The notes under the pieces: model-generated
The model's input: the letters and a program-made list of their open reading frames with translations, nothing else
Told to the model about the DNA's origin: nothing
Database searches by the model: none
Shown: piece by piece, positions 1 through 64,000 of the stretch
Position numbering within the stretch: the first letter of the stretch is position 1
Layout of the letters: every line of letters begins with the position of its first letter
Translations under genes and position numbers: made by a program
Source: Marispirochaeta sp.
GTDB taxonomy: Bacteria > Spirochaetota > Spirochaetia > JC444 > Marispirochaetaceae
Length of the DNA: 64,000 bases
Assembly: GCA_963676835.2 (NCBI GenBank)
Contig: CAXXFF010000003.1
Span: 544,001-608,000, forward strand
Direction: 5' to 3'

Positions 1-161
1 ATGGACTGACCGGTAAAGAGATCTGCGGAGAGCTCCATATTTCGGAATCAACTCTAAAAAAACACAAGACAAACCTGCTTAAAAAAATGGATGTTAAAAC
101 AACCAATGAACTTATTGCCCTTGTAAATAAGGATGAACGGTTTGCCAGGCTTTTTACCTGA
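1..161 (+). CDS. LuxR/NarL-type HTH regulator, C-terminal fragment (5' part outside window)
   Basis: Manual translation from nt 3 gives GLTGKEICGELHISESTLKKHKTNLLKKMDVKTTNELIAL..., a LuxR HTH pattern; TGA at 159-161; overlaps the start of the kinase gene. Confidence 0.8.
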   Translation, partial: GLTGKEICGELHISESTLKKHKTNLLKKMDVKTTNELIALVNKDERFARLFT

Positions 162-2106
162 GGTTTTAAACAAACCCTTCATTGTCTTATCATTCCTGTT
201 ATTGCTGACAACCGGCAGCGGTTGGGCAGACACTATTGTACAGAACGAGCTTGACTGGGACGGTAAAAGCATAGTCGAAATATCCGATGAATGGGAGTTC
301 TGCTGGCATGCAATGCTCACATCGGCCGAAGAACGTCCTCGGGATGCAGAAATTTATACAATACCGTTTCTCGGTTCATGGCAGTCAAACACTGAGGGCG
401 ATAACAGGCTTCCGTCATATGGATACGGAACCTACCAGAAGATTATCATACTGCCGCCGGATAGGGGAAAGCACATAATATTAAGGATACCCCAGGTAGA
501 TCCGGCAATAGCGGTTTACTGCAACGGAGAACTGATTTACTCAAACGGAACAGTGGGCGGTACTGCAGAAACATCTGTTCCGGAAGAATACAGACCGGTT
601 CTCAGAGAGATCTCTTCAGAAACCGGCATCTTTGACATATCCATACAGATGTCCAATTTTGATCTCGACTCATATGGGAACTATCTAATGCCGGTCATGT
701 CTTCTGTTGATACCGCGTTCGGAATACAGGCTGCAGCCTTTATGGCCAATGCACTATTAATAACAGCACTTCTTATTCTTGCCATCTACCTTCTTGCCAG
801 CGGCATCAAACTGAATAACAGGTGGAGTATCTACCTTGGTCTTTCATATATTACAAATGTACTTTTTTTACTGGTTAACGGAGAAGTTTTTCTTGGCCAG
901 CTGGGCCTGTCAAGGTTGATAATCTGGAAGATCCATTATCTTTCACGGTTTCTGACGTTTTTTTTCTTTTTCTGTTTTACCATGGAGTTCTTTTCCGTCC
1001 GCCTTCCACGGCTATTGAATCTTTCAGTACGGGTTTTCACTGTTTTGCTTTCATCTGTCTTTTTACTGACAAAACCGCCGCTGCTGCCCCATTTTTTAAT
1101 TCCTTCGGCACTTATCGGCTACGGTATAATTGTATTCGGTATTGTCCTTTCTATAAAAGGAGTTTTAAAGGATTATCCCCGTTCCCGGGTTTATCTTACA
1201 GCAATACTGATTCTTGCTGTCTTTATGAGTTTTGATATATTAAACAATCCTCCATCTTGGCCTATTCTTTTTAACTGCAAGAGTTCAATAGGACTGCTTC
1301 TGTTCGGAATAATACATACCCTGATGCTTATAGATATACTGAGTACCCATGTAAGCACTATTGAAAAGCTTGTTGATAAACGAACCAGAGAACTTGAAGC
1401 TGCAGTATGGGCACAGGCCAGGTATGCACGGGTAGGCGAAATGCTAAATTTCATAGCACACCAATGGCAGCAATACCTCTATGCTGTTTCAGCCAATGTT
1501 GAAGGTTTAAATCAGGAGGAAGAAAAAAGTATTTCGGGAAAAAAGAGGCTGGAAATTTATGGCACTATCTCCGAGGCTGTACGAAGTATGTTTTCTACCC
1601 TGAAAGATTTTCGTAATTTCCTGAGTCCCGTACGGAATAGAGAACGCTTTAATGTTCATGATGAAGGCCGAAAGGTATTTTCTCTGCTTGAGGACCTTTT
1701 TCTGACAAAAGGAATTGAGATTAATATCGAAACAAGCGGAGACACAAGAATCTGGGGGGTAAAAAATGAATTGCAGCAGGTTATTCTTAACCTGCTTACA
1801 AACGCGGTTAACATAATCGAAAAACGTAGTATAGATTCCCCATACATTCACTTTATATCTAGCGGAAGTTCTGATTCCGTTTCGTTGGTAATAGAAGATA
1901 ACGCAGGCGGTATCAGCAGCAGGCTCCGCGAAGAGTTGTTTAAACAGGAAAAAAACAGAGAAACTATCGGTAGTGGTATGGGACTTTACATGTCGAGAAG
2001 AATAATCCGTGAGAGGTTCGATGGAGATATGATATATGAGGACGGCCTTTCCGGCGCTCGTTTTGTAATTATCCTTCCAAAGGATTATAGAAAATCTGTC
2101 CGGTAA
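133..2106 (+). CDS. Membrane sensor histidine kinase (7TM-DISM-like sensor + HisKA + HATPase)
   Basis: Extracytoplasmic N-domain, multiple TM helices, H-box IAHQW, N-box NLLTNA, EDNAGG and GSGMGLY boxes. Confidence 0.88.
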   Translation: MNGLPGFLPEVLNKPFIVLSFLLLLTTGSGWADTIVQNELDWDGKSIVEISDEWEFCWHAMLTSAEERPRDAEIYTIPFLGSWQSNTEGDNRLPSYGYGTYQKIIILPPDRGKHIILRIPQVDPAIAVYCNGELIYSNGTVGGTAETSVPEEYRPVLREISSETGIFDISIQMSNFDLDSYGNYLMPVMSSVDTAFGIQAAAFMANALLITALLILAIYLLASGIKLNNRWSIYLGLSYITNVLFLLVNGEVFLGQLGLSRLIIWKIHYLSRFLTFFFFFCFTMEFFSVRLPRLLNLSVRVFTVLLSSVFLLTKPPLLPHFLIPSALIGYGIIVFGIVLSIKGVLKDYPRSRVYLTAILILAVFMSFDILNNPPSWPILFNCKSSIGLLLFGIIHTLMLIDILSTHVSTIEKLVDKRTRELEAAVWAQARYARVGEMLNFIAHQWQQYLYAVSANVEGLNQEEEKSISGKKRLEIYGTISEAVRSMFSTLKDFRNFLSPVRNRERFNVHDEGRKVFSLLEDLFLTKGIEINIETSGDTRIWGVKNELQQVILNLLTNAVNIIEKRSIDSPYIHFISSGSSDSVSLVIEDNAGGISSRLREELFKQEKNRETIGSGMGLYMSRRIIRERFDGDMIYEDGLSGARFVIILPKDYRKSVR

Positions 2107-2145
2107 ATATTTTTTCTTAAGGATGCTTCAAGCTTTTTTTCAGTA

Positions 2146-2640
2146 TCAGGGAGTTAGTAAATCTGCCGCAAGCCCCGAAACAACAGCAAAAACCAGCACA
2201 AACCCGATATACATCCAGAACCTGCGCACGCTCAAGGCAATCTTCAATGCTCCCAGGTTAGTCAGCTTCGTGGCGGGGCCGGTAATCATGAATGCCACGG
2301 CACTCCCCGCTCCCATTCCGCTGTGGAGCCATTCAGCAAGCAGAGGAACTGTTCCCCCGCCACAGACATAGAGGGGAATCCCCAGGGCTGAAGCCATCAG
2401 GATACCAAACCCCTGGTTTCCGCTCCCGAAAAGTTTCGCAGCAAATTCTTCTGGAACATAACGCTGATAAAGGGCTGTCAAAAAAATACCAAGAAGAAAA
2501 TATGGACCTGTGGCCTGTAGCTTTTATATTTCGCCATATATTCAGCAGAAAGCGGATTAGGATGTTGGGATGGGTGACGGGTAATACTCGTATATGCTTT
2601 ACCGAACCTGAAAAAAGGTTTGCCGTTCTTAACAAACACC
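2146..2640 (-). pseudogene. Frameshifted C-terminal remnant of a DUF318/ArsP-like permease
   Basis: Segments in three frames (KPFFRFGK; HPNILIRFLLNIWRNIKATG; TALYQRYVP...PLYVCGGGTVPLLAEWL...GPATK) match the intact permease at 19769-20680. Confidence 0.8.
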
Positions 2641-3003
2641 GCATAAGAACAATTATGAAGTATGAAAATATACTCCTTTATATAGTAAAGAAGTTGATTT
2701 TTATTCTGTTGTAGATACATCATAAAAGATGTATAATGTACATATGAATAAACATACTACATAACAGCTTCTTATGTAGTACGATACAGCCCTATATGTA
2801 CTGCATAAGCACACTGTTCGAGGTCAAGTCATAGCCGGCCCATGAAGGCCTCATTCCGGGATGCGTTTTTATTTATAACCCATTATACGCCAAGGAATAG
2901 CACCATTCCACCATAGTACTTCAGTAATCCGATTAATGATGAGGATTGATTCCACAGGTTTTTAGAAAAGTTTCCAGATCAATGAGCAAGTTCATTGTCA
3001 GTA

Positions 3004-3465
3004 TCAGGCCCTCTCGTCCTGCTTCCTGTGAATCATAACCATAACCTGTCGCGCAGCAGGTTGCGCAATAAGTGCCTCAACGAAAAACGCTATTACTGCA
3101 TTTCGAGGCCAGATATACATAAAATTTCGCAGAGGATACATGGTGATCGCTTTTGTACCATTCCAGGTCCCGATGATTGTCAGAAAGATCGATATGAAGA
3201 AGATCGAACACAAAATGTTTATGGTGACCACTGCACGGAAACTGTCACCTTGAGAAACAATCTTCCCTGTAAGCCACTCAGCCAGTGGGTAGGTAATCAG
3301 GACAACAGCAATAACCGCGGGCCAGAAGCGGTATGGTTCCTCCGAAAAAACAGAAACAGCAGAACCGATTATAAGAATCAGCGCCAAGTAGGGAGCTATG
3401 AATCCGAACTGGACGCTGAGGTAGTAGTAAAGATAGATAAACTCTCTATGGAGAATATCAGCCAT
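3004..3465 (-). CDS. Chimeric membrane ORF: permease N-terminus fused to a DUF2798-like C-terminus (probable pseudogene)
   Basis: MADILHREFIYLYYYLSVQ...IGSAVSVF resembles MVDLFRRELVYIVYYLSLQ...IGSLVSVF of the 19769-20680 permease; the remainder has WPRN..IAFFVEALIAQPAAR, resembling DUF2798-type membrane proteins. Confidence 0.6.
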   Translation of the reverse strand: MADILHREFIYLYYYLSVQFGFIAPYLALILIIGSAVSVFSEEPYRFWPAVIAVVLITYPLAEWLTGKIVSQGDSFRAVVTINILCSIFFISIFLTIIGTWNGTKAITMYPLRNFMYIWPRNAVIAFFVEALIAQPAARQVMVMIHRKQDERA

Positions 3466-3511
3466 CAATCATAACCAGTTCATACTCCAGGCTGCCGATG
3501 CCCAGGGCTTC
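3458..3511 (-). pseudogene. 3' remnant of a DUF362 gene
   Basis: Manual translation EALGIGSLEYELVMIDG* versus ESLGLGIQEYHLVSVDG* at the end of the intact DUF362 gene (20673-21710), with the same 8-nt overlap into the next ATG. Confidence 0.7.
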
Positions 3512-3603
3512 CGTGAAGTATTTATTTTTGAAAGAAGTTATCGGACATTCACTTGAAAAAAGAACTTAAGCCCGGAATATACCTTAATAGAAAGATCTCA
3601 CTC

Positions 3604-4764
3604 CTAAAAAAAACCCTGTCTGAAATTTCTTACTGCAGCAGCGGGATTATCCATCTCTATATCTCCATCATACAGCAGTAGGCCGGCCACAGAGCTGCCC
3701 GATAGTTTGCGATAGTATTCTATGCTCTTCAGAAAATCACCATGGTAGGTACGGGAAGACTTGATTTCCACAGGAATAAAATCCGATCCTGAAGGAAAAA
3801 GCAGATCCACTTCATGCTGGTGGTTATCTCTGAAGAAATATAAACGCCCTTCCTTACCCTGATTATACCGCATTTTCAGCGCCTCCAGGACAACCATATT
3901 TTCAAATAATCCACCAAAAACACGGTCTCGTTCAACTTGCTCAGGAGTCTCAATCCCTAAAAGGTAGACAGCTAATCCGGGCTCGATAAAATAAATCTTG
4001 GGAGACTTGGTGAGCCGTTTTCCATAATTATTAAAAAACGGAGGAAGTCTGAATAAAATAAATGATGCTTCAAGGACACCAATCCAGCGTTTTATCTGAG
4101 GAGCGCTGATCCCTACCTGACCGGCCAGCTGACTGTAATTCAGCTCCTGTCCAACCCTCCCTGCCAGCAATCGCAGAAAAAGTTCAAAAACCTGTTGATT
4201 CTCAAGAGCTATTAATTTGCGAACATCCCGCTCAACATAAGTCTGATAATAATCACGGTAATAACGTTCCGGACGGATATTCTGGTCATACAACCGGGGC
4301 ATAAATCCTTTGAACAACAGCTCATTCCGTGGTTGTTCTATTGAAGAACCGGGGAGTTCCTGCAGGGAAAACGGCAGAAGAGTCAATAAGGCAGTTCTTC
4401 CGGCAAGTGTCTGACCGATTGCTTCCCGAAGGGATAACTGATGACTTCCTGTCAGTATAAATTGCGCTTTTTTCTCAGGATTCTCATCTACAATAACCTG
4501 TATCCATGACAACAGCTCTGGTACATTCTGAATTTCATCAAGAATACAGGGGTGGTGAAAACGGGTAAAGAAACTTTTAGGGTCTTCTGCCGCCAGAGAA
4601 CGGTGTTCCGGCTGTTCCAGATTTACATACTCGTATTCCGAAAAAACCATCCTGGCCAGAGTGGTTTTTCCAGACTGACGCGGCCCGATTATAGTAATAA
4701 CCGGGTATTCCGATGCGGAAATAGTAAGCTCTGTCTCAATCACCCTATGAATCATACCGTACAA
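3604..4764 (-). CDS. AAA+ ATPase (AAA_14 + DUF4143)
   Basis: Walker A GPRQSGKTT, Walker B ILDEIQ, LTGS, K.PKIYF, EVDLL...VEIKS tail; start may be the ATG at 4755. Confidence 0.9.
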   Translation of the reverse strand: MYGMIHRVIETELTISASEYPVITIIGPRQSGKTTLARMVFSEYEYVNLEQPEHRSLAAEDPKSFFTRFHHPCILDEIQNVPELLSWIQVIVDENPEKKAQFILTGSHQLSLREAIGQTLAGRTALLTLLPFSLQELPGSSIEQPRNELLFKGFMPRLYDQNIRPERYYRDYYQTYVERDVRKLIALENQQVFELFLRLLAGRVGQELNYSQLAGQVGISAPQIKRWIGVLEASFILFRLPPFFNNYGKRLTKSPKIYFIEPGLAVYLLGIETPEQVERDRVFGGLFENMVVLEALKMRYNQGKEGRLYFFRDNHQHEVDLLFPSGSDFIPVEIKSSRTYHGDFLKSIEYYRKLSGSSVAGLLLYDGDIEMDNPAAAVRNFRQGFF

Positions 4765-4909
4765 ATATAAACTCTGTGTTTTGTTTTGTACAGCTTTTTC
4801 GTCGCTAACTCTTTTTTCAGCTTTGCCATGTGAAATCTCACCTGTTTATTATGGATGGAATAACATAAAAGCATGACTTTCACAGCAACAAACCGGATAT
4901 CACAGGGAT

Positions 4910-5353
4910 TTACCCCATCATCTTTATAAGCGTCTCCTTTAAAGCTCCGGCATCCACCCGGCCAATGCGCATCTCAATTTCCTCTTCCATCTGCTCCACC
5001 AAAACACCGTTATCAGTGCAATAAATCACCCCCTTCTCTGTTATGAACATGTATTTATCACGCTTGTTACCGGGAATGTAATCAAAGGTAAGATATCCCC
5101 GCTCTTCAAGGTGAACTGCTGTCTTCTGCATTGCCTGGCGGGATACATGCATAATACGTGAGACTTGAGAAATGGACAGCGGTGTCTGACGAATCCTTGC
5201 AAGAAGGTGGGATTCTGTATGGGAAATGCCCCTGTTACCGGACTGCTCCCGCCTTTCCAGTATCACTTGCCGCAGATGAAGGTGGCATTCACTGATCAGG
5301 TCGATGAGATTCAGATTCTGCAGATAGTTTTTGTCCGGTTTTTCAGGCTGCAT
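4910..5353 (-). CDS. MarR family transcriptional regulator
   Basis: Winged HTH ISQVSRIMHVSRQAMQK...LEERGY...NKRDK..ITEKG. Confidence 0.85.
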   Translation of the reverse strand: MQPEKPDKNYLQNLNLIDLISECHLHLRQVILERREQSGNRGISHTESHLLARIRQTPLSISQVSRIMHVSRQAMQKTAVHLEERGYLTFDYIPGNKRDKYMFITEKGVIYCTDNGVLVEQMEEEIEMRIGRVDAGALKETLIKMMG

Positions 5354-5357
5354 TACT

Positions 5358-5825
5358 TCATCTTACAGCTACAGGAAAAATCCGCAGATGTATTAAGCGG
5401 CTGACAGGATTGGCAAAAAGCAGGTTCAGCGGTACCGCCATAAGCAGGTTCATCAGTGCGATCTCAAGATAAACGTCTGCTATTTTCGAAGAAAACCCTA
5501 CCGCCATAACAGAGCCGAACAGTGACATGCAGAGTACCATTCCGGTAATCATCAGCATGCTTATTATCACAACCTTTACCGGCAGGCTGGTGATGTTGTT
5601 CTTTCCAATTATATGGAAGGCAATGGGCTTGGCTATTTTTGATACCAGAAACAGATCAAGCAGCAGTGCGATGGCAAAGCCGAGCCAGACTTCCTTGAAT
5701 AAGGTGAGTAAAAAGCCGGCGGACCAGCCTTCAAGAAGGAACATATTGTATGCGGTCAACCCCTGAACCATGATAAAACAAATAGATAAAGTAAAAACAA
5801 ATCGTTCAAATTTCGTGTTTCCCAC
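5358..5825 (-). CDS. DUF2798-type membrane protein
   Basis: Four hydrophobic helices, MV.CMSLFG motif; probable GTG start at 5825 with GAGGA RBS. Confidence 0.7.
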   Translation of the reverse strand: MGNTKFERFVFTLSICFIMVQGLTAYNMFLLEGWSAGFLLTLFKEVWLGFAIALLLDLFLVSKIAKPIAFHIIGKNNITSLPVKVVIISMLMITGMVLCMSLFGSVMAVGFSSKIADVYLEIALMNLLMAVPLNLLFANPVSRLIHLRIFPVAVR

Positions 5826-5879
5826 GAGTAATATCCTCAAAAATCAATTTGAGGCGATAATGAATGTTTTTTGTTTTTT

Positions 5880-5896
5880 TGTCAACAAGGTTGACA
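5880..5896. promoter_or_regulatory. Palindromic operator TGTCAAC-aag-GTTGACA overlapping the minus-strand -35 (TTGACA) of the DUF2798-marR operon
   Basis: Perfect 7-bp inverted repeat; TTGACA followed at about 17 nt by CATTAT on the minus strand. Confidence 0.6.
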
Positions 5897-5910
5897 TTTA
5901 ATAGCGATCT

Positions 5911-7095
5911 TTACTCGATAAACATTTCAAGATTAACCCCTTCCCGGTTCAGTTCCACACCGAAGCCGGGAGTATCCGGAACAACCACTTTGCCGTTATA
6001 TGGCACCGGCTCATTCTTTAAAAGCGGATAATACTGTGGAATAACCCGATCCGCTTTCGGTGCCATCATAATACATTCTGTAAACGGGGAATTGGCCCTG
6101 GTTGTTACATAATGATGACTGTATGGGCCGCTTCCATGGGGAATTATCATTTTTGCATGTGTTTCAGCAAGATTGCCTATTTTTATCAGTTCAGTAAGCC
6201 CTCCGCACCAGCCGATATCCGGCTGCAGAACATCCAGAGAACACTCATCAATAAGTGCCCGAAAACCATAGCGGGTTGCTTCATGCTCCCCGCCGGTTAT
6301 CATAAGGTTCCTGGGAGCCTGTTTTCTCAAATCCCGGTACGACCAGTAATCATCGGGATTGAAGCACTCCTCAAGCCAGTAGAAACCGAGATCTGAAGAA
6401 CTCTGAGCAAGTTTATTTGCATAGGGTAGATCAAGGGACATCCAGCAGTCCCACATAAGCATAAAATCAGAACCGCATTTCTGCCGCATATCGGAAGCTA
6501 TATCGTTATTCTTTTTCAAGCCTGCCAGTCCATCTGCAGGTCCGTAGGGCAGCGCCATTTTCCCGCCGATAAAGCCCATCTCCTTCGCAAGATCCGGTCT
6601 TGGTCCGGTTGCATAGAAATCCAGTTCTTTACGAATTTTACCGCCGATCATGGCATAGACCGGTTCCTGCCTCAGTCGCCCCAACAGATCCCAGAGAGCA
6701 AGATCAATGGCAGAAATGGCATTAAGAACCAACCCTTTGCGCCCGTAGAAAAGGGACCCTTTATACATCTGGTCCCAGATCATTTCTATTGCAGACACAT
6801 CTTTTCCCAAAACAAACTGTTTCAGATGGTTATGAACAATCCAGGCAGCAGGAATTCCTCCGGTGCTTATGCCGAAGCCCACGGTGCCATCATCTGCTTC
6901 AACCTCAACCACCAGTGTTTTGAGCACATTTATACCAAAGCTCAGCCTGGAGGCTTTATATTCCGGATAAATGCTCATCGGGGTGGAAACCTGCCCTACT
7001 ATCCAGTGCTCTTCAGACTGATCATGATAATCAGCACCGCCGTCACCAACTGTATAGACGCGAAGGTCTCGTATTGTTCTGCCGATCAAGCTCAT
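5911..7095 (-). CDS. rhmD: L-rhamnonate dehydratase (mandelate racemase/enolase superfamily)
   Basis: GGADYHDQ, TPMS.YPEY, SFGINVL, DCWMSLD, GEHEATRYGF and PHGS motifs typical of RhmD/YfaW. Confidence 0.88.
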   Translation of the reverse strand: MSLIGRTIRDLRVYTVGDGGADYHDQSEEHWIVGQVSTPMSIYPEYKASRLSFGINVLKTLVVEVEADDGTVGFGISTGGIPAAWIVHNHLKQFVLGKDVSAIEMIWDQMYKGSLFYGRKGLVLNAISAIDLALWDLLGRLRQEPVYAMIGGKIRKELDFYATGPRPDLAKEMGFIGGKMALPYGPADGLAGLKKNNDIASDMRQKCGSDFMLMWDCWMSLDLPYANKLAQSSSDLGFYWLEECFNPDDYWSYRDLRKQAPRNLMITGGEHEATRYGFRALIDECSLDVLQPDIGWCGGLTELIKIGNLAETHAKMIIPHGSGPYSHHYVTTRANSPFTECIMMAPKADRVIPQYYPLLKNEPVPYNGKVVVPDTPGFGVELNREGVNLEMFIE

Positions 7096-7118
7096 ATTTC
7101 CCCCGAATAAATTGAAAA

Positions 7119-8291
7119 TCAGGAATTCACACCAGACTTTTCAACCTCATCTCTGGTTATCTGAAGCCACTTTTTTACTCCGTCTATATCGCCGCCGTAG
7201 ACTGCATCTGCACAAATCCAGGTTTTCCGACTACCGACCGTTTCCAGGATTTCCCGGGTTTTTGCGCGGATCTGTTCTTCTGTAGCGTTGATGACATCAT
7301 CTTCTGGATGCAGTGCAATCTGAAGGGTAACCTCATCCCCTGTCAGATCCCGGGCCTTGGCAAGATCTGTCCAGGAGCTGATATGCAGAATATTAAGCCC
7401 GGTCAAAGTTGTAAGCTTAGGCAGCAGGGGCGTCAAATTTCCGCAGCTGTGATAATACCGGACTCCGCCGTAGAAATTAGCCAGTTTCTGCTCAGAAGGA
7501 TACAATAACTCCTCATAGACCGCTGGGGAAACCAGAGCTCCATCCACTTCATCACTGTACTGATCGGAAACATGTACCCGTCGATAATCATCGTAACAGT
7601 TGGTAAACATATTTTCCGGTTCTTTATAGGATAAATCGAGAAACTCGCTGCGCTGCTTTTCCCATGACATGCGAGCCTCAACGGTAAAATCAAGAAGATC
7701 CGCAACAAAACCGGGTTCATCAATGATATCCATGTACAGCTGGGTAAAGCCTCGCAGAAAGCAGGCCAGCGACCATGGTCCCCGGACCCACCCGGGGAAG
7801 CTCACATCCAGACGGCGGTCAACAATTTTGCAGACCTCGTCATACTGTTCATGAATGAGCGGCATTGGTCCGGTGCTGAAAAAGTCAGGAATCTGCAACT
7901 TTTTCAGGTCGCCGTATTCAATAATATTCGGCTGCACCGCCACAAAAGGGTCTTTCTCTTTCACAAAAACGGAGGGAATACCAAGCATTTCCGACTCGAG
8001 GGTTCCCGCTGCTCCATAGTCATATCCTATGGAAGGGTCCACAACAGTATCATCAGGAAAATTTTCAAACAGATACAGCTTATTCTTAAGGTATCCCCAT
8101 ACCCGCACAGAAGGGTCACGGTAAAATTCAACCATGTCATAGCCGTTTATTCGAGACAAAAAAGAACGGCCGATGCCAACCATTACAGCAACTCGGGGCA
8201 ATTCTTTTTTCAATCTCAGGTTCCGCTCTGAAAGAGCTATCTCTTTTACCTTCTCAATAAGGGGGTCTATTTCTTTAAGATCAATTCTCAT
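7119..8291 (-). CDS. Uroporphyrinogen decarboxylase-like / MtaA-CmuA family protein
   Basis: GPWSLACFLRG, VSP..YEELLYP and YHSCGN (HxC Zn-binding motif). Confidence 0.75.
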   Translation of the reverse strand: MRIDLKEIDPLIEKVKEIALSERNLRLKKELPRVAVMVGIGRSFLSRINGYDMVEFYRDPSVRVWGYLKNKLYLFENFPDDTVVDPSIGYDYGAAGTLESEMLGIPSVFVKEKDPFVAVQPNIIEYGDLKKLQIPDFFSTGPMPLIHEQYDEVCKIVDRRLDVSFPGWVRGPWSLACFLRGFTQLYMDIIDEPGFVADLLDFTVEARMSWEKQRSEFLDLSYKEPENMFTNCYDDYRRVHVSDQYSDEVDGALVSPAVYEELLYPSEQKLANFYGGVRYYHSCGNLTPLLPKLTTLTGLNILHISSWTDLAKARDLTGDEVTLQIALHPEDDVINATEEQIRAKTREILETVGSRKTWICADAVYGGDIDGVKKWLQITRDEVEKSGVNS

Positions 8292-8315
8292 GCTTTCTTC
8301 CTTAAGATCTACTCA

Positions 8316-9596
8316 TCAGCCGGCCAGCAGATTTGGAATTACCAGGGTAAACCATGGGACATAGGCCACAAGGAGAACAACTACAATAAGTGTTGCAATA
8401 AATGGAACAACAAACTTAAGAACTTCCTTCATCTTCACTTCTGCCATACCGGCGCTGATAAACAGAAGGATGCCCACAGGAGGGGTTACAGCACCGATAA
8501 GAGCAGTGATAACAACAACCATGGCAAAATGAACCGGATCAAAACCAAACTGCAGTGCAATGGGGTGCAGTACCGGTATCAGTATTACAAGAGCAGCTAT
8601 GGTTTCTACAAAACAGCCTACTATCAGCATAAAAATAACCACCAGAAGAACAATGACTGAAGGGCTGTCTGTCAGAGAGACCAGGAAATTTACAGCAATC
8701 TTTGGAAACTGCTCAATTCCCAGTACCCAGCCGAATACCGCCGCCATTCCGACAATCATCATAAGGCTTGCACTGGATTTTGCTGCTTCCGCCAGAATTC
8801 TCCAACAGTCTTTAATACTGACTTCCCGGTAAATAAACAGGCCAATGATCAGAGCAAGAAAAACAGAGACCGCTGCAGCTTCTGTAGCAGTAAATACTCC
8901 GGTAATAATTCCTCCCACGATAATCACCGGCAAAGAGAGGGCGATAATCGCGTCTTTCAGCGACTGAAAAAGTTCACGCACTGAGAATTTCTTTTCTGTT
9001 ACAGTTTCCGGATGTTTTCGAGCATAAAAATAGGAGATAACCAGCAGAGATGCAGCCATCAGAAGCCCCGGAACAATTCCCGCAAGAAACAGTGTGGCAA
9101 TGGATAATCCGGTGATACTGGAATAGATAATCATCAGCAGGCTTGGCGGAATAACAGGGCCGATTGTACCAGCAGAGGCTATAAGACAGGCAACAAAGCC
9201 TTTTTTATAGTTTTCCCGGATCATCGACGGAATCAGAATAGAACCGATTGCGCTGGTATCTGCACTTGCTGAGCCTGAAATACCGGCGAAGATAACGCTT
9301 GAAACAACCGACACATAGGCCAGACCGCCCTTGAAGGCTCCAACCAGGCTGTTGGCAAACTTCACCAGCCGAACAGACACTCCACCCTCTTCCATAAGCT
9401 TTCCGGCAAGAATAAACAGAGGGATGGCCATAAGGGTAAATGAATCAACACCGCCGAAGAGTTTCGCCGGGATAATCAGCATAATATCCTTTCCACTGGT
9501 AAGAATGGCGAGCAGTGCCGAGAACCCCATGGAAAAGCCGATGGGCATCCCGAATACCAGAAAGACAAGGAAGGTAATGAACATAACCGCAAGCAT
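8316..9596 (-). CDS. dctM: TRAP transporter large permease
   Basis: AIPLFILAG, GISGSASAD, IPPS, FTATEAAA and TPPVG motifs. Confidence 0.95.
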   Translation of the reverse strand: MLAVMFITFLVFLVFGMPIGFSMGFSALLAILTSGKDIMLIIPAKLFGGVDSFTLMAIPLFILAGKLMEEGGVSVRLVKFANSLVGAFKGGLAYVSVVSSVIFAGISGSASADTSAIGSILIPSMIRENYKKGFVACLIASAGTIGPVIPPSLLMIIYSSITGLSIATLFLAGIVPGLLMAASLLVISYFYARKHPETVTEKKFSVRELFQSLKDAIIALSLPVIIVGGIITGVFTATEAAAVSVFLALIIGLFIYREVSIKDCWRILAEAAKSSASLMMIVGMAAVFGWVLGIEQFPKIAVNFLVSLTDSPSVIVLLVVIFMLIVGCFVETIAALVILIPVLHPIALQFGFDPVHFAMVVVITALIGAVTPPVGILLFISAGMAEVKMKEVLKFVVPFIATLIVVVLLVAYVPWFTLVIPNLLAG

Positions 9597-10063
9597 TATT
9601 CACTCTCCTTTACGGTAATGCGGAGATAAATATTCCGAATCAGGTAGAAAATCATTAAGGCAGAGCCGACAGGTATGGCGGCATTCACCAGCCCGATGGG
9701 TATTTCCAGCGCTGTACTCAATTGCGCCATATTTTCATATGAAAAGAGATAGCCATAGAAAACAAGGAAGCTTAAGAACACTATCAGCAGTAGATCAACA
9801 GCATGATGAACTGCATTTCTCAGTTTCGGTTTAAAGGAATCAACGATTATATCAAGCCCCACATGCATCTTGTCTTTGAACGCAGCAGCTGAGGCCAGAA
9901 AAAACAGCCAGATAAATAGATACCGTAATGCTTCCTCAGCCCAGGAGAGGGATGAATTAAACACATATCGTGATATGACCTGAATGAATGCTATGGATGA
10001 AGCAGCAAGAAAACAGAAGGCTGTCACGTGGTAGATCAGCTTATCCAGTAATTTGAAAAACAT
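9596..10063 (-). CDS. dctQ: TRAP transporter small permease
   Basis: QVISRYVFN, WAEEALRYLFIW, HVGLD; ATG at 10063 with AAGGAGG RBS. Confidence 0.92.
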   Translation of the reverse strand: MFFKLLDKLIYHVTAFCFLAASSIAFIQVISRYVFNSSLSWAEEALRYLFIWLFFLASAAAFKDKMHVGLDIIVDSFKPKLRNAVHHAVDLLLIVFLSFLVFYGYLFSYENMAQLSTALEIPIGLVNAAIPVGSALMIFYLIRNIYLRITVKESE

Positions 10064-10082
10064 GTATGCCTCCTTAAAAGCA

Positions 10083-10104
10083 GCGGGGAGCATGAACTCC
10101 CCGC
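10083..10104. other. Intergenic stem-loop between dctP and dctQ
   Basis: GCGGGGAG-catgaa-CTCCCCGC; position typical of an mRNA-stabilising or attenuating hairpin after a binding-protein gene. Confidence 0.6.
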
Positions 10105-10135
10105 ATAAAACCATGTTAACGCGAGAACCAAGCGA

Positions 10136-11158
10136 TCAGAGCTTACCCATTTTTCGAAGCATTTCTGCAACTGCAGGCTTGTCTTTGGCAGTAGACTCGT
10201 ATACAGGTTTTGCAGCATTCAGGAATTCTTCATGATTGGCATTGATAATGGTCATATTTTCTTCGTTGACCAGTTTCTGCATGAACTCATCATTAGCTTT
10301 TCCAAAAGCTGAGCGCTGCCAGTCCCGGGCTTCAATCGCTGCATCTTTAAGGGCTTTCTGCAGATCCGGAGAGAGTTTGCTCAGGGTCTTGGCATTAATA
10401 ACCCAGGAAATATCGGTGTTGATATGATTGGTGTAGAGACAGTAATCGGCAACTTCAAAAATCTTGTAGGTATAGGCGGTTTCAAAGGAACCTTCCATTG
10501 CATCAACAACACCACTGTGCAGAGCGGAATACATTTCCGGCGCAGCTACAGGAGTGGGATTGGCACCAAGAGCCTTGAACGTATTTACATATACTGCAGA
10601 TTCGGGGGTACGAATTTTCACACCTTTGAGGCTGGCAACACTGGGGGTGGGCTCGTTTTTGATGAATACACTTCTCATTCCACCATCAACCCATGCCAAG
10701 ATTTCCATACCTGCCTTCTCTTTCAGCAGACCGGCAAACTCCTTACCCATTGCGCCGTCTACAGTTGCATGATAATCATCAAGATCCTTGAACATAAAGG
10801 GCAGTGAAAAAACACCGAATTCAGGTACATAAGCTTCATAACGACCGGCTTCACCAAGGGCCATTTCAATAGTCCCCAACTTTACAGCCTCTACCAGCTC
10901 TCGCTGTCCGCCCAGCTGTCCACTATGGACAACAGAAATCTCGATCATGCCGTTTGATTTTTCACTTGCCAGCTGGGCAAACTTTTCCATTGCCTCATGC
11001 TGTACCGTAGTAGGCGGCAAGTGATGAGCCAGTGTCATTTTGACAACTTCAGCACTTCCCTTTTCAGCCTCTCCCTGTCCACCGGCAAAGATCGCCGGAG
11101 CAAAGGCCACCATAATGACCATGGCGAAAACTAATCCGATTCTCCCTGACTTCTTCAT
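10136..11158 (-). CDS. dctP: TRAP substrate-binding protein
   Basis: Signal peptide, SGQLG, LPFMF, LKGVKIRTP, GANPTP, YSALHSGVVDAME. Confidence 0.95.
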   Translation of the reverse strand: MKKSGRIGLVFAMVIMVAFAPAIFAGGQGEAEKGSAEVVKMTLAHHLPPTTVQHEAMEKFAQLASEKSNGMIEISVVHSGQLGGQRELVEAVKLGTIEMALGEAGRYEAYVPEFGVFSLPFMFKDLDDYHATVDGAMGKEFAGLLKEKAGMEILAWVDGGMRSVFIKNEPTPSVASLKGVKIRTPESAVYVNTFKALGANPTPVAAPEMYSALHSGVVDAMEGSFETAYTYKIFEVADYCLYTNHINTDISWVINAKTLSKLSPDLQKALKDAAIEARDWQRSAFGKANDEFMQKLVNEENMTIINANHEEFLNAAKPVYESTAKDKPAVAEMLRKMGKL

Positions 11159-11175
11159 GAAATCCTCCTTAATAA

Positions 11176-11883
11176 TCAAACATCGTCGTACAACGATGAG
11201 TATTCCGTATCCAGATATTCGATAAGAACATCAAAATGGTCGGCCATAATATTTCGGGCCGTCCTGGCCTTTCGCTGTTCAATGGCATCTATTATCCTGC
11301 TGTGCCGCTCATAGGACACATTAATATCTGTCAAGCTGACCGCTTCTTCCATGTACTGCAGAATTACATCTTTAAGCTGGGTAATAACCCGCAGAAACAT
11401 CCCGTTACCAGATGACCGGGCCAGCTGAAGATGCAGAGCGTAGTCTGCTGTAATAAAATCCGCAGGGGTGCTCCCTGCATTGCGGAGAAGTGCCACGCAT
11501 TTTCTGAGTTCGCTGATATCAACCGATGAAGCCCGCCTGCACGCCAGAACCACACTCTCAATCTCTATAACCCGGCGGAATTCAAGCACATCCAGCAGGT
11601 CCTTTTTTGAAAACAGAATGGATGGAATACTGGCAGCCAGAAGATTCCCGGTAAGCGATTCCGTAACGTAGGTTCCAATTCCCTGCCGTTTATTGAGGAT
11701 GCCGTATGCACACAGTTCCTGAATTGCACTTCTTACGGTGTTACGGCTTACATTAAAAGCCCTGCTCAGTTCCGGTTCCGAAGGAATCAGCGACCCCGCC
11801 GGCCACTCACCGGAAAGAATGTTCTCCTTTAACTGGGCGGTTATCTCCTTAACCAGATTCTTTCTTTCAAAACTCTTAATCAC
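11176..11883 (-). CDS. FadR/GntR family regulator
   Basis: PSEPELSRAFNVSRNTVRSA...RQGIGTYV followed by an FCD domain. Confidence 0.92.
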   Translation of the reverse strand: MIKSFERKNLVKEITAQLKENILSGEWPAGSLIPSEPELSRAFNVSRNTVRSAIQELCAYGILNKRQGIGTYVTESLTGNLLAASIPSILFSKKDLLDVLEFRRVIEIESVVLACRRASSVDISELRKCVALLRNAGSTPADFITADYALHLQLARSSGNGMFLRVITQLKDVILQYMEEAVSLTDINVSYERHSRIIDAIEQRKARTARNIMADHFDVLIEYLDTEYSSLYDDV

Positions 11884-12030
11884 CGAAACTCTCCCTGGAA
11901 GAACCCTGTTGGTCGTTCTACAAGTTCAAATTAAAAAACCACCCAAAATCACTATTTAATACAAGATTAAATCCGGTATTTTGCAAAATCGTCCTTGTTT
12001 TTTACAATTTTGTCCGGTATTCTCATATTA

Positions 12031-12945
12031 ATGGAAGAAAATCTGCCCTTAAAACTTTTTTTCGGCCTTTACTGCAATACCTGCGAGGGAAGGCCGAGTA
12101 ACAGATTTTCACGACATAACGAGATAGAGATGCTCTTTTTCCAGACAGATGAACCGGTGGTTATTCGATATGGAGGACGTACCTTTCAAATTCAGCCGGA
12201 CGCGACAGTACTTTTCTGGGGTGCAATTCCTCATCAACTGGTCCACATAGCAGACAATTCCAGGCTGTGCTGGGTAACAATTCCGCCTGCCATTCTCATA
12301 CGCTGGGGGCTTCCCAACAAACTTGAAGAACTTCTCCTGAACGGTAAAATGCTTATAGAAAATGATCCCCGAATGAGAGAACTCGATCTGCTTCAGCTGC
12401 CTGTCTGGAAGAGTGAATCAAAATCACAAACCCCTGACAACAGACGCAATCTGCTTTTTTCTATAGAAACCCGTCTTCGACGATTTAAAAATTTCACACT
12501 GCCTCCCGAATCGAAATCAGGGTCCCAATACTCATTAGATATTCATTCCGGAAGACAGACTTTTGACATTATGTATACCTACATAACCAGAAACTTCAGT
12601 TCTCGAATAACTGCTGTGGATATAGCTGCTGCCGCCGATATCCATCCCAATTATGCCGCAACACTTTTTCATCATACCTGCGGAATAGGTATTACAGAGT
12701 TTATTCAGATGCTGAGAGTATATGAAGCTCAGAGAATCCTTTTAACTACAAACTACTGCATAACCAGTGTTGCAGAGAAAGCCGGCTTCGGGTCGAAAAC
12801 CATGTTCTATGACTGTTTTTCCCGGATATGCGGTATAAGCCCGAAAAGATACAGACAAGATCCGGAGATGGCATCGATGTCAGATCTCCCGAAAAACCGC
12901 CGAAATGGACTGGAACTCAGAAAGGTAATGTATGATTCACCCTGA
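12031..12945 (+). CDS. AraC family regulator (MelR-like)
   Basis: HNEIE...FWGAIPHQL cupin domain; two HTHs (HPNYAATLF, GFGS..FY); ATG at 12031 chosen over the upstream TTG. Confidence 0.88.
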   Translation: MEENLPLKLFFGLYCNTCEGRPSNRFSRHNEIEMLFFQTDEPVVIRYGGRTFQIQPDATVLFWGAIPHQLVHIADNSRLCWVTIPPAILIRWGLPNKLEELLLNGKMLIENDPRMRELDLLQLPVWKSESKSQTPDNRRNLLFSIETRLRRFKNFTLPPESKSGSQYSLDIHSGRQTFDIMYTYITRNFSSRITAVDIAAAADIHPNYAATLFHHTCGIGITEFIQMLRVYEAQRILLTTNYCITSVAEKAGFGSKTMFYDCFSRICGISPKRYRQDPEMASMSDLPKNRRNGLELRKVMYDSP

Positions 12946-13642
12946 TTCCGATTATTATCAGAAACAGTTTGAGTGCGGAATTATTGAATCCCCGCAGGCA
13001 GGGGCCTTTAAAATCCACGAAGGTATAGAGTTTACTTTCTTCGACAGCACAGAACCTGTCATCCTTGAATCCGCAGGGGTAACTACCTTGGTCCCTCCAG
13101 GCCTTGCGGTCATGTTCTGGGCAGCTATACCCAACAGAATATTTTCGATGCCGGAAAATCCAGTACAGTACTGGTTTACCATTCCTATTGATCAGTTCCT
13201 GAAGCTGGATGTCTCACAGAATATCCTGCACGATCTGTTAAGCGGAAAAATCCTGATGGAAAACAATCAGTCCATGCAGACAATAGATGTAAAAATGTTT
13301 CCTGTCTGGATGGAAGAGTTGAACAGCAAATCACCGGTAGATCAGCTAACAGTAGAAAAATCCATTATTACACGGGTATATCGGTTTCTTTCTCATATGC
13401 AGGTATCATCAACGGCTGCAAAAACACAATCCCATCATTCCATCGCACAATTTATTATGGTCAGTGATGCGATCCGGCTGCTGTTAACATCGGATCTCAG
13501 GATAATTGATATCGCCCTTGAAGCCGGTTTTGAGTCGTTAAGCAGCTTCTATCAGATATTTAAAAATGTATGTGGCCGTAAACCCGGAGAATACAGACGG
13601 CTGGCAAAACCTGCAGATATGAAGCGGGATAAAGGCATATGA
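12932..13642 (+). CDS. AraC family regulator paralogue lacking the first HTH
   Basis: FWAAIP N-domain; only the second HTH (DIALEAGFESLSSFY) is present. Confidence 0.75.
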   Translation: MIHPDSDYYQKQFECGIIESPQAGAFKIHEGIEFTFFDSTEPVILESAGVTTLVPPGLAVMFWAAIPNRIFSMPENPVQYWFTIPIDQFLKLDVSQNILHDLLSGKILMENNQSMQTIDVKMFPVWMEELNSKSPVDQLTVEKSIITRVYRFLSHMQVSSTAAKTQSHHSIAQFIMVSDAIRLLLTSDLRIIDIALEAGFESLSSFYQIFKNVCGRKPGEYRRLAKPADMKRDKGI

Positions 13643-13674
13643 AGGGGAAACACAGTCTACTGTAAAAAGACCAA

Positions 13675-14133
13675 CTAATCCAAATACAAAGTCACCGTCA
13701 CATCCCCCGGCCCCAGCATCCTCTTTAACCCTTCTCCGGTAACACCTTCAATCCTCCCGATTCTGGTAAAATTCCAGGAATTGGTATCGTAATAGATCAC
13801 AAAAGCCCTGCCGTTATACAAAATAAGATCCCCCGCTTCGGTACGTATCTGTTCATCGTTTCTTGGAAGGCTGTGATCAAAATTTCCGACCTTCTCCATG
13901 TTGCCGTAATCTTCCATTTCTATAGTGACAGGTCCGGTGGAAAGCATTTTCCTGAGTTCCACAGTTGTTGAGTTATCCACCAGAACAGCAATAAAAACAT
14001 GCCCGTTGGCTTCAATCTTCATTCGGGTCACCTTGTCATAGTCCTCTCTTTTGTTATCTGCGCTTATGGTAAAGCACATTCCTGCAGTGAGAATAAACAA
14101 TACTGCAAGGCGTAAACCTTTATCAAATTTCAT
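13675..14133 (-). CDS. Cyclophilin-like fold protein with signal peptide
   Basis: MEDYGNMEKVG, AGDLILY, IYYDTNSWNFTRIG. Confidence 0.8.
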   Translation of the reverse strand: MKFDKGLRLAVLFILTAGMCFTISADNKREDYDKVTRMKIEANGHVFIAVLVDNSTTVELRKMLSTGPVTIEMEDYGNMEKVGNFDHSLPRNDEQIRTEAGDLILYNGRAFVIYYDTNSWNFTRIGRIEGVTGEGLKRMLGPGDVTVTLYLD

Positions 14134-14180
14134 CCTTACTCTCCATCATCCGCACCTGGTGCTGTACGTTAAAAACAAAA

Positions 14181-14202
14181 CCCCGGACGAATACGTCCGG
14201 GG
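14181..14202 (-). terminator. Rho-independent terminator after the aldo/keto reductase gene
   Basis: CCCCGGACG-N4-CGTCCGGGG followed by a T-run on the minus strand. Confidence 0.8.
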
Positions 14203-14229
14203 ATATCAGTAATTGATAAGAAAAGTATG

Positions 14230-15099
14230 TTACTTCAGCTTTCCACCGTATACGGGAAACATACTGGCATCACCGTAATCTTTGATTTTATCCATACCTT
14301 TGAGAGTTTCCATATCTTCCGCAGAGATGGAAAAATCAACTGCAGCATTGTTTTTCATATGAGCCGGATTGGCGGTCTTGGGCAGGGGCAGCAGACCAAG
14401 TTCCAGGCAGTAACGAATGCTGAGCTGGGGAATAGATACATCGTATTTTTCCGCAATCTTAGCTACAGCCTCGTTTTTCATAAGCTCACCATGTGCAACA
14501 GGCGAGTATGCTTCTACCAGAATACCCTTTTCTTCGCAGTAGGAAATCAAATCTGCGGGAGTGTTGCTTATATGAGCAAGAATCTGGTTCACCATGGGTT
14601 TTACCGTACAGGACTCCAGGATGTTATCAAGGTCCTCCTTAAGGAAGTTGGAAACACCAATCGCCCGGATTTTACCGGCTTTGTAAGCCTCTTCCAGAGC
14701 CCTCCAGGCAGCTTTATTGCCTTCGAAGCAGCGGTCCTCGTCGTCACCATACTCCATCCAGGGCTGGGGACTGTGGATAATCATCATATCGACATATTCG
14801 AGACCCATTAACTCAAGGGAACCATTGATGGATGCAACTGCTTCGTTATAAGTTTTTGCTTCCGCTGCCAGTTTAGTGGTTATAAAAAGCTCCTCACGCT
14901 TTATTCCACAGGCTCTTACACCTTCTCCAACTCCCCGTTCATTCTGATAGGCCTGGGCGGTATCAATATGCCGGTAACCAAGGGCTACAGCGTCTTTTAC
15001 CGCCTGAACCACATCTTCATCGCTGATAAACCAGGTTCCGAGTCCAAGTTTGGGAATCTTTACATCATTAGACAGGGTAAATGTTTCGTTTAAAGTCAT
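14230..15099 (-). CDS. Aldo/keto reductase (DkgA-like)
   Basis: LGLGTW, GYRHIDTAQAY, IGVSNF, LPKT. Confidence 0.93.
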   Translation of the reverse strand: MTLNETFTLSNDVKIPKLGLGTWFISDEDVVQAVKDAVALGYRHIDTAQAYQNERGVGEGVRACGIKREELFITTKLAAEAKTYNEAVASINGSLELMGLEYVDMMIIHSPQPWMEYGDDEDRCFEGNKAAWRALEEAYKAGKIRAIGVSNFLKEDLDNILESCTVKPMVNQILAHISNTPADLISYCEEKGILVEAYSPVAHGELMKNEAVAKIAEKYDVSIPQLSIRYCLELGLLPLPKTANPAHMKNNAAVDFSISAEDMETLKGMDKIKDYGDASMFPVYGGKLK

Positions 15100-15138
15100 A
15101 ACAGCATCTCCTTCTTGTTGCTTGTTAGTCTGTTTTAT

Positions 15139-15765
15139 TCAGTAAGCCAGCCTCGTCAGCCAGCTCAATACATCTTTTTTTGATTCCAGCAACCGGTAAT
15201 CTGGAACAACACAGGGCTCCAGAAAATCTGCATCCGGCTCAAGTTTTTCCAGTGTTTTAATTGAATACCCCAAGCCACCTCCCATATGGGTAGCAAAGGG
15301 AATTACAGTCTTTCCGGCAAGGTTGTATCGCTCCAGGAATGAATACAGCACCATGGGGATATCCCTCCACCAGACGGGGTAGCCAAGAAAAACAATTTCG
15401 TAGCGGTCCATTTCTGACACAGACCCTATAAAATCCGGCCTGGCGTTCTGTCTCTGCTCACGGCCGCCCTCTTCCACAGCCTCATTGAAGCCCTTTGCGT
15501 ATTTGCCGGCCGTCCGGATCTCAAAGAGGTCTCCCCCGGTTTCCATCTGGATCCATTCAGCAACGATTTCCGCATCACCCTTATATTTTCCCTCATGCAG
15601 CTGGACACTCGCATGGGTTGAGGTATCTACATCCCCGGAAAGATCTTTGTTCTGTGCCCAGGTAAAATAGGCGATCAGTATTCTGTTGTTTGTCCCATTC
15701 TCCTGAGGGAAAATCCCCGGGAGCAGAAAGATGAGAATAAGGACTGCAGGCAGCATTCTTTTCAT
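15139..15765 (-). CDS. Flavodoxin-like protein with N-terminal signal peptide
   Basis: ILIAYFTW, GGDLFEI, VFLGYPVWW, IPFATHMGGG. Confidence 0.85.
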   Translation of the reverse strand: MKRMLPAVLILIFLLPGIFPQENGTNNRILIAYFTWAQNKDLSGDVDTSTHASVQLHEGKYKGDAEIVAEWIQMETGGDLFEIRTAGKYAKGFNEAVEEGGREQRQNARPDFIGSVSEMDRYEIVFLGYPVWWRDIPMVLYSFLERYNLAGKTVIPFATHMGGGLGYSIKTLEKLEPDADFLEPCVVPDYRLLESKKDVLSWLTRLAY

Positions 15766-15799
15766 ATGGTTCTCCCGGAGCAGGTATTATCAGATGCCC

Positions 15800-16237
15800 T
15801 TACTCAAACAGTTCAATCCTGACTGCTACAGAGCCTTTAGGCCACGCTTTCAAAGAATCAAGGTTTTCAACCCTGCCGATGATATGCTGATTATTTCCAT
15901 AGGAGGCGGAGCTCTCCTCTCCTCCAAAGAAAAAAGCAATCCAGTCCGCTCCGGGAATATAGGAAATATCTCCGTTCTTCCAGCCCGCCTGAGCTTCCCC
16001 GGTGCGGGTTTCCAAGGGTTTGTCCAGCCGGCCGCAGTAATCCACAGCCGATCGGTTTACTCTTACCGTATACGGAAGCTTTGAAATCAGATCCACGGCC
16101 GAAGTTGTATCGTTTAAAACAGCCGTGTAGGTTTCTGCCCCGACTATCAGCCGAACCTTTGTTTCATATGTCATACTCTGTGCTCCCGCTGAGAGAATTG
16201 TTATTCCTGCAAACAGCACTATCCATAATTTTTTCAT
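15800..16237 (-). CDS. Cyclophilin-like fold protein with signal peptide
   Basis: LND..SA.DL.SKLP, GDISY...WIAFF, IIGRV. Confidence 0.75.
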   Translation of the reverse strand: MKKLWIVLFAGITILSAGAQSMTYETKVRLIVGAETYTAVLNDTTSAVDLISKLPYTVRVNRSAVDYCGRLDKPLETRTGEAQAGWKNGDISYIPGADWIAFFFGGEESSASYGNNQHIIGRVENLDSLKAWPKGSVAVRIELFE

Positions 16238-16992
16238 GAATCCTCCGGTAAAACCTCATTCAGGCAGGTAAGTGCATTTAAAGTTCTTGGGAAACCTGTA
16301 TAGGGAAGACACTGGGTTATAGCTGAAATAAGCGTTTCCCTGCTGTTTCCTACACTCTTGTTGCCCATAATATGGGATTTAACCTGACTCTCGCATCCTC
16401 CGAGGGAAATCAGAATACACAGAGTAAGCAATTCCCGGGTTTTAAGATCAAGTCCACTGCGGGTATAGATATCTCCGAAGCAGTATGCAGAAAGATAATT
16501 CTGAATATGCTTAAGGTTGTCCGGTGCATTCGCATGCATCTGGTCGATAATGGGTCCGAAGATGGACTTCTGCACCTTAAGACCTTCATCAAAGCGGGTC
16601 TCTTCGCTTACCTGCTTCTGACTTTCCACAGGGAGCTTAATTCCTGCCTTTTCAAAAACGTCGTTGGCCCTGCTGAGTGCGTTGAGGGTTTTAGGAAAGC
16701 CCACGTACGGAGCACACTGATACAGTGCCTCCTTTATCTCCACCGGAGTAGCTCCGGTATTCAGGGCAGCGAAAACATGGGCGGGCACCTGATCAAGAGC
16801 CTGACTGGCAGTAAGCACCACAAGGGTAATGAGCTCCCGTGTTGTATCCTCGATATTACCTTGAGAGAAAACATCTCCGAAAATAAAGCGATTCAGCATC
16901 TCCTGAAAATCGGGATCCGTTGCCTCCGCAGGACTGGTTACATCACCAAAAAGCTCTTTAAACTTCTTTCCGCTCAATTCTATTCTGTTCAT
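16234..16992 (-). CDS. Carboxymuconolactone decarboxylase family protein (two CMD domains)
   Basis: Duplicated FGD...RELITL and PY.GFP..LNAL motifs. Confidence 0.9.
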   Translation of the reverse strand: MNRIELSGKKFKELFGDVTSPAEATDPDFQEMLNRFIFGDVFSQGNIEDTTRELITLVVLTASQALDQVPAHVFAALNTGATPVEIKEALYQCAPYVGFPKTLNALSRANDVFEKAGIKLPVESQKQVSEETRFDEGLKVQKSIFGPIIDQMHANAPDNLKHIQNYLSAYCFGDIYTRSGLDLKTRELLTLCILISLGGCESQVKSHIMGNKSVGNSRETLISAITQCLPYTGFPRTLNALTCLNEVLPEDS

Positions 16993-17001
16993 CGTAATTA
17001 C

Positions 17002-17439
17002 CTATTTCAGACTGTTGTAAAAGTCCGCATCCACCGGCTCGAGCCACTCGTTGCTGGTTTCCACACCGGGTACTTCCACGGAAATATGGCTGAACCAGCT
17101 ATCAGATTTAGCACCATGCCAGTGTTTTACCCCGGTGGGGATATAGATAAATGAGCCTTCTGCAAGGCTGACGGCATCTTTGCCCTCTTCCTGATACCAG
17201 CCCTCACCGGCTGTACAGATAAGCATCTGACCTCCGCCGCTCTTAGCATTGTGAACATGCCAGTTATTCCGACATGCAGGCTCAAAAGTGACATTCGCAA
17301 GAAACAAGGGAGTTTCGCCAGGCTTTACCATCAGATTCAGGAAAGAATCCCCTACAAAATATTTTGCAAACATCTCGTTGGGCATTCCGGTGCCAAACAT
17401 ATTGGCCTTTTCAAATTCTTCTTTGTTCATGTATTTCAT
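17002..17439 (-). CDS. Cupin domain protein
   Basis: NVTFEPACRNNWHVH, GGQML, KHWHGA, WFSH. Confidence 0.9.
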   Translation of the reverse strand: MKYMNKEEFEKANMFGTGMPNEMFAKYFVGDSFLNLMVKPGETPLFLANVTFEPACRNNWHVHNAKSGGGQMLICTAGEGWYQEEGKDAVSLAEGSFIYIPTGVKHWHGAKSDSWFSHISVEVPGVETSNEWLEPVDADFYNSLK

Positions 17440-17654
17440 CGTTCACCTCATAAAAGTAAGATTTCAGTCTGTAAAGATGTGCCTTCAGGAGATTCTTCAC
17501 CTCTCTGATTACAAGAGAAAATATAAACCATGAAGTCAGGCAAAAGAATGTCTATTCCCACAACTTTTTTGCCTATTCCTACATTTCTACATGATTTTAT
17601 ATAGTTATGTTCATGTTTTTATGCATAATACATACACGCACAGCGAGGTAACGC

Positions 17655-18533
17655 ATGAACAAGAAGACAGAACAGATAAAAGAGCTGCTCCTAAAACAGC
17701 TCCCGAAAGAAGGGATTCTTGATACAGGAATACAAGGTGTAGGTATCTTCAGGATTGATAATTCCTTTCTTAAACGCCCTCAGCTCTATAATCCGCAAAT
17801 AATCCTGCTCGCGGAAGGCAAGAAGAGTATCTACCTGGGAGAGAAGCACTTTATATATGACCCCCTGCACTACTACGTACAGACACTGCCCCTGCCGGTT
17901 GAGTGTGAAGCAGTTATTGAAGACGGGAAGCCCATGCTCGGTATGGCTATAAATATTGATCCCCGGATTATCGGTGAAATACTCAATGAGGCATATAGCG
18001 ATCTTCCGGCACCGGTCAAGGTTTCAAGCAGCCTTTACAGTGCGGAAGTTTCTGATGTAATTCTAGAACCGGTAATCCGCCTGCTAAAAACACTGGGCTC
18101 CCCTGCGGAGGTAAAAATCCTCGGACCGCTTTTTCTTAAAGAGCTCCTCTTCCGAATAGTAAGCGGAGAAAACGGCGAAATCCTCCGGGAAATAGCATTT
18201 AACAACCGGGGCTTCTATCAGGTTTCCCGGATTATTAACAATGTTCATAAGGAGTACGCCACTCCATTCGAAATACAGGATCTCGCCCGAACCGCAGGCA
18301 TGAGCACCACAGCTTTCCATGCAATCTTCAAGGATATGACAGGAACAACTCCCCTGCAGTACATAAAGAACATACGGCTGCACAGGGCAAAAGAGATGAT
18401 TCAGCATGAAGGAGAAAAAGCCAATGTCGCCGCAATGCGGGTCGGATACGAAAGCTCCTCCCAGTTCAGCAGGGAATACAAAAGGACATTCGGAACAAGC
18501 CCAGCAAAGGACCGTCAGGCTGTAGCTGTATAG
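17655..18533 (+). CDS. AraC family regulator (AraC_N/YqhC-like)
   Basis: LYNP...GKK, LPVEC, TPLQYIKNIRL, VGYESSSQFSREYKR; divergent from the cupin-CMD operon. Confidence 0.92.
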   Translation: MNKKTEQIKELLLKQLPKEGILDTGIQGVGIFRIDNSFLKRPQLYNPQIILLAEGKKSIYLGEKHFIYDPLHYYVQTLPLPVECEAVIEDGKPMLGMAINIDPRIIGEILNEAYSDLPAPVKVSSSLYSAEVSDVILEPVIRLLKTLGSPAEVKILGPLFLKELLFRIVSGENGEILREIAFNNRGFYQVSRIINNVHKEYATPFEIQDLARTAGMSTTAFHAIFKDMTGTTPLQYIKNIRLHRAKEMIQHEGEKANVAAMRVGYESSSQFSREYKRTFGTSPAKDRQAVAV

Positions 18534-18556
18534 CAAGCCGTAACATATTCAGATTA

Positions 18557-19801
18557 ATGGAGAAAACTATGCTAACCAGAAAAAACAGCCGTAACGGCGA
18601 CGAACTCTCAATCCTCGGATTCGGCTGCATGCGGCTTCCCACAAAGGGATCTGCCATTGACGAAGAAAAAGCCATAGAATTGATCCGCAATGCGGCAGAC
18701 CGGGGCATTAACTACTTTGATACTGCATGGCCTTATCATGGCGGTAAAAGTGAACCCCTGTTAGGCAAAGCCCTTGGCGACGGATACCGTGATAGGGTTA
18801 AAATTGCCACCAAACTGCCCCAGTTTATGGTCAAAAACCTGGAAAAGGCTAAAAAGATATTCGCCACCCAGCTCGAACGGCTGAATACCGATTATATCGA
18901 CTACTATCTGCTGCACATGCTGGCAGATAAGGCCGGTTTCGACCGCCTGAAAGAAATTGGGATTATTAAATGGCTTGAAGATCTGAAAAAACAAGGAAAA
19001 ATCAGGAACATAGGTTTTTCATTCCATGGGGTGCAAAAAGGCTTTACTGAGTTAATAAAGGCATACGATTGGGATTTCTGTCAGATCCAGTACAACTATC
19101 TGGATGAAAACAATCAGGCTGGTCGTGCAGGCCTGGAACTTGCTCATTCACTGAATATTCCTGTCATAGTCATGGAGCCTTTACGAGGGGGACAGCTTGT
19201 TAACCAGCTGCCGAAAGAAATTAGGCAGCTGTATGAAAAAACTGTTCCGGGACGGAGTGCCGCCGCATGGTCATTGCGCTGGATATGGAACCATCCGGCG
19301 GTGACCGTGGTTCTCTCAGGCATGGGTGCACAAGACCAGCTTGATGACAATATCGCCATAGCAGCGGATATGCATCTGGCATCCCTGCCTGCCGAGGAAC
19401 TTGAACTGTATGAAAATGTAAAACAGATTTTGTATGCGAAAACAAAAGTACCCTGTACCGCTTGTGCCTACTGTATGCCCTGTCCTGCGGGAGTCAATAT
19501 CCCCCAGGTTTTCTCCTTGTACAACGAGAAATACCTCATGGAAGGAAAACGGGAAAAGTTTAAATATATGATGGAGTTGGGAGTCGGCGCAAAACAGCCG
19601 GGATTCGCTTCCCTTTGCATCCAGTGCGGAAAGTGTGAAGAACACTGCCCCCAGAGCATAAGTATACGACAGGAACTGAAAACCGTACGCAAGGAGATGG
19701 AGGGAATATTCTTCAAGCCCATGACAGCTCTGATTCGTAAGATGGTCGGGGTTAACCATAAGAAGCAATCAGGGAACAAGCAGGTTAACAAGAATCCCTG
19801 A
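18557..19801 (+). CDS. Aldo/keto reductase with C-terminal 4Fe-4S domain
   Basis: LGFGCMRLP, NYFDTAWPY, MEPLRGG, CTACAYCMPCP, CIQCGKCEEHCPQ. Confidence 0.92.
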   Translation: MEKTMLTRKNSRNGDELSILGFGCMRLPTKGSAIDEEKAIELIRNAADRGINYFDTAWPYHGGKSEPLLGKALGDGYRDRVKIATKLPQFMVKNLEKAKKIFATQLERLNTDYIDYYLLHMLADKAGFDRLKEIGIIKWLEDLKKQGKIRNIGFSFHGVQKGFTELIKAYDWDFCQIQYNYLDENNQAGRAGLELAHSLNIPVIVMEPLRGGQLVNQLPKEIRQLYEKTVPGRSAAAWSLRWIWNHPAVTVVLSGMGAQDQLDDNIAIAADMHLASLPAEELELYENVKQILYAKTKVPCTACAYCMPCPAGVNIPQVFSLYNEKYLMEGKREKFKYMMELGVGAKQPGFASLCIQCGKCEEHCPQSISIRQELKTVRKEMEGIFFKPMTALIRKMVGVNHKKQSGNKQVNKNP

Positions 19802-20680
19802 AAGCACCGCCAATAGAACGGCAAATACAAGGTAGGCCCCGAATCTCTGCGGGGTCAGGACCATTTTCATGCCGCTTAAATTGGTTATCTTGGTTGCTGG
19901 TCCCGACAGCATAAAAGCCACTGCGCTTCCCGGACTCATTCCCCGGAGAAGCCATTCGGCAAGCAGCGGAACCGTTCCTCCTCCGCAGACATACAGAGGA
20001 ACTCCCAGTGCTGCGGCGGAGAGAACACAAAGCCCCCGGTTGGAACTGCCGAACAATTCCGCAACCATGTTATCCGGAACGTAGCGCTGATACAAAGCTG
20101 TAAGCAGTATGCCCAGGGCAAAATAAAGCCCGGTAGCCCTTATATTGCGGCCTATATTCAAGCACAGCCTGATTAGTATATTCGTATGCCGATCACGGCT
20201 TTCTGCTTTTCTGCTGAATTTTTCAAAGGAGAAAAATGGAGTGTCCTGAAAAAGAAGACCCACCAGGGCTCCCGCCGCAAGTCCACCTGCGATACTGAAA
20301 AAAAGACGAAAAAGAAGCATCTGTGTTCCCAATACCGCACTGTAGATTAAAAGCTGCGGATTCAACAGGACTGACGACATCATAAAAGCGGCCAGCCAGT
20401 CGTGACGCATACCCTTATTTGAAAAAGAAGCGGCCACCGGAATTGTTCCGAACAGACACAATGGAGAAAGCACTCCCAGAAACGCCGCTGGAACAAGACC
20501 AAAAACACCGAGCTGTTTATTCTGAAGCCGAAGAAATACCTGCTGAATTCTGTTTTTTACGAAAACAGAGACAAGAGACCCGATCAGAATTCCCAGCCCC
20601 CAGTATAGTGCAATAAGCTGCACCTGAAGGCTGAGATAATAGACAATATAGACCAGCTCTCGACGGAAAAGATCAACCAT
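19769..20680 (-). CDS. Predicted permease (DUF318/ArsP-like)
   Basis: SPLCLFGTIP, SSVLLNP, PLYVCGGGTVP, GPAT; ATG at 20680 overlaps the DUF362 stop. Confidence 0.85.
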   Translation of the reverse strand: MVDLFRRELVYIVYYLSLQVQLIALYWGLGILIGSLVSVFVKNRIQQVFLRLQNKQLGVFGLVPAAFLGVLSPLCLFGTIPVAASFSNKGMRHDWLAAFMMSSVLLNPQLLIYSAVLGTQMLLFRLFFSIAGGLAAGALVGLLFQDTPFFSFEKFSRKAESRDRHTNILIRLCLNIGRNIRATGLYFALGILLTALYQRYVPDNMVAELFGSSNRGLCVLSAAALGVPLYVCGGGTVPLLAEWLLRGMSPGSAVAFMLSGPATKITNLSGMKMVLTPQRFGAYLVFAVLLAVLSGILVNLLVP

Positions 20681-21710
20681 CCACCGAAACCAGGTGATAC
20701 TCCTGTATTCCCAGCCCCAGAGACTCGGCATGATCGAGAATATGTGCTCCGTTGCGGGACTCCATGCGCTCTATCAGGTCATGACCATCATGAGCAGCAT
20801 ACACCAGGTCGACACAGGCACGGTCGAGGGCCACAGGATCGAGTGAGGCAAGGATACCTACATCGGCCATTGTTGGCGGAGCCGGACTGTTGTCACAGTC
20901 ACAGTCAACCGAGAGATTGTTCATTACATTTATATAGACTATGTTATCTCCCATGGCCTGCATAATTGCACCGGAAGCTTCTGCCATGGATTCAAGAAAG
21001 TCATCCTGAACGGTGTTTCTGAAAATCGGAAAAATATCCTTGAGATTTCTCGATTTTCCGGCACTGTGAATCCAGGTTTTACCTTCCGCCGAAGCAAAAC
21101 CAATGGAAATATTTTTTAAGGACCCTCCGAATCCGCCCATGGCATGTCCCTTGAAATGGGTGAGTATAAGATAGGAATCATAGTCAGCGAAATGGGAACC
21201 GACAAAATCCTCTTTTAAATGCACACCATCGGGAAACGGCAGAGAGATATCGCCTTCTTCGTCAAGCAGGTCAAAAGGAGCAATTGCAGTAAACCCGTGG
21301 TCTACAGCAACCTGTTTATGCATGGCAGAAGAGGAACGCGGGCCTCCATAGGCAGTGTTTGCCTCAACAATAGTACCATCGAGTCTCTGCACCAGCTCTT
21401 TAATCAGTTGAGGATCGAGAAAATTATGTCCCCCCGGCTCCCCGGTCGAAAGTTTTACTCCCACCTTACCGCCCAGATCACGCTCAAGGACTTCATACAT
21501 CTTCACAAGTGCTTCCGATGTAATTTCACTGGTCATAAAAACTTGAGGAATCTCCGGTGCAGCAGCATCCGGTGTGTTATCTGCTGTGGCCGGAGTTGCC
21601 GGGTCTGGAACATCGCTGCCGCCGGACCCGCTGAATACCACAATTGCGATAAAAACGGCCGCCAGAGCGAATACCAGCGAAATACCCCTTACTACTCTAT
21701 TCCTGCTCAT
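20673..21710 (-). CDS. DUF362 domain protein with N-terminal membrane anchor
   Basis: VKLSTGEPG, HFKGHAMGGFGG.LKN, VDCDC, SLDPVALD.AC. Confidence 0.88.
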   Translation of the reverse strand: MSRNRVVRGISLVFALAAVFIAIVVFSGSGGSDVPDPATPATADNTPDAAAPEIPQVFMTSEITSEALVKMYEVLERDLGGKVGVKLSTGEPGGHNFLDPQLIKELVQRLDGTIVEANTAYGGPRSSSAMHKQVAVDHGFTAIAPFDLLDEEGDISLPFPDGVHLKEDFVGSHFADYDSYLILTHFKGHAMGGFGGSLKNISIGFASAEGKTWIHSAGKSRNLKDIFPIFRNTVQDDFLESMAEASGAIMQAMGDNIVYINVMNNLSVDCDCDNSPAPPTMADVGILASLDPVALDRACVDLVYAAHDGHDLIERMESRNGAHILDHAESLGLGIQEYHLVSVDG

Positions 21711-21877
21711 TTACTCCTCCTGCATTTTACATACAATGGTACCGGTACTGCTGTTTTTCCATAAGTTGCCGGGGTAATTCATTTACCCGCTGTGAATATG
21801 ACCACAGTAATACTGTGCACGGGAAAAAATATGATTTAAGGAACTTCAAGCTCCCGGTATGATTAGTATATTATTCC

Positions 21878-23167
21878 ATGGAGTACAGAGACATACAGGA
21901 GAGAATTCCTTTGCATTCTTCCATCGATTTTAAAAGCAATCTGCGGCTCATGACAATATTGATTTTCATAACCCTGCAGATTCCGCTGCAATACTTTTCC
22001 ATATACCATAAATACCCGCTGCCCGAAGGTGCACCGGAATGGATTAAGCATTTCATTATAGCAGTCTCTGTTCTGTACCTTGCTTTGGAAATTTTAGAGT
22101 ATAAACTGTGGAATTACCGGTATGCAAAGCGCACAATCCCGTTAGGGCTGTTCTCCTTCAGAACAGCCCTGCTCCTGGTAATAATTCTCGCAGGAAAATA
22201 CAGTCCTGACCATACAATCCTGAGTATGTTCATTATCCTGCTTGTGTTTTACTCCTACGACGCATTTGCATTTCCCCTTGGGCTTACACTCTGTATCCTT
22301 ACATCCGGAACGTTCTTCACCCTGGGGCTGATTGATGTATACCGGGATGATTCCCAGTATCCGGTCATTGTAACTACCTACCGCTCGCTTATTATGGTTC
22401 TCTTTTATCTGTTCGCCTATTTCTGGAACAAAGACCGGGAATACAGCGACCGTAACAGAGCCTTGGTGGAAGAGCTGAATACCTCGGAGAAAAACCTGCA
22501 GGAATATGCCCGCCGGGTGGGCCAGACAGCAGCACTTGAAGAGCGGACCAGGCTTGCCCGGGATATTCACGATTCTGTGGGCCATGCCCTGACAGCAATT
22601 CAGATTCAGCTTTCAAAAGCGGAGGCGTATTTTTCACTGAACCAGGAGGAGAGCCGCCAGGCAGTGGTGGATGCCAATAAAACAGCCAAAGACGCAATGA
22701 CAGATGTACGTGAATCGCTGAATATTCTGAACAGCGATAAAAACATAAGCTTCTCCATTGAGCGGGAGCTTAAACCTTTGCTGGACACCCTGACAAAAGC
22801 CGGACACAGTATTACCTGGAATATAGAAGGTGATTACAGCACATATAACTATGCGGTGCTTATTACATTGTTTCGGGTCATACAGGAAGGGGTTACCAAT
22901 ATCCTAAAACATGCCGGTATCTGTGATGTATATCTAAACATCGATTTCGGCAGAGATAAAGCAACCTGTATACTGAAGGACACAGGCAGTGGCTTTAAAC
23001 CGGCAGATGCCGGAGGAGACGGCCATTTCGGTCTGAATGGTCTTGCAAACAGAGTAGCCCTGGTACGCGGCTCTTTTAAAATAAATAGTTCCCCCGGCAC
23101 AGGCTGCACTCTTACGACCGTGCTTCCGAAAGACCCGGTAAGCCTTATAGGATACGACCATGGCTGA
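21878..23167 (+). CDS. Sensor histidine kinase (HisKA_3 type)
   Basis: EERTRLARDIHDSVGH, QEGVTNILKHA, DTGSGF, FGL.GL, PGTGC. Confidence 0.93.
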   Translation: MEYRDIQERIPLHSSIDFKSNLRLMTILIFITLQIPLQYFSIYHKYPLPEGAPEWIKHFIIAVSVLYLALEILEYKLWNYRYAKRTIPLGLFSFRTALLLVIILAGKYSPDHTILSMFIILLVFYSYDAFAFPLGLTLCILTSGTFFTLGLIDVYRDDSQYPVIVTTYRSLIMVLFYLFAYFWNKDREYSDRNRALVEELNTSEKNLQEYARRVGQTAALEERTRLARDIHDSVGHALTAIQIQLSKAEAYFSLNQEESRQAVVDANKTAKDAMTDVRESLNILNSDKNISFSIERELKPLLDTLTKAGHSITWNIEGDYSTYNYAVLITLFRVIQEGVTNILKHAGICDVYLNIDFGRDKATCILKDTGSGFKPADAGGDGHFGLNGLANRVALVRGSFKINSSPGTGCTLTTVLPKDPVSLIGYDHG

Positions 23168-23846
23168 TGTTCAGGTGATTATTGTAGATGACCAACGGCT
23201 GGTGCGGGAGGGAATCGCGTCTCTCCTGAACATCCAGGAGGGTATTACTGTTATCGGCACCGCTGAGAACGGCCGGGACGGTGTAATGCTTGCCACAGAG
23301 TTGCATCCGGATATTATTCTCATGGACATCCGCATGCCCGTCATGGACGGTATTCAGGCAGTGGAGAATCTTAACCGCAAAGGTTATAAGGGCAAAGTAA
23401 TTATGCTTACCACCTTTGATGATGAAGAGTACATTCTCAAATCCCTCCAGGCAGGGGCCGTGGGGTATCTGATGAAAGATATACCATCGGAAGATCTCGC
23501 CCGCGCAGTAAAGCAGGCGTATAACGGTGTATTTCAGATGACCCGACGGGTAATGGATTCTCTGGTTCAAACCATAAACCGAACACACGAAGAAGAAGAG
23601 GAGCTGTCTGAAATTCCGGGTCACCAGATGAAGATGATCAATGAGCTTTCGGTACGGGAGAAAGAGGTTTTTACAGCCATAGGAAAGGGATTAACCAACA
23701 ACGAGATAGCTGAATCTCTCTACCTGTCGGAAGGAACCATTAAAAATTATGTATCATCCATCTTCACATCCCTGGGATTGCGGGACAGAGTCCAGGCGGC
23801 TTTAGTTGCCGCCCGTTATATGAAAAATGCAGACAGCCCGGATTAA
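23160..23846 (+). CDS. NarL/LuxR family response regulator
   Basis: IVDDQ, LMDIRMP, LTTFDD, LSVREKEV...LSEGTIKNYVS. Confidence 0.95.
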   Translation: MADVQVIIVDDQRLVREGIASLLNIQEGITVIGTAENGRDGVMLATELHPDIILMDIRMPVMDGIQAVENLNRKGYKGKVIMLTTFDDEEYILKSLQAGAVGYLMKDIPSEDLARAVKQAYNGVFQMTRRVMDSLVQTINRTHEEEEELSEIPGHQMKMINELSVREKEVFTAIGKGLTNNEIAESLYLSEGTIKNYVSSIFTSLGLRDRVQAALVAARYMKNADSPD

Positions 23847-23871
23847 GACTGTCTGCTGAATCAGCAGATTA

Positions 23872-25059
23872 TCAATCTATACTCTGGAAATACTCGTTAT
23901 CCACAGGGTCCAGCCACCTATCTTCTTCCCCGCTGTCAACGGGAATAATCACGGTAATGTGGGCAAACCACTCTCCCGGAGCTGATCCGTGCCAGTGAGT
24001 AACTCCTGGCTGTATAACCACCGAATTTCCAGCCTTCAGCTTGCGGGGCTCACCGCCCTCTTCCTGATAGTAGCCGTGACCAAGGGTTGGGAGAAGAATC
24101 TGAATGTAACTGTGAGCATGCCAGGTGGTACGGGTATTCGGCGCAAAGGTAACATTTACAATGGGAACATCACCGGCACCTTCGAAGGGAACCAGAGGTC
24201 CCACCCAGGCATCGCCAGTAAAGATCTGTGCATTGTCGCTCAGTCTGCCTCTGGGAAAGATTTCCGGAATATAGGTATATCCACCGCTTTCCGGCCGGGG
24301 ACCTGATGCAGCGCCATTTCTGCGGGCCAGAACCTGTTCCAGTACAACAGCAGCATTATCTCCCTGTTCGGTTCCACGCTCACTGCGAATAAGCTCTACC
24401 AGATGCAGCATCTGCCCCTCACTGACACCGGTATTCATAGCCGCATTCATATGAAAAAGCTGCTGTGAATTGGTTCCTTCAAGACTTGCAAGAACACCTA
24501 CGGTGGCCAGTTCCCTCATGGTGAAAGAGAGATTATCCCGGCCGAAGATATCGGCAAAAAGGTGCTCTTTGAGAAAAGCATCCATAGCAGCATTGTAGCC
24601 GTTGGTGCCGGCTTTCTGCTGTTGAAAAGGGAAGCCCATCAGGATACCGAGATTTTCTACTCCCAGACCGTAGCGGTCAGTATCGGAAGGAAGAAAATCC
24701 GGCTCTACACCGAAGGAATCGGTAAGCCCCTTCTCCTGCCGTTCCTTGAGGACAGCGCTCAACGCACCCATACCGTTGAGACTGCGGGGAAAGCCTGCAT
24801 AGGCATAGAGCTGAAGCAGAACTTCACCGGTTTCATTTACCGTTAAGCCGGCATCCAGCCCCTCGTTTAATACACGTACAAGATTATCCATGTCCCCTGC
24901 GGCAGCATGGGCGGCAATTGCCACAACCTTCTGCTGCCTCAGAGTAAGGGGATCATCAAAAGCAAGCTCCTGCTCTCCCCGGGCGAATAATGTTGCAGTG
25001 GTGAATAATAAAAATACAGTAAAACCAGCCGCGAAAAGTCTGCTGACTGCTTTGCTCAT
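23872..25059 (-). CDS. Exported CMD-CMD-cupin fusion protein
   Basis: Signal peptide ending LFARGEQE; YAYAGFPRSLN, EHLFADIFGR, NVTFAP..RT.WH.H, HWHG; ATG at 25059 with GGAGG RBS. Confidence 0.85.
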   Translation of the reverse strand: MSKAVSRLFAAGFTVFLLFTTATLFARGEQELAFDDPLTLRQQKVVAIAAHAAAGDMDNLVRVLNEGLDAGLTVNETGEVLLQLYAYAGFPRSLNGMGALSAVLKERQEKGLTDSFGVEPDFLPSDTDRYGLGVENLGILMGFPFQQQKAGTNGYNAAMDAFLKEHLFADIFGRDNLSFTMRELATVGVLASLEGTNSQQLFHMNAAMNTGVSEGQMLHLVELIRSERGTEQGDNAAVVLEQVLARRNGAASGPRPESGGYTYIPEIFPRGRLSDNAQIFTGDAWVGPLVPFEGAGDVPIVNVTFAPNTRTTWHAHSYIQILLPTLGHGYYQEEGGEPRKLKAGNSVVIQPGVTHWHGSAPGEWFAHITVIIPVDSGEEDRWLDPVDNEYFQSID

Positions 25060-25093
25060 ATGGATCCTCCAATAAATCAATACTCTTGATAAG

Positions 25094-25160
25094 AAAGTAA
25101 AATCTATCGGTGGAAAAAGGCAGTGAGCATGTTCATATTGAAACATGACTTCCGTCATGT
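25094..25160 (-). promoter_or_regulatory. Conserved regulatory element, copy 1: TACTTT (-10-like) plus tandem palindromes
   Basis: Plus strand reads AAAGTA-N19-GGCAGTGA-N6-TCAT-N7-CATGAC-N4-GTCAT; identical architecture at 28996-29060. Confidence 0.7.
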
Positions 25161-25171
25161 GAGAATCAAAG

Positions 25172-25651
25172 TTACTGCTTTTCGATCTTTATAATTCCGG
25201 ACATTTCCCGGATATACTCTTCACCGGAGACGCAAGTCCCCAATTCATATAGACCGGAGGCGGTACCGAAATCCTTATAAAACATGACAACATCGCCCCA
25301 GGGAGCGTAGTAGGCCAGAGTGCCTGTCTTTGCATTTGCCCTCGGAGTATCTACAGTATTCAGTTTTTCCGGTGGATAGAATATCTTCTCATCCGTACTG
25401 TAATCCTGCACCTCAATAGTCATTGGCAGCTGATTGTATAAATCCTTTGCAGCCTGACTGCTGTTAAGCTCGTATACTGTGATTTTTTCATTTGCTGTAA
25501 CAGTGATTTTCATTTCTGTTTTATCCTCCACAAGGTTGGTTTTATCGGTGGCATTGCTATGTACCGGGGATGCCTGCGCCTTTTCATTAACACAGGAAGG
25601 AAGCCCCCCTGCAAGCAATACCAGCAGAAATGCAGTTATAATCCGTCGCAT
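25172..25651 (-). CDS. Cyclophilin-like fold lipoprotein
   Basis: Lipobox LPSC; QLP.TI, EKIFYPP, LAYYAPWGDVVMFY. Confidence 0.85.
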   Translation of the reverse strand: MRRIITAFLLVLLAGGLPSCVNEKAQASPVHSNATDKTNLVEDKTEMKITVTANEKITVYELNSSQAAKDLYNQLPMTIEVQDYSTDEKIFYPPEKLNTVDTPRANAKTGTLAYYAPWGDVVMFYKDFGTASGLYELGTCVSGEEYIREMSGIIKIEKQ

Positions 25652-25688
25652 AGTCTCACTCCTTTTAAGCATACAGCAAGATACCTCT

Positions 25689-26855
25689 CTATTTTTTCAG
25701 GAATTCCTGTATGCCGAATTTAAACCGCCCAAGGGCGTCCTGCAGAACCGATCGGGGGCAAGCAGTATTCATACGCAAAAAGCCCCGGCCTCCGGTTCCG
25801 TAGTGACCACCGTCGGTGAGGTACAAACCGGTACGCTCCCGCAGATACAGGTAGAGTTCGTCGCTGTCGGCACAAATTTTCCGGCAGTCAATCCATAACA
25901 GGTAGGTTGCTTCCGAGGGAACAACCGTTAGTTCCGGAAGATGCTCTTTGACAAAAGAACGTACCAACAATTTGTTCTGATACAGATATTCCCGTAATTG
26001 ATCCAACCACGGCTCACCTTCATTAAAGGCGGCGAGAACCGCAGTCACTGCAAAAGAATTGGGCTCCGCCACCTCATCGGTATTCAGCCCCCGGTTAACC
26101 TTATGCCGCAGATTCTTATTGGGAACAACAACCGCCGCAGAGTGAATCCCCGCAAGATTAAACGCCTTTGTCGGAGCAATACAGGTAATACTATTCTCCC
26201 GGCAGGCTTCCGAAACTGAAGCAAAGGGAATATATTCTTCACCTGGATCAGTCAGGTCGCAGTGAATCTCATCGGAGATTACTATCACGTGGTTTTCCCT
26301 GCAGAGCTTTCCTATTCTTCCAAGGGTTTCCCGGTCCCATATTCTGCCAACCGGATTATGGGGATTGCAAAGTATCATGAGATTGGTCTGGGGATCGCTC
26401 AGCTTTATTTCCAGATCTGCAAAATCGATTGAATATTGGCTCCCGTCATAGTGCAGAGGCGACTCAAGAACCTGCCGCCCGTTATTGACAATGGAATTAT
26501 AGAAAATGTTATATACCGGACTCTGGATAAGGACTTTTTCACCTACCGTAGTAAGCTTCCGGACAATGCTGGAAATTGCAGGCACAACACCTGTACAGAA
26601 AAGAAGCCAGTCCCGGGAAATGCCAAAGGAGTGTCTTCGTTTCCACCAGGAAACATAGGCGTTGTCCCACTGATCGGGAATAATACCATAGCCGAAAACA
26701 CCATGATCTATACGCTCCCGAAATGCCTGTTTGATCTCCGGTGCGGTCTGAAAATCCATATCCGCAACCCACAGGGGCAGCTCGTTTTCTGCAACATCCC
26801 ATTTATAGCTGTCGGTGTCCCTGCGGTTTACAGACTGATCAAAATCATAGTTCAT
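25689..26855 (-). CDS. MalY/PatB family PLP-dependent C-S lyase (cystathionine beta-lyase-like)
   Basis: LPLWVADMDF, CNPHNPVG, ISDEIH, APTKAFN, RMN.ACPR. Confidence 0.93.
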   Translation of the reverse strand: MNYDFDQSVNRRDTDSYKWDVAENELPLWVADMDFQTAPEIKQAFRERIDHGVFGYGIIPDQWDNAYVSWWKRRHSFGISRDWLLFCTGVVPAISSIVRKLTTVGEKVLIQSPVYNIFYNSIVNNGRQVLESPLHYDGSQYSIDFADLEIKLSDPQTNLMILCNPHNPVGRIWDRETLGRIGKLCRENHVIVISDEIHCDLTDPGEEYIPFASVSEACRENSITCIAPTKAFNLAGIHSAAVVVPNKNLRHKVNRGLNTDEVAEPNSFAVTAVLAAFNEGEPWLDQLREYLYQNKLLVRSFVKEHLPELTVVPSEATYLLWIDCRKICADSDELYLYLRERTGLYLTDGGHYGTGGRGFLRMNTACPRSVLQDALGRFKFGIQEFLKK

Positions 26856-27727
26856 CAAATCGCTTTGGCAAGCTCATCCGCTTCTGAATGGCAGATAATT
26901 CTGGTTTTTTCAGTATCAACACTCTCATCATCAAGAGTTATCTCACCTATGCTGTCGGCACGGATAATTCCCCCTGCGGGATTTTTTATGCTGTCGATCT
27001 TTCCGTTAACTTCAACATCAACAGTAGAATATTCGAATGCCAGTGTAGTATTGAGCAGTGTACAGTCCTTCATTACCAGATTGTCGATATAACACATACC
27101 CTGCAGACTCTCTATAGTGCAGTTTATCAGCGTAAGATTCTTTGAGTTCCAGCCAAGGTATTCGCTGGTAATAAACGAATCATATACCGTTACATTTTCA
27201 CTGTTCCAGAATGCATCTTTGGTAATGAGCCTGGCATTTTGAATGTCAGCATTTTTCACACCGTCAAAACAGTAGCCGCCAACCAGGGACAATCCCCGGA
27301 CGGTGATATCTTCGCTGTTCATGGCAAAATAGTCGCCTTTCGCACTAATATTTTCCAGTGTCACATCCCGACAGTTCCATAATGTTTCAGCCGCATTGGA
27401 CATAGTAACATTTCTCATACTGACACCATTGCAGCGCCGGAAGTTCTTGGGAGCTTCAATAATACTGTCAGAAACGCTTATATTATTGCTGTACCATACA
27501 CCCGCTCTCGCCATTTCCATCCAGGTACATTCATTCAGTGTAATGTCATTGCTGTACCAGACAGGATATTTCCACTTGAAAATACTCTTGTCCAACTCTA
27601 TTCGTCGGCATTCCTTTACAGGAGATTCTCCGTCCTCAAATATTGATTCGGTAACAAGCAGATCCTGTTCCTGAAAAAGCGACCTTTCCCCGGAGAATGT
27701 CCTCTGCTGTATTATGCGTGTATTCAT
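26855..27727 (-). CDS. DUF3737 family protein
   Basis: GERSLF, DGESP.KE, WKYP.W, KDAFW, EYLGW, QGMCY, LAFEYS. Confidence 0.88.
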   Translation of the reverse strand: MNTRIIQQRTFSGERSLFQEQDLLVTESIFEDGESPVKECRRIELDKSIFKWKYPVWYSNDITLNECTWMEMARAGVWYSNNISVSDSIIEAPKNFRRCNGVSMRNVTMSNAAETLWNCRDVTLENISAKGDYFAMNSEDITVRGLSLVGGYCFDGVKNADIQNARLITKDAFWNSENVTVYDSFITSEYLGWNSKNLTLINCTIESLQGMCYIDNLVMKDCTLLNTTLAFEYSTVDVEVNGKIDSIKNPAGGIIRADSIGEITLDDESVDTEKTRIICHSEADELAKAI

Positions 27728-27755
27728 GCTGTTTACCTCTAATAAGTCTAATTAA

Positions 27756-27786
27756 AATGTACTAGTTGGAGTCAACTCCAGGTCAA
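27756..27786 (-). promoter_or_regulatory. MerR-type promoter (TTGACC-N19-TACATT) with TGGAG-N4-CTCCA operator in the spacer
   Basis: Minus strand reads ttgacc tggagttgactccaactag tacatt, upstream of DUF3737-malY. Confidence 0.85.
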
Positions 27787-27814
27787 GAGGAAGAACCGGT
27801 TTTATCGTCAAAAA

Positions 27815-27844
27815 CGGAGCCACCTTCTGGTTGAAGGGGCTCCG
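27815..27844 (-). terminator. Probable terminator after the hydrolase gene
   Basis: CGGAGC.ACCTTC...GAAGG.GCTCCG stem with a T-run on the minus strand. Confidence 0.6.
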
Positions 27845-27874
27845 GCATAGAACGGTTCAGGACTTTTTATAGAT

Positions 27875-28939
27875 CTAAAGGTTTTCAGAGAAGAAAGAAT
27901 CCATTTTTTCAAAAGGAATAAGATCTTCCTTATCGTACAAATCTACATGTCCCGCACCGGGAACAATCACCAGCTCCTTGGGTTCCGCTGCCCTGGCATA
28001 TGCCTCTTCGGTAAAATAGCGTGAGTGTGCATTCTCTCCCATAATAAAAAGGATAGGCCTGGGAGAAATGGTATCAATATAGCTCAACAGAGGAAAATTC
28101 ATAAAAGACATGGCACTGGTCACTGTGAAGTTATCCACAACATTGGGATGCCAGCCCCTTTCCATGGCATAGTACTCAAAAAATTCAGCAGCTACCGGAG
28201 GGAGTCCTTCGGGAACAGAATCCATGGGTTCCGGGGGAAATCCACGAGAAGGCATTGCAGGATAACCATTCTCAAAATCGGTCCAGCGCTGCTGACTCAG
28301 CTGTTCCAGGGTCTGGTTCCGCTGATCATCTGTGAGGTAATACCCCAAACCATCACGAATAAAGCTGCTTATATCGTACATGCTTGTAGTAGCTACAGCC
28401 TTGATTCGTTTATCAACCTGGGCTGCAGTAAGGGAGAAACCACCGCTTCCGCAGATTCCGATGACACCGATCCGTTCCCGGTCAACAAAAGGAAGGGTTC
28501 CAAGAAAGTCTACACCGGCACTGAAATCTTCTACAAAGAAATCCGGAGAAGAAACATCCCTGGGAAATCCTCCGCTCTCACCGTTAAAGGATTCATCGAA
28601 AGCAATAGCCACATAACCGCGCTCCGCCATGTTCATTCCATAGATTCCCGCGCCTTGCTCTTTTACCCCGCCATAGGGAGTTCCGACAAGGAGAGCCGGA
28701 TATTTTTTACTCCGGTCAATGTCTGCAGGCAGAAACATATGTCCTGCAATGGTAATTCCATAACGGTTTTTGTACTGAACCGGTTCAAGAATTACATCAT
28801 TCCGCAAATCATAAGTCAGGTACATTGATTCCACGGATTTTATCATTTCTGGAGCTTGTGCCCCTTGAGTGCTGGCACAACCGAGAAAAAGTAGTGCAGG
28901 CACTGCAATAAACAGTACTGAAAGTAATTTTCGTTTCAT
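27875..28939 (-). CDS. Alpha/beta hydrolase (YcjY-like), lipoprotein
   Basis: Lipobox LFLGC; PYGGVKEQ, GICGSGG nucleophile elbow (Cys), GAGHVDLYD. Confidence 0.9.
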   Translation of the reverse strand: MKRKLLSVLFIAVPALLFLGCASTQGAQAPEMIKSVESMYLTYDLRNDVILEPVQYKNRYGITIAGHMFLPADIDRSKKYPALLVGTPYGGVKEQGAGIYGMNMAERGYVAIAFDESFNGESGGFPRDVSSPDFFVEDFSAGVDFLGTLPFVDRERIGVIGICGSGGFSLTAAQVDKRIKAVATTSMYDISSFIRDGLGYYLTDDQRNQTLEQLSQQRWTDFENGYPAMPSRGFPPEPMDSVPEGLPPVAAEFFEYYAMERGWHPNVVDNFTVTSAMSFMNFPLLSYIDTISPRPILFIMGENAHSRYFTEEAYARAAEPKELVIVPGAGHVDLYDKEDLIPFEKMDSFFSENL

Positions 28940-28995
28940 GTGACCACCTCTCACTGATCCTGCTGCTGAAATGCAGCAGCCTCTATATGCACTTC

Positions 28996-29060
28996 AAAGT
29001 AACTTTGAAAGAAAACTTTTGGCAGTGAACCGTATCATTTTCCGCCATGACCCCGGTCAT
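28996..29060 (-). promoter_or_regulatory. Conserved regulatory element, copy 2
   Basis: AAAGTA-N19-GGCAGTGA-N6-TCAT-N7-CATGAC-N4-GTCAT, same spacing as 25094-25160. Confidence 0.7.
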
Positions 29061-29174
29061 ACTCAGATATGGCCGTGTCTGGCCCCGGCTTATGCCGCAC
29101 CAGACAGAGCCGTATTGCAGCAGGAATGTATCGGAGGATAAAAAAGCAATTAAGGGAGTATCATGTAACGGCAG

Positions 29175-29849
29175 TTAAAACCCCAGAGAACCGAGCCACA
29201 TGTTGATATCGTCCTCCGAAGCAGCTGTTTCGGACCGGTAAACACCAATTTCCTGCTTCAAGACCGTACGGGAAGGAAGAATCGACTTAAGATCCCGAAT
29301 AGTCCGGGCTTTGCCGCTGGTGCCGTGAGAGACAAAGGGAATTATAGTTTTCCCCTCAAAATCATGACTCTCTACAAAATTCGCCACCGCCATGGGAATA
29401 GTGTACCACCAGGTGGGAAACCCCAGAAAAACCACATCATACTCAGCCATATTCTGAACATATCCTGCCATCTCAGGTTTTACTTTCCGCGCCTTTTCAC
29501 GGGATGCCCGATCAAGACACTCATCCCAGTAACAGGAATACTTATCAACCACCTTAATGGAATAAAGATCCCCGCCGGTTCTCTCCTGAATCCATCCTGC
29601 AAGCCTGGCGGTATTCCCCGGAGGAACAACACTTGCTGATGTAACACCATCAACTGCCGCCCTGTTTTCCATACTGAAAACATGACCGTTCGCCTCTCGT
29701 ACGGCCCTTTCCCGATCAAGAATCACGGTGTTATCCGCCCAGGTGAAATAGGCGATAAGAATGCGGTCTTCAGCCTGAACAGTCGAACCGAGAATTGAAA
29801 CAAATAGGATACAAAGTAAAGCAGCAGTTTTTACTGGTTGTAATATCAT
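29175..29849 (-). CDS. Flavodoxin-like protein with signal peptide
   Basis: AQA-like cleavage site (VQA-ED); ILIAYFTW, GNT..LA, FLGFPTWW, IPFVSHG. Confidence 0.85.
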   Translation of the reverse strand: MILQPVKTAALLCILFVSILGSTVQAEDRILIAYFTWADNTVILDRERAVREANGHVFSMENRAAVDGVTSASVVPPGNTARLAGWIQERTGGDLYSIKVVDKYSCYWDECLDRASREKARKVKPEMAGYVQNMAEYDVVFLGFPTWWYTIPMAVANFVESHDFEGKTIIPFVSHGTSGKARTIRDLKSILPSRTVLKQEIGVYRSETAASEDDINMWLGSLGF

Positions 29850-30530
29850 TCACACCTCTTTTACAGTTTTTTTACGGGATAAAAGCAAAGAAAGATAATA
29901 AGCCCCGCTGGCAAAGAGCATCAGCATGGCGACGTATTCAGAGAAAAAGGCTACCGGAGACTGCTCAAAATCAAAGTACACAAACATTGTCCGCATAAAA
30001 AGGTAGGAGACAATCTGATGTTTGATAAAGGCATAAACGCCGAAGAGTGATACGCCCGCTGCAAAGATCCGACCCGTTATCGTAAACCAGAAGGAAAACA
30101 GCTTTGTCTTCTTTTTAGTTACTGATTTTATAACCCTGCTCCAGTGAAGACCGAGATGCAGGCTGGATAAAATAAACAGCCAGTATGCACTTACCATATG
30201 CACTGTTCTGGCGGTTCCCATGCCGCTCTCTATTCCAAGAAAGCGAAAAACATGGTTTGAGAGGATAATACCGCTGCTTATCTGTGCAACAACCGCAGCA
30301 AGGAGCAGAAAATTAATGCCTGTATTAGTGATTCGCTTAACTGGACATCTCCCTTTCAACAGGGACGAATACCAATTCCTGTTCAACAGATTATGCAGAA
30401 TCCAGAGGCCAATCATTACCGTCCCGATTATCTCGTGAGCAATATCGCCGGTAACCATATAGCCCATCAAAAGGATCAGGGCTATAGTCATGGCAATATC
30501 AACAGGGATTCTTAAACGTGCAGGTTTCAT
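29850..30530 (-). CDS. DUF4405 membrane protein (cytochrome b-like His pattern)
   Basis: HE.IG, LHNLLN..W, SGI.LS, H...AYW, LHLGLHW. Confidence 0.8.
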   Translation of the reverse strand: MKPARLRIPVDIAMTIALILLMGYMVTGDIAHEIIGTVMIGLWILHNLLNRNWYSSLLKGRCPVKRITNTGINFLLLAAVVAQISSGIILSNHVFRFLGIESGMGTARTVHMVSAYWLFILSSLHLGLHWSRVIKSVTKKKTKLFSFWFTITGRIFAAGVSLFGVYAFIKHQIVSYLFMRTMFVYFDFEQSPVAFFSEYVAMLMLFASGAYYLSLLLSRKKTVKEV

Positions 30531-31012
30531 GAAAGACCAAGTTTTTGAAGGCAGGATGCGATCCTCTCGGCTACACCACCACCTCCGCTGCCAGTCAGAA
30601 TCAAAGGCTCCAGAACAGTGGAATCGGGACAGGATTTTTCAATATCCTTCACATAATGCCCGGCTCCGCCACCTCCGTGAGAAAAAAACGGCACAATATT
30701 CTTCCCGGAAAGATCTACCGTTGAAAGAAATGCGGAAACAGGTGGCGCCATGGTACTCCACCAGTTGGGCGATCCAATAAAAACGGTGTCACAGGATTCC
30801 GGAATGTCAGGGATTGCGGTCAGCTCCGGGATTACACCGGCACGAATCTCCTTCCTGGCCTGTGTGGTACAGGCACTGTAGTTTTCCGGATATGGGTTTA
30901 CGGGGATCAGTTCAAACAGAGATCCACCGGTCTGTTTTCCAATTGTTTCAGCGATCTTCCGGGTGTTGCCGGACCAGGAATAATAAACTACCAATATATT
31001 TTCGCTCATCAT
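30527..31012 (-). CDS. Flavodoxin (cytoplasmic)
   Basis: VYYSWSGNT, IGSPNWW, PFFSHGGGG; no leader peptide. Confidence 0.9.
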   Translation of the reverse strand: MMSENILVVYYSWSGNTRKIAETIGKQTGGSLFELIPVNPYPENYSACTTQARKEIRAGVIPELTAIPDIPESCDTVFIGSPNWWSTMAPPVSAFLSTVDLSGKNIVPFFSHGGGGAGHYVKDIEKSCPDSTVLEPLILTGSGGGGVAERIASCLQKLGLS

Positions 31013-31050
31013 TTATCTCCTTGCCTTCTGTAAGCTTGCCTGAGTTTCCA

Positions 31051-31437
31051 TCAAGTCTGAGGATCCGCTATGGAGCGCTCCACTCCGACCATAATTTTTT
31101 CATAATTATCAATCTTGTAGTTGAGTCTATTTAGAGTATCCTGAAGCTCACGGACACGGTCAGCAAGCAGGTCTCTCTGTTCGGTAAGCAGATTCTTGCG
31201 GGTTTCAATGGTATCATCGCCTTCCTGAAAGAGACCCACGTATTCAATAAGGACTTCAATGGTAAGGCCCGCGTTCCGCATACAGGTTATAAATTCAACC
31301 CAGCGTTCATCCTCTTCTGAGTAGTCCCTGTTTCCTCCCCGGCTGCGTGTAACAGGCGGGAGCAGTCCTATCCTCTCGTAATACCTGAGGGTATCGGGAG
31401 TTATTTTATATTTCTGGGCAATCTCGGATATCTGCAT
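31051..31437 (-). CDS. MerR family regulator (AdhR-like)
   Basis: TLRYYERIGL, G.RDY, WVEFITCMRNAG with the single conserved Cys. Confidence 0.9.
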   Translation of the reverse strand: MQISEIAQKYKITPDTLRYYERIGLLPPVTRSRGGNRDYSEEDERWVEFITCMRNAGLTIEVLIEYVGLFQEGDDTIETRKNLLTEQRDLLADRVRELQDTLNRLNYKIDNYEKIMVGVERSIADPQT

Positions 31438-31456
31438 ACACTTACCTCGTAGTTAC

Positions 31457-31487
31457 AAGGTAACACCTGGAGTTAACTCCAGGTCAA
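31457..31487 (-). promoter_or_regulatory. MerR-type promoter (TTGACC-N19-TACCTT) with perfect palindrome CCTGGAGTTAACTCCAGG
   Basis: Minus strand reads ttgacc tggagttaactccaggtgt tacctt, directly upstream of the merR gene. Confidence 0.88.
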
Positions 31488-31545
31488 TAGGCAAATATTA
31501 TTATAAAAATGGATAATACAATTAGGTTTTTATACAATTCAGAAT

Positions 31546-32667
31546 GTGAGCATTAAAATCTACGGTGAACTTTTTGCCTCTGAATCCCTCCGGGGAGAAC
31601 GGATTCACTGGAAAATAAACTGGATTATCTACCCTGCACTTCTCTTGTTGAGTATTCTCACCTGGTCTTTACAGAATAACAGAGTTGCCGGGATTGTCGG
31701 AATATCCCTTTCTCTTGCAAATATTCTTTACAACACTTTTCTCGGCTATTTTATCTACCGGAAAAAGTCCGTACAGTATCTGAGTTATATCACCATCAGC
31801 CTTAACATACTCTCTGTAGCCGTTTATAACTACTTCGATGCCCTGAGCAATGGTCCAGCCTTAACTGCTACATCTGCAGCTATACTTATATATCCGCTGA
31901 TAATGTTCCTGGCGTCTTTACGTATGGACGGCATCCTGGTTGCCTATTCAACCATCCTCTGCACCGCAGTAATGAATCTGCTCTACTTCCATTTCAATGG
32001 ATTCTTCAGCCTGGACAGGACAAAGTCGTTAATTTCCGCCGACTGGATAAGTCAGGGTTACCGTACCATCTACCTGCTTGCTCTGGGGTATATGATTTAC
32101 GCTGTCCCCAAAACAATGCGCCGGGTACTGATAAAACAGGCGGTTCTTATAAAAGAAAAAACTATCCATAAAAAGAAGGCCGAAAAGGATCCCCTTACTT
32201 CACTCTACAACCGTTATTATCTCGAGGCCTATTTCGAACAATGCAAAGTTCTACAGAAAACAAAGGGAACCCGCTACGGCCTTCTGTATATAGATCTTAA
32301 CGATTTCAAGCAGATCAACGATACCCATGGACATGATTTCGGAGACTTCATACTCATTTCTGTGGGCACATCACTTAAAAGCGTTGTCCGGGATGAAGAT
32401 GTTGTGGCGCGTATTGGCGGAGATGAAATTATTGTACTTGTAAGTTTAAGTTCCGGCCAGTCAGGTGTAGAAGAACTGGCCGAACGGGTGTATGCAGCGA
32501 TCAATCAGCCGCGTACCTTAAACGACAAAACCATAACAGTGAAAGCCAGCATTGGTGTATCAATTTTTCCCGACCAGGCAGACTCACTGGATACTCTGCT
32601 TAAAAAGGCTGACCAGGCTATGTATTCAATAAAAAAACTGAAAAATCACGGTATTGCTTACGCATAG
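31546..32667 (+). CDS. Membrane diguanylate cyclase
   Basis: TM N-terminus; DPLT.LYNR, IDL.DFKQIND..GH, RxxD I-site (RDED), ARIGGDEI. Confidence 0.9.
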   Translation: MSIKIYGELFASESLRGERIHWKINWIIYPALLLLSILTWSLQNNRVAGIVGISLSLANILYNTFLGYFIYRKKSVQYLSYITISLNILSVAVYNYFDALSNGPALTATSAAILIYPLIMFLASLRMDGILVAYSTILCTAVMNLLYFHFNGFFSLDRTKSLISADWISQGYRTIYLLALGYMIYAVPKTMRRVLIKQAVLIKEKTIHKKKAEKDPLTSLYNRYYLEAYFEQCKVLQKTKGTRYGLLYIDLNDFKQINDTHGHDFGDFILISVGTSLKSVVRDEDVVARIGGDEIIVLVSLSSGQSGVEELAERVYAAINQPRTLNDKTITVKASIGVSIFPDQADSLDTLLKKADQAMYSIKKLKNHGIAYA

Positions 32668-33111
32668 GACACGTAAACTCCACTTAGCAAATAACACACT
32701 TCAGTTTTAGTAGCCTTCCAAGACCAGAATACCCATTTACAAACAATTAGAATCAAAATCACTGGCATAACACATTAAAAATATCCTTCATTTTTGTATT
32801 TTCCACTGCACATTGAGATATTAGGTAAATTGTAAACCATTAGATCTGCCCATTTTTTAAAATAGTTCTTATGAAGAAATTGTAATGCTTAAAAAATACC
32901 TGCTTTTTTGACTCTTGTGTTTTCGTTGCTGTTTAGCAGTTCAATCCTTATTCCTGTAGTAGGCTCGATGAAAACTGCAGCCGGCCCAGATACTCCAATA
33001 CTGAATGGTTTTTCCGAGGATTACCCTGCTTTAGACCGGACAACGGAAAAGGAATAATTAGAATCTTCAGGGAATATCGTTGCACTTACTTTTTAAATCT
33101 GCGATACGAAA

Positions 33112-33133
33112 GGCGGTCTGCAGGCAGACCGCC
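33112..33133. terminator. Stem-loop downstream of the OmpA/FlgD gene
   Basis: GGCGGTCTGC-ag-GCAGACCGCC. Confidence 0.65.
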
Positions 33134-33151
33134 CCGGTATTAATTTTCTGC

Positions 33152-35593
33152 TTATTTTACCAGAATAAATTCAACCCGTCTGTTTTTCCAGCGGTTGATT
33201 TCATCACTGTGCGGTACAACAGGCTGGTACCCGCCGTATCCCACTGCACTCATTCGCTCCTGTTTTATGCCCCTTCCAACCAGAGCATCAAGAATACGTT
33301 CCGCCCTCTCCTGGGACAGAGGCAGTAGTACTTCATCTTCTTCGGTCTTCCATTTTTTTGCATCATTCCAGTAAACTCGAACTGCATGGCCTTCAAGACG
33401 AATTTTGTACACCGAATATTTTTTCAATATTTCCGCCAACCGGTCCAGAGTTGCCAGATTCCGGTTTTTCAAGTCCTGGTCAATGTTAATATAATCTGCA
33501 GTAAAGGGTTTGAAATAAATGCTGGAAATACTTATTCTCAACCGCTCTCCGTCTTTGAATACAAGAATATCAACCGGAGCTGTTTTCGATACTACAGACT
33601 GGTTTCCAACTGAGTCGACAGCGCTGACTTCCACCAGATAATCTGAAGCCGACTGTACCAATTCACCTTTTTTATCCCTGCCATCCCATTCGAGAATACC
33701 ATTCTTCAGACTCTTACTGTCAAATGCAAGAAACAGATTTCCTGCAGGATCAAGTATTCTTCCGCTCCAGGACCGGATACCCGAAGGATCATTCAGTATA
33801 ATACCGATATTAAGCCGGTCATTCACCCCGTCCCCATCCGGCGAAAAGGGCAACGGTGATACTGATATTTTGACTTCCGGAGGAGAATTATCAATCTTGA
33901 AATATGTTTCTGTTTCAGAAAAACCAAGGTTGCCTTTCTCGTATTCCGTTTGGAGGACAGCTGAATACTCCCCTTCCTTTACGACACCATCAAAATTACG
34001 TCCATTCCAATATAGAGTCCCAGGCACCTCTGCGGTATTAGGATTGCTGAACATATAGACATCCTGCCCAATGTTATCACGGATATAAACTTCCCAGCCA
34101 ACAATCCCTTCGGTTACTTCCGGCTTCAGATTAAAGGCTATAAAATCATTATCACCATCCATATTCGGACTGAACACAGACTGTATAGGGCTAATATGTA
34201 CCGGTGTTTGAGATGTATCTACCCGTACTCCAGCAGACTGAAATGATGCAGAATTACCTGCTATATCCGTCGACTCTACTCTGTATACATATATTCCATC
34301 AGCAACAGTATTGCCAAGTTGATCTCTTCCATCCCAGACAACCGGAAGCACCCGCTCCTGCCATTGCCATGTTCTTAATACTCCTGAACCAGAAAGAATA
34401 GATCCAGTCCAAGATAATTCGGAGCTGCTTGACTGATAAATAGTAGTTTCATCTTTTCGACCATCTCCATCGGGAGAAAACAGATTATAGCCTGCTTTTA
34501 TCACCGCAAAGGGGGGTGTAACATCCAGAGTGATTCTTCCGGAAACAGCTTTCTGTCTGTCCCCATTTTTATACAGTACGTCCAGTATAGCGAAATAGAA
34601 ACCTTCCGGAAAAACTTCATCATTTTGTCTACCGGTAAAAACATAGGTATCAGTACCAACAGAAGAAGTATTCGCAACGATCCTGCCATTAGAATTAATT
34701 ACAGTAAAATCCAAAGACTCAATTTGGTCTTTCTCTGTTGTTTCAATTCCAATACGAACAAAATCCTTTATTCCGTCACCGTTTGGACTGAACTCAGGGG
34801 TATCCAGAAATGTAATACGAACAGGGAATGTCCGGTTGTCAATCTGAATACCTTCCACTTTGCTACGGAACGAATTGCCGGCTTCGTCTGTAGATTCCAG
34901 AATGTAAGAGTAGGTTCCATTTTGTAATAACGCACCTTCATTATCGCGTCCATCCCAGGTAAAAGAACCTGCTGCCAACCCATTCCATGAATACGATCGT
35001 ATAATTTCATCTTCTTTCTTAATAATACCGGTCCACAATGACTCAGAAGAAGTTTTTCGCTGGAATACTTCAAGAACATCCTGACTGTCATCCATATTTG
35101 GGGAAAAGGTGGAATATGGAATTGAGATTTCTGCAGATGGCGCGGTGTTATCTACAATTATCGACAGCGGACCATATTCCCCCATGTTGCCCCTATAGTC
35201 CCTAACATCTGCATAGAGCTGATAAGAGCCGTCCGGAGCCCATGAGCCATCCGCCATACGTCCATCCCATGTAAGATCATCAGGAATAATTACAGCTTTC
35301 TTCCGGGAGAACAATCCTTTCTTTTCTTCTTTTCCCTCTGCCAGAAAAACTGTTTCCTTATTCTCTGATACAATCCGGACCATATATTCCTGCAGTTTTA
35401 ATCCCTTTATCTGGGGAACATACAAGGTCAGCGACAAAGCATCCTTAATCCCATCTTGATTTTCAGGAGAGATATAGATTGTATCGATCTTCAGTTCAGC
35501 AGGAATTTCACCTTTGAATGAAACACAACCGGGTATAAGCGACAATACTGCTATCAAAAGGATCAAGAAAGCCAGAATCTTGATTTTTTTCAT
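33152..35593 (-). CDS. Lipoprotein with FlgD-Ig/FSPNGDG repeats and C-terminal OmpA-like domain
   Basis: Lipobox IPGC; six (F/I)SPxxDGxxD-like repeats, each followed by W(D/N/T)GR; LEGH...LSQERA...NRRVEF. Confidence 0.88.
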   Translation of the reverse strand: MKKIKILAFLILLIAVLSLIPGCVSFKGEIPAELKIDTIYISPENQDGIKDALSLTLYVPQIKGLKLQEYMVRIVSENKETVFLAEGKEEKKGLFSRKKAVIIPDDLTWDGRMADGSWAPDGSYQLYADVRDYRGNMGEYGPLSIIVDNTAPSAEISIPYSTFSPNMDDSQDVLEVFQRKTSSESLWTGIIKKEDEIIRSYSWNGLAAGSFTWDGRDNEGALLQNGTYSYILESTDEAGNSFRSKVEGIQIDNRTFPVRITFLDTPEFSPNGDGIKDFVRIGIETTEKDQIESLDFTVINSNGRIVANTSSVGTDTYVFTGRQNDEVFPEGFYFAILDVLYKNGDRQKAVSGRITLDVTPPFAVIKAGYNLFSPDGDGRKDETTIYQSSSSELSWTGSILSGSGVLRTWQWQERVLPVVWDGRDQLGNTVADGIYVYRVESTDIAGNSASFQSAGVRVDTSQTPVHISPIQSVFSPNMDGDNDFIAFNLKPEVTEGIVGWEVYIRDNIGQDVYMFSNPNTAEVPGTLYWNGRNFDGVVKEGEYSAVLQTEYEKGNLGFSETETYFKIDNSPPEVKISVSPLPFSPDGDGVNDRLNIGIILNDPSGIRSWSGRILDPAGNLFLAFDSKSLKNGILEWDGRDKKGELVQSASDYLVEVSAVDSVGNQSVVSKTAPVDILVFKDGERLRISISSIYFKPFTADYINIDQDLKNRNLATLDRLAEILKKYSVYKIRLEGHAVRVYWNDAKKWKTEEDEVLLPLSQERAERILDALVGRGIKQERMSAVGYGGYQPVVPHSDEINRWKNRRVEFILVK

Positions 35594-35743
35594 TATTTGT
35601 ATTCCCTCCAACACAAAGAACAAGACAATACGTGATAAGACAAATATGCAGTGCCTCTGATTGAATGTAAAGAATATTTTACAATTGATAGAGGAAATTA
35701 TAAATTATAGTGAAAAATTTTTTGGATCAATTTTAACAGGTTG

Positions 35744-36004
35744 TCAGCTGTTCTGAAGTATCTCCATCTTTTCGACATATTCATCACGATCAATCTCTCC
35801 GTTCACAAAACGGCGCTTTAGAACAGATTCTGCAGATTCATAAGACGATGAACCTGTCTCCTGATGATGGTGATTTTTCCTAAACAGCAGATAAATAACC
35901 GCAGCAATAAGTAATAATCCGATAAACATGCCTGTATATCCTCCTAACCAGAAATGATCCCAACCAGTCAGCTGAGTGCCGAAATGACTGAAACTTGTGT
36001 GCAT
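35744..36004 (-). CDS. SHOCT domain membrane protein
   Basis: Single TM helix then A..VLKRRF.NGEID..EY. Confidence 0.8.
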   Translation of the reverse strand: MHTSFSHFGTQLTGWDHFWLGGYTGMFIGLLLIAAVIYLLFRKNHHHQETGSSSYESAESVLKRRFVNGEIDRDEYVEKMEILQNS

Positions 36005-36068
36005 TTTTCTTCTCCTGAAAAATAATATGAGGTTATATTACTTAAATAGTATGAATAAAATGTGAAGA

Positions 36069-37028
36069 TCAGCTGTTTTTTAAATGTTTATCCTGCCGTC
36101 TATCCAGCGACATGCTGTACAATCCGCAGGCAAGAATAATTCCGGAGCCGGCAACAGTACCAAAAGAAGGGATCTCACTCCACAAAAGAAAACCCCATAA
36201 GGCACTCACGGGAAGGGAAAAATACTCCAGACCAGCCAGCTTTGACGCTTCGGCCAGACTGTAGGCCCTGGCCATGGAATAGGACCAGGCAGCCCAGATT
36301 ACTCCCAATCCGCACATAATCGCCCCATCCTGAAAATCGGGAAACGCCCAGGGTCGAAACAGAAAGGCAATGCTAATATTTGCCTCGGGCATACTCCCGG
36401 CAATAAGCGTAATGGGCACCACAATCAGTGATCCTAACAGGTAAACCAGAGAACTGAAGAATGCCGTGGACGCGCTGCTCTCTGTTCCCCGCATTTTTCT
36501 TGTAGTAATAATGGTAAGAGCATAAAAAAGAATATGCAGCAGGATAAAAACAGACCCTGAATTATAGTTCCCCGATCCCGGCTGAATAACAATAAGGACA
36601 CCTATAAGCCCTACAAGCAGGGCTATCCAGCGGCGGAAAGAGACCTTTTCTTTCAGAAGCAGAACAGACAAGGCGGTAATAACCAGAGGTCCCAGAAATC
36701 TGATTGATTCTGTCTGGGCAAGAGGCAGGGCCACCAGGCCCATCATAAAGGTGGTATAGGAAAAAAAGAGGAAAACACCCCGCAGCAGCTGCATCCCGGG
36801 AACTTGCGTTTTCGGCAATCCCCGCTTGCCTTCGGCACGGTATAAAAGCAGGGCCAGCGGGACAGTTGTAATGCTGCGGAGCACCACTACTTCCAGCACA
36901 GGATAGTCTCCCCCGAGCCATTTTATGCCCACATTCTGGGCGGACACAATAAGGATGGAGAAAAACAGAAAACCAACCCCTTTTGCAGTCGAATCTCCCC
37001 TGTTTTCTGTCTGTGCTGTACTCTTCAT
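36069..37028 (-). CDS. DMT/EamA family transporter
   Basis: Ten TM helices, LPLA, LLLKEKV...RW, IQPG, W.EIP. Confidence 0.9.
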   Translation of the reverse strand: MKSTAQTENRGDSTAKGVGFLFFSILIVSAQNVGIKWLGGDYPVLEVVVLRSITTVPLALLLYRAEGKRGLPKTQVPGMQLLRGVFLFFSYTTFMMGLVALPLAQTESIRFLGPLVITALSVLLLKEKVSFRRWIALLVGLIGVLIVIQPGSGNYNSGSVFILLHILFYALTIITTRKMRGTESSASTAFFSSLVYLLGSLIVVPITLIAGSMPEANISIAFLFRPWAFPDFQDGAIMCGLGVIWAAWSYSMARAYSLAEASKLAGLEYFSLPVSALWGFLLWSEIPSFGTVAGSGIILACGLYSMSLDRRQDKHLKNS

Positions 37029-37152
37029 TTCTCTTTACTAATCACCTTTCTTAATTTTCTTCCCTGTTTTTCACAATATACCAAACGGCATATTCCCTTT
37101 TTAAGAATTATTATTATATTAAGGGTAAATCATTTCATTACGGGAATACACA

Positions 37153-37815
37153 ATGAAAAAAACCTTATTGTTTATTTTACTGATTTCCAGCGTATCACTC
37201 TACTCCCTGGATACCTATCATGAAATTACCGCCGGCTATTATGGTGACCTTGGCGCAACCATGGCTCTGCGTTTCGAGAATCCCGTGGCAGATTTTCCAT
37301 TTTTTCTCCAGGCCCGGGGAGGCTATATCTATCAGTTTGATTCCGGGAATGCCACTGAAGCGCGGCATATTTTTATTAATGACAACACCGGGGGCAATAT
37401 TGAAAAATACGGCGAATCCTATCTGGTGGCAGTAGACCTCGGATGGAAATGGAAGGATATGGACAGCTTTACGATAGAGTTTATCCTTTCAGGCCTCTGG
37501 AATCACTATATGGCCCATTATGCATTCATAGGAAACAATGAAGCGTTTACTGTAACATCTTCGCCTTTCGGAATCGGCACCGGCGCCAATATCCGTGTGC
37601 CCATGGGGAACACCGGCAGTTTCTTTCTGCTTAAAGGAGGCGTGGAATACTTTTTCAAGGCCCGGCTTGATGCTCACGGCACCTATTTCTACACCCCCGA
37701 CGGGGAGGATGACCGGCCCCGCAACAGCTACACCTATGAAGACGCAGATGCTGCGGTAAATCAGCCGGAGTTTAGAGGATCCTTACAAATTGGTTTTTTA
37801 TACCCCATCGGGTAA
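37153..37815 (+). CDS. Exported protein, possible outer-membrane beta-barrel
   Basis: Signal peptide; alternating aromatic beta-strand pattern; C-terminal QIGFLYP. Confidence 0.55.
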   Translation: MKKTLLFILLISSVSLYSLDTYHEITAGYYGDLGATMALRFENPVADFPFFLQARGGYIYQFDSGNATEARHIFINDNTGGNIEKYGESYLVAVDLGWKWKDMDSFTIEFILSGLWNHYMAHYAFIGNNEAFTVTSSPFGIGTGANIRVPMGNTGSFFLLKGGVEYFFKARLDAHGTYFYTPDGEDDRPRNSYTYEDADAAVNQPEFRGSLQIGFLYPIG

Positions 37816-37876
37816 CAACCAAAAACAGACGATTATTCTTGTGTTCGGACTACCCCTTGGCTTATGCTATTAGTAA

Positions 37877-40006
37877 ATGGCAGAAAAAAGCGGGCAGAAA
37901 ACAAAAGCCAGAATGGCATTCTCCACGAGGATCATTCTCTTTGTAATACTACTCCTTACACTTTCAACTTCAATCACCGGGTTGACCGGTTACTTTATCG
38001 CCAAAAATGCCCTTAACCGGAAAGGAGAACAGATACTAAGAAACTCTGTACGCCAGGCAATCGATCTTATTGAATCTTCCTTCCAATTATCCCAGGCGAA
38101 AATCATCACTGAAGCAGATGCGCAGGAGATGGTCAAAGTTGCTCTCATGGGTCCTCGCAATCCCGAGACCGGGGAACGGACACTGCTGCACAGCATTGAT
38201 CTGGGGGAAAATGGTTATTTTATCATCTACGACTCCAGAGGCACTGAAATTCTGCATCCAACCCTGGAAGGAGAGAATGTCTGGGATGTAACCAGCCTTG
38301 ATGATGAGAAGCACTACATTGTCAGGGAACAAATCAGCAGAGGCATATACGGCGGCGGGTTCATGTCATATTCCTGGTGGCTGCCGAAAACCGATACCCA
38401 GGCAGAAAAAATATCCTACAGCGAATACTTTTCCGAATGGGACTGGATAGTGGTTGCCACTGCATACGCGATCGACTTTAACAAACCTGCTCAAACGATC
38501 CTGCTTGCCGTAGGATCATCATTCATGGCTCTTGTGGTTCTTTTTTCGATTCTGATTATTCAATATGTTGAACGGGCATCTATTCCCATCCGACGGGTAG
38601 CCGTAGGTATGGAAGAGGTAATAAATAACCAGTTTAGCCTCATAGAGAATCCACATACCGGAGATGATGTTGACAAACTCATTGACGGTTACAATCACAT
38701 GATAAAATCCCTTAGACAGGCGGGTGATGACCTTGATGAGAAAAACCGCTATATAACCTACCTTGCCTACCATGATGATCTTACAGGATTGCATAACCGC
38801 TATGGCATGGAAAGCTTTGTGAGCGGCAGAATCAAGTCCGGCTGTAGTGAAGCATACCTGATACAGGCGGATATAATCGGACTGAAGGTTATTAACTCTA
38901 CCCTTGGCTTTGAACAGGGCGACCGGCTTATCAAAACTGTTGCATCCTTCCTGAAGCAGACAGAAACAGCCAGTAAACATTTTGCCAGAACCAGTAGTAA
39001 TGAATTCACCTTCTGGTATGAACCGGAACGGGGAGAAGACGTAACCTCTTTTATCAATGACCTCAGATTATCAATGAAGGAATACATTGTCCGCTACGGC
39101 TTTGGTCAGCTTATAGACATGCATGTATCCATGGTCCAGTTTCCAAGACACGGAAGCAGCTTCAATGAGCTGTACGAAAAAACCATTATGGCAATGAAGC
39201 ACGCCAAGGACAATAAAAGCCTGACGGTAAGCATTTATCACGAAGATTTACGTGCAAGTCTTGAAAATGAAGTATTTATGCGCACCCATCTTCAGTCGGC
39301 TCTGCAAAACGGCGAGATCACCGCCTGGTACCAGAAACAGGTGGATTATACCAGCGGAGAGGTCGTTGGAATTGAAGCGCTGGCCCGGTGGCGCTCAAAA
39401 GAGCTGGGAAATGTTCCCCCCTCGGTTTTTATACCTGCCATTAATCAGCTGAACCTTGTAAACGAGTTTACTGAGTATATGATCAATCATATTCTCGAAA
39501 ACTACCCCAGACTTATCGAAAAGTATAATAAAGATATTACCGTTTCCATAAATATTTCCCCGGCCTATTTTATGGATCAGAACTTCCTTGCCAATCTGCA
39601 GAGCACCTTTACCAAAAACCCGATACCACCGGAAAAACTGACCCTCGAAATTACGGAAGATATTTTTATTACCAATTTTGAAAGTATCAGCGAAACAATA
39701 GAGCAGCTGCATAAAATCGGGGCACGCATTTCTATCGATGATTTCGGCACCGGTTATTCGTCATTGAATTACCTGACAAGGATGAACTTTGACGAAATGA
39801 AGATAGACAAGAGCTTTATTTCGAGAATTCTTGATGATGAAAAATCATTTCAGCTGTTTGAAATCCTCTGCAATATTGCGGAAATATACGGCTACGATAT
39901 GGTGGCGGAAGGGGTAGAAACAGAGGAACAGCTGGAAAAAATAAAGGAAACCCCGCTGAAAATTATCCAGGGATACCTCTTTTCAAAGCCGGAACCCCTG
40001 GAATAA
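37877..40006 (+). CDS. Cache-HAMP-degenerate GGDEF-EAL c-di-GMP phosphodiesterase
   Basis: Cache motifs (GYF..YD, HP, WDWIV); GGDEF replaced by SSNEF; IEALARW, LEITE, DDFGTGYSS, AEGVET. Confidence 0.9.
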   Translation: MAEKSGQKTKARMAFSTRIILFVILLLTLSTSITGLTGYFIAKNALNRKGEQILRNSVRQAIDLIESSFQLSQAKIITEADAQEMVKVALMGPRNPETGERTLLHSIDLGENGYFIIYDSRGTEILHPTLEGENVWDVTSLDDEKHYIVREQISRGIYGGGFMSYSWWLPKTDTQAEKISYSEYFSEWDWIVVATAYAIDFNKPAQTILLAVGSSFMALVVLFSILIIQYVERASIPIRRVAVGMEEVINNQFSLIENPHTGDDVDKLIDGYNHMIKSLRQAGDDLDEKNRYITYLAYHDDLTGLHNRYGMESFVSGRIKSGCSEAYLIQADIIGLKVINSTLGFEQGDRLIKTVASFLKQTETASKHFARTSSNEFTFWYEPERGEDVTSFINDLRLSMKEYIVRYGFGQLIDMHVSMVQFPRHGSSFNELYEKTIMAMKHAKDNKSLTVSIYHEDLRASLENEVFMRTHLQSALQNGEITAWYQKQVDYTSGEVVGIEALARWRSKELGNVPPSVFIPAINQLNLVNEFTEYMINHILENYPRLIEKYNKDITVSINISPAYFMDQNFLANLQSTFTKNPIPPEKLTLEITEDIFITNFESISETIEQLHKIGARISIDDFGTGYSSLNYLTRMNFDEMKIDKSFISRILDDEKSFQLFEILCNIAEIYGYDMVAEGVETEEQLEKIKETPLKIIQGYLFSKPEPLE

Positions 40007-40051
40007 TCATCGTATACCTGAAATACCTGCCTGCTTACAACGGATAGTATC

Positions 40052-40618
40052 TCAAGCCTTAACAGTCTCACCAGTCAGGGCAAGAAGGGGCGCATGGTTA
40101 TGCACCCGGTCTTTAACAACCAGGGTGGTAACATCGCTCTCTATCTGCCGGTTAAAGAGAATATCGTGACCCAGACACAAACCCATGGTTACAGTGAGCT
40201 CAACACCGGCAGCATTGAGCTGGGCCGCCTGCCCAAGGGGATTGCAGGAAACCCCGGGGAGATCACTCTTGGCGTTTACTGCATTCTGCGCAAGGGCTCC
40301 CACGGTACAGGAAACAGCTTCAATTTTAGCCCCGGACTCTTTCAGTCTCGCAACAGCAAGGGCAGCCTCTTTTTCCATACCATAGCAGTAGGCAAGGCCT
40401 ACCTTTTTAAGTTTCTGGTCATGAATGTATTCAACCAGTTCCTGAACCCGGTCAAGGGTACCCGCGCGGCCGCCGTCAACAAGACGGGCGGCGCTTTCCA
40501 CCAGGGGAGCAGTGCTCTCATGCCGGTAGTCCGTTACCAGCCCTTCTCTGTCGAATTTTTCGGCGCCGCAGCTTTCTGTGCTGCGGCACGATTTGGCGCC
40601 GCAAAGGGTACAGTTCAT
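40052..40618 (-). CDS. DUF1847 metal-binding protein
   Basis: N-terminal CxxC...C...C; GLAYC.G, SCTVG, CNP.GQA, GLCLGHD.LF, LVVKDRV..H.PL. Confidence 0.88.
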   Translation of the reverse strand: MNCTLCGAKSCRSTESCGAEKFDREGLVTDYRHESTAPLVESAARLVDGGRAGTLDRVQELVEYIHDQKLKKVGLAYCYGMEKEAALAVARLKESGAKIEAVSCTVGALAQNAVNAKSDLPGVSCNPLGQAAQLNAAGVELTVTMGLCLGHDILFNRQIESDVTTLVVKDRVHNHAPLLALTGETVKA

Positions 40619-40630
40619 CCGTCTTCCCGC

Positions 40631-41914
40631 CTATTCCATCTCTTTGGTTACGGCGATTGCAGCAATAGTTCCGTCTGCAACGGCCGTTGTAATCTGGCGG
40701 TAGCGTTTTGACTTGACATCTCCGGCGGCAAATACACCGGGAATGTTGGTCCGCATCTCTTCGTCGGTTTCCAGATATCCCCACTGATCCAGGGTGAGTT
40801 TGTCGTTGAACATCTCGATGTTGGGAATAAATCCTACGAAAACAAAGATACCGTTGGACCGCACCTCTTTGGTTTCTTTTGTTTTCAGGTCTTCAACTAC
40901 AACGCCCATATCCATGGTTCCGTATTTCTTGAACTCCCGGGGCTCATGCTCAAAGAGAATCTCGATTTTAGGGTCGGCAAAGGCCTTATCCTGAGCCTCT
41001 TTGTTTGCCTGAAGATGGTCGAACTGATGCACGATGGTGATCTTTTTGGCAAACTTGCTGATAAAAAGACTCTCTTCAATGGCACTGTTTCCGCCGCCGA
41101 TAACAACAACTTCCTTATCTTCGAAGTATTTTGCGTCACAGGTTGCACAGTAGGAGATACCGTTTCCGGCATACTCTTTTTCTCCGGAGACTCCAAGAGG
41201 ACGGGGCCGGCTGCCGGTGGCAATAACAATTTTATGGGCCTTGATGGTCTCATAGCCGTCTATCTTTACACACTTGCAGTCAAGGTCAACATAATCGATC
41301 TCTACAGCAGAGCGGAAGTCAACGCCGTTCTCCTTGGCCTGCTCGCTCATGTAGTGAGAAAGCATAAATCCCTGCTGTGGCTGAATGAAACCGGGATAGT
41401 TGGAGACCTGATGGGTGGTGGATACGTATCCTCCGGGCAGAGCAACGTCGACCAGGATGGTCTTCAGATGCGCCTGAGCCAGATAGACTCCTGCAGTTAA
41501 TCCTGCAGGACCGCCGCCGAGAACAAGAACGTCCGCTTCTGTTGTCTTCTCTTCAATTTTACCGTGAATCTCTGCAACCTTTGCTTCGGGAAGCATGGCA
41601 TCCAGATTCTTTACAATCTCCGAGCGTTTAATGCCTCCGGAGAGCTTATCGCCAACCATCTCACCGTCTTTATAAAAAAGCACTGTGGGAGACCCGGTTA
41701 CATCAAGCTCCTGAGCGAGCTCACGGTTTTCCTGTCTGAATATTTTGAAGAAGGCGATATCGTCACCATACAATTCACTTAATGGCTCGTATTTTGCAGC
41801 CAGGGCCTCACAGGGAGGACACTCTGTAGAATAGAAATCCAGAACTGCCAGCGGTTTGCTGAGCACTTCGCTTTTAAACTGATCCTGATTAATTTCCTTG
41901 ATTTTTCCTGCCAT
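40631..41914 (-). CDS. Thioredoxin-thioredoxin reductase fusion protein
   Basis: N-terminal Trx fold with CPPC; GGGPAG, IATG, SYCATCD, GGGNSA, FAAGD, QITTAV.DG. Confidence 0.92.
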   Translation of the reverse strand: MAGKIKEINQDQFKSEVLSKPLAVLDFYSTECPPCEALAAKYEPLSELYGDDIAFFKIFRQENRELAQELDVTGSPTVLFYKDGEMVGDKLSGGIKRSEIVKNLDAMLPEAKVAEIHGKIEEKTTEADVLVLGGGPAGLTAGVYLAQAHLKTILVDVALPGGYVSTTHQVSNYPGFIQPQQGFMLSHYMSEQAKENGVDFRSAVEIDYVDLDCKCVKIDGYETIKAHKIVIATGSRPRPLGVSGEKEYAGNGISYCATCDAKYFEDKEVVVIGGGNSAIEESLFISKFAKKITIVHQFDHLQANKEAQDKAFADPKIEILFEHEPREFKKYGTMDMGVVVEDLKTKETKEVRSNGIFVFVGFIPNIEMFNDKLTLDQWGYLETDEEMRTNIPGVFAAGDVKSKRYRQITTAVADGTIAAIAVTKEME

Positions 41915-41916
41915 CT

Positions 41917-43269
41917 TTACTCTCCTTGGCTTTTAGCAGCCTGGTTAACCTGCTGAAAATGTTCGAAATGATGAAAATAGAGGGGAATCCCCATACCTAA
42001 TAACTTATCCACCGGTCTGCAGTCCGGATGAAGGACTGTGCCGCTGGCGTTCTTTGCAACCGATGCACATCCGCCGCCGCATGCAAGCTGAAGAGAACAG
42101 TCGGCACACTGGGGAATGGAAGTTACATCCCGCTCTTCCCACTCCTCTACGGCGTCTTCGTTCATGCTCATTTCGGGATAGAATGTTCCCAGTACTTCCC
42201 CGTCTTTTCCTACGGTGGCAGTACAGGAATATACCTTGCCCGTATAATCCAGGGCCCATTCAGTTTTTGTTCCCGGGCATGAATCAAACAGGGGTTCCGG
42301 CATTTCTCCGTGTTCAAAGAGAAACTTTGAAATTGAGTAGGCCGGACGGTGAAACTCAAGAAAATCCGGGTTTTCCAGGATCATCTCATACAGATCCTCA
42401 TACATGCTTATCCTCGAATAGAGCTTTTTCTGATCTGCCTGGCAGCTGTGCAGTTCGTAGTTTCTGCCCAGCTGGGTTTTAAACAGCCGGTTGCCCGTCC
42501 AGCCCCGGTCTATGGCAAAGCGGGCCAGCTCGGGAAGGCCTGAAAGATTCTCTTTATCAATAACCGCTCTAAGGTTTATCCCGATACCCGCCGCAAGGGC
42601 TGCATCTATGCCCTTTACAATCTGATCAAAGGTTCTGCCGCCGCCATGGAGAAACCTGCGCCGATTGTGCAGATCCCCTACTCCGTCCAGGGTCACCTGA
42701 ACTTCACGGATGCGGTAACTTTTCAGCAGCGGAACATAGTTTTCCAGTTCGTAGCCGTTGGTTACAATTGCCGTATCAAGACCGCGATCTTTCGCGCCTT
42801 CAAGGAGCTCTTCAATCATGGTCCGTGAACGCTGATTCGGCATAAGAGGCTCGCCGCCGAAGATGGTTATATACTTCTGTTTTCCCGCAAGACGGCTGTC
42901 TATCCAGCTGAAAAAAGCGGAAACAATCTCTGCAGGCTTTTCGTCCTTTGAGTGTTCGTAACTTTCCTGATAACAGTAGGAACAGGCGAAGTTACAGGCA
43001 TAACTGGGAACAAAGAAAACCTGAACTTCGTCATTATCGCGGTTTTCAATAAACTCAAGATAGGACTCCCGGTATCTGCGGGTCTCTTCAGCCTCATCGA
43101 TGATATAGCCTTTTTCGATAAACTCTGCCCTGTCTTCAAGAGTACCGTTCATATACTCCTCTGCCATTTCTGCGGGAAGAATATCCGCCTGTTGTGAGAG
43201 AGGGTTGACCAGAATGTATTCGTCCTGGCCTTTCAGTTTACTTAGAATATTGTATTTAGAATTCCTCAT
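41917..43269 (-). CDS. Radical SAM/SPASM domain peptide maturase
   Basis: CNFACSYC (CxxxCxxC), FGGEPL, TNG, QVTLDG; SPASM C-x17-C...CxxC-x5-C-x3-C...C; about 80-aa N-terminal extension. Confidence 0.93.
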   Translation of the reverse strand: MRNSKYNILSKLKGQDEYILVNPLSQQADILPAEMAEEYMNGTLEDRAEFIEKGYIIDEAEETRRYRESYLEFIENRDNDEVQVFFVPSYACNFACSYCYQESYEHSKDEKPAEIVSAFFSWIDSRLAGKQKYITIFGGEPLMPNQRSRTMIEELLEGAKDRGLDTAIVTNGYELENYVPLLKSYRIREVQVTLDGVGDLHNRRRFLHGGGRTFDQIVKGIDAALAAGIGINLRAVIDKENLSGLPELARFAIDRGWTGNRLFKTQLGRNYELHSCQADQKKLYSRISMYEDLYEMILENPDFLEFHRPAYSISKFLFEHGEMPEPLFDSCPGTKTEWALDYTGKVYSCTATVGKDGEVLGTFYPEMSMNEDAVEEWEERDVTSIPQCADCSLQLACGGGCASVAKNASGTVLHPDCRPVDKLLGMGIPLYFHHFEHFQQVNQAAKSQGE

Positions 43270-43293
43270 AGTTCCTGTCCGTGTAAAATAAAT

Positions 43294-43321
43294 CCCGAAG
43301 AGACCCGAAGGTCTCTTCGGG
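43294..43321 (-). terminator. Perfect 12-bp stem with UUCG tetraloop between peptide gene and rSAM gene
   Basis: Minus strand CCCGAAGAGACC-TTCG-GGTCTCTTCGGG followed by ATTTATTTT. Confidence 0.85.
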
Positions 43322-43332
43322 AACGCTGGCTC

Positions 43333-43440
43333 CTAATCGTGGCAGCCGGCGACAACTTTGGAGGTCTTGGCGCAGCACTGTGCTACAGCCTGACCGGAAG
43401 AAGGATTCTTCTTCACAAGGGAAAGCATCTTTTTCTTCAT
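43333..43440 (-). CDS. Putative RiPP precursor peptide, 35 aa: MKKKMLSLVKKNPSSGQAVAQCCAKTSKVVAGCHD
   Basis: Manual translation; AAGGAG RBS 6 nt upstream of ATG; TAG stop; lies directly upstream of the rSAM/SPASM gene; Lys-rich N-terminus and Cys-rich C-terminus; below the ORF-track length cutoff. Confidence 0.85.
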   Translation of the reverse strand: MKKKMLSLVKKNPSSGQAVAQCCAKTSKVVAGCHD

Positions 43441-43464
43441 GCCCTGCTCCTTAAATTTATCGTA

Positions 43465-44160
43465 TCAGCCGTTCTTTCCAGGCTTGTAAGCCTGAATCGT
43501 CCAGCTGGATACTTCTATTTCGCCCTTGGGGTAAGGTTCACTTTCCTCAAGGATAGTTACATCGGTAAAACCTGCATTGGTCAAATGCTGAGTGTATTCA
43601 TCCCGGGTAACAGAACCTGCCCAGCATTCTGCCACTGCCTCCGGATCATTTTTGTATTTTTCAGGCACCGGAGCGGTTGAATAGATATCGCTCACCACAA
43701 AACGGCCGCCGGGTTTGAGAATCCGGGCAATCTCAAGCCATACCTGCTGCTTGTCATCAGCATGGTTGATGGTACAGTTGCTGATAACCAGATCAACTGA
43801 TTCATTTTCGAGCTTGATTTCTTCCAGGTTGGTTTTAATTACCCGGCCGTTTGAAACACCGAACTTCTCAAGATTCTTTGTGGCCTTTTTTATCATACCA
43901 TCGGAAATATCCACACCGATAACTTCACCGGCCGGCCCGACGGACTCCGCAAGTCTTATAAGATCATGACCCCTGCCGGAGCCGAGGTCTACACAAACCT
44001 CTCCGGCTGCAGGATCTGCATGGTTTATAGCACCGCCGCAGGAAAGACAGCAGGAGGTTTCTGCAAGTTCACTGTATCGAACGTTGATGGCAGCCGTCTG
44101 ATGGACAGACCCACTGGTTCCTGATTTTTCCACTACATTCTCCCTTGTTGTAATCGCCAT
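43465..44160 (-). CDS. arsM: Arsenite S-adenosylmethionine methyltransferase-like protein
   Basis: SCCLSCGG, VDLGSGRG.D, VGP.G.VIGVD, VISNCTIN, LKPGGRFVVSDI, ECWAG, L..AGF; Cys positions match those conserved in ArsM. Confidence 0.8.
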   Translation of the reverse strand: MAITTRENVVEKSGTSGSVHQTAAINVRYSELAETSCCLSCGGAINHADPAAGEVCVDLGSGRGHDLIRLAESVGPAGEVIGVDISDGMIKKATKNLEKFGVSNGRVIKTNLEEIKLENESVDLVISNCTINHADDKQQVWLEIARILKPGGRFVVSDIYSTAPVPEKYKNDPEAVAECWAGSVTRDEYTQHLTNAGFTDVTILEESEPYPKGEIEVSSWTIQAYKPGKNG

Positions 44161-44196
44161 ATTCCTTCTTCCTATTAGTTTAGTACTCTCTTACGC

Positions 44197-44646
44197 CTAT
44201 ACAAGACGCATAAGCAGATTAATTCCTTTTCTGACCATCTCAAGCTGATCTCCCTCAAGCTGATCGGTAAGCAGTTTTTCGCAGGCTTCTTTCTCACTCT
44301 CAAGTGCCGCCAGACACTCTTCCCCTTCGCTGCTTAAACGAAGCAGCTGGTTACGCCGGTCATGACTGTCTGACTGAACGGTGATAAAACCGCGGTTAAT
44401 CAGCTGATTGACCAGACGGCTGCCACGGGAAGGTGATACACCAATACCGGCGGCAAGGTCTTTTGAGTTCATTTCACTGGAGGAGAGAAAATAGAGACAG
44501 GAAACATCCCGGTTGGAAAGATTAAACCGGCTGCCGATACGTTCATCCAGATTGCATTTCTTTTTAAATGCGATGATCTGGTCGATTAGCCGGTCGTCCA
44601 TGGGATATTCAGTCTGGTTGCTTGCCGCAATAATTGCCATATGCAA
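44197..44646 (-). CDS. MarR family regulator with four cysteines
   Basis: SKDLA..IGVSPSRGSRLVNQL..RGFI...DRR...L.LS.EG; exact start uncertain (44646, 44640 or 44601). Confidence 0.88.
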   Translation of the reverse strand: MHMAIIAASNQTEYPMDDRLIDQIIAFKKKCNLDERIGSRFNLSNRDVSCLYFLSSSEMNSKDLAAGIGVSPSRGSRLVNQLINRGFITVQSDSHDRRNQLLRLSSEGEECLAALESEKEACEKLLTDQLEGDQLEMVRKGINLLMRLV

Positions 44647-44659
44647 CTATTTACTACTT

Positions 44660-44697
44660 TTATATATTTTTGTCAATATATATTTATCAATATATAA
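44660..44697. promoter_or_regulatory. Overlapping TATATATT...AATATATA inverted repeats covering the minus-strand -35 TTGACA upstream of marR
   Basis: Minus strand ttatatattgataaatatatattgacaaaaatatataa; AT-rich, so partly low complexity. Confidence 0.5.
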
Positions 44698-44796
44698 TAA
44701 TTTATTTAATCAGTCGGTAAAAATCCTGTAACGTTTTGCAGTAACACATTTATTTTGTTATTTTATAATAGTGTTAATGACCACAGGAGAACCGTT

Positions 44797-45027
44797 ATGA
44801 CAAAAAATATCACCCTGAAAATTGATGAAGATTTGTTGAAACTCTGCCGCTTTGAAGCCGTTGAAAACGATAAATCTCTTTCTCAATGGGTGGCAGATGT
44901 TCTCCTTGAGCATGTAAAGGGAATAGATGAGTATCTGTACGCCCGGGAACGGGCGAGAAAACGGCTGAATGAGGGGTTTTCCCTGGGAAACAACCCGCTG
45001 CTTCGGGATGCAGCCCATGAAGGTTAA
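44797..45027 (+). CDS. Ribbon-helix-helix antitoxin (CopG/DUF6364-like)
   Basis: MTKNITLKIDEDLL...A....SLSQ.V; AGGAG RBS; overlaps the PIN gene. Confidence 0.8.
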   Translation: MTKNITLKIDEDLLKLCRFEAVENDKSLSQWVADVLLEHVKGIDEYLYARERARKRLNEGFSLGNNPLLRDAAHEG

Positions 45028-45436
45028 ACAGATTTTTCTGGACACGAATATACTGCTCTATGCTTATGACAATGATGCCGGAGAAAAACACCGAATTGCT
45101 GCAAAGCTGATTCTATCGGCCTGGGACGGGGAATTTCTTCCGGTAATAAGTATTCAGGTATTACAGGAGTTTCTGGTAAATCTGTTGAAAAAGGGCGTTT
45201 CGGAAAATGATGCTTTCGCAGTAGTCGCTGATTATTATACCTGGAGAATAGTTGAAAATAATCTGAATCTTTTCCGCAAAGGTCTTGCTGTGATGAATGA
45301 GTATGGCTTATCCCTCTGGGACTCCATGATTGTTGCAGCAGCCCGGCAGGCCGGCACGGAAGAACTCTGGACAGAAGATTTAAACACAGGGCAGCTTTAC
45401 GGCTCAGTTAAAGCAGTAAATCCGCTGAAGGAATAA
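45017..45436 (+). CDS. vapC: PIN domain toxin (VapC-like)
   Basis: FLDTNILLYAYD, QVLQEF, WDSMI.AAA, WTEDL, NP; ATG at 45017. Confidence 0.88.
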   Translation: MKVKQIFLDTNILLYAYDNDAGEKHRIAAKLILSAWDGEFLPVISIQVLQEFLVNLLKKGVSENDAFAVVADYYTWRIVENNLNLFRKGLAVMNEYGLSLWDSMIVAAARQAGTEELWTEDLNTGQLYGSVKAVNPLKE

Positions 45437-45460
45437 AATCTACTGTTCAAAAAGCCACTG

Positions 45461-46213
45461 TCAGGCTTCTATAACCTCAATACCATGTCTTACAAGCATG
45501 CTTCGCTCCTGCTCCGGAAGACCTCCATCTGTTACAAGACGATGCACTGAGGAAAGAGGCGCTACCGGCGCCACACCGGTTTTTCCGAACTTACTCCGGT
45601 CTGCCAGAACAGTAACTTCCCCGGCGAGTTCTATAATACTTTTACGGATTTCTATCAGGTTCAGATTGAAGCCGGTTACCCCTTTATCTTCAGAAATTCC
45701 CGCGGCACCGAGAAAATACCGGTGAATATGAAAACGGCGGAGATTCTCAATTGCCAGAGCCCCGGTAACCGCCTTGTCCATAGCATTGACTGTTCCGCCG
45801 ATCATAATTACCTCAATCTGAGGTTTTTCACACAGGGCTGCTGCAACTTCGAGAGAGGTAGTAACGCAGGTAAAGCGGCGAAGAGGATCGATTGCTTTTA
45901 CCATCTCCATTACAGTGGTACCGCAGTCGAGAACAACTGTCTCGTTATCTTGAATCAGCCCGGCCGCTCTGACTCCCACTGCAGTTTTTGTACCTCCGGA
46001 ACCCGCCCTGACAAGATTCTGCCCCTGATTAATTGCAGCTACTCCTCCACGGGCGGAACGCAAAAGCCCGAGCTGTTCAAGCTCCCGTATATCCCTGCGT
46101 ATGGTAGATTCAGAGCCGTCTATGCTTGAAACCAGATCGCGGAGTTTGACAATACCACGGCTGTTTACAAATTCAAGAATTTCCTGTTGCCGTTCCATCG
46201 GTAGTTTAGACAT
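45461..46213 (-). CDS. DeoR/GlpR family regulator
   Basis: ERQQEIL, SESTIRRD, RGG, LDCGTT, D.SKFG. Confidence 0.93.
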   Translation of the reverse strand: MSKLPMERQQEILEFVNSRGIVKLRDLVSSIDGSESTIRRDIRELEQLGLLRSARGGVAAINQGQNLVRAGSGGTKTAVGVRAAGLIQDNETVVLDCGTTVMEMVKAIDPLRRFTCVTTSLEVAAALCEKPQIEVIMIGGTVNAMDKAVTGALAIENLRRFHIHRYFLGAAGISEDKGVTGFNLNLIEIRKSIIELAGEVTVLADRSKFGKTGVAPVAPLSSVHRLVTDGGLPEQERSMLVRHGIEVIEA

Positions 46214-46457
46214 GCTTTCTCCCTCTACTCCTATGCATCACATGAAGCAATATGACATATTTTGACTTTTTTTGCAAGTTTTTATTAACTTTTTATTCAT
46301 TATTCGCCATTCTGCTTTGACATTTGTCATTACATGTCATAATATTGAATCATCAATAATAATTTAAACGAATCCCTGTACATAAAGGGTATTCAGGAAT
46401 TCTGCAGCAACGCGCGCAGAGAACAACGATAATCGGTATACAGTGGAGGTATCGACC

Positions 46458-47288
46458 ATGCATGTAGGAAAAGAAATACGTTTAGCCCGTCTTCTCAATT
46501 CAAAATCAGGTAAGCTTCTGGGGATTACCATGGACCATCCCATTACCCGCGGAGTACTTCCCGGCCTGGTAAACATCCGGGAAACCATGAAGAAGGTTGT
46601 CGCAGGACGTCCCGATTCAATAACAATTCACAAAGGAATCGCCGAGCATGTTTTCCCACCCTATGCGGGAAAGGTTGCCATGATTTTCAAATCCACCGCC
46701 TATAACATTCCCTACCACCCTGAATTTGACACCCCTGTAGCGGATGTGGAAGAAGCAGTTCGGATGGGAGCGGATGCAATCTCTGTAGGATGCATTGTGG
46801 GCGGTCCGGAACAGAAGGAACAGATTACCCAGCTTGGACGGATCAGCAAGGAAGCACTTGGTGCAGGTATGCCTCTGGTTGCCCATATCTATCCCAAGGG
46901 CAGCATGATCGAGGATCCAAACTCTGCTGAAAACCTTGCATATGCGGTTCGTGTTGGCGCTGAACTTGGCGTTGATCTTATCAAAACCCTCTGGAGCGGA
47001 TCTGCGGAAAGCTTTCAGAAAGTAGTTGAAGCATGCCCCACTAGGGTTGCCCTGGCAGGAGGAGCCGCCGGAAACAGCCTTGAGGACTACTTTAAAATGA
47101 CAAGGGATGCTCTGGATATCGGCCTGGCCGGTGTTACCTACGGACGTTTTGTCTGGGAAGACCCCAAGCCTGCAGCGGTTATCCGCGCCCTGGCTGCTAT
47201 TATGCATGACGGAGCCAGCGTAGAGAAAGGTGTTGAAATCTATAATTCCACCCCAGCAGACTACGACGCAGACAACGAGGAGGCATAA
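46458..47288 (+). CDS. Class I aldolase (DhnA/LsrF-like)
   Basis: MDH, VEEAVRMGADA, YPKG, AELGVDLIKT (Schiff-base Lys), AGG, GR.VW. Confidence 0.88.
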   Translation: MHVGKEIRLARLLNSKSGKLLGITMDHPITRGVLPGLVNIRETMKKVVAGRPDSITIHKGIAEHVFPPYAGKVAMIFKSTAYNIPYHPEFDTPVADVEEAVRMGADAISVGCIVGGPEQKEQITQLGRISKEALGAGMPLVAHIYPKGSMIEDPNSAENLAYAVRVGAELGVDLIKTLWSGSAESFQKVVEACPTRVALAGGAAGNSLEDYFKMTRDALDIGLAGVTYGRFVWEDPKPAAVIRALAAIMHDGASVEKGVEIYNSTPADYDADNEEA

Positions 47289-47291
47289 GCC

Positions 47292-48332
47292 ATGCTTGCC
47301 GCTCAGCTGAGAGCACCAAACGATATGGCAGTCACCGAAGTCCCCATGCCCAAAGCTGGGGACGGTGAGTTTGTCATGAAAGTAAAGGCCGCCAGTATCT
47401 GCGGAACCGATGTCCGCATCTACCGGGGAAAAAAGACAAAAGGTATTCGCTACCCTTCTACCATCGGGCATGAGTTTGCCGGAGAAATTGTAGAAGTAGG
47501 CAGCGGAGTGACCGGCTTTGCAGTGGGAGACAGGGTCAGTGTTGATCCGGTTATTCCCTGCCACGGCTGCGCCTACTGCCTTAAGGGCATGGAAAATGTA
47601 TGTGCCAACCGCACTGCCATAGGATATGAGTATGAGGGAGCATTTGCCGAATATATTCTTATTCCTAAACCGGCAGTTGAAGGCGGCCATGTCTATAAAA
47701 TACCCGAAGGAGTTTCCTGGGGAGCCGCTGCTCTTGCAGAACCCCTTGCCTGCTGTATAAACGGCCAGGAAAAGGTTAATATTCAGATGGGAGACACCGT
47801 TGTAGTTATCGGCACCGGCCCCATCGGGCTCATGCATGTAAAGCTTGCCAAAGCAAAGGGTGCAGGGAAGGTAATCGTCAGTGAACTGCACGATCACCGG
47901 CGACAGACTGCCCTGGACTGCGGTGCAGATATAGCCGTGAACCCAGAAAAAGAAGAGCTTGCGGCTATAGTAAAGAATGCAACCGCAGGAATTGGAGCCG
48001 ATGTGGTAATAATGGCAATTGGAATCCCTGCTCTCGTCAAACCTGCCATAGACCTGGCCCGTAAGGGCGGAAGGGTCAGTCTCTTTGCAGGATTTACCGC
48101 GGGAGTATCAGCAGAAATAGACCCTAATATTATCCATTACAATGAACTTATTGTAACCGGAGCCAGTGCGCTTAAACGATCGGACTATGCGACTGCAGTA
48201 CAGATGGTTGCAAAAAAAGAGTTCGGCGCAGATCAGCTGATCTCCCATGAATTTCCTTTACAGGAAATAAACAAGGCTTTTGAAATAGCCGAAGCAGGAA
48301 CTTCCAGTATCAAGGTGATGATCACACCGTGA
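47292..48332 (+). CDS. Zn-dependent (polyol) dehydrogenase
   Basis: ICGTD, GHEFAG, structural Zn motif CxxCxxC-x7-C, EPLAC, GTGPIG. Confidence 0.92.
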   Translation: MLAAQLRAPNDMAVTEVPMPKAGDGEFVMKVKAASICGTDVRIYRGKKTKGIRYPSTIGHEFAGEIVEVGSGVTGFAVGDRVSVDPVIPCHGCAYCLKGMENVCANRTAIGYEYEGAFAEYILIPKPAVEGGHVYKIPEGVSWGAAALAEPLACCINGQEKVNIQMGDTVVVIGTGPIGLMHVKLAKAKGAGKVIVSELHDHRRQTALDCGADIAVNPEKEELAAIVKNATAGIGADVVIMAIGIPALVKPAIDLARKGGRVSLFAGFTAGVSAEIDPNIIHYNELIVTGASALKRSDYATAVQMVAKKEFGADQLISHEFPLQEINKAFEIAEAGTSSIKVMITP

Positions 48333-49843
48333 CAGAGGTTCTGGTAGGAATTGATGCCGGCACATCCGGCGTAAAAGTTACCGCATTTTCACCGGACGGG
48401 ACGCTGCTTCACAGAGAGCAGCGTCCTGCCTCGGTTATTCACCCCTCACTGGACAGAGCAGAGCTGAACCTCGAACTTTACTGGGACAGCATCTGTGACG
48501 CTCTGCGTTCTACCTGCAGACAGTTCCCTGCTGTTGCCGGTGTGGGAATAGCAACAACAACTCCTACCACTATTCTTTTTGATAAAGACCTTAATCCCCT
48601 GGGTAACGGCATCCTGTATATGGACAACCGGGCTACCGGAGAACTGCAGGAAGTGGAGAAAATCTACGGCGGCAGAGGTGCATACTTTCTCCGTATGGGA
48701 AACCGTCTCAGCGTTTCCACCTGTGCTGCAGTAAATTTGCGCTGGCTTCAGCAGAATGAACCGGAACGCTGGAAGGCTGCATCCCACGCTGGTTATCTGA
48801 ACTCCTTTATAGCAGCAAAGCTTACCGGGCAGGCAGCTGTTGATTACACAACAGCATCCTACTCCGGCCTCTATCCCCTTACAGAGTCAGGTTCCGACTG
48901 GGATCAGGAGCTTCTGGAAGTATTCGGACTGGATAAAGGTAAAATGCTCCCCCTGCTATCAGCCGCTGAAAAAGTAGGAACGGTGAAGAGTGAAGCAGCC
49001 CAGTCCACCGGACTGCCTGAAGGTACGCCGGTTGCTGCAGGTTCCGCTGACACCGCCGCAGCGGCTTTCGCCCTGGGGCAGAACCAGAGCGGCGACGCCT
49101 TTGAGTCTGCCGGAACATCCGGGGTGATCAGCTTTGTTCTGGATAAACCCAACTTCAATGCCGCCTTTATGAACCGCCGGCATATAGTTGAGAACCGCTG
49201 GCTTGCCCATGGAGCCATGAGTATGTCCGGAGGATCCCTGTTCTGGGCTATCAACAATGTCTGGCCGGAGCTTAAATCTGTAGAAAACCTGGAAAAAGAG
49301 GCGGCAAAATCAACACCCGGATCGAAGGGTATTCTGTTTCTGCCCTACCTTGCGGGAGAGCGGAGTCCCATCTGGAACCCCGATGCATGCGGCAACTGGT
49401 TCGGCATGACCCGCACTACCGAACGGAGAGATATGATCCGTGCCGTTTTTGAAGCTTCAGCGTATGCAATGCTTCAGCTGGTGGAAGAGGCGGAAAAAAG
49501 CTGGAAATGGAGGCCCACCTCTTTGGTTGGTGTCGGCGGCGGAGTAAAGAGCAGCCTCTGGAACCGCATCAAGGCAGATGTGCTTAACATGGAGTACTCT
49601 GCCTGTGAAAACAGCGATGCCGCCGCCCTGGGGGCAGCCCTTATGGGAGGCACCGCGGCGGGAGTTTTTAAAGGAAGCGACGATCCTGCACTGCCGAAAC
49701 TGACGGATAATCTTGACTCAATCCTGCCCGACGAGAAAACCTTTGATACCTATATCAAAATGTATCAGATATACTCCTCACTCTATCCCAGGCTGGAATC
49801 TTCCATGAGAACCCTCGCCGGCATTCGCCGTCAGCAGGAATAA
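48329..49843 (+). CDS. FGGY family carbohydrate kinase (xylulokinase-like)
   Basis: GIDAGTSGVK, GTSG, FLPYLAGERSPIW, GGG..S, AALGAA. Confidence 0.92.
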   Translation: MTEVLVGIDAGTSGVKVTAFSPDGTLLHREQRPASVIHPSLDRAELNLELYWDSICDALRSTCRQFPAVAGVGIATTTPTTILFDKDLNPLGNGILYMDNRATGELQEVEKIYGGRGAYFLRMGNRLSVSTCAAVNLRWLQQNEPERWKAASHAGYLNSFIAAKLTGQAAVDYTTASYSGLYPLTESGSDWDQELLEVFGLDKGKMLPLLSAAEKVGTVKSEAAQSTGLPEGTPVAAGSADTAAAAFALGQNQSGDAFESAGTSGVISFVLDKPNFNAAFMNRRHIVENRWLAHGAMSMSGGSLFWAINNVWPELKSVENLEKEAAKSTPGSKGILFLPYLAGERSPIWNPDACGNWFGMTRTTERRDMIRAVFEASAYAMLQLVEEAEKSWKWRPTSLVGVGGGVKSSLWNRIKADVLNMEYSACENSDAAALGAALMGGTAAGVFKGSDDPALPKLTDNLDSILPDEKTFDTYIKMYQIYSSLYPRLESSMRTLAGIRRQQE

Positions 49844-49874
49844 TCTCTTCCGGACCTCGATTTACAGATTCAGT

Positions 49875-51239
49875 TTACAGATTAAGGGCATACTCTTTTA
49901 TCTTGTAGATAATGGTACGACGGCTGATGCCAAGCTCCCGGGCAGCTCTGGTCCGGTTTCCGTTCCAGCGCTTAAGGGCAGTCTCGATGGCACCCCGTTC
50001 AATGTCTTTCAGCGAGGCGGCAGATTCCGCAGGTTTTTCCGGAACCTGCAGAGGTGTTTCATTTAAGGACACCGCTGTACTTCTGGATGAATCGGGAAGG
50101 TCGATATCTTCAGCGCCGATAAGCCCGTTATTGCAATAGATGAGTCCCCGTTCCAGAAGGTTTTCCAGCTCCCGGACATTGCCGGGGAAGCTGTAGGATG
50201 AAAGCCTGGATAAAGCTTCAGATGAGATCTGAACCCCGGCAATTCCCATCCGTTTAGTCAGTATGGATAAGAGATGATCTGATAAAAGAGGGATATCTTC
50301 CAGGCGGTCCCGCAGGGGCGGGACTACAAGTCTGACTACATTAAGACGATAGAAAAGATCCTCCCGGAAACGTCCTTCTTTAACCAGTTCCTCCAGGGTT
50401 CTGTTGGTGGCAGAGATTATTCTTGATTCCACGGGAATATCCCGGGTACCGCCAAGACGGCGTATTCTTCTTTCCTGCAGTACCCGCAGAAGCTTCACCT
50501 GAATTGCCTGGGGCATTTCGCCTATTTCATCCAGAAAAAGTGTACCTTTACCGGCAAGTTCGAAGAGGCCCGGCTTGCGGCCTTCTGCACCGGTGAAAGC
50601 TCCTTTCTCATAGCCGAAGAGTTCGCTTTCGACAAGATTTTCCGGCAGACTGCCCACATTAACCGCAACAAAAGGCTCATCCGCATTGGCTGCTCTGGCG
50701 TGTATCTCCCGGGCTGCAACCTCTTTTCCGGAACCGCTCTCCCCGGTAATAAGAACCGTAGAAGATACCCCTGAAATCCGGGCAATCTGCTCTCTTAAGG
50801 AGTTGATTACCACCCCTTCACCGACAAGCTTCCAGCCCCCCCCGGAGGTTCTTCTGCTTATTTCCAGGAGTTCTTCTTTTCTGCGGTTTGCTACGGTTTC
50901 CCTTATTTTATAGACAAGCTCATCGGGCTCAAAGGGTTTTACAATATAATCCTTGGCTCCGTTCTTCAAAGCCTCCACCGCATCATGAATGTCGCCATGG
51001 GCAGATATCATAAGAACAGGGGTAAGAATACCTTCCCGGCTCATCCAGCCAAGAAGCTGATGACCGTCCATTCCGGGCATACGCAGGTCCATAATTACAA
51101 GATCGTAAATGGTATCCATAAACAGCAGCTGGGCGGAAGGACCGTCCTCTGCTGTGTCGGCGGTCATTCCCTCAAGTTCGAGAATCCGCTTCAGGGATTC
51201 CCTTATGTGTTTTTCATCATCAACAACAAGAATCTTCAT
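49875..51239 (-). CDS. Sigma54-dependent response regulator (NtrC/ZraR-like)
   Basis: Receiver domain, GESGSGKE, ELFG.EKGAFTGA, FLDEIGE, FPGNVREL, Fis-type HTH. Confidence 0.95.
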   Translation of the reverse strand: MKILVVDDEKHIRESLKRILELEGMTADTAEDGPSAQLLFMDTIYDLVIMDLRMPGMDGHQLLGWMSREGILTPVLMISAHGDIHDAVEALKNGAKDYIVKPFEPDELVYKIRETVANRRKEELLEISRRTSGGGWKLVGEGVVINSLREQIARISGVSSTVLITGESGSGKEVAAREIHARAANADEPFVAVNVGSLPENLVESELFGYEKGAFTGAEGRKPGLFELAGKGTLFLDEIGEMPQAIQVKLLRVLQERRIRRLGGTRDIPVESRIISATNRTLEELVKEGRFREDLFYRLNVVRLVVPPLRDRLEDIPLLSDHLLSILTKRMGIAGVQISSEALSRLSSYSFPGNVRELENLLERGLIYCNNGLIGAEDIDLPDSSRSTAVSLNETPLQVPEKPAESAASLKDIERGAIETALKRWNGNRTRAARELGISRRTIIYKIKEYALNL

Positions 51240-52513
51240 GATACATACTCCGGTAATTCAAGAGAGACACAGACACCGCTGCCCTCCCGGTTATTTATAG
51301 ACAATTTTCCTCCCGCGGCAGTTATAAAGCGGTGAACCACCCCCAGCCCCACCCCGGTACCATTACTTTTAGTGGTAAAAAAAGGATCGTATACCCGTGC
51401 AAGGTTTTCCGGTTTGATCCCCGTGCCCCGGTCACAGAAATTAATGCAGATAAACGGCCCTTTCCGCTCCAGGGATACGGTAATCTCCTCATAACTGCTT
51501 CCGCTCTGAGCGGCATTGAGAATTATGTTCTCAACCACCGAGCGGAACCGGTTTCTGTCAAATTGAATCCTTAGATCCTTGCGGTCGAAGGAGAGCTTCA
51601 AGGGCATTCCCAGTATGGCTGCACCTATTTCCGGAAGGACTTCCAGAGGATTGAGCACCTCCGGTGAACCTTCCGGATCCCGGAGAAAATCATTGACATG
51701 GCCTGCCAGCATGGTAAGACGCTGGGTTTCCTCATTGATTATTTTTATCTCCCGCCCGACTTCATCGCCGCTTATACGGCTTATCAGTTCTGTCTGAAGT
51801 CTTATAATGCTCAGGGGATTCTTTATTTCGTGAGCAAGGGTACTGGCGGCAGTACCTATTACCACAAGATTTCGCTGATCCTCAATTTTCTGCCGGTACT
51901 GCCGGTTCTTTTCATTCAGCCAGAAGACATACCACAAAGCCAGGGCAATGAGAATTTCAGCAGCAGCCAACCCGACCTTATACACCATATTGCGCGCCCA
52001 GTATCCGGGCTGCCGTATTTCCCAGTAATTTACTTCATGGAAAAGTGCTTCAAACACAGGCGAGCGGGAGTCAGGCTCCCGGGGCGGTGGATTATCATCT
52101 TCATGCCTGGGAGGAGGACTCTGAATAATGATCAGGGTTCCCCTGGAGCGGTTGAGAATATACTGTCTTGGACCGTTCTGGTCACTTTTCATATTTTCCG
52201 TATCAATCGCTTCCGGTGCGGTTCCAAGAATAAACCGGGCTTCCCCGTCCCGGGAATATCCGCCTATACCGGTTACTTCCGTACCGGTACGGTCCTGCAG
52301 AACTTCCAGGGCATGCTCAACAGAACTGGACTCCCTGGCGATAGAGATAAAATCGTTCAGGGTCCGTTCTCCCATGTTTCTGGAGAGAAGACGGTTATAC
52401 TCATTCACACCGCGGAAAACCCCGGCGGCGGCTATACTGGCCAGCAGAAACAACAGCAGGGCAAGTCCTCTTGCTGTTAACCGCTTATCTTTAAATACAG
52501 CAGGTAATTTCAC
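51236..52513 (-). CDS. Sensor histidine kinase
   Basis: Two TM helices, LAHEIKNPL, N...NA, DRGTGI, PFFTTK..GTGVGL. Confidence 0.93.
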   Translation of the reverse strand: MKLPAVFKDKRLTARGLALLLFLLASIAAAGVFRGVNEYNRLLSRNMGERTLNDFISIARESSSVEHALEVLQDRTGTEVTGIGGYSRDGEARFILGTAPEAIDTENMKSDQNGPRQYILNRSRGTLIIIQSPPPRHEDDNPPPREPDSRSPVFEALFHEVNYWEIRQPGYWARNMVYKVGLAAAEILIALALWYVFWLNEKNRQYRQKIEDQRNLVVIGTAASTLAHEIKNPLSIIRLQTELISRISGDEVGREIKIINEETQRLTMLAGHVNDFLRDPEGSPEVLNPLEVLPEIGAAILGMPLKLSFDRKDLRIQFDRNRFRSVVENIILNAAQSGSSYEEITVSLERKGPFICINFCDRGTGIKPENLARVYDPFFTTKSNGTGVGLGVVHRFITAAGGKLSINNREGSGVCVSLELPEYVS

Positions 52514-53868
52514 TCCAGCTCCTCGGCATCGGGTAATACAAGCAGATCAAACAGAAATGTTTCATCGCCGCTCCCTATAGCATAGGTCAGGAGAGACAGT
52601 TTACTCAAGAAATTGTATTTAGCGGTAACAAAACTGTTTCTGGCCTCGATCCAGTCAGCTTCGGAATCCTTCATGTCGGAAAATCCTACCGCTGAAAGAG
52701 CATACATCTCTTTCATTTCACTATAGAGTTCCCCGGCATAGTCATTCGCTGCTTCCGCAGAAACCACAGTACCGGCGGCAGACAATAGAGAATACAGGGC
52801 ACTGCGTATGCTTATGTCCGTCTGCCGACGGGTTTCACGGGCATTCAGTTCTGCAGTACGAAGGGAAATTACTCCCTGTTTTTTAACAATCCCCCGGTCC
52901 CACTGAGTCAGCCCCATTGAGCCGGAAAGGGACAGTGAACTGCCGGGTGTTAGATCAGCTCCTGCAAGAGAAGAAAGAGAACCCGACAGCGAAAGGCTCA
53001 GCTGGGGAGAATACTGCCGCAAATCCATGTCTGCAGTTAATGCTGCCTGCCGGACCGCAATAGAACTGAGCAGAACATCCGGGTGCAGAGCCGCAGAAAT
53101 GAGTTTTTCCGCCATAGCTGAAGCGTCTGACTGATCAACCCTGGCAAGAAAAGCAGCGGCAGTAAGATAGCGGCCGGGCAATTCTCCCTGGATTTCGGGA
53201 GGTGAATCCATACCAAGAAAAGAAGACAGTTCATTCCCCGCCTGCAGTCTGGCACCTTTAGCTTCCCAGAGTGCCGCGTTTCTGCTGGCAGCAGTCGCCC
53301 GGACCTCCAGATATGAAGCTCTGGTAATTGCGCCATTTTCAAGCTTCACCTCAGCCTCTTCAAGGAGCGCAGTGGATGCCGCCAGATCCGCCCGGGCAGA
53401 TTCTTCTCCGGCAAGGGCTTCGAGATAGGCAAAAAAGAGTGTATCACACTGACTGAGAACAGAGAGACGTACGCTCTCCTCCTCAATCACGGCAGCCTCT
53501 GTTTCAGCTGCAGCAAGCTTGCGCTCAAGGGGAAACTGTCCGCCGTCCCAGATGGTCTGGGAAAGGGATGCACCGGCGGCGACAGTAGATGTATCAGAAT
53601 CAAGAGCTGCAGAGTTTTCCCCGCTGGACATTTTGAAACTGCTGCTGATGCTCAGATCCGGGAAAAGGCTGTATTTTACTCCCGACTCTGAAAGCTGTGC
53701 ATTACGGGAAACAAGGGCTGCCGTCTGCATTTCTACAGATCCCGCAAGAGCCAACTTTCTTGCCTCAATTAGAGCCATCTCCGGCGACAGGGGCTCAGCC
53801 ATAATCTGCAAGGGAAGAAGTAGACAAAGGAGCATCGGGAAAGCCCGGTATAACAGATTTTTATTCAT
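52510..53868 (-). CDS. TolC family outer membrane efflux protein
   Basis: Signal peptide, P.LS.S strands, SQTIWDGG, long helical repeats; ATG at 53868 overlaps the permease stop. Confidence 0.8.
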   Translation of the reverse strand: MNKNLLYRAFPMLLCLLLPLQIMAEPLSPEMALIEARKLALAGSVEMQTAALVSRNAQLSESGVKYSLFPDLSISSSFKMSSGENSAALDSDTSTVAAGASLSQTIWDGGQFPLERKLAAAETEAAVIEEESVRLSVLSQCDTLFFAYLEALAGEESARADLAASTALLEEAEVKLENGAITRASYLEVRATAASRNAALWEAKGARLQAGNELSSFLGMDSPPEIQGELPGRYLTAAAFLARVDQSDASAMAEKLISAALHPDVLLSSIAVRQAALTADMDLRQYSPQLSLSLSGSLSSLAGADLTPGSSLSLSGSMGLTQWDRGIVKKQGVISLRTAELNARETRRQTDISIRSALYSLLSAAGTVVSAEAANDYAGELYSEMKEMYALSAVGFSDMKDSEADWIEARNSFVTAKYNFLSKLSLLTYAIGSGDETFLFDLLVLPDAEELE

Positions 53869-55054
53869 AACGTAACGCCTCGATGGGGTACAGCTCTGCT
53901 GCTTTTCTGGCGGGATAGTAACCGAAGAAAATACCAACTGCCGCAGCAAACAGAGCTGCAACGGCAACTATTACCGGATTGACTACGGTGGGGATCTGGA
54001 AAAATCGGTCCATCAGGATACACAGAACAACAGCCAGAAATATACCCGTCAGGCCTCCCAGCAGGCTCAGGAATACCGACTCTGTTAGAAACTGCAGGAG
54101 TATATCTACTTTTCTGGCGCCCACGGACATTCTGATCCCGATTTCACGTGTACGCTCGGTAACGGAAACCAGCATAATATTCATAATGCCGATCCCTCCC
54201 ACAATTAGAGACACCCCTGCAATGGCAGAGAGTAGTATGGTAAGGGTCTGGGCTGTCTCTGAAGCAGTTTCAAGAATCTCCGATTGATTCATTATTCTGA
54301 AATCGTTATCCCGGCTGCCACTCAGTCCATGAGCTTCCCTGAGAATCTGCTCAACCTCTGCTTCAGCTTCCTCCATAAGAGATTCCCTGACCACGCTCAT
54401 TTCTATGGTGTCGATAAAATCTTTTTTACTCAGCCGCGAGAGGGTCGTCAGCAGGGGCGCCATTATGACATCATCCTGATCATTCCCCATGGAGGTGTTT
54501 CCCTTGCTGGCAAGAACACCAATCACCGTCAGGGGAGTACGGTTTACCCGTATACGCTGACCTACAGGATCCTGATCACCAAAGAGTTCTTCCGCCACGG
54601 TACTGCCGATTACCGCAACTTTTTTGCGGGAGGATGAATCACTATCGGTAAAAAAACTTCCGTAAGCAATCTGCCATTGACGGATTTCCAGATACCCCGG
54701 CTCCACGCCGTACAGGGTAGTATCCCAATCTCCTGTACCGCCTACTATATTTACAGACTCCCGGATGTTACCGGAAACGGCCGAAAGATAGCTGTTTTCC
54801 AGGCGGAGTTTTTCAACATCCTCAACCTTCAAACGGTTTGGAATACCGCCCCCCCGCTGGGGAAACAGCATCAGAAGGTTGGTCCCCATGGATTTTATCT
54901 GCTCCTGTATACGCTGCTGGGATCCCTCTCCTACAGCAACCATCAGAATCACCGACCCCACCCCGATGATTATACCAAGGGAAGTCAGCAGGCTGCGCAT
55001 CCTGTTTCTCAGGATACTCCGGAGAGCGAGACGGGTTAGAACGGAGACTTTCAT
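53861..55054 (-). CDS. MacB-type ABC transporter permease
   Basis: RSLLT.LGIIIG, GGIGIMNIMLVSVTERTREIGIR, FGYYPARKAA. Confidence 0.95.
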   Translation of the reverse strand: MKVSVLTRLALRSILRNRMRSLLTSLGIIIGVGSVILMVAVGEGSQQRIQEQIKSMGTNLLMLFPQRGGGIPNRLKVEDVEKLRLENSYLSAVSGNIRESVNIVGGTGDWDTTLYGVEPGYLEIRQWQIAYGSFFTDSDSSSRKKVAVIGSTVAEELFGDQDPVGQRIRVNRTPLTVIGVLASKGNTSMGNDQDDVIMAPLLTTLSRLSKKDFIDTIEMSVVRESLMEEAEAEVEQILREAHGLSGSRDNDFRIMNQSEILETASETAQTLTILLSAIAGVSLIVGGIGIMNIMLVSVTERTREIGIRMSVGARKVDILLQFLTESVFLSLLGGLTGIFLAVVLCILMDRFFQIPTVVNPVIVAVAALFAAAVGIFFGYYPARKAAELYPIEALRYE

Positions 55055-55782
55055 ACCAGAATCTCCCGGGGTTGAGCACTTTTCTGCTGAGCCACAGATT
55101 CATCACCAACGATAAGACCATCTTTCAGGGTGACAATCCGTCTGGTGTAAGCAGCAACATCATCCTCATGGGTAACCATTACTATGGTGATACCCTGTTC
55201 ATTCAGCTGCTGAAAAAGGGCCATGATCTCCAGGGTTGTTTTTGAATCCAGGTTGCCTGTAGGTTCATCGGCCAGCAGAAAAACCGGCCGGTTAACCAGG
55301 GCCCTTGCGATGGCAACGCGCTGCTGCTGACCGCCTGAAAGCTGCGAGGGCACATGATCCATTCGGTCTGAGAGCCCCACCATTTTAAGTGCTTCAGCAG
55401 CCTGTACAGCGGCATCCCGTACTGTTTCGTTTGATTTTGCCCGCCTGTACAGAAGGGGAAGCTCCACATTCTCGAGGGCGCTTGTTCTCGAAAGCAGGTT
55501 AAAACCCTGAAAGACAAAGCCTATTTTTGAGTTTCTGATATCCGCAAAGGTATTCTGATCGGCACCGGAGGTATCCAGATTATCCAGGATATAGGTACCT
55601 TCCGAAGCGTGATCAAGACAGCCGATTATATTCATGAGCGTCGATTTTCCGGAACCCGATGGCCCCATTATGGAGACAAACTCACCTTTTTCAACCTGAA
55701 AATCAACGCCGGCAAGTGCTTTTACGGTGAAATCACCCATCAGATAATTACGGGTAATTCCCGTCATTTCTATCAGGGCCAT
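55051..55782 (-). CDS. MacB/LolD-type ABC ATP-binding protein
   Basis: GPSGSGKST, LSGGQQQRVAIARAL, ADEPTGNLD, VTH. Confidence 0.95.
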   Translation of the reverse strand: MALIEMTGITRNYLMGDFTVKALAGVDFQVEKGEFVSIMGPSGSGKSTLMNIIGCLDHASEGTYILDNLDTSGADQNTFADIRNSKIGFVFQGFNLLSRTSALENVELPLLYRRAKSNETVRDAAVQAAEALKMVGLSDRMDHVPSQLSGGQQQRVAIARALVNRPVFLLADEPTGNLDSKTTLEIMALFQQLNEQGITIVMVTHEDDVAAYTRRIVTLKDGLIVGDESVAQQKSAQPREILV

Positions 55783-55783
55783 C

Positions 55784-57133
55784 TCAATTAACCTGTATCT
55801 TTTCTATAATACTCATTCCTTCAAGACTTATGCCTTCAAGACTTGCTTCAGGATTTTCTCCTTCCATATTTCTACCCTCAGGACCTGCTCCTTTTCCGGC
55901 ACCTTCCGGCCGTTCTGCAACTGTAACCTCGGTATATATACCGTCACTTATACCGGCAATAACCATGAGAGGCCGGAACTGCCTGTTTTCGTCCAGAGTC
56001 CAGAGGGTTTTATGGTTATCCATAGGCTGTCCGCCCGGGGCTTGCCGCTCTCCTGATTCTCCTGGCCGTCCTTCTCCGGGAGGAGGACCACCTCCTGGAA
56101 ATCCGCCAGGGCCGCCGCCCATTCTGCCGCCTCCGCCGCCAATGGCGGCAAGCACTCCGCCGCCGGCTCCTTCCTCCTGTGAATCCGGTTCTTTCATCTG
56201 GGGAGGAGTAAACCTTAGGGCTGCATTGGGAACTATCAGCACATCATCTTTCTGCTCAACAAGAAAATCTACTGCTGCAGTCATCCCGGGAAGCAGCTTG
56301 AGCTCCGGATTCGATGCATCAATAATTACGGTATAACTTACCAGATTGTCATCGGTGGAAGGAACCAGACGAACCTGTCGCACACTGCCGTCAAACTGAT
56401 CTTCCGGGTATGCGTCCACGCTGAAGCGAACGGTTTGTCCCGTTTTTATACTGCTTATATCAAGCTCATCAACGGTGGCATGGATTTCCATTTGAGACAG
56501 ATCCCGGGCAAGAGAAAACAGGGAAGTGGCGCTGCTGCCGGACTGAACTGTGTCTCCTTCTTCAACATTCCGCTCAAGAACCACACCGGAAATAGGAGAG
56601 AGAATCAGGGCATACTGATCCAGTTCCATCCTGAGTTCATCAAGTTGAGCCTGAGCGCGTATCAAAGCTGCCCGGGCGGAGGCCAGATCTGTTTTGCTTG
56701 CATGCAGATCAAACTCCGACAGAAGCTTTTTCTCGAATAATTTTTGATTGTTATTATATTCAAGAAGGGTATGTTCATACGAGGCTTCAGCATCCACTAC
56801 ATCTGCCTCTGCAGAGCAGACCTGTATCTTCAGGATATCCGTATTCATATCAATGAGCTTGTCGCCCTTCTCGACCCGGTCATTAAAATCACTGTAAATT
56901 TTTTCCACCGTTCCGTTCATCTGGGAGATCACATCTACCGTACCCACGGGCTCAAGAGTGCCTGAACTTGAGACAACGTTCTCAATGGACCCCTTTTTTA
57001 TTTCATACATTACATACTTTGTGTCCTGGTCTTTTTCGCTGCACCCGCTTAGAAGAATAAGCGCCAGAGCAGAGCACAAAAATCCCGCAGGTAAATATCG
57101 AAGAATGAAATTGCTGTTCACAGCAACCTCCAA
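55784..57133 (-). CDS. MacA-type periplasmic adaptor lipoprotein
   Basis: LSGC lipobox, SGTLEP, SPISG.V, VDE.DI, LLPGMTA, VPNAALRF, Gly/Pro-rich tail. Confidence 0.92.
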   Translation of the reverse strand: MEVAVNSNFILRYLPAGFLCSALALILLSGCSEKDQDTKYVMYEIKKGSIENVVSSSGTLEPVGTVDVISQMNGTVEKIYSDFNDRVEKGDKLIDMNTDILKIQVCSAEADVVDAEASYEHTLLEYNNNQKLFEKKLLSEFDLHASKTDLASARAALIRAQAQLDELRMELDQYALILSPISGVVLERNVEEGDTVQSGSSATSLFSLARDLSQMEIHATVDELDISSIKTGQTVRFSVDAYPEDQFDGSVRQVRLVPSTDDNLVSYTVIIDASNPELKLLPGMTAAVDFLVEQKDDVLIVPNAALRFTPPQMKEPDSQEEGAGGGVLAAIGGGGGRMGGGPGGFPGGGPPPGEGRPGESGERQAPGGQPMDNHKTLWTLDENRQFRPLMVIAGISDGIYTEVTVAERPEGAGKGAGPEGRNMEGENPEASLEGISLEGMSIIEKIQVN

Positions 57134-57155
57134 ATTAGTTTTCTCCCTATTACAA

Positions 57156-57172
57156 TGCAGACTTTATGCCAA
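57156..57172 (-). promoter_or_regulatory. Sigma54 -24/-12 promoter
   Basis: Minus strand TTGGCATAAAGTCTGCA: GG-N10-GC spacing, just upstream of the macA-like start. Confidence 0.85.
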
Positions 57173-57255
57173 CTCATAATTATACAGATTAAAGCGAATA
57201 ATCAGCTATTTTCCGTATATTTATACACACAAAAGCTATAATACCGTATACTTAA

Positions 57256-57310
57256 TGAGCAATTCCTGCACATATAAATTTATTGATTCTTGCTGTGCAG
57301 TTTTTACTCA
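57256..57310. promoter_or_regulatory. Paired enhancer-like sites for a sigma54 activator
   Basis: TGAGCAATTCCTGCACA (57256-57272) and TGTGCAGTTTTTACTCA (57294-57310) are inverted copies of TGTGCAG-N3-TT(G/A)CTCA, 85-140 nt upstream of the -24 element. Confidence 0.65.
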
Positions 57311-57337
57311 TTTAAAAAATCTGAAAGGCCAAAAAAA

Positions 57338-57363
57338 AACTGCCCTCGTTTGTGAAGGCAGTT
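57338..57363 (-). terminator. Terminator of the ABC-cyclase operon
   Basis: AACTGCC...GGCAGTT stem followed by a long T-run on the minus strand. Confidence 0.7.
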
Positions 57364-57385
57364 GATGGTATAGAAATAAATGAGG

Positions 57386-58057
57386 CTATTTCATTTCTGC
57401 AAGAATCGTTGCCGGCACACTGTCGACATTCTTTACAAAAAGAGGCACCACAAGAATACGTTCAACCCTGGCCATTTCCAGACCATGAAGATTTACGTCC
57501 TCAAGGATGAATACATGCCGGTCGTGGTGCTTACCTAAAAGATAGTGATGAGTGTAGACACCATCGGGCATATTGGCAGGAGACGCAATGGAAACCCAGT
57601 CGGCACCGACAGCCTTCAGATTGGGAAAGGTGTCCATTATGTACTGGGCACCTTCAGCAAGAAGAGCAGGTCCGTTGGAAGAGAACCCTTCGGGATTATT
57701 CTCACGAAGGTCCTTCATTCCGCTGCGGATAAAGAGGAGATCCGCCTTGGCAATCTCCTTTTCGAAGGGAAGAAGGTCTGCTTTGCCTACATATTCGCCA
57801 AGTCCCTTGGGAATATCAATTAGCACAGGATTGGTAAATACCAGATCGTTGATGGTAAAATCCGCTATCCAGCGGGAACCGCCGACAAAATGGCCGGGAG
57901 AATCAATATGGGTACCAAAGTGGTTGAAAATCTTAAGCAGTGAGGTTTCCGAAACATCACCCTTCTCTATTGAAGTGAGTCTTTCGATCTCAAGTCCGGG
58001 AGACCCTGGCCAGCCGGGATCGGTTTCAGAAAGGGGATACGATAATGATACAAACAT
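57386..58057 (-). CDS. Cyclase family metal-dependent hydrolase (kynurenine formamidase-like)
   Basis: HFGTHIDSPGH (HxGTHxDxPxH), G.D..S, H..LLG, ILE. Confidence 0.88.
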   Translation of the reverse strand: MFVSLSYPLSETDPGWPGSPGLEIERLTSIEKGDVSETSLLKIFNHFGTHIDSPGHFVGGSRWIADFTINDLVFTNPVLIDIPKGLGEYVGKADLLPFEKEIAKADLLFIRSGMKDLRENNPEGFSSNGPALLAEGAQYIMDTFPNLKAVGADWVSIASPANMPDGVYTHHYLLGKHHDRHVFILEDVNLHGLEMARVERILVVPLFVKNVDSVPATILAEMK

Positions 58058-58759
58058 TTATTCCTCCAGATCTGATGCTATGAGGCGTATAGGCGCCCCG
58101 GATGCATATTCACCGCCGAGGTTGAGTGGTGCAGGCAGAAGGTAGATACGGCGGTTGAGAAGGGATTTTATCTCCCCTCCGACATTCTCAATGACATACA
58201 CTCCGCTTCCCAGAACAATCTTGTGATTAACCGGATCGAAGGGTGCAGTTGCATACTGTTTCGGCAGATCAATGTCGCTGATATCCAGGGCGATTAAGCG
58301 GACCCCCTGTTCAACAAACCATCTGCAGGCTTCTGTTGAAAGGGTGCAGTATTTGTCAAAATAGCGAACAGGTTCTGAATAAAAAAGCTCCTGCCAACCG
58401 GTATAGATAATAACTGCATCACCTTTCTGCAGGGTGTTGCCTGCTTTACTGAGGGCCGCCTGAACTGATTCAAGGGATATCCCCTGAAGTTCGGCTTTTG
58501 ATGGATTGTATTCATCGCTTACATCAATAACTACCGCAGGCCCGGCGAGGTCCTGGATACGTATTGTATCCAGGGTCCTGCCGTCTTCCACCATGTGCCA
58601 GGGAGCATCCATATGAGTCCCGTAGTGGAGACTCATGGTTATGTATGCATGACGACAGTTATGGGCGCCCCAGGTCTGGCGGTTCTGAAAGTAGCAGCCG
58701 CCAAAGGGGTGATAGGTATTCTGATCAAGTACATGGGTCAGGTCGTAAATCTTCTTCAC
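58058..58759 (-). CDS. Cyclase family metal-dependent hydrolase
   Basis: HYGTHMDAPWH, YTGW, H..VLG..VYVIEN, GAP.R; GTG at 58759 with AAGGAG RBS. Confidence 0.88.
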   Translation of the reverse strand: MKKIYDLTHVLDQNTYHPFGGCYFQNRQTWGAHNCRHAYITMSLHYGTHMDAPWHMVEDGRTLDTIRIQDLAGPAVVIDVSDEYNPSKAELQGISLESVQAALSKAGNTLQKGDAVIIYTGWQELFYSEPVRYFDKYCTLSTEACRWFVEQGVRLIALDISDIDLPKQYATAPFDPVNHKIVLGSGVYVIENVGGEIKSLLNRRIYLLPAPLNLGGEYASGAPIRLIASDLEE

Positions 58760-58787
58760 TGTCTGCTCCTTGATACAGCTTTTAGGA

Positions 58788-59747
58788 TCAGGCGCTTGCC
58801 TTCTTACCGCTGGCAAAAATAATACCTACGATAACAATACCGGTGAATATATACCGGAGGCCGGCACCGAAACCGATGATATTAAGCAGGTTAACAATCA
58901 GGTAAAGAAGAACAGACGCACCGAAGATGCCGGGAATATTGGAGTCTCCACCGGCAATACTGCTTCCACCGAGCACAACTACCGCAATTGAGTTGAGCAT
59001 GTACTCGTCACCCATATCCAGGGTTGCACCGCCGGAGAAGGCTGCAAGTAGAATTCCGGTAAGTGCAGCAAACATTCCGGAGAACATAAAGGTAAGCATC
59101 TTCATGGTATTTACCTTGATACCGGAAAGCCATGCAGCCTTGATGTTCTGTCCAATGGCGTGGATGTTACGTCCGTATTTTGCCCGCTGCAGCACATAGG
59201 ACATAAAAATCCCTATGGCGATAACCAGCAGAAACATAACAGGTATAAAAGCCAGCTTGAAGTTAACAAACTTTTCAAGGCCGGCAGGCGGTTTAATCTG
59301 CATTCCGCGGAAGAATACAATTGCCAGGGTACGAACAATAAAACTTGATGCCAGAGTGGCAATCATAGGGGGAAGCAGAGCCAGACGGATAAGGCTGAAG
59401 TTGAAAAGCCCTACCGCGGCACCAACCATAAGCCCAACAATAACACCCATAACGATCCCGCCGTTGGATTCATTCATAACCTTCATGGCGGAAAGACCGG
59501 CAAGGGCAATGGTATAGGGAATCGAGAGGTCAATATTTCCCGGTCCGGTGGTAATAACCAGCATCTGTCCCATACCGACAAGGATAAAGAAAGATGCAAA
59601 CGATATGGACGCAACCAAGGTAGCCACCGGGCTGGAAGATACCATGGAGATAATAATATAGAGAAGAACAACACCAATATATGACCAGACCCATTTCTGC
59701 TCGGCGATCTGGTTCAGGCCGCTGCGAAGTATATTGCGATTAGACAT
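58788..59747 (-). CDS. Sugar-type ABC transporter permease (RbsC-like)
   Basis: GQMLVI, IDLS, PPMIATL, GR.I.AIGQN, LNSIAVVVLGG. Confidence 0.92.
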   Translation of the reverse strand: MSNRNILRSGLNQIAEQKWVWSYIGVVLLYIIISMVSSSPVATLVASISFASFFILVGMGQMLVITTGPGNIDLSIPYTIALAGLSAMKVMNESNGGIVMGVIVGLMVGAAVGLFNFSLIRLALLPPMIATLASSFIVRTLAIVFFRGMQIKPPAGLEKFVNFKLAFIPVMFLLVIAIGIFMSYVLQRAKYGRNIHAIGQNIKAAWLSGIKVNTMKMLTFMFSGMFAALTGILLAAFSGGATLDMGDEYMLNSIAVVVLGGSSIAGGDSNIPGIFGASVLLYLIVNLLNIIGFGAGLRYIFTGIVIVGIIFASGKKASA

Positions 59748-60720
59748 AATTGACCTTTCCTTTACGCTTGATAAAACTGTTAACCGTAAGAACGGAGATG
59801 ATAATCATACCCTGAGCACCGATCTGCCAGTCGGGAGATACTCTCAGGAAGGTAAGCAGGGTGGCTACGAGGGTCATGGTACAGCCACCGAGAACAACAC
59901 CGATGGGTGAAACCTTACCACCGGCGAAACTACCTCCACCGATAATTACACTGGCTACTGCAAGCAGGGTGTAGTTACGGGCCATGTTGGCATCAGCACT
60001 GGTGGTTATACCAGCAAGAGCTGCACCGCAGATAATTCCAAAGAGACCAACAATACCGAATACCAGAATCTGCAGCTTCAGAGGAGACTGTCCGGACTGC
60101 AGGATTGCCTTGGGGTTTCCACCGAGTCCGCGGATAAGAATACCGAACTTTGTCCGGAACATGACAAACTGCAGGAAAACCGCCAGAATAACCAGCACAA
60201 TAATGGGAAAAGGTACAAAAGGTGTACGCAGGTTCATCAATGTCTGAAGAAACTGGGGCACATTTCCACCGGGACTTGGCTGTATTGTGATGGCAAGACC
60301 TGTCCAGATAAAGGAGAGTCCGATGGTCACAACTATTGAGGGCAGTTTTCTTAAGTGAAGAAACGCACCTACAGTCATGTACACCACAAGGATTCCGATA
60401 AGCATCAGGATACCGAGAAACGGACTCTTGGGAATAAGAGTTCCGATTACACAGGTAACCAGACTGACCAGGTTTCCAAGGGAAAAGTCAATTTCTCCAA
60501 TCGTCATGGCAAAGGTCTGGGCAATTGTAACCAGTACAATAGGTATGGCCATATTCAAAAGAAGGTTAAGTCCGTTATAGCTCATTACCCTGGGCCGGAG
60601 TACAAGGATCGGCACCAGGACGACCAGCAGGGAGATCAGCGGCATGATGAGATCCTTCATACCGGTAATCTTAAAATTTTTTGTTACGTCATTCAGTTTC
60701 ATTTTTTCCGGTTTCCTCAC
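59740..60720 (-). CDS. Sugar-type ABC transporter permease (RbsC-like)
   Basis: GEIDFSLG, LPSIVVT, GGNP.A, VASVIIGG...GG.V. Confidence 0.92.
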   Translation of the reverse strand: MRKPEKMKLNDVTKNFKITGMKDLIMPLISLLVVLVPILVLRPRVMSYNGLNLLLNMAIPIVLVTIAQTFAMTIGEIDFSLGNLVSLVTCVIGTLIPKSPFLGILMLIGILVVYMTVGAFLHLRKLPSIVVTIGLSFIWTGLAITIQPSPGGNVPQFLQTLMNLRTPFVPFPIIVLVILAVFLQFVMFRTKFGILIRGLGGNPKAILQSGQSPLKLQILVFGIVGLFGIICGAALAGITTSADANMARNYTLLAVASVIIGGGSFAGGKVSPIGVVLGGCTMTLVATLLTFLRVSPDWQIGAQGMIIISVLTVNSFIKRKGKVNYV

Positions 60721-62168
60721 TAAAACGAAGATTTAAGGATTTCTTCTTCCGTTGCCTCGGATCCGGCCAGTTCCGCAAGGATCTTTCCGGATTTGAATAC
60801 ATAGATTCTGTCACAGTACTGGAGCTCATCCATTTCAGTTGTATACCAGACAAAACTTCTGCCTTTGGCACTTTCCTGAATAATCAGCTTGTAGATCTCT
60901 TCCTTGGTACCTACGTCAACTCCACGGGTGGGGTCATCCATAAGAACAATGGGAGAACTCGATTCCAGACAACGTGCAAATAGAACTTTCTGCTGATTAC
61001 CGCCGCTGAGGGACAGGATATTTGCCCCAAGAGAAGCAGATTTAATATCAATAATCTTTTTCCATTTAGCCGCAGCTTCGGTCTCTTTATGTGTATCGAT
61101 AAGCATCAGTTTTTTAAGCTTGTTGTACACCTGCAGTGTAAGGTTTTTAACAATAGACCAGCGGGGAAATACACCGTCAGTCTGTCGGTCTCCGGGAAGG
61201 AATGTAACCGGTCCTTCTATTTTGTATTCCGAGTTTCTACGCCAGCCGAAAAGATTCAGAAGCAGGTCTGTCTGCCCGTGTCCCGCCAGGCCGGTAAGGC
61301 CGATAACCTCACCTTTGGCTACCTTGATGCGTTTGACATCATCCGAGGCAGAAAGAGGTTCGACAACCATTTTATTGGGGTCAAAATCCTTTTTCGCAGT
61401 TCCTTCAACTTTTGCAGTCTGGGATTTAAGAGGTTTTGCCTCCCCCATCATCTCGATGATTTTGTCCCGGGTGGCTTCTTTTGTTTCCAGGATACCCACA
61501 TTAACACCGTCTTTCATTGCAAGTATCCGGTTGGAACAGGCAAGGACTTCATCAAGCAGGTGAGATATATAGATACAGCTTACTTTCTTGCCCTGAAGAG
61601 CATTCAGGTAGGCAATAAGCTGTTCGGATGTCTGATGGTCAAGAGCACTGGTAGGTTCATCAAGAATTACCAGGCGGTGGGGATGATCGACAGAGGTAAA
61701 AGCCTTGGCTATTTCCACAATCTGCCGGTTACCGAGGGAAAGATCCTCGATAATATCATCGGGATGGACATCGTGCCCCGGGAAAATGGTATCCAGGGTG
61801 TCCATGATGCGTTCTTCAGCCTCTTTCTTCCAGTTTTTACCGTTAAGAGAGGGGTGGAAAACCCGCATATTTTCCAGCACAGACAGGTTCGGACAGAGGC
61901 TGAGCTCCTGAAAGATCGCCCGTATACCCTGCTGGTTTGCAACATGAACGTTATAATTTTCGTCCTGTATGCTTCCGTCAATAATAAGATCGCCGGAGGT
62001 TTGTCCGTAGGTACCGGTGAGAATATTTACCAGCGTGGACTTCCCGGCTCCATTGTGGCCGACTATGGCCAGGGTTTCCCCTTCATAAATTTTGCAGTTG
62101 ACGTCTTTCAAAGCCTGCTGCTGCAAAAAGAATTTATTCAGTTGTTTTACTTCGATCAGGGTGTTCAT
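60720..62168 (-). CDS. Sugar-type ABC ATP-binding protein (RbsA-like, two domains)
   Basis: GHNGAGKST, FQELSL, ILDEPTS, LSGGNQQK, DDPTRGVDVG; ATG at 62168 preferred. Confidence 0.93.
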   Translation of the reverse strand: MNTLIEVKQLNKFFLQQQALKDVNCKIYEGETLAIVGHNGAGKSTLVNILTGTYGQTSGDLIIDGSIQDENYNVHVANQQGIRAIFQELSLCPNLSVLENMRVFHPSLNGKNWKKEAEERIMDTLDTIFPGHDVHPDDIIEDLSLGNRQIVEIAKAFTSVDHPHRLVILDEPTSALDHQTSEQLIAYLNALQGKKVSCIYISHLLDEVLACSNRILAMKDGVNVGILETKEATRDKIIEMMGEAKPLKSQTAKVEGTAKKDFDPNKMVVEPLSASDDVKRIKVAKGEVIGLTGLAGHGQTDLLLNLFGWRRNSEYKIEGPVTFLPGDRQTDGVFPRWSIVKNLTLQVYNKLKKLMLIDTHKETEAAAKWKKIIDIKSASLGANILSLSGGNQQKVLFARCLESSSPIVLMDDPTRGVDVGTKEEIYKLIIQESAKGRSFVWYTTEMDELQYCDRIYVFKSGKILAELAGSEATEEEILKSSF

Positions 62169-62224
62169 CTTTGTTGTTTCCTTGTTTCTCCATAACCCCA
62201 CAGAAGCGGGCAGCCGTTATAAAC

Positions 62225-62249
62225 CTGAGGTCCGCCATGCGGACCTCAG
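62225..62249. other. Intergenic stem-loop after the substrate-binding protein gene
   Basis: CTGAGGTCCGC-cat-GCGGACCTCAG perfect 11-bp stem. Confidence 0.65.
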
Positions 62250-62281
62250 ATAGAACATTTTCTAAATTGCTCTGATTTAGA

Positions 62282-63343
62282 TTATACTTCAGGTACTGGA
62301 TCGGCAGGAGCGGGCTTTCCAGCTTTCGCATTGGAAATAAGTTCCTGAACCCATGACTGAGGATAATAGTTGGATGATACAGCACCTTTGGGAGTAATCT
62401 GGAGGAAGATATCCAGAGTTTCCTTGGTGATGGACATCGGGGGAAGCATGATCTTTTTGGGAACGTCGTTTCCATTAAGTACTTCCAGAGCTGTCCAGAA
62501 AGCAACCTGTACTGATGCAGGGGGGATACAGCTTGATTCAGTTTCGTAACCATTCTTTACATTCAGGTCTTTCCAGATCTGAAGCTCATCCTGGCGGTTA
62601 CCCATGTATACGATGGGGATCGGGCGACCGGCAGCTTCGAAAGCCTTGATAGCACCGTATCCGTCACCACCCTGGGTTACAACACCAACGATTTCGGGAA
62701 GTGAAGGAAGAATACCTGCAACCTCTTTCTGTGCAACAGACTGAGTCCAGTTTCCGTATACTTCACCAACGATTTCGAATTCGGGGTGCTTAGCCATACC
62801 GTTCATGATTCCTTCATGAATAGCATCGTTTACGAAGGTACCTGCAAGACCACGGATCTCAAGCAGTTTGCCACCGTCGAGGCGCTCTGCAAGGTAATGA
62901 ACTTCGCGCTCACCATACCACTGGAAGTCAGTGATAAGCTTGTAAGCATCATCCAGAGTAACGGCGTTGTCGAAAGAGATTACAGGAATACCTGCATCAA
63001 TCGCTTTCTGAATAGCACCGTTAAGGGCTGTGGGAGATGCAGCGTCAAGTACGATTGCATCGTAGCCTTCCAGAATAAGGTTCTGGATCTGGGCAGCCTG
63101 CTCAGCAGCGGAACTTTCGTTAGTAGTGAAAGCAGGTGCTTCCTCGATAAGTCCCTTTTCAGTTGCTTCGGTTACTACAGTGTCCCAGTCTTTCAGCATC
63201 TGCTGACGCCAGGAGTTTCCTGCGTAGTCGTTGGAGAAAGCGATGCGCCATTTTTTTGCGCCGCCGTCTTCCTTTCCACCTTCTGCGAATACGGCTCCGG
63301 CAACGATAAGAGTTACCAGAAGTACAGCAATAATTTTTTTCAT
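62282..63343 (-). CDS. ABC transporter substrate-binding protein (periplasmic binding protein type 1)
   Basis: Signal peptide, SN.YAGNSWRQQM, GYDAIV, AGIPVISFD, RGLAG. Confidence 0.92.
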   Translation of the reverse strand: MKKIIAVLLVTLIVAGAVFAEGGKEDGGAKKWRIAFSNDYAGNSWRQQMLKDWDTVVTEATEKGLIEEAPAFTTNESSAAEQAAQIQNLILEGYDAIVLDAASPTALNGAIQKAIDAGIPVISFDNAVTLDDAYKLITDFQWYGEREVHYLAERLDGGKLLEIRGLAGTFVNDAIHEGIMNGMAKHPEFEIVGEVYGNWTQSVAQKEVAGILPSLPEIVGVVTQGGDGYGAIKAFEAAGRPIPIVYMGNRQDELQIWKDLNVKNGYETESSCIPPASVQVAFWTALEVLNGNDVPKKIMLPPMSITKETLDIFLQITPKGAVSSNYYPQSWVQELISNAKAGKPAPADPVPEV

Positions 63344-63479
63344 TTACTCCTCCTTAGGAATATTTGAATTGAACTGTATCCAGTATGGGGCCGCTTTTTG
63401 GAGAGCAAAATGGAAAACTTATCGATTTTTCGGAAAATTTTTACTTTTTTGTAACACTTTACTGATAATGGTCTATTTC

Positions 63480-64000
63480 TTAACTGATAATTTTCTTGCC
63501 CCGCAGGTAATCCGAGGGAGATACACCGAACTGCTTTCTAAAACATTTACTGAAATAATAGGGATCGGAATACCCCACCCTCTCGGCTATTTCCATAATA
63601 GGTTCCAGGGGTTCTTTATCCATAAAAGCCTTGGCAGTGCGGAGCCGGTAATCGGTAAGATACTCGATAACAGACACACCAAGCTCTTTTTTGAACACGC
63701 TGCTTAAGTAACTGGGCGAAACAGAGACAGATTCGGCTATCCGCTCCAGGGTAATAAACTTCCTGGTATAGTTGCGTTCAATATAAACCTTTGCTTTACG
63801 GACAACCAGCTGGGTCTTGGAGGCCTTCCCCGATTCCTTTACCGACAGAAGCTGGGTAAGCATATTGACCAGCCAGAACATGAGATCGTCAAAGGTGGTA
63901 AAACGCTGAAAAAGAGCGAAAACATCATCCGCACCGTTGAGATACGATTTCAGACTCAGACTGTTCTCTTCCATAAACTCATTGATAATACTGATAATCT
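63480..64000 (-). CDS. AraC-type regulator C-terminus, probably a YesN-like response regulator (5' part outside window)
   Basis: AK.YIE.NY, VSPSYLS..FKKE.G, IAERVGYSDPYYFSK.F.K..G.SP; frame is open to the window edge. Confidence 0.85.
   Translation of the reverse strand, partial: IISIINEFMEENSLSLKSYLNGADDVFALFQRFTTFDDLMFWLVNMLTQLLSVKESGKASKTQLVVRKAKVYIERNYTRKFITLERIAESVSVSPSYLSSVFKKELGVSVIEYLTDYRLRTAKAFMDKEPLEPIMEIAERVGYSDPYYFSKCFRKQFGVSPSDYLRGKKIIS

Follow-up and report, generated by a model that had tools for sequence, protein, structure and literature searches.

What is made by an operon that encodes an ArsM-like methyltransferase, a very short cysteine peptide and a radical SAM enzyme side by side, and does arsenic have a part in it? 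The operon lies in a 64,000-nt stretch of DNA that was analysed as a whole (the window). The ORF listing confirmed six co-directional minus-strand genes separated by 36, 24, 63, 2 and 12 nt, exactly as initially annotated, with plus-strand genes bordering them on either side (Table 1). The family assignments held in Pfam and NCBIfam for the MarR regulator, the methyltransferase, the radical SAM enzyme, the thioredoxin-thioredoxin reductase (Trx::TrxR) fusion and the DUF1847 protein. It had been pointed out that every gene of the operon encodes cysteine, which is correct and became informative only once conservation was checked: in homologue alignments, the methyltransferase, the radical SAM enzyme, Trx::TrxR, the DUF1847 protein and the peptide all have cysteines that vary little or not at all. 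None of the six genes encodes a peptidase or exporter or is an arsR, acr3, arsB or arsC gene, in agreement with the gene content originally described.

Table 1 Features of the operon and its borders in the window
Feature	Positions	Strand	Remarks
sCache-GGDEF-EAL gene	37877-40006	+	One border of the operon
DUF1847 protein	40052..40618	-	188 aa
Trx::TrxR fusion	40631..41914	-	Pfam domains
Radical SAM/SPASM peptide maturase	41917..43269	-	450 aa
13-bp G+C-rich hairpin, then TTTATTTT	43293..43322	-	Between peptide gene and radical SAM gene
Precursor peptide	43333..43440	-	35 aa
16-residue invariant core AQCCAKTSKVVAGCHD	43336..43383	-	Stop codon directly after
ArsM-like SAM methyltransferase	43465..44160	-	231 aa
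MarR-family regulator	44197..44646	-	149 aa from TTG start
AT-rich region 5' of marR	44660..44697		Two adjacent ATATATTGAYAAA copies and overlapping palindromes (inverted-repeat search)
Small ORF and PIN-domain gene	44755-45436	+	Other border of the operon

Comparison with other genomes reduced the operon to a core of four genes, encoding the ArsM-like methyltransferase, a peptide of 31-35 aa, the radical SAM/SPASM enzyme and the Trx::TrxR fusion, which was found again at every one of the 80 genome loci retrieved, distributed over Spirochaetota, Bacteroidota, Ignavibacteriota, Myxococcota and Latescibacterota. Gene order is kept among these homologues: the methyltransferase gene lies 5' of the peptide gene on the same strand at 77 loci, and Trx::TrxR reached at least 300 bits at 75, four of the five misses being contig ends. 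A scan of metagenomes with the peptide pattern located the cassette in at least 120 stretches, and where contigs reached far enough the peptide was flanked by the methyltransferase (50 of 58), the radical SAM enzyme (37 of 44) and Trx::TrxR (27 of 33). The carriers of the gene set are anaerobic bacteria of several phyla. Pairwise distances of the methyltransferase, radical SAM enzyme and TrxR correlate (rho 0.50-0.56, 58 loci), which is weak support for co-inheritance because the sequences themselves share common descent. A MarR homologue, by contrast with the core, occurs at only 19 of the 80 loci, mostly in spirochaetes (tblastn), and DUF1847 at 28, of which 24 are within the operon; both are lineage-specific accessory additions, and the core role first assigned to DUF1847 found no support. 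Database and literature searches returned neither a Pfam or NCBIfam family model nor a paper describing the cassette, including the similar arrangement that the initial annotation mentioned as proposed in other bacteria. The cassette is an undescribed, cross-phylum gene set, of which the locus in the window is one copy.

In source records the peptide is annotated solely as 'hypothetical protein', and it matched no Pfam or NCBIfam family. An AAGGAG sequence lies 7 nt 5' of its first ATG, and a second ATG at 43428 gives an alternative length of 31 aa. The peptide has a leader rich in Lys and, at its C-terminus, a core, AQCCAKxSxxxxGCHD followed by the stop codon, that is present at 80 of 80 genome loci, with 11 of its 16 residues identical throughout. 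Since this core is kept through 76 distinct DNA versions, with every synonymous codon in use, the peptide is far beyond chance; it was rightly called a real gene, and the constraint at the protein level is strong. The consensus of 74 distinct peptides (alignment A2) is MKSLIKKKxxxxKxVAQCCAKxSKxVAGCHD, and in 22 of 80 metagenome peptides the leader contains a further CC or CxC. Downstream of the peptide gene, the hairpin listed in Table 1 was scored as a terminator-like site and folds at -27.1 kcal/mol (z -4.53), with none of 200 shuffles equally stable. Hairpins of -12 kcal/mol or stronger, unrelated in sequence, occupy the same place at 63 of 80 loci, the shuffle control applying to the window hairpin only. 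The window hairpin is a candidate attenuator or transcript stabiliser.

A radical SAM/SPASM enzyme with a short cysteine peptide and a hairpin past the precursor is a common RiPP layout, and the Atlas match to a CLI_3235-type bacteriocin cluster (0.80, rank 18) is a weak lead in the same direction. We nevertheless regard an ordinary secreted antimicrobial RiPP (sactipeptide or ranthipeptide), tailored by the methyltransferase, as very improbable: the cores of antibiotic RiPPs differ among strains, whereas this one does not change across five phyla; the 80 loci share no recurrent protease, exporter or immunity gene; and the dedicated Trx::TrxR and ArsM-like enzyme would be left unaccounted for.

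The radical SAM enzyme contains the Pfam domains Radical_SAM and Fer4_12, and its best NCBIfam matches are SPASM peptide maturases, all below cut-off (CefB, 141 bits, cut-off 600; TIGR04463, 127, cut-off 525; PapB, 108, cut-off 340). The CX3CX2C motif and eight further cysteines, namely the seven of the SPASM motif and one more, were invariant in 77 sequences. The closest solved relative, both by sequence profile (E 7e-19) and by full-length fold (TM 0.61-0.65 over 431-449 columns), is CteB (5wgg/5why), and residues 1-58 of the AF2 model form three strands plus helices, a predicted RRE-like N-terminus. CteB and other thioether synthases that bind a leader share this architecture, and the original view of a peptide-modifying SPASM enzyme is supported by these matches and the model. 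The eight invariant auxiliary-cluster cysteines presumably represent the anSME pattern with full ligation and not the open site of CteB, so a thioether formed via thiolate coordination is not assured.

Among known systems, SCIFF (CteA/ScfA with CteB/ScfB) likewise combines a short cysteine peptide of conserved sequence and C-terminal core with a radical SAM/SPASM enzyme bearing an N-terminal leader-binding domain, lacks exporter and protease, and has a housekeeping-like distribution. However, the cassette enzyme scores 74 bits against a cut-off of 425 in the SCIFF maturase model, the peptides are unrelated (that of the cassette has three cysteines and a different invariant core), the methyltransferase and Trx::TrxR are additional, and the cassette extends over several phyla whereas SCIFF is found in Clostridia. 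The top-scoring curated families, CefB 'Cys-every-fifth' (NF038107) and TIGR04463, match residues 1-433 and 18-402, respectively, at scores far under their cut-offs; their precursor pattern is unmatched by the cassette peptide, and to our knowledge the families themselves are uncharacterised. Mycofactocin (MftA/MftC) and PQQ (PqqA/PqqE), also with a small, strongly conserved precursor, a radical SAM/SPASM enzyme and an intracellular product, provide an analogy only: the MftC model gives 66 bits (cut-off 265), and peptide motif and partner enzymes are unlike those of the cassette.

The methyltransferase belongs to Pfam Methyltransf_31, and its best NCBIfam match is NF008823 'arsenite methyltransferase' (185 bits, cut-off 263), a profile of which it lacks some 57 positions at the N-terminus and some 35 at the C-terminus. 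Its closest solved structures are ArsM/AS3MT (E about 1e-21), which outrank other methyltransferases by at least eight orders of magnitude in the structural-database search. It shares the SAM fold of CmArsM (PDB 4fr0/4fs8), and Cys41, Cys129 and Cys179 align with Cys72, Cys174 and Cys224 of the CmArsM chain; within its motifs CCLSCGGA, SNCTINH and ECWAG, Cys37, 38, 41, 129 and 179 are conserved at 95-100% in 66 sequences. In the next relatives outside the cassette (40-45% identity) the motifs are GCGNP, SNCVIN and GCxAG, and of 13 such proteins sampled, 12 exceed the curated ArsM cut-off. Descent from ArsM with retention of the As(III)-binding cysteines, as initially proposed, is therefore upheld by the cysteine alignment and the scores of these relatives. 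The cassette enzyme, whose activity is predicted, differs from ArsM in size (231 aa against about 270-400), in having SCGGA for GCGNP, in the replacement of the Cys44 region by a CC pair that precedes the Cys72 equivalent by three residues, and in the lack of ars operon context at the 80 loci. A C-terminal tail with at least two cysteines is present in 53 of 65 homologues, and is absent from the enzyme in the window.

The same enzyme could instead act in classical RiPP tailoring with no metalloid, a reading that we consider possible but rather doubtful. Here the radical SAM enzyme would cross-link the peptide and the methyltransferase would methylate a peptide residue directly (for example on the sulfur of Cys, a nitrogen of His or the carboxylate of the C-terminal Asp), giving a redox-active peptide or cofactor; the cysteines of the methyltransferase would be structural or Zn-binding, activating a peptide thiol, and Trx::TrxR would merely keep peptide and enzymes reduced. 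The position of the peptide between the two enzymes at 77 of 80 loci, the truncated, sub-cut-off methyltransferase, the absence of nearby ars genes at the 80 loci, the general thiol-redox genes next to the Bacteroidota cassettes and a distant structural-database match to the peptide carboxyl methyltransferase LahSB (6uak, E 1.9e-5) all speak for it. Yet conservation across phyla is 95-100% for the cysteines with which ArsM holds As(III), and Cys-rich tails are frequent, two features that an ordinary O-, N- or S-methyltransferase would not need, and the lead of the ArsM structures in the search also counts against it.

In the Trx::TrxR fusion a thioredoxin with a CPPC motif (Pfam Thioredoxin, 5-105) precedes a thioredoxin reductase with a CATC motif (Pyr_redox_2, 128-415; TIGR01292, 313 bits, cut-off 343), and both CxxC pairs are conserved at 99-100% in 72 sequences. 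A dedicated thioredoxin system is consistent, as initially suggested, with the published ArsM cycle, which involves four cysteines, a disulfide cascade and thioredoxin as reductant (PMC6138428).

Of the two accessory proteins, the DUF1847 protein (Pfam 9e-30) has two sets of four cysteines conserved at 92-100%, and its AF2 model (pLDDT 90.5) has a flavodoxin/Rossmann-like core at 70-180, for which the structure search gave no specific structural relative. The regulator (MarR_2, 1.4e-9) has an alternative ATG 6 nt downstream of its TTG, at 44640; Cys31 is invariant and Cys122 93% conserved in 14 sequences. The AT-rich region 5' of marR, with a minus-strand promoter-like site at 44721-44694, is a candidate MarR operator and promoter; apart from the genome itself, the relative L001 (91% identical) was the one place where the ATATATTGAYAAA pair was seen again.

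In the initial annotation, the operon is under the control of a MarR that senses As(III), methylarsenic from ArsM is bound by the peptide cysteines, and the radical SAM enzyme forms a C-As or C-S bond, yielding an arsenic-containing peptide. The ArsM ancestry with its retained cysteines and the thioredoxin system that the ArsM cycle requires (PMC6138428) favour this model. The radical SAM gene next to an ArsM-type gene is a further point of likeness, to arsinothricin (ArsL/ArsM) and arsenosugar (ArsS/ArsM) synthesis. Such pairs of radical SAM enzyme and ArsM occur in both pathways, and the vicinal CC and one distant Cys of the peptide resemble the site at which ArsD binds As(III) (Cys12/13/18). 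Overall, however, we judge the model improbable. Nothing connects MarR, found at 19 of 80 loci, with arsenic, and ars genes do not recur around the 80 loci (clusters common to at least two loci); nor does a sel or other element-specific gene recur beside the cassette. The methyltransferase falls below the curated ArsM cut-off and scores 118 against 500 and 86 against 400 in the arsinothricin and arsenosugar ArsM models. ArsL and ArsS use SAM-derived groups as substrate and need no peptide, whereas the cassette enzyme has a precursor peptide and is closer to peptide maturases (NCBIfam). Finally, the Bacteroidota neighbours include an SQR-like oxidoreductase, rhodanese, DUF302 and TauE, suggesting sulfur or selenium, besides Trx, OsmC, AhpC/Redoxin and Grx. 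Operon, gene order, peptide, maturase type and ArsM descent found support, and the arsenic link, the As(III)-sensing MarR and the core role of DUF1847 did not; a connection of the cassette with arsenic is still plausible, C-As bond formation pure conjecture. For the methylated atom, the ancestry of the enzyme is compatible with arsenic or antimony, and the Bacteroidota neighbour genes with sulfur or selenium.

The reading that we tentatively prefer, at somewhat less than even chance, is that the cassette produces a modified cysteine (thiol) peptide and employs it inside the cell, its partner being a thiol-dependent methyltransferase; what we infer is the kind of cross-link, the acceptor of the methyl group and the sequence of the steps. 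First, the RRE-like domain of the radical SAM enzyme would bind the Lys-rich leader, and the enzyme would then cross-link the core, most likely through a thioether that joins the sulfur of one of the three cysteines to carbon. The leftover peptide thiols, together with the cysteine cluster of the methyltransferase and its frequent Cys-rich tail, could hold a soft atom, which would be methylated in a SAM-dependent step. Trx::TrxR with NAD(P)H would reduce the disulfides arising from each turnover, as proposed for ArsM. Because the cassette has no protease or exporter, the peptide product probably stays in the cell and serves as a carrier or cofactor.

Six closely spaced open reading frames run in the same direction on the minus strand, as the initial annotation had described, with intergenic gaps of 36, 24, 63, 2 and 12 nt, and the gene labels proposed there agree with the Pfam and NCBIfam assignments. 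Plus-strand genes lie on either side of this block. One of them, a sCache-GGDEF-EAL gene (37877-40006, plus strand), converges on the DUF1847 gene, the two stop codons being 45 nt apart with no terminator predicted. At the other end, divergent from marR, a 90-aa ORF that matches no Pfam family runs into the 5' end of a PIN-domain gene (44755-45436, plus strand); the two are probably a VapBC-type toxin-antitoxin pair.

Genes of the minus-strand block in the Marispirochaeta sp. window
Feature	Coordinates	Strand	Source
MarR	44197-44646	minus	ORF listing
Methyltransferase, 231 aa	43465-44160	minus	ORF listing
Peptide, 35 aa	43333-43440	minus	ORF listing
Radical SAM enzyme (rSAM), 450 aa	41917-43269	minus	ORF listing
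Thioredoxin/thioredoxin-reductase fusion (Trx::TrxR), 427 aa	40631-41914	minus	ORF listing
DUF1847 protein, 188 aa	40052-40618	minus	ORF listing

When a single genome was scanned for each species, at least 567 relatives of the rSAM enzyme were confirmed, and 80 loci were kept, ranging over Spirochaetota, Bacteroidota, Ignavibacteriota, Myxococcota, Latescibacterota and others. The initial annotation had drawn all six genes into a single pathway. In the neighbourhoods of these 80 genome loci the methyltransferase, the peptide and Trx::TrxR recur beside rSAM in nearly every case. MarR (19/80 loci) and DUF1847 (28/80, within the operon in 24 of the 28) are much less frequent, and both were rejected as members of the conserved core on these counts. 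In 77 loci the methyltransferase is encoded upstream and in the same direction, the three misses being at contig ends, and the peptide was found in all 80, between 12 and 250 nt upstream of rSAM. Trx::TrxR reaches at least 300 bits in 75/80 loci, with four of the five misses at contig ends; no copy lies within 6 kb at L055, one of the genome loci. Methyltransferase, peptide, rSAM and Trx::TrxR are one unit, to which this private disulfide reductase belongs.

The back-translated peptide core matched at least 120 stretches of metagenome contigs. Where the contig reaches, the partners in 80 metagenome loci were the methyltransferase (50/58), rSAM (37/44) and Trx::TrxR (27/33), and the misses were concentrated in a high-GC variant group (metagenome loci L104, L118, L132, L134, L140, L143, L146, L155 and L166). 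The peptide of this variant carries an additional CC pair within its leader (...ACCAPEKAAQCCAKASRLVSGCHD) and is followed directly by Trx/TrxR, while rSAM is located elsewhere or on the opposite strand (opposite in L166) and a SQR-like FAD oxidoreductase is encoded nearby. An additional leader CC or CxC was seen in 22/80 metagenome loci versus 1/80 genome loci. Within the phylum of the source organism, rSAM was detected in 37 of the 401 Spirochaetota genomes sampled and in 21 of 153 genera; the cassette is thus accessory and patchily distributed. Many Bacteroidota and Ignavibacteriota carry it too, as do other anaerobes; to judge by their record titles, they come from anoxic habitats.

The peptide is under extreme constraint. 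Its C-terminal 16 residues read AQCCAKxSxxxxGCHD-stop across the genome loci, and 11 of these 16 positions are identical in 80/80 loci despite 76 distinct DNA versions in which every synonymous codon is represented. Since the core residues are invariant while synonymous codons are used freely, purifying selection acts on the peptide at the protein level. A chance ORF was rejected as an explanation, given this protein-level constraint and a homologue in every locus. In the window the gene has two in-frame ATG starts (43428-43440), the second four codons downstream of the first; AAGGAG stands 7 nt upstream of the first ATG, and the second would give a 31-aa peptide agreeing with the consensus start of its relatives, MKSLIKKK. 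A MKKK/MKKG prefix ahead of the consensus MKSL start is frequent in spirochaete copies. At the genome locus L079 (5814-5909) the start of the core is duplicated (AAQCCATAQCCAK...), producing a second CC pair. On the 3' side of the window's peptide gene, a 13-bp G+C-rich hairpin followed by a T-run has a predicted stability of -27.1 kcal/mol (z -4.53, with 0/200 shuffles equally stable); hairpins of -12 kcal/mol or lower, unrelated in sequence, occupy this position in 63/80 loci, the shuffle control applying to the window locus. Neither a Pfam family nor an NCBIfam equivalog covers the peptide, its database label is 'hypothetical protein' only, and Protein Atlas returned unnamed clusters only (0.87-0.88), which probably are the peptide's own family.

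The rSAM enzyme possesses an invariant CX3CX2C motif (C92/C96/C99), an invariant seven-Cys SPASM motif (C331-x12-G-x4-C349, C388xxC391x5C397xxxC401, C417) and an invariant eighth auxiliary cysteine, C276 (77 sequences). Each of its best-scoring curated NCBIfam families is a peptide-maturase family, and every score was far below cut-off: CefB (141 bits, cut-off 600), TIGR04463 (127, 525), PapB (108, 340) and the SCIFF maturase (74, 425), so that it is a member of none of these four. No Pfam family or NCBIfam equivalog is specific to the cassette enzyme, and its relatives, numbering in the thousands, are labelled just 'radical SAM protein' or 'uncharacterized protein'. Going by record names, Marispirochaeta aestuarii has an rSAM that is 73% identical. 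The best solved relative by sequence profile is the thioether synthase CteB (E 7e-19), which Foldseek also matched over the full length (431-449 columns, TM 0.61-0.65), followed by SuiB, anSME, SkfB, TigE and ChlB. In the AF2 model (mean pLDDT 75), residues 1-58 form three strands and then helices (pLDDT 78-92) and appear RRE-like; the alignments to CteB and SuiB take in this N-terminus as part of a full-length comparison rather than as a domain on its own. The enzyme appears to be of the leader-binding peptide-maturase type. Selenocysteine variants were considered and rejected, because the two matches with flagged in-frame stops represent read-through beyond the normal stop codon.

The best solved relatives of the methyltransferase are the ArsM/AS3MT structures (E about 1e-21), with the next family eight orders of magnitude weaker. 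Its Cys41, Cys129 and Cys179 correspond in the alignment to chain positions 72, 174 and 224 of 4fr0, the CmArsM structure, and are 100% conserved in 66 cassette methyltransferases. Conservation across the group Cys37, Cys38, Cys41, Cys129 and Cys179 is 95-100%, and that of Cys56 is 97%. As(III)-binding roles are assigned to CmArsM Cys72, Cys174 and Cys224 in the review PMC6138428, according to which ArsM enzymes bind As(III) through four conserved cysteines, after which these become disulfides that thioredoxin reduces. In contrast to ArsM Cys44, located about 28 residues before Cys72, the CC pair Cys37/38 of the cassette enzyme sits 3-4 residues ahead of the Cys72 equivalent, in an N-terminal region that is unaligned. 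A Cys-rich tail (at least two Cys; CxC, CC or CCCC) ends 53 of 65 cassette methyltransferases, for example those of the genome loci L024, L025, L050 and L063; the window's own copy has none.

Against the arsenite methyltransferase model NF008823 the window protein scored 185 bits (cut-off 263) over profile positions 58-235 of 272, leaving out approximately the first 57 and the last 35. P0241, a cassette-type representative from a library of 1.8 billion proteins, scored 205 bits. Among the best 150 representatives from this library, the cassette type is recognizable by CCLSCGGA, SNCTIN and ECWAG, and the next relatives, at 40-45% identity, have the canonical GCGNP, SNCVIN and GCxAG. The curated cut-off was exceeded by 12 of 13 sampled next relatives and by 0 of 5 sampled short or cassette-type forms; judged from its sequence, the window enzyme is not an ArsM member by this test. 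The cysteine alignment, the relatives and the missing profile ends together indicate a shortened ArsM derivative which retains the ArsM thiol site. Four further library proteins of 478-640 aa (P0242, P0247, P0249, P0258) each contain two ArsM-like stretches and, on that basis, look like methyltransferases in tandem or fused form. In the main rival to the reading preferred below, the peptide itself is methylated directly and a metalloid is not involved; we regard this as rather unlikely, while giving it real weight. Complex prediction for methyltransferase and peptide lent no support to an interaction (score 0.03, mark 0.32), a result that counts neither for nor against one.

In Trx::TrxR, the CPPC of the Trx module and the CATC of the TrxR module are both 99-100% conserved; Pyr_redox_2 matched at 7e-55, and TIGR01292 at 313 bits, slightly below its cut-off of 343. 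Of the accessory proteins, DUF1847 (PF08901, 103.7 bits, Pfam gathering threshold 25) has conserved cysteines in two sets of four and an AF2 model (pLDDT 90.5) with a flavodoxin-like core. Foldseek gave no match to it at E 0.001 or better and a specific structural relative was not found; a VIA wide search (best Z 9.0) returned generic periplasmic-binding-protein lobes and CheY-like and cobalamin-binding-domain-like alpha/beta folds, and these matches do not point to a function. The family is unmentioned in the literature searched. MarR has one invariant cysteine, and an AT-rich palindromic motif occurs twice upstream of its gene (ATATATTGAYAAA repeats), shared only with a 91%-identical relative.

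The initial annotation had gone further and proposed that an As(III)-sensing MarR, ArsM, the peptide and rSAM yield an arsenic-containing RiPP. An association with ars resistance genes is usual, not obligatory, for ArsM. The 894 ORFs of the 80 loci were clustered and 74 representatives (14 + 60) annotated for clusters common to at least two loci, seven clusters being core genes or antisense artefacts and 355 singleton ORFs being left out; none of the 74 belonged to the ArsR, ArsB, Acr3, ArsC, ArsA or ArsD families. Cassette neighbours in Bacteroidota include thioredoxins (17 loci), DUF302 (19), DUF6132 (17), a ferredoxin-type membrane protein (10), OsmC (9), rhodanese, TauE, Grx and AhpC/Redoxin, together with a SQR-like FAD oxidoreductase (11 loci) that matches type III sulfide:quinone reductase weakly (92 versus 525 bits). 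These neighbours point to thiol, sulfur or selenium chemistry over arsenic specifically. Apart from the cassette methyltransferase, the source genome (4.43 Mb, 97% complete) gave no strong ArsM-like match; Acr3 gave nothing above cut-off and ArsB was not found. The only arsenic-type pair found there is a thioredoxin-type ArsC-like gene (contig C4, 384483-384875; 154 bits, cut-off 174) immediately upstream of the gene for a MIP-family channel, on another contig and unlinked to the cassette. The specific arsenic model is very unlikely in our estimate. The genome, at 97% completeness, yielded no gamma-glutamylcysteine ligase (PF04262), and GSH-S_ATP matches were unspecific, the control also matching in Bacillus subtilis; glutathione may therefore be absent.

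The reading that we tentatively prefer, although we stop short of calling it probable, is as follows. rSAM would cross-link the peptide core, most likely through a thioether by analogy, and the leftover peptide thiols would, with the Cys cluster of the methyltransferase, hold a soft atom. This thiol-held atom would then be methylated, Trx::TrxR would reset the disulfides, and the product would be retained inside the cell. A bolder possibility, which we consider quite improbable, is a ribosomal peptide bearing a covalently or thiol-bound methylated metalloid: an 'arsenopeptide', or an As/Sb/Se carrier replacing glutathione in glutathione-free anaerobes. Here rSAM might shape the peptide or even form a carbon-metalloid bond, the shortened ArsM would methylate the atom between peptide and enzyme thiols, and Trx::TrxR would again act on the disulfides.

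A description of the cassette was not found in the literature searched, including the combinations arsM/SPASM, RiPP with arsenite, and ranthipeptide with thioredoxin reductase; few subscription journals were covered, and an earlier description is possible. One plausible candidate, PMC13188914, was set aside, as it lists selenoprotein families only. The 'AQCCAK' motif, DUF1847 with radical SAM, and arsenite methyltransferase with precursor peptide likewise retrieved nothing relevant in that literature. It is rare for the core of a peptide precursor to stay nearly invariant from phylum to phylum, and the examples PQQ, mycofactocin and SCIFF proved, or are suspected, to be cofactor-like molecules. 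To our knowledge, such a peptide, an arsenic-methyltransferase descendant and a dedicated disulfide reductase driven by NAD(P)H are combined in no described system. Should As, Sb, Se or reactive sulfur accept the methyl group, the cassette would contribute, so far unrecognised, to the methylation of metalloids or chalcogens in sediment and groundwater, with relevance for environmental arsM gene surveys; its short methyltransferase form carries the label 'arsenite methyltransferase' in some sources. Should the peptide itself be methylated, the cassette would define a new class of RiPP whose cellular role is conserved. A methylated-metalloid peptide, if true, would be the first RiPP of organometalloid type, and metalloids in anoxic sediments would be methylated by a route that is new.

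Follow-up and report, generated by a model that had tools for sequence, protein, structure and literature searches.

A short cysteine-bearing peptide as a putative radical SAM/SPASM substrate, encoded beside an ArsM-like methyltransferase in Marispirochaeta sp.

The stretch of Marispirochaeta sp. DNA analysed here, 64,000 nucleotides in length and referred to below as the window, carries a gene for a 35-residue peptide which is very probably the precursor acted upon by the adjacent radical SAM (rSAM)/SPASM enzyme and is likely to be modified by it. The gene belongs to a fixed and widespread cassette of four genes, specifying an ArsM-like methyltransferase, the peptide, the rSAM maturase and a thioredoxin-thioredoxin reductase (Trx-TrxR) fusion, and the copy in the window is an ordinary member of this family. 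Here the operon runs in the order MarR regulator, methyltransferase, peptide, rSAM/SPASM enzyme, Trx-TrxR fusion and DUF1847 protein (Table 1). It is possible that the matured peptide serves in the handling of arsenic.

Table 1. Position of the cassette and its accessory features in the window
Feature	Position	Strand	Basis or remarks
DUF1847 Cys-rich protein, accessory	40052..40618	minus	domain scan and locus comparison
Thioredoxin (CPPC)-thioredoxin reductase (CATC) fusion, 427 aa	40631..41914	minus	all four Cys in 79/79
Radical SAM/SPASM maturase, 450 aa	41917..43269	minus	N-terminal RRE-like domain, CxxxCxxC (92/96/99), SPASM Cys
Hairpin, 13-bp perfect stem, 4-nt loop, T-rich tail	43293..43322	minus	directly after the peptide stop
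Probable precursor peptide, 35 aa	43333..43440	minus	ORF translation; homolog alignment; codon pattern
Shine-Dalgarno AAGGAG	43447..43452	minus	6 nt ahead of the ATG at 43440
Compact ArsM-like SAM methyltransferase, 231 aa	43465..44160	minus	sequence and fold match to ArsM
MarR regulator, accessory	44197..44637	minus	two conserved Cys (28/28, 27/28)

The peptide gene and its family

The preliminary description had proposed a minus-strand ORF of 35 residues, preceded by AAGGAG at a spacing of 6 nt and ending in a CC-x9-CHD core. The ORF, its ribosome binding site and its core were all found as described, the cysteines being C22, C23 and C33, and this tiny ORF is a real gene. Its leader motif (M5-L-S-L8-V9-K-K) is followed by a variable basic linker and by the invariant core pattern A20-Q-C22-C23-A-K25-x-S27-x4-G32-C33-H34-D35. 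Residues M1-K4 constitute an extension, since M5 aligns with the usual start of the family.

When all six frames of the 4.43-Mb genome were scanned, CC-x9-CH[DN]-stop occurred once and the bare CC-x9-C 593 times, so that the full pattern is more than a chance occurrence; the scan revealed no second copy of the peptide in the Marispirochaeta sp. genome. Neither the peptide nor 30 peptides of its family gave an NCBIfam match, and Pfam provided no family, the lone match being to a chance BTK motif (E 0.05). The ESM Atlas returned clusters without names only, all below 0.9. Homologs have often been called as genes elsewhere, among the matches listed under the names hypothetical or uncharacterized protein only. 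A profile of the peptide retrieved 1,466 small-protein clusters at E ≤ 10, while the maturase family amounts to more than 3,100 clusters at E ≤ 1e-100 and has named members in Carboxylicivirga, yet neither family carries a curated name.

It had been suggested that the peptide be looked for upstream of homologous rSAM genes, and this check was passed. In 114 loci gathered by the rSAM alone, which include the window's own locus (L088) and some near-duplicates, the peptide pattern was found upstream on the same strand as the rSAM gene in 108, giving 87 distinct peptides; related loci are not independent and these counts are descriptive. L005, which has a 24% identical rSAM and no peptide, was left out of the locus counts. 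Among the six loci lacking a match, L085 has its core cut by a contig edge and the other five have at most 86 nt upstream. In the 86 distinct full cores A20, C22, C23, K25, G32, C33 and H34 are invariant, and Q21 (85), D35 (85) and S27 (84) are nearly so; the spacing between CC and C33 is fixed at nine residues across the family. A second conserved block lies at the N terminus (M-K/T-S-L-I/V-x-K-K) and the linker varies in length.

The core is under purifying selection, with a pN/pS of 0.147 (94 distinct core DNAs) and a codon-position entropy of 1.43 at the third position versus 0.29 and 0.37 at the others. Every synonymous codon is in use for its invariant residues, and each of the three stop codons occurs. 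This codon pattern rules out a spurious ORF. The peptide genes of the window and of L001 show five differences, all of them synonymous, and the nearest named relative is a Marispirochaeta MAG whose rSAM is 91% identical and whose peptide does not differ. A 113-residue ORF on the opposite strand (43339-43680) was rejected, as no support for it was seen.

Of 401 Spirochaetota genomes searched separately for each, 44 have the rSAM and 43 the peptide, the two lying on the same contigs. The genome with the rSAM only is 71% complete and its gene is partial; the peptide was never found without the rSAM. Outside the Spirochaetota the peptide is present in one Myxococcota MAG and in 2 of 301 Bacteroidota genomes, and plasmids gave no rSAM match at E 1e-40.

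A few loci depart from the usual arrangement. One genome (G136, contigs C91 and C92) has two copies of the cassette with rSAM, peptide and methyltransferase, L031 has approximately 4.6 kb between peptide and rSAM, and in another locus an IS110 transposase gene lies between methyltransferase and peptide (L142:7110-8159).

The maturase and docking of the leader

The seven SPASM cysteines of the maturase (331, 349, 388, 391, 397, 401 and 417) are invariant in all 115 maturases compared. Of the 115, 109 also have a GRNYEL motif peculiar to the family, with H274 and C276, and C276 could be an eighth ligand. No NCBIfam cut-off was reached: the top scores were those of CefB (NF038107; 141 bits against a cut-off of 600), TIGR04463 (127 against 525) and PapB (NF047865; 108 against 340), families that are alike in having Cys-rich substrates. 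The closest solved enzyme is CteB, both by profile (E 9e-19) and by fold (TM 0.63-0.65), the structure model of the maturase having a pLDDT of 88.

With the CteB/SCIFF system (thermocellin; PDB 5WGG, 5WHY; TIGR03974) the window cassette shares the layout of RRE, rSAM and SPASM domains, the seven SPASM cysteines, a small Cys-rich precursor encoded directly upstream and, in our model, a leader placed on an RRE strand. It is unlike it in that the maturase is 16-17% identical and scores 74 bits against the TIGR03974 cut-off of 425, the peptide has three cysteines instead of six, and the ArsM-like and Trx-TrxR partners are obligate. In CteB the leader adds to the RRE sheet, and a substrate cysteine is bound at the open site of Aux I (PMC6231123); seven SPASM cysteines are ascribed to CteB, QhpD and Tte1186 (PMC10352776). 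Judged by such patterns, the cassette appears to work like a CteB-type RiPP system, yet by score it is outside the SCIFF/CteB, CefB and PapB families.

The preliminary description regarded the peptide as the substrate of this enzyme and called for a structure prediction of the two together. The predicted complex scored 0.86 in three runs versus 0.02 for the best of three controls. Of solved complexes 116 of 157 attain the mark for such scores, and of mismatched pairs 2 of 215; the runs share at least 33% of their contacts and the partner pLDDT is at least 49. In the complex model confident contacts link peptide residues M5-V9 to maturase residues 26-32, 317-323 and 428-432, and the invariant L8 packs on residues 27-30, of which D29 is kept in 115 of 115 maturases. 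No confident placement was obtained for the peptide core. As modelled, M5-V9 would add a strand to the maturase RRE; the score possibly reflects likeness to the CteB-CteA pair. The two conserved blocks of the peptide and their variable linker correspond to a leader/core split, and the model places the leader on the RRE. We are dealing with a short ORF under selection and tied to an RRE-bearing rSAM/SPASM enzyme, and synteny, one-for-one co-occurrence and the RRE model together support the view that the peptide is the substrate of its neighbour.

The same description offered a small arsenic or metal chaperone as an alternative. That an unmodified chaperone or metallothionein-like peptide merely resides in the operon is very unlikely. 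The vicinal CC and C-terminal CHD, the extra CC pairs of some linkers and the high peptide abundance suggested by the hairpin would agree with it, but the peptide has a conserved leader whose invariant leucine is modelled on the RRE, it never occurs without the rSAM in the 401 genomes, and K25, S27 and G32 are invariant without being ligands, as is the nine-residue spacing. The free form of the chaperone fits badly with a conserved RRE-type leader, although we take thiol or metalloid binding to be the likeliest function of the core once it is matured.

The methyltransferase and the other genes of the operon

Of 96 loci with at least 800 nt upstream, 95 carry the methyltransferase gene there, and the 96th (L051) has it further up; Trx-TrxR is present in 85 of 87 loci. 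Counts of neighbouring genes are cluster-based, and a slight over-count is possible.

Residues C41, C129 and C179 of the methyltransferase align with C72, C174 and C224 of CmArsM; all 85 homologs and all 31 members of the tree set have them. Its top solved relatives by both sequence and fold are ArsM/AS3MT (PDB 4FR0, 4KW7, 5EVJ, 8XT7), and in the fold search every ArsM/AS3MT entry ranked above other methyltransferases. Unlike these enzymes it is short, lacking the Cys-rich N-terminal segment of about 45 residues seen in canonical ArsM; it scores 185 bits against the ArsM cut-off of 263 (NF008823); it sits in a RiPP cassette and not in an ars operon; and it falls outside the canonical ArsM clade (SH-aLRT 99 for the latter, in a quick tree with one distant outgroup row, the rooting of which was not used). 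It possesses an extra C37-C38 pair, and clade-specific changes, H133 and W180, flank its catalytic cysteines. Nine of the 43 cassette genomes have a canonical ArsM as well.

In CmArsM arsenic is bound by C174 and C224, while disulfides form at the N-terminal pair; those arising in the catalytic cycle are proposed to be reduced by thioredoxin (PMC6138428). Disulfides of this kind, with thioredoxin as the suggested reductant, would explain why the cassette has a private Trx-TrxR.

Across 94 distinct peptide-methyltransferase pairs the methyltransferase has lost its N-terminal CC in 11, of which 9 show a second CC in the peptide linker (in one of these 9 a single Cys is left in the methyltransferase); of the 83 that retain the N-terminal CC, 4 show it. 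The pattern concerns 3 of 5 lineages in a fast rSAM tree built from 66 of the 115 sequences, and three other lineages have both pairs. It is suggestive only, and may point to a peptide that works with both the methyltransferase and the rSAM. One might go further and regard the peptide as both rSAM substrate and partner of a trimmed ArsM, furnishing in trans a dithiol for the lost Cys-rich N-terminal arm and capturing methyl-As(III) covalently or within a thioether-locked cage; such a metalloid-RiPP we consider doubtful.

Loci L132-L137 form a divergent clade in which the peptides have a second CC, the methyltransferases lack the N-terminal CC and the rSAMs lack H274/C276; a DUF5714 Cys-rich gene adjoins the cassette in 4 of its 5 wide loci. 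In one spirochaete genus ArsM-like matches contain an in-frame TGA (L180 and L181, from G085, G042 and their kin), and these genes possibly specify selenocysteine forms.

The hairpin of the window has a z of -4.1, with 0 of 200 shuffles as good, and z is -2 or lower in 58 of 80 distinct loci having a gap of at least 45 nt (mononucleotide shuffles). Judging from its sequence it is presumably terminator-like or mRNA-stabilising, and it would probably raise the peptide mRNA over the enzyme mRNA; because of it, the peptide would be made in excess. Rfam had no match in 39900-44900, a promoter scan gave 8 sites versus 5.6 expected, and the repeats upstream of the MarR gene are AT-rich and unconvincing. 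The MarR gene itself is found in 30 of 86 loci with at least 1450 nt upstream.

No transporter, protease or immunity gene was found among the conserved clusters of the cassette. Together with a core that is near-invariant across lineages, a single copy and a private cytoplasmic Trx system, this renders an exported bacteriocin-like sacti- or ranthipeptide the most improbable of the readings considered, despite the CteB/PapB-like maturase and a language-model neighbour of the peptide, Bacteriocin_CLI3235, whose score of 0.80 is weak and serves as a lead only.

Arsenic and the proposed mechanism

Arsenic is, by a slight preference, our choice as ligand of the system. In L138 (G057, contig C75) the cassette is interleaved with arsP, arsR, canonical arsM, acr3 and arsC, and an ArsR-like gene is divergent from the peptide. 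The cassette is adjoined by acr3 and arsC in the near-identical L022 and L029, and by arsR and arsP in L023. Three independent loci are therefore involved, and two independent acr3 neighbours were observed versus approximately 0.13 expected, a modest excess under rough assumptions. Linkage to arsR, acr3, arsC or arsA is not the rule, ars neighbours being seen in 4 of 104 loci, and the peptide matches no ArsD family in Pfam or NCBIfam; tblastn with the L138 proteins found no ars gene in the remaining 100 loci. When 251 flanking ORFs from 19 wide loci were scanned with Pfam, L138 alone proved to have an ars operon. The regulator type of the cassette is MarR, not ArsR. While acr3 is present in 36 of 43 cassette genomes versus 156 of 358 others, it was not enriched within the two families that permit a comparison (f19, 3/4 vs 11/13; f23, 5/7 vs 3/4). 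The genome of Marispirochaeta sp. yielded no acr3 over the cut-off and no canonical ArsM; of ars-type genes it has only one that is ArsC-like and an unlinked pair, ArsR-ArsP.

Two further observations concern these genes. The cassette of L138 is rearranged, with peptide and TrxR on one strand and methyltransferase and rSAM on the other. In the window, weak tblastn matches to an ArsP-type permease lie on the minus strand at about 19838-20488 (24%) and 2197-2505 (33%), at least 20 kb from the cassette.

We propose, with about equal weight for and against, that the product is a thioether-constrained intracellular thiol peptide which the ArsM-like methyltransferase supplies with As(III) or methyl-As(III), all of the chemistry being inferred. 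The leader would dock on the maturase RRE. The SPASM domain of the maturase resembles that of CteB in its seven cysteines, and its Aux I site is probably open; the maturase would bind one core cysteine and cross-link it to a conserved core residue, for which S27 (four residues after C23) and D35 are candidates. As(III) or methyl-As(III) would then come from the methyltransferase, either as its product or by transfer, and be bound by the remaining thiols, Trx-TrxR would keep the thiols of peptide and methyltransferase reduced, and the product would stay in the cell and sequester or carry the metalloid.

A possible, though rather unlikely, alternative retains the precursor and maturase and dispenses with arsenic: an ArsM-derived enzyme would methylate or relay a peptide Cys thiol, persulfide, sulfide, Se, Sb or Te, and the product would be an intracellular thiol, redox or sulfur cofactor of anaerobes. 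It would accord with the scarcity of ars neighbours, with a MarR having two conserved cysteines, with H133 and W180 beside the catalytic cysteines, with the DsrE genes beside L132 and L145, and with recurrent neighbours elsewhere that resemble, by labels assigned by eye, sulfide:quinone oxidoreductase, TauE and a cystathionine lyase-type enzyme. Against it, the three ArsM catalytic cysteines are present in every methyltransferase homolog, ArsM is top-ranked in sequence and fold searches, and the cassette of L138 is interleaved with a full ars cluster.

Radical SAM enzymes form C-As bonds in the arsenosugar and arsinothricin pathways. By analogy the maturase might do so here, As(III) or methyl-As(III) held by CC and C33 being attacked by a peptide-centred radical to give a covalent organoarsenical peptide. 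Three invariant thiols suit trivalent arsenic, as is established chemistry, and an enzyme outside the named families, with its own GRNYEL motif, H274 and C276, would be in keeping with a reaction of this type. We nevertheless consider it improbable, since C276 is lost in the divergent clade, the ars context is weak, and thioether formers have this fold and this arrangement of seven SPASM cysteines (PMC10352776).

If arsenic is the ligand, as we slightly favour, anaerobic bacteria of sediment and sludge would have a common route to bind or methylate it outside ars operons, and surveys would have counted a different enzyme as arsM; if it is not, the cassette represents a new use of the ArsM fold. 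An arsenic-containing RiPP, bislenin, has reportedly been obtained from Roseimarinus sediminis, an anaerobic member of the Bacteroidota, and its cluster is said to comprise a Cys peptide, a radical SAM enzyme and an arsenic methyltransferase. We assume, a little more readily than not, that bislenin may belong to the same family as the window peptide. Roseimarinus has been placed in the Marinilabiliales, as presumably has Carboxylicivirga; the name Roseimarinus does not appear among the maturase matches listed. Should that report describe the same family, the cassette is already known and the window copy is another member. Our literature search, with subscription journals and supplements mostly outside its coverage, found no description of the cassette, and term look-up found no mention of it in PMC13728944, PMC12608789, PMC13188914 and PMC10352776.

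Upstream of the operon, between the MarR and DeoR genes, a 90-residue ORF overlaps a PIN-domain gene on the plus strand (44755-45436), the two being likely a toxin-antitoxin pair. It is probably a recent insertion, since in the close relative L001 nothing of the kind separates the DeoR gene from its MarR neighbour. The DeoR regulator is divergent from an operon for an aldolase, an alcohol dehydrogenase and a sugar kinase (45461-49843), an ordinary sugar-use cluster.
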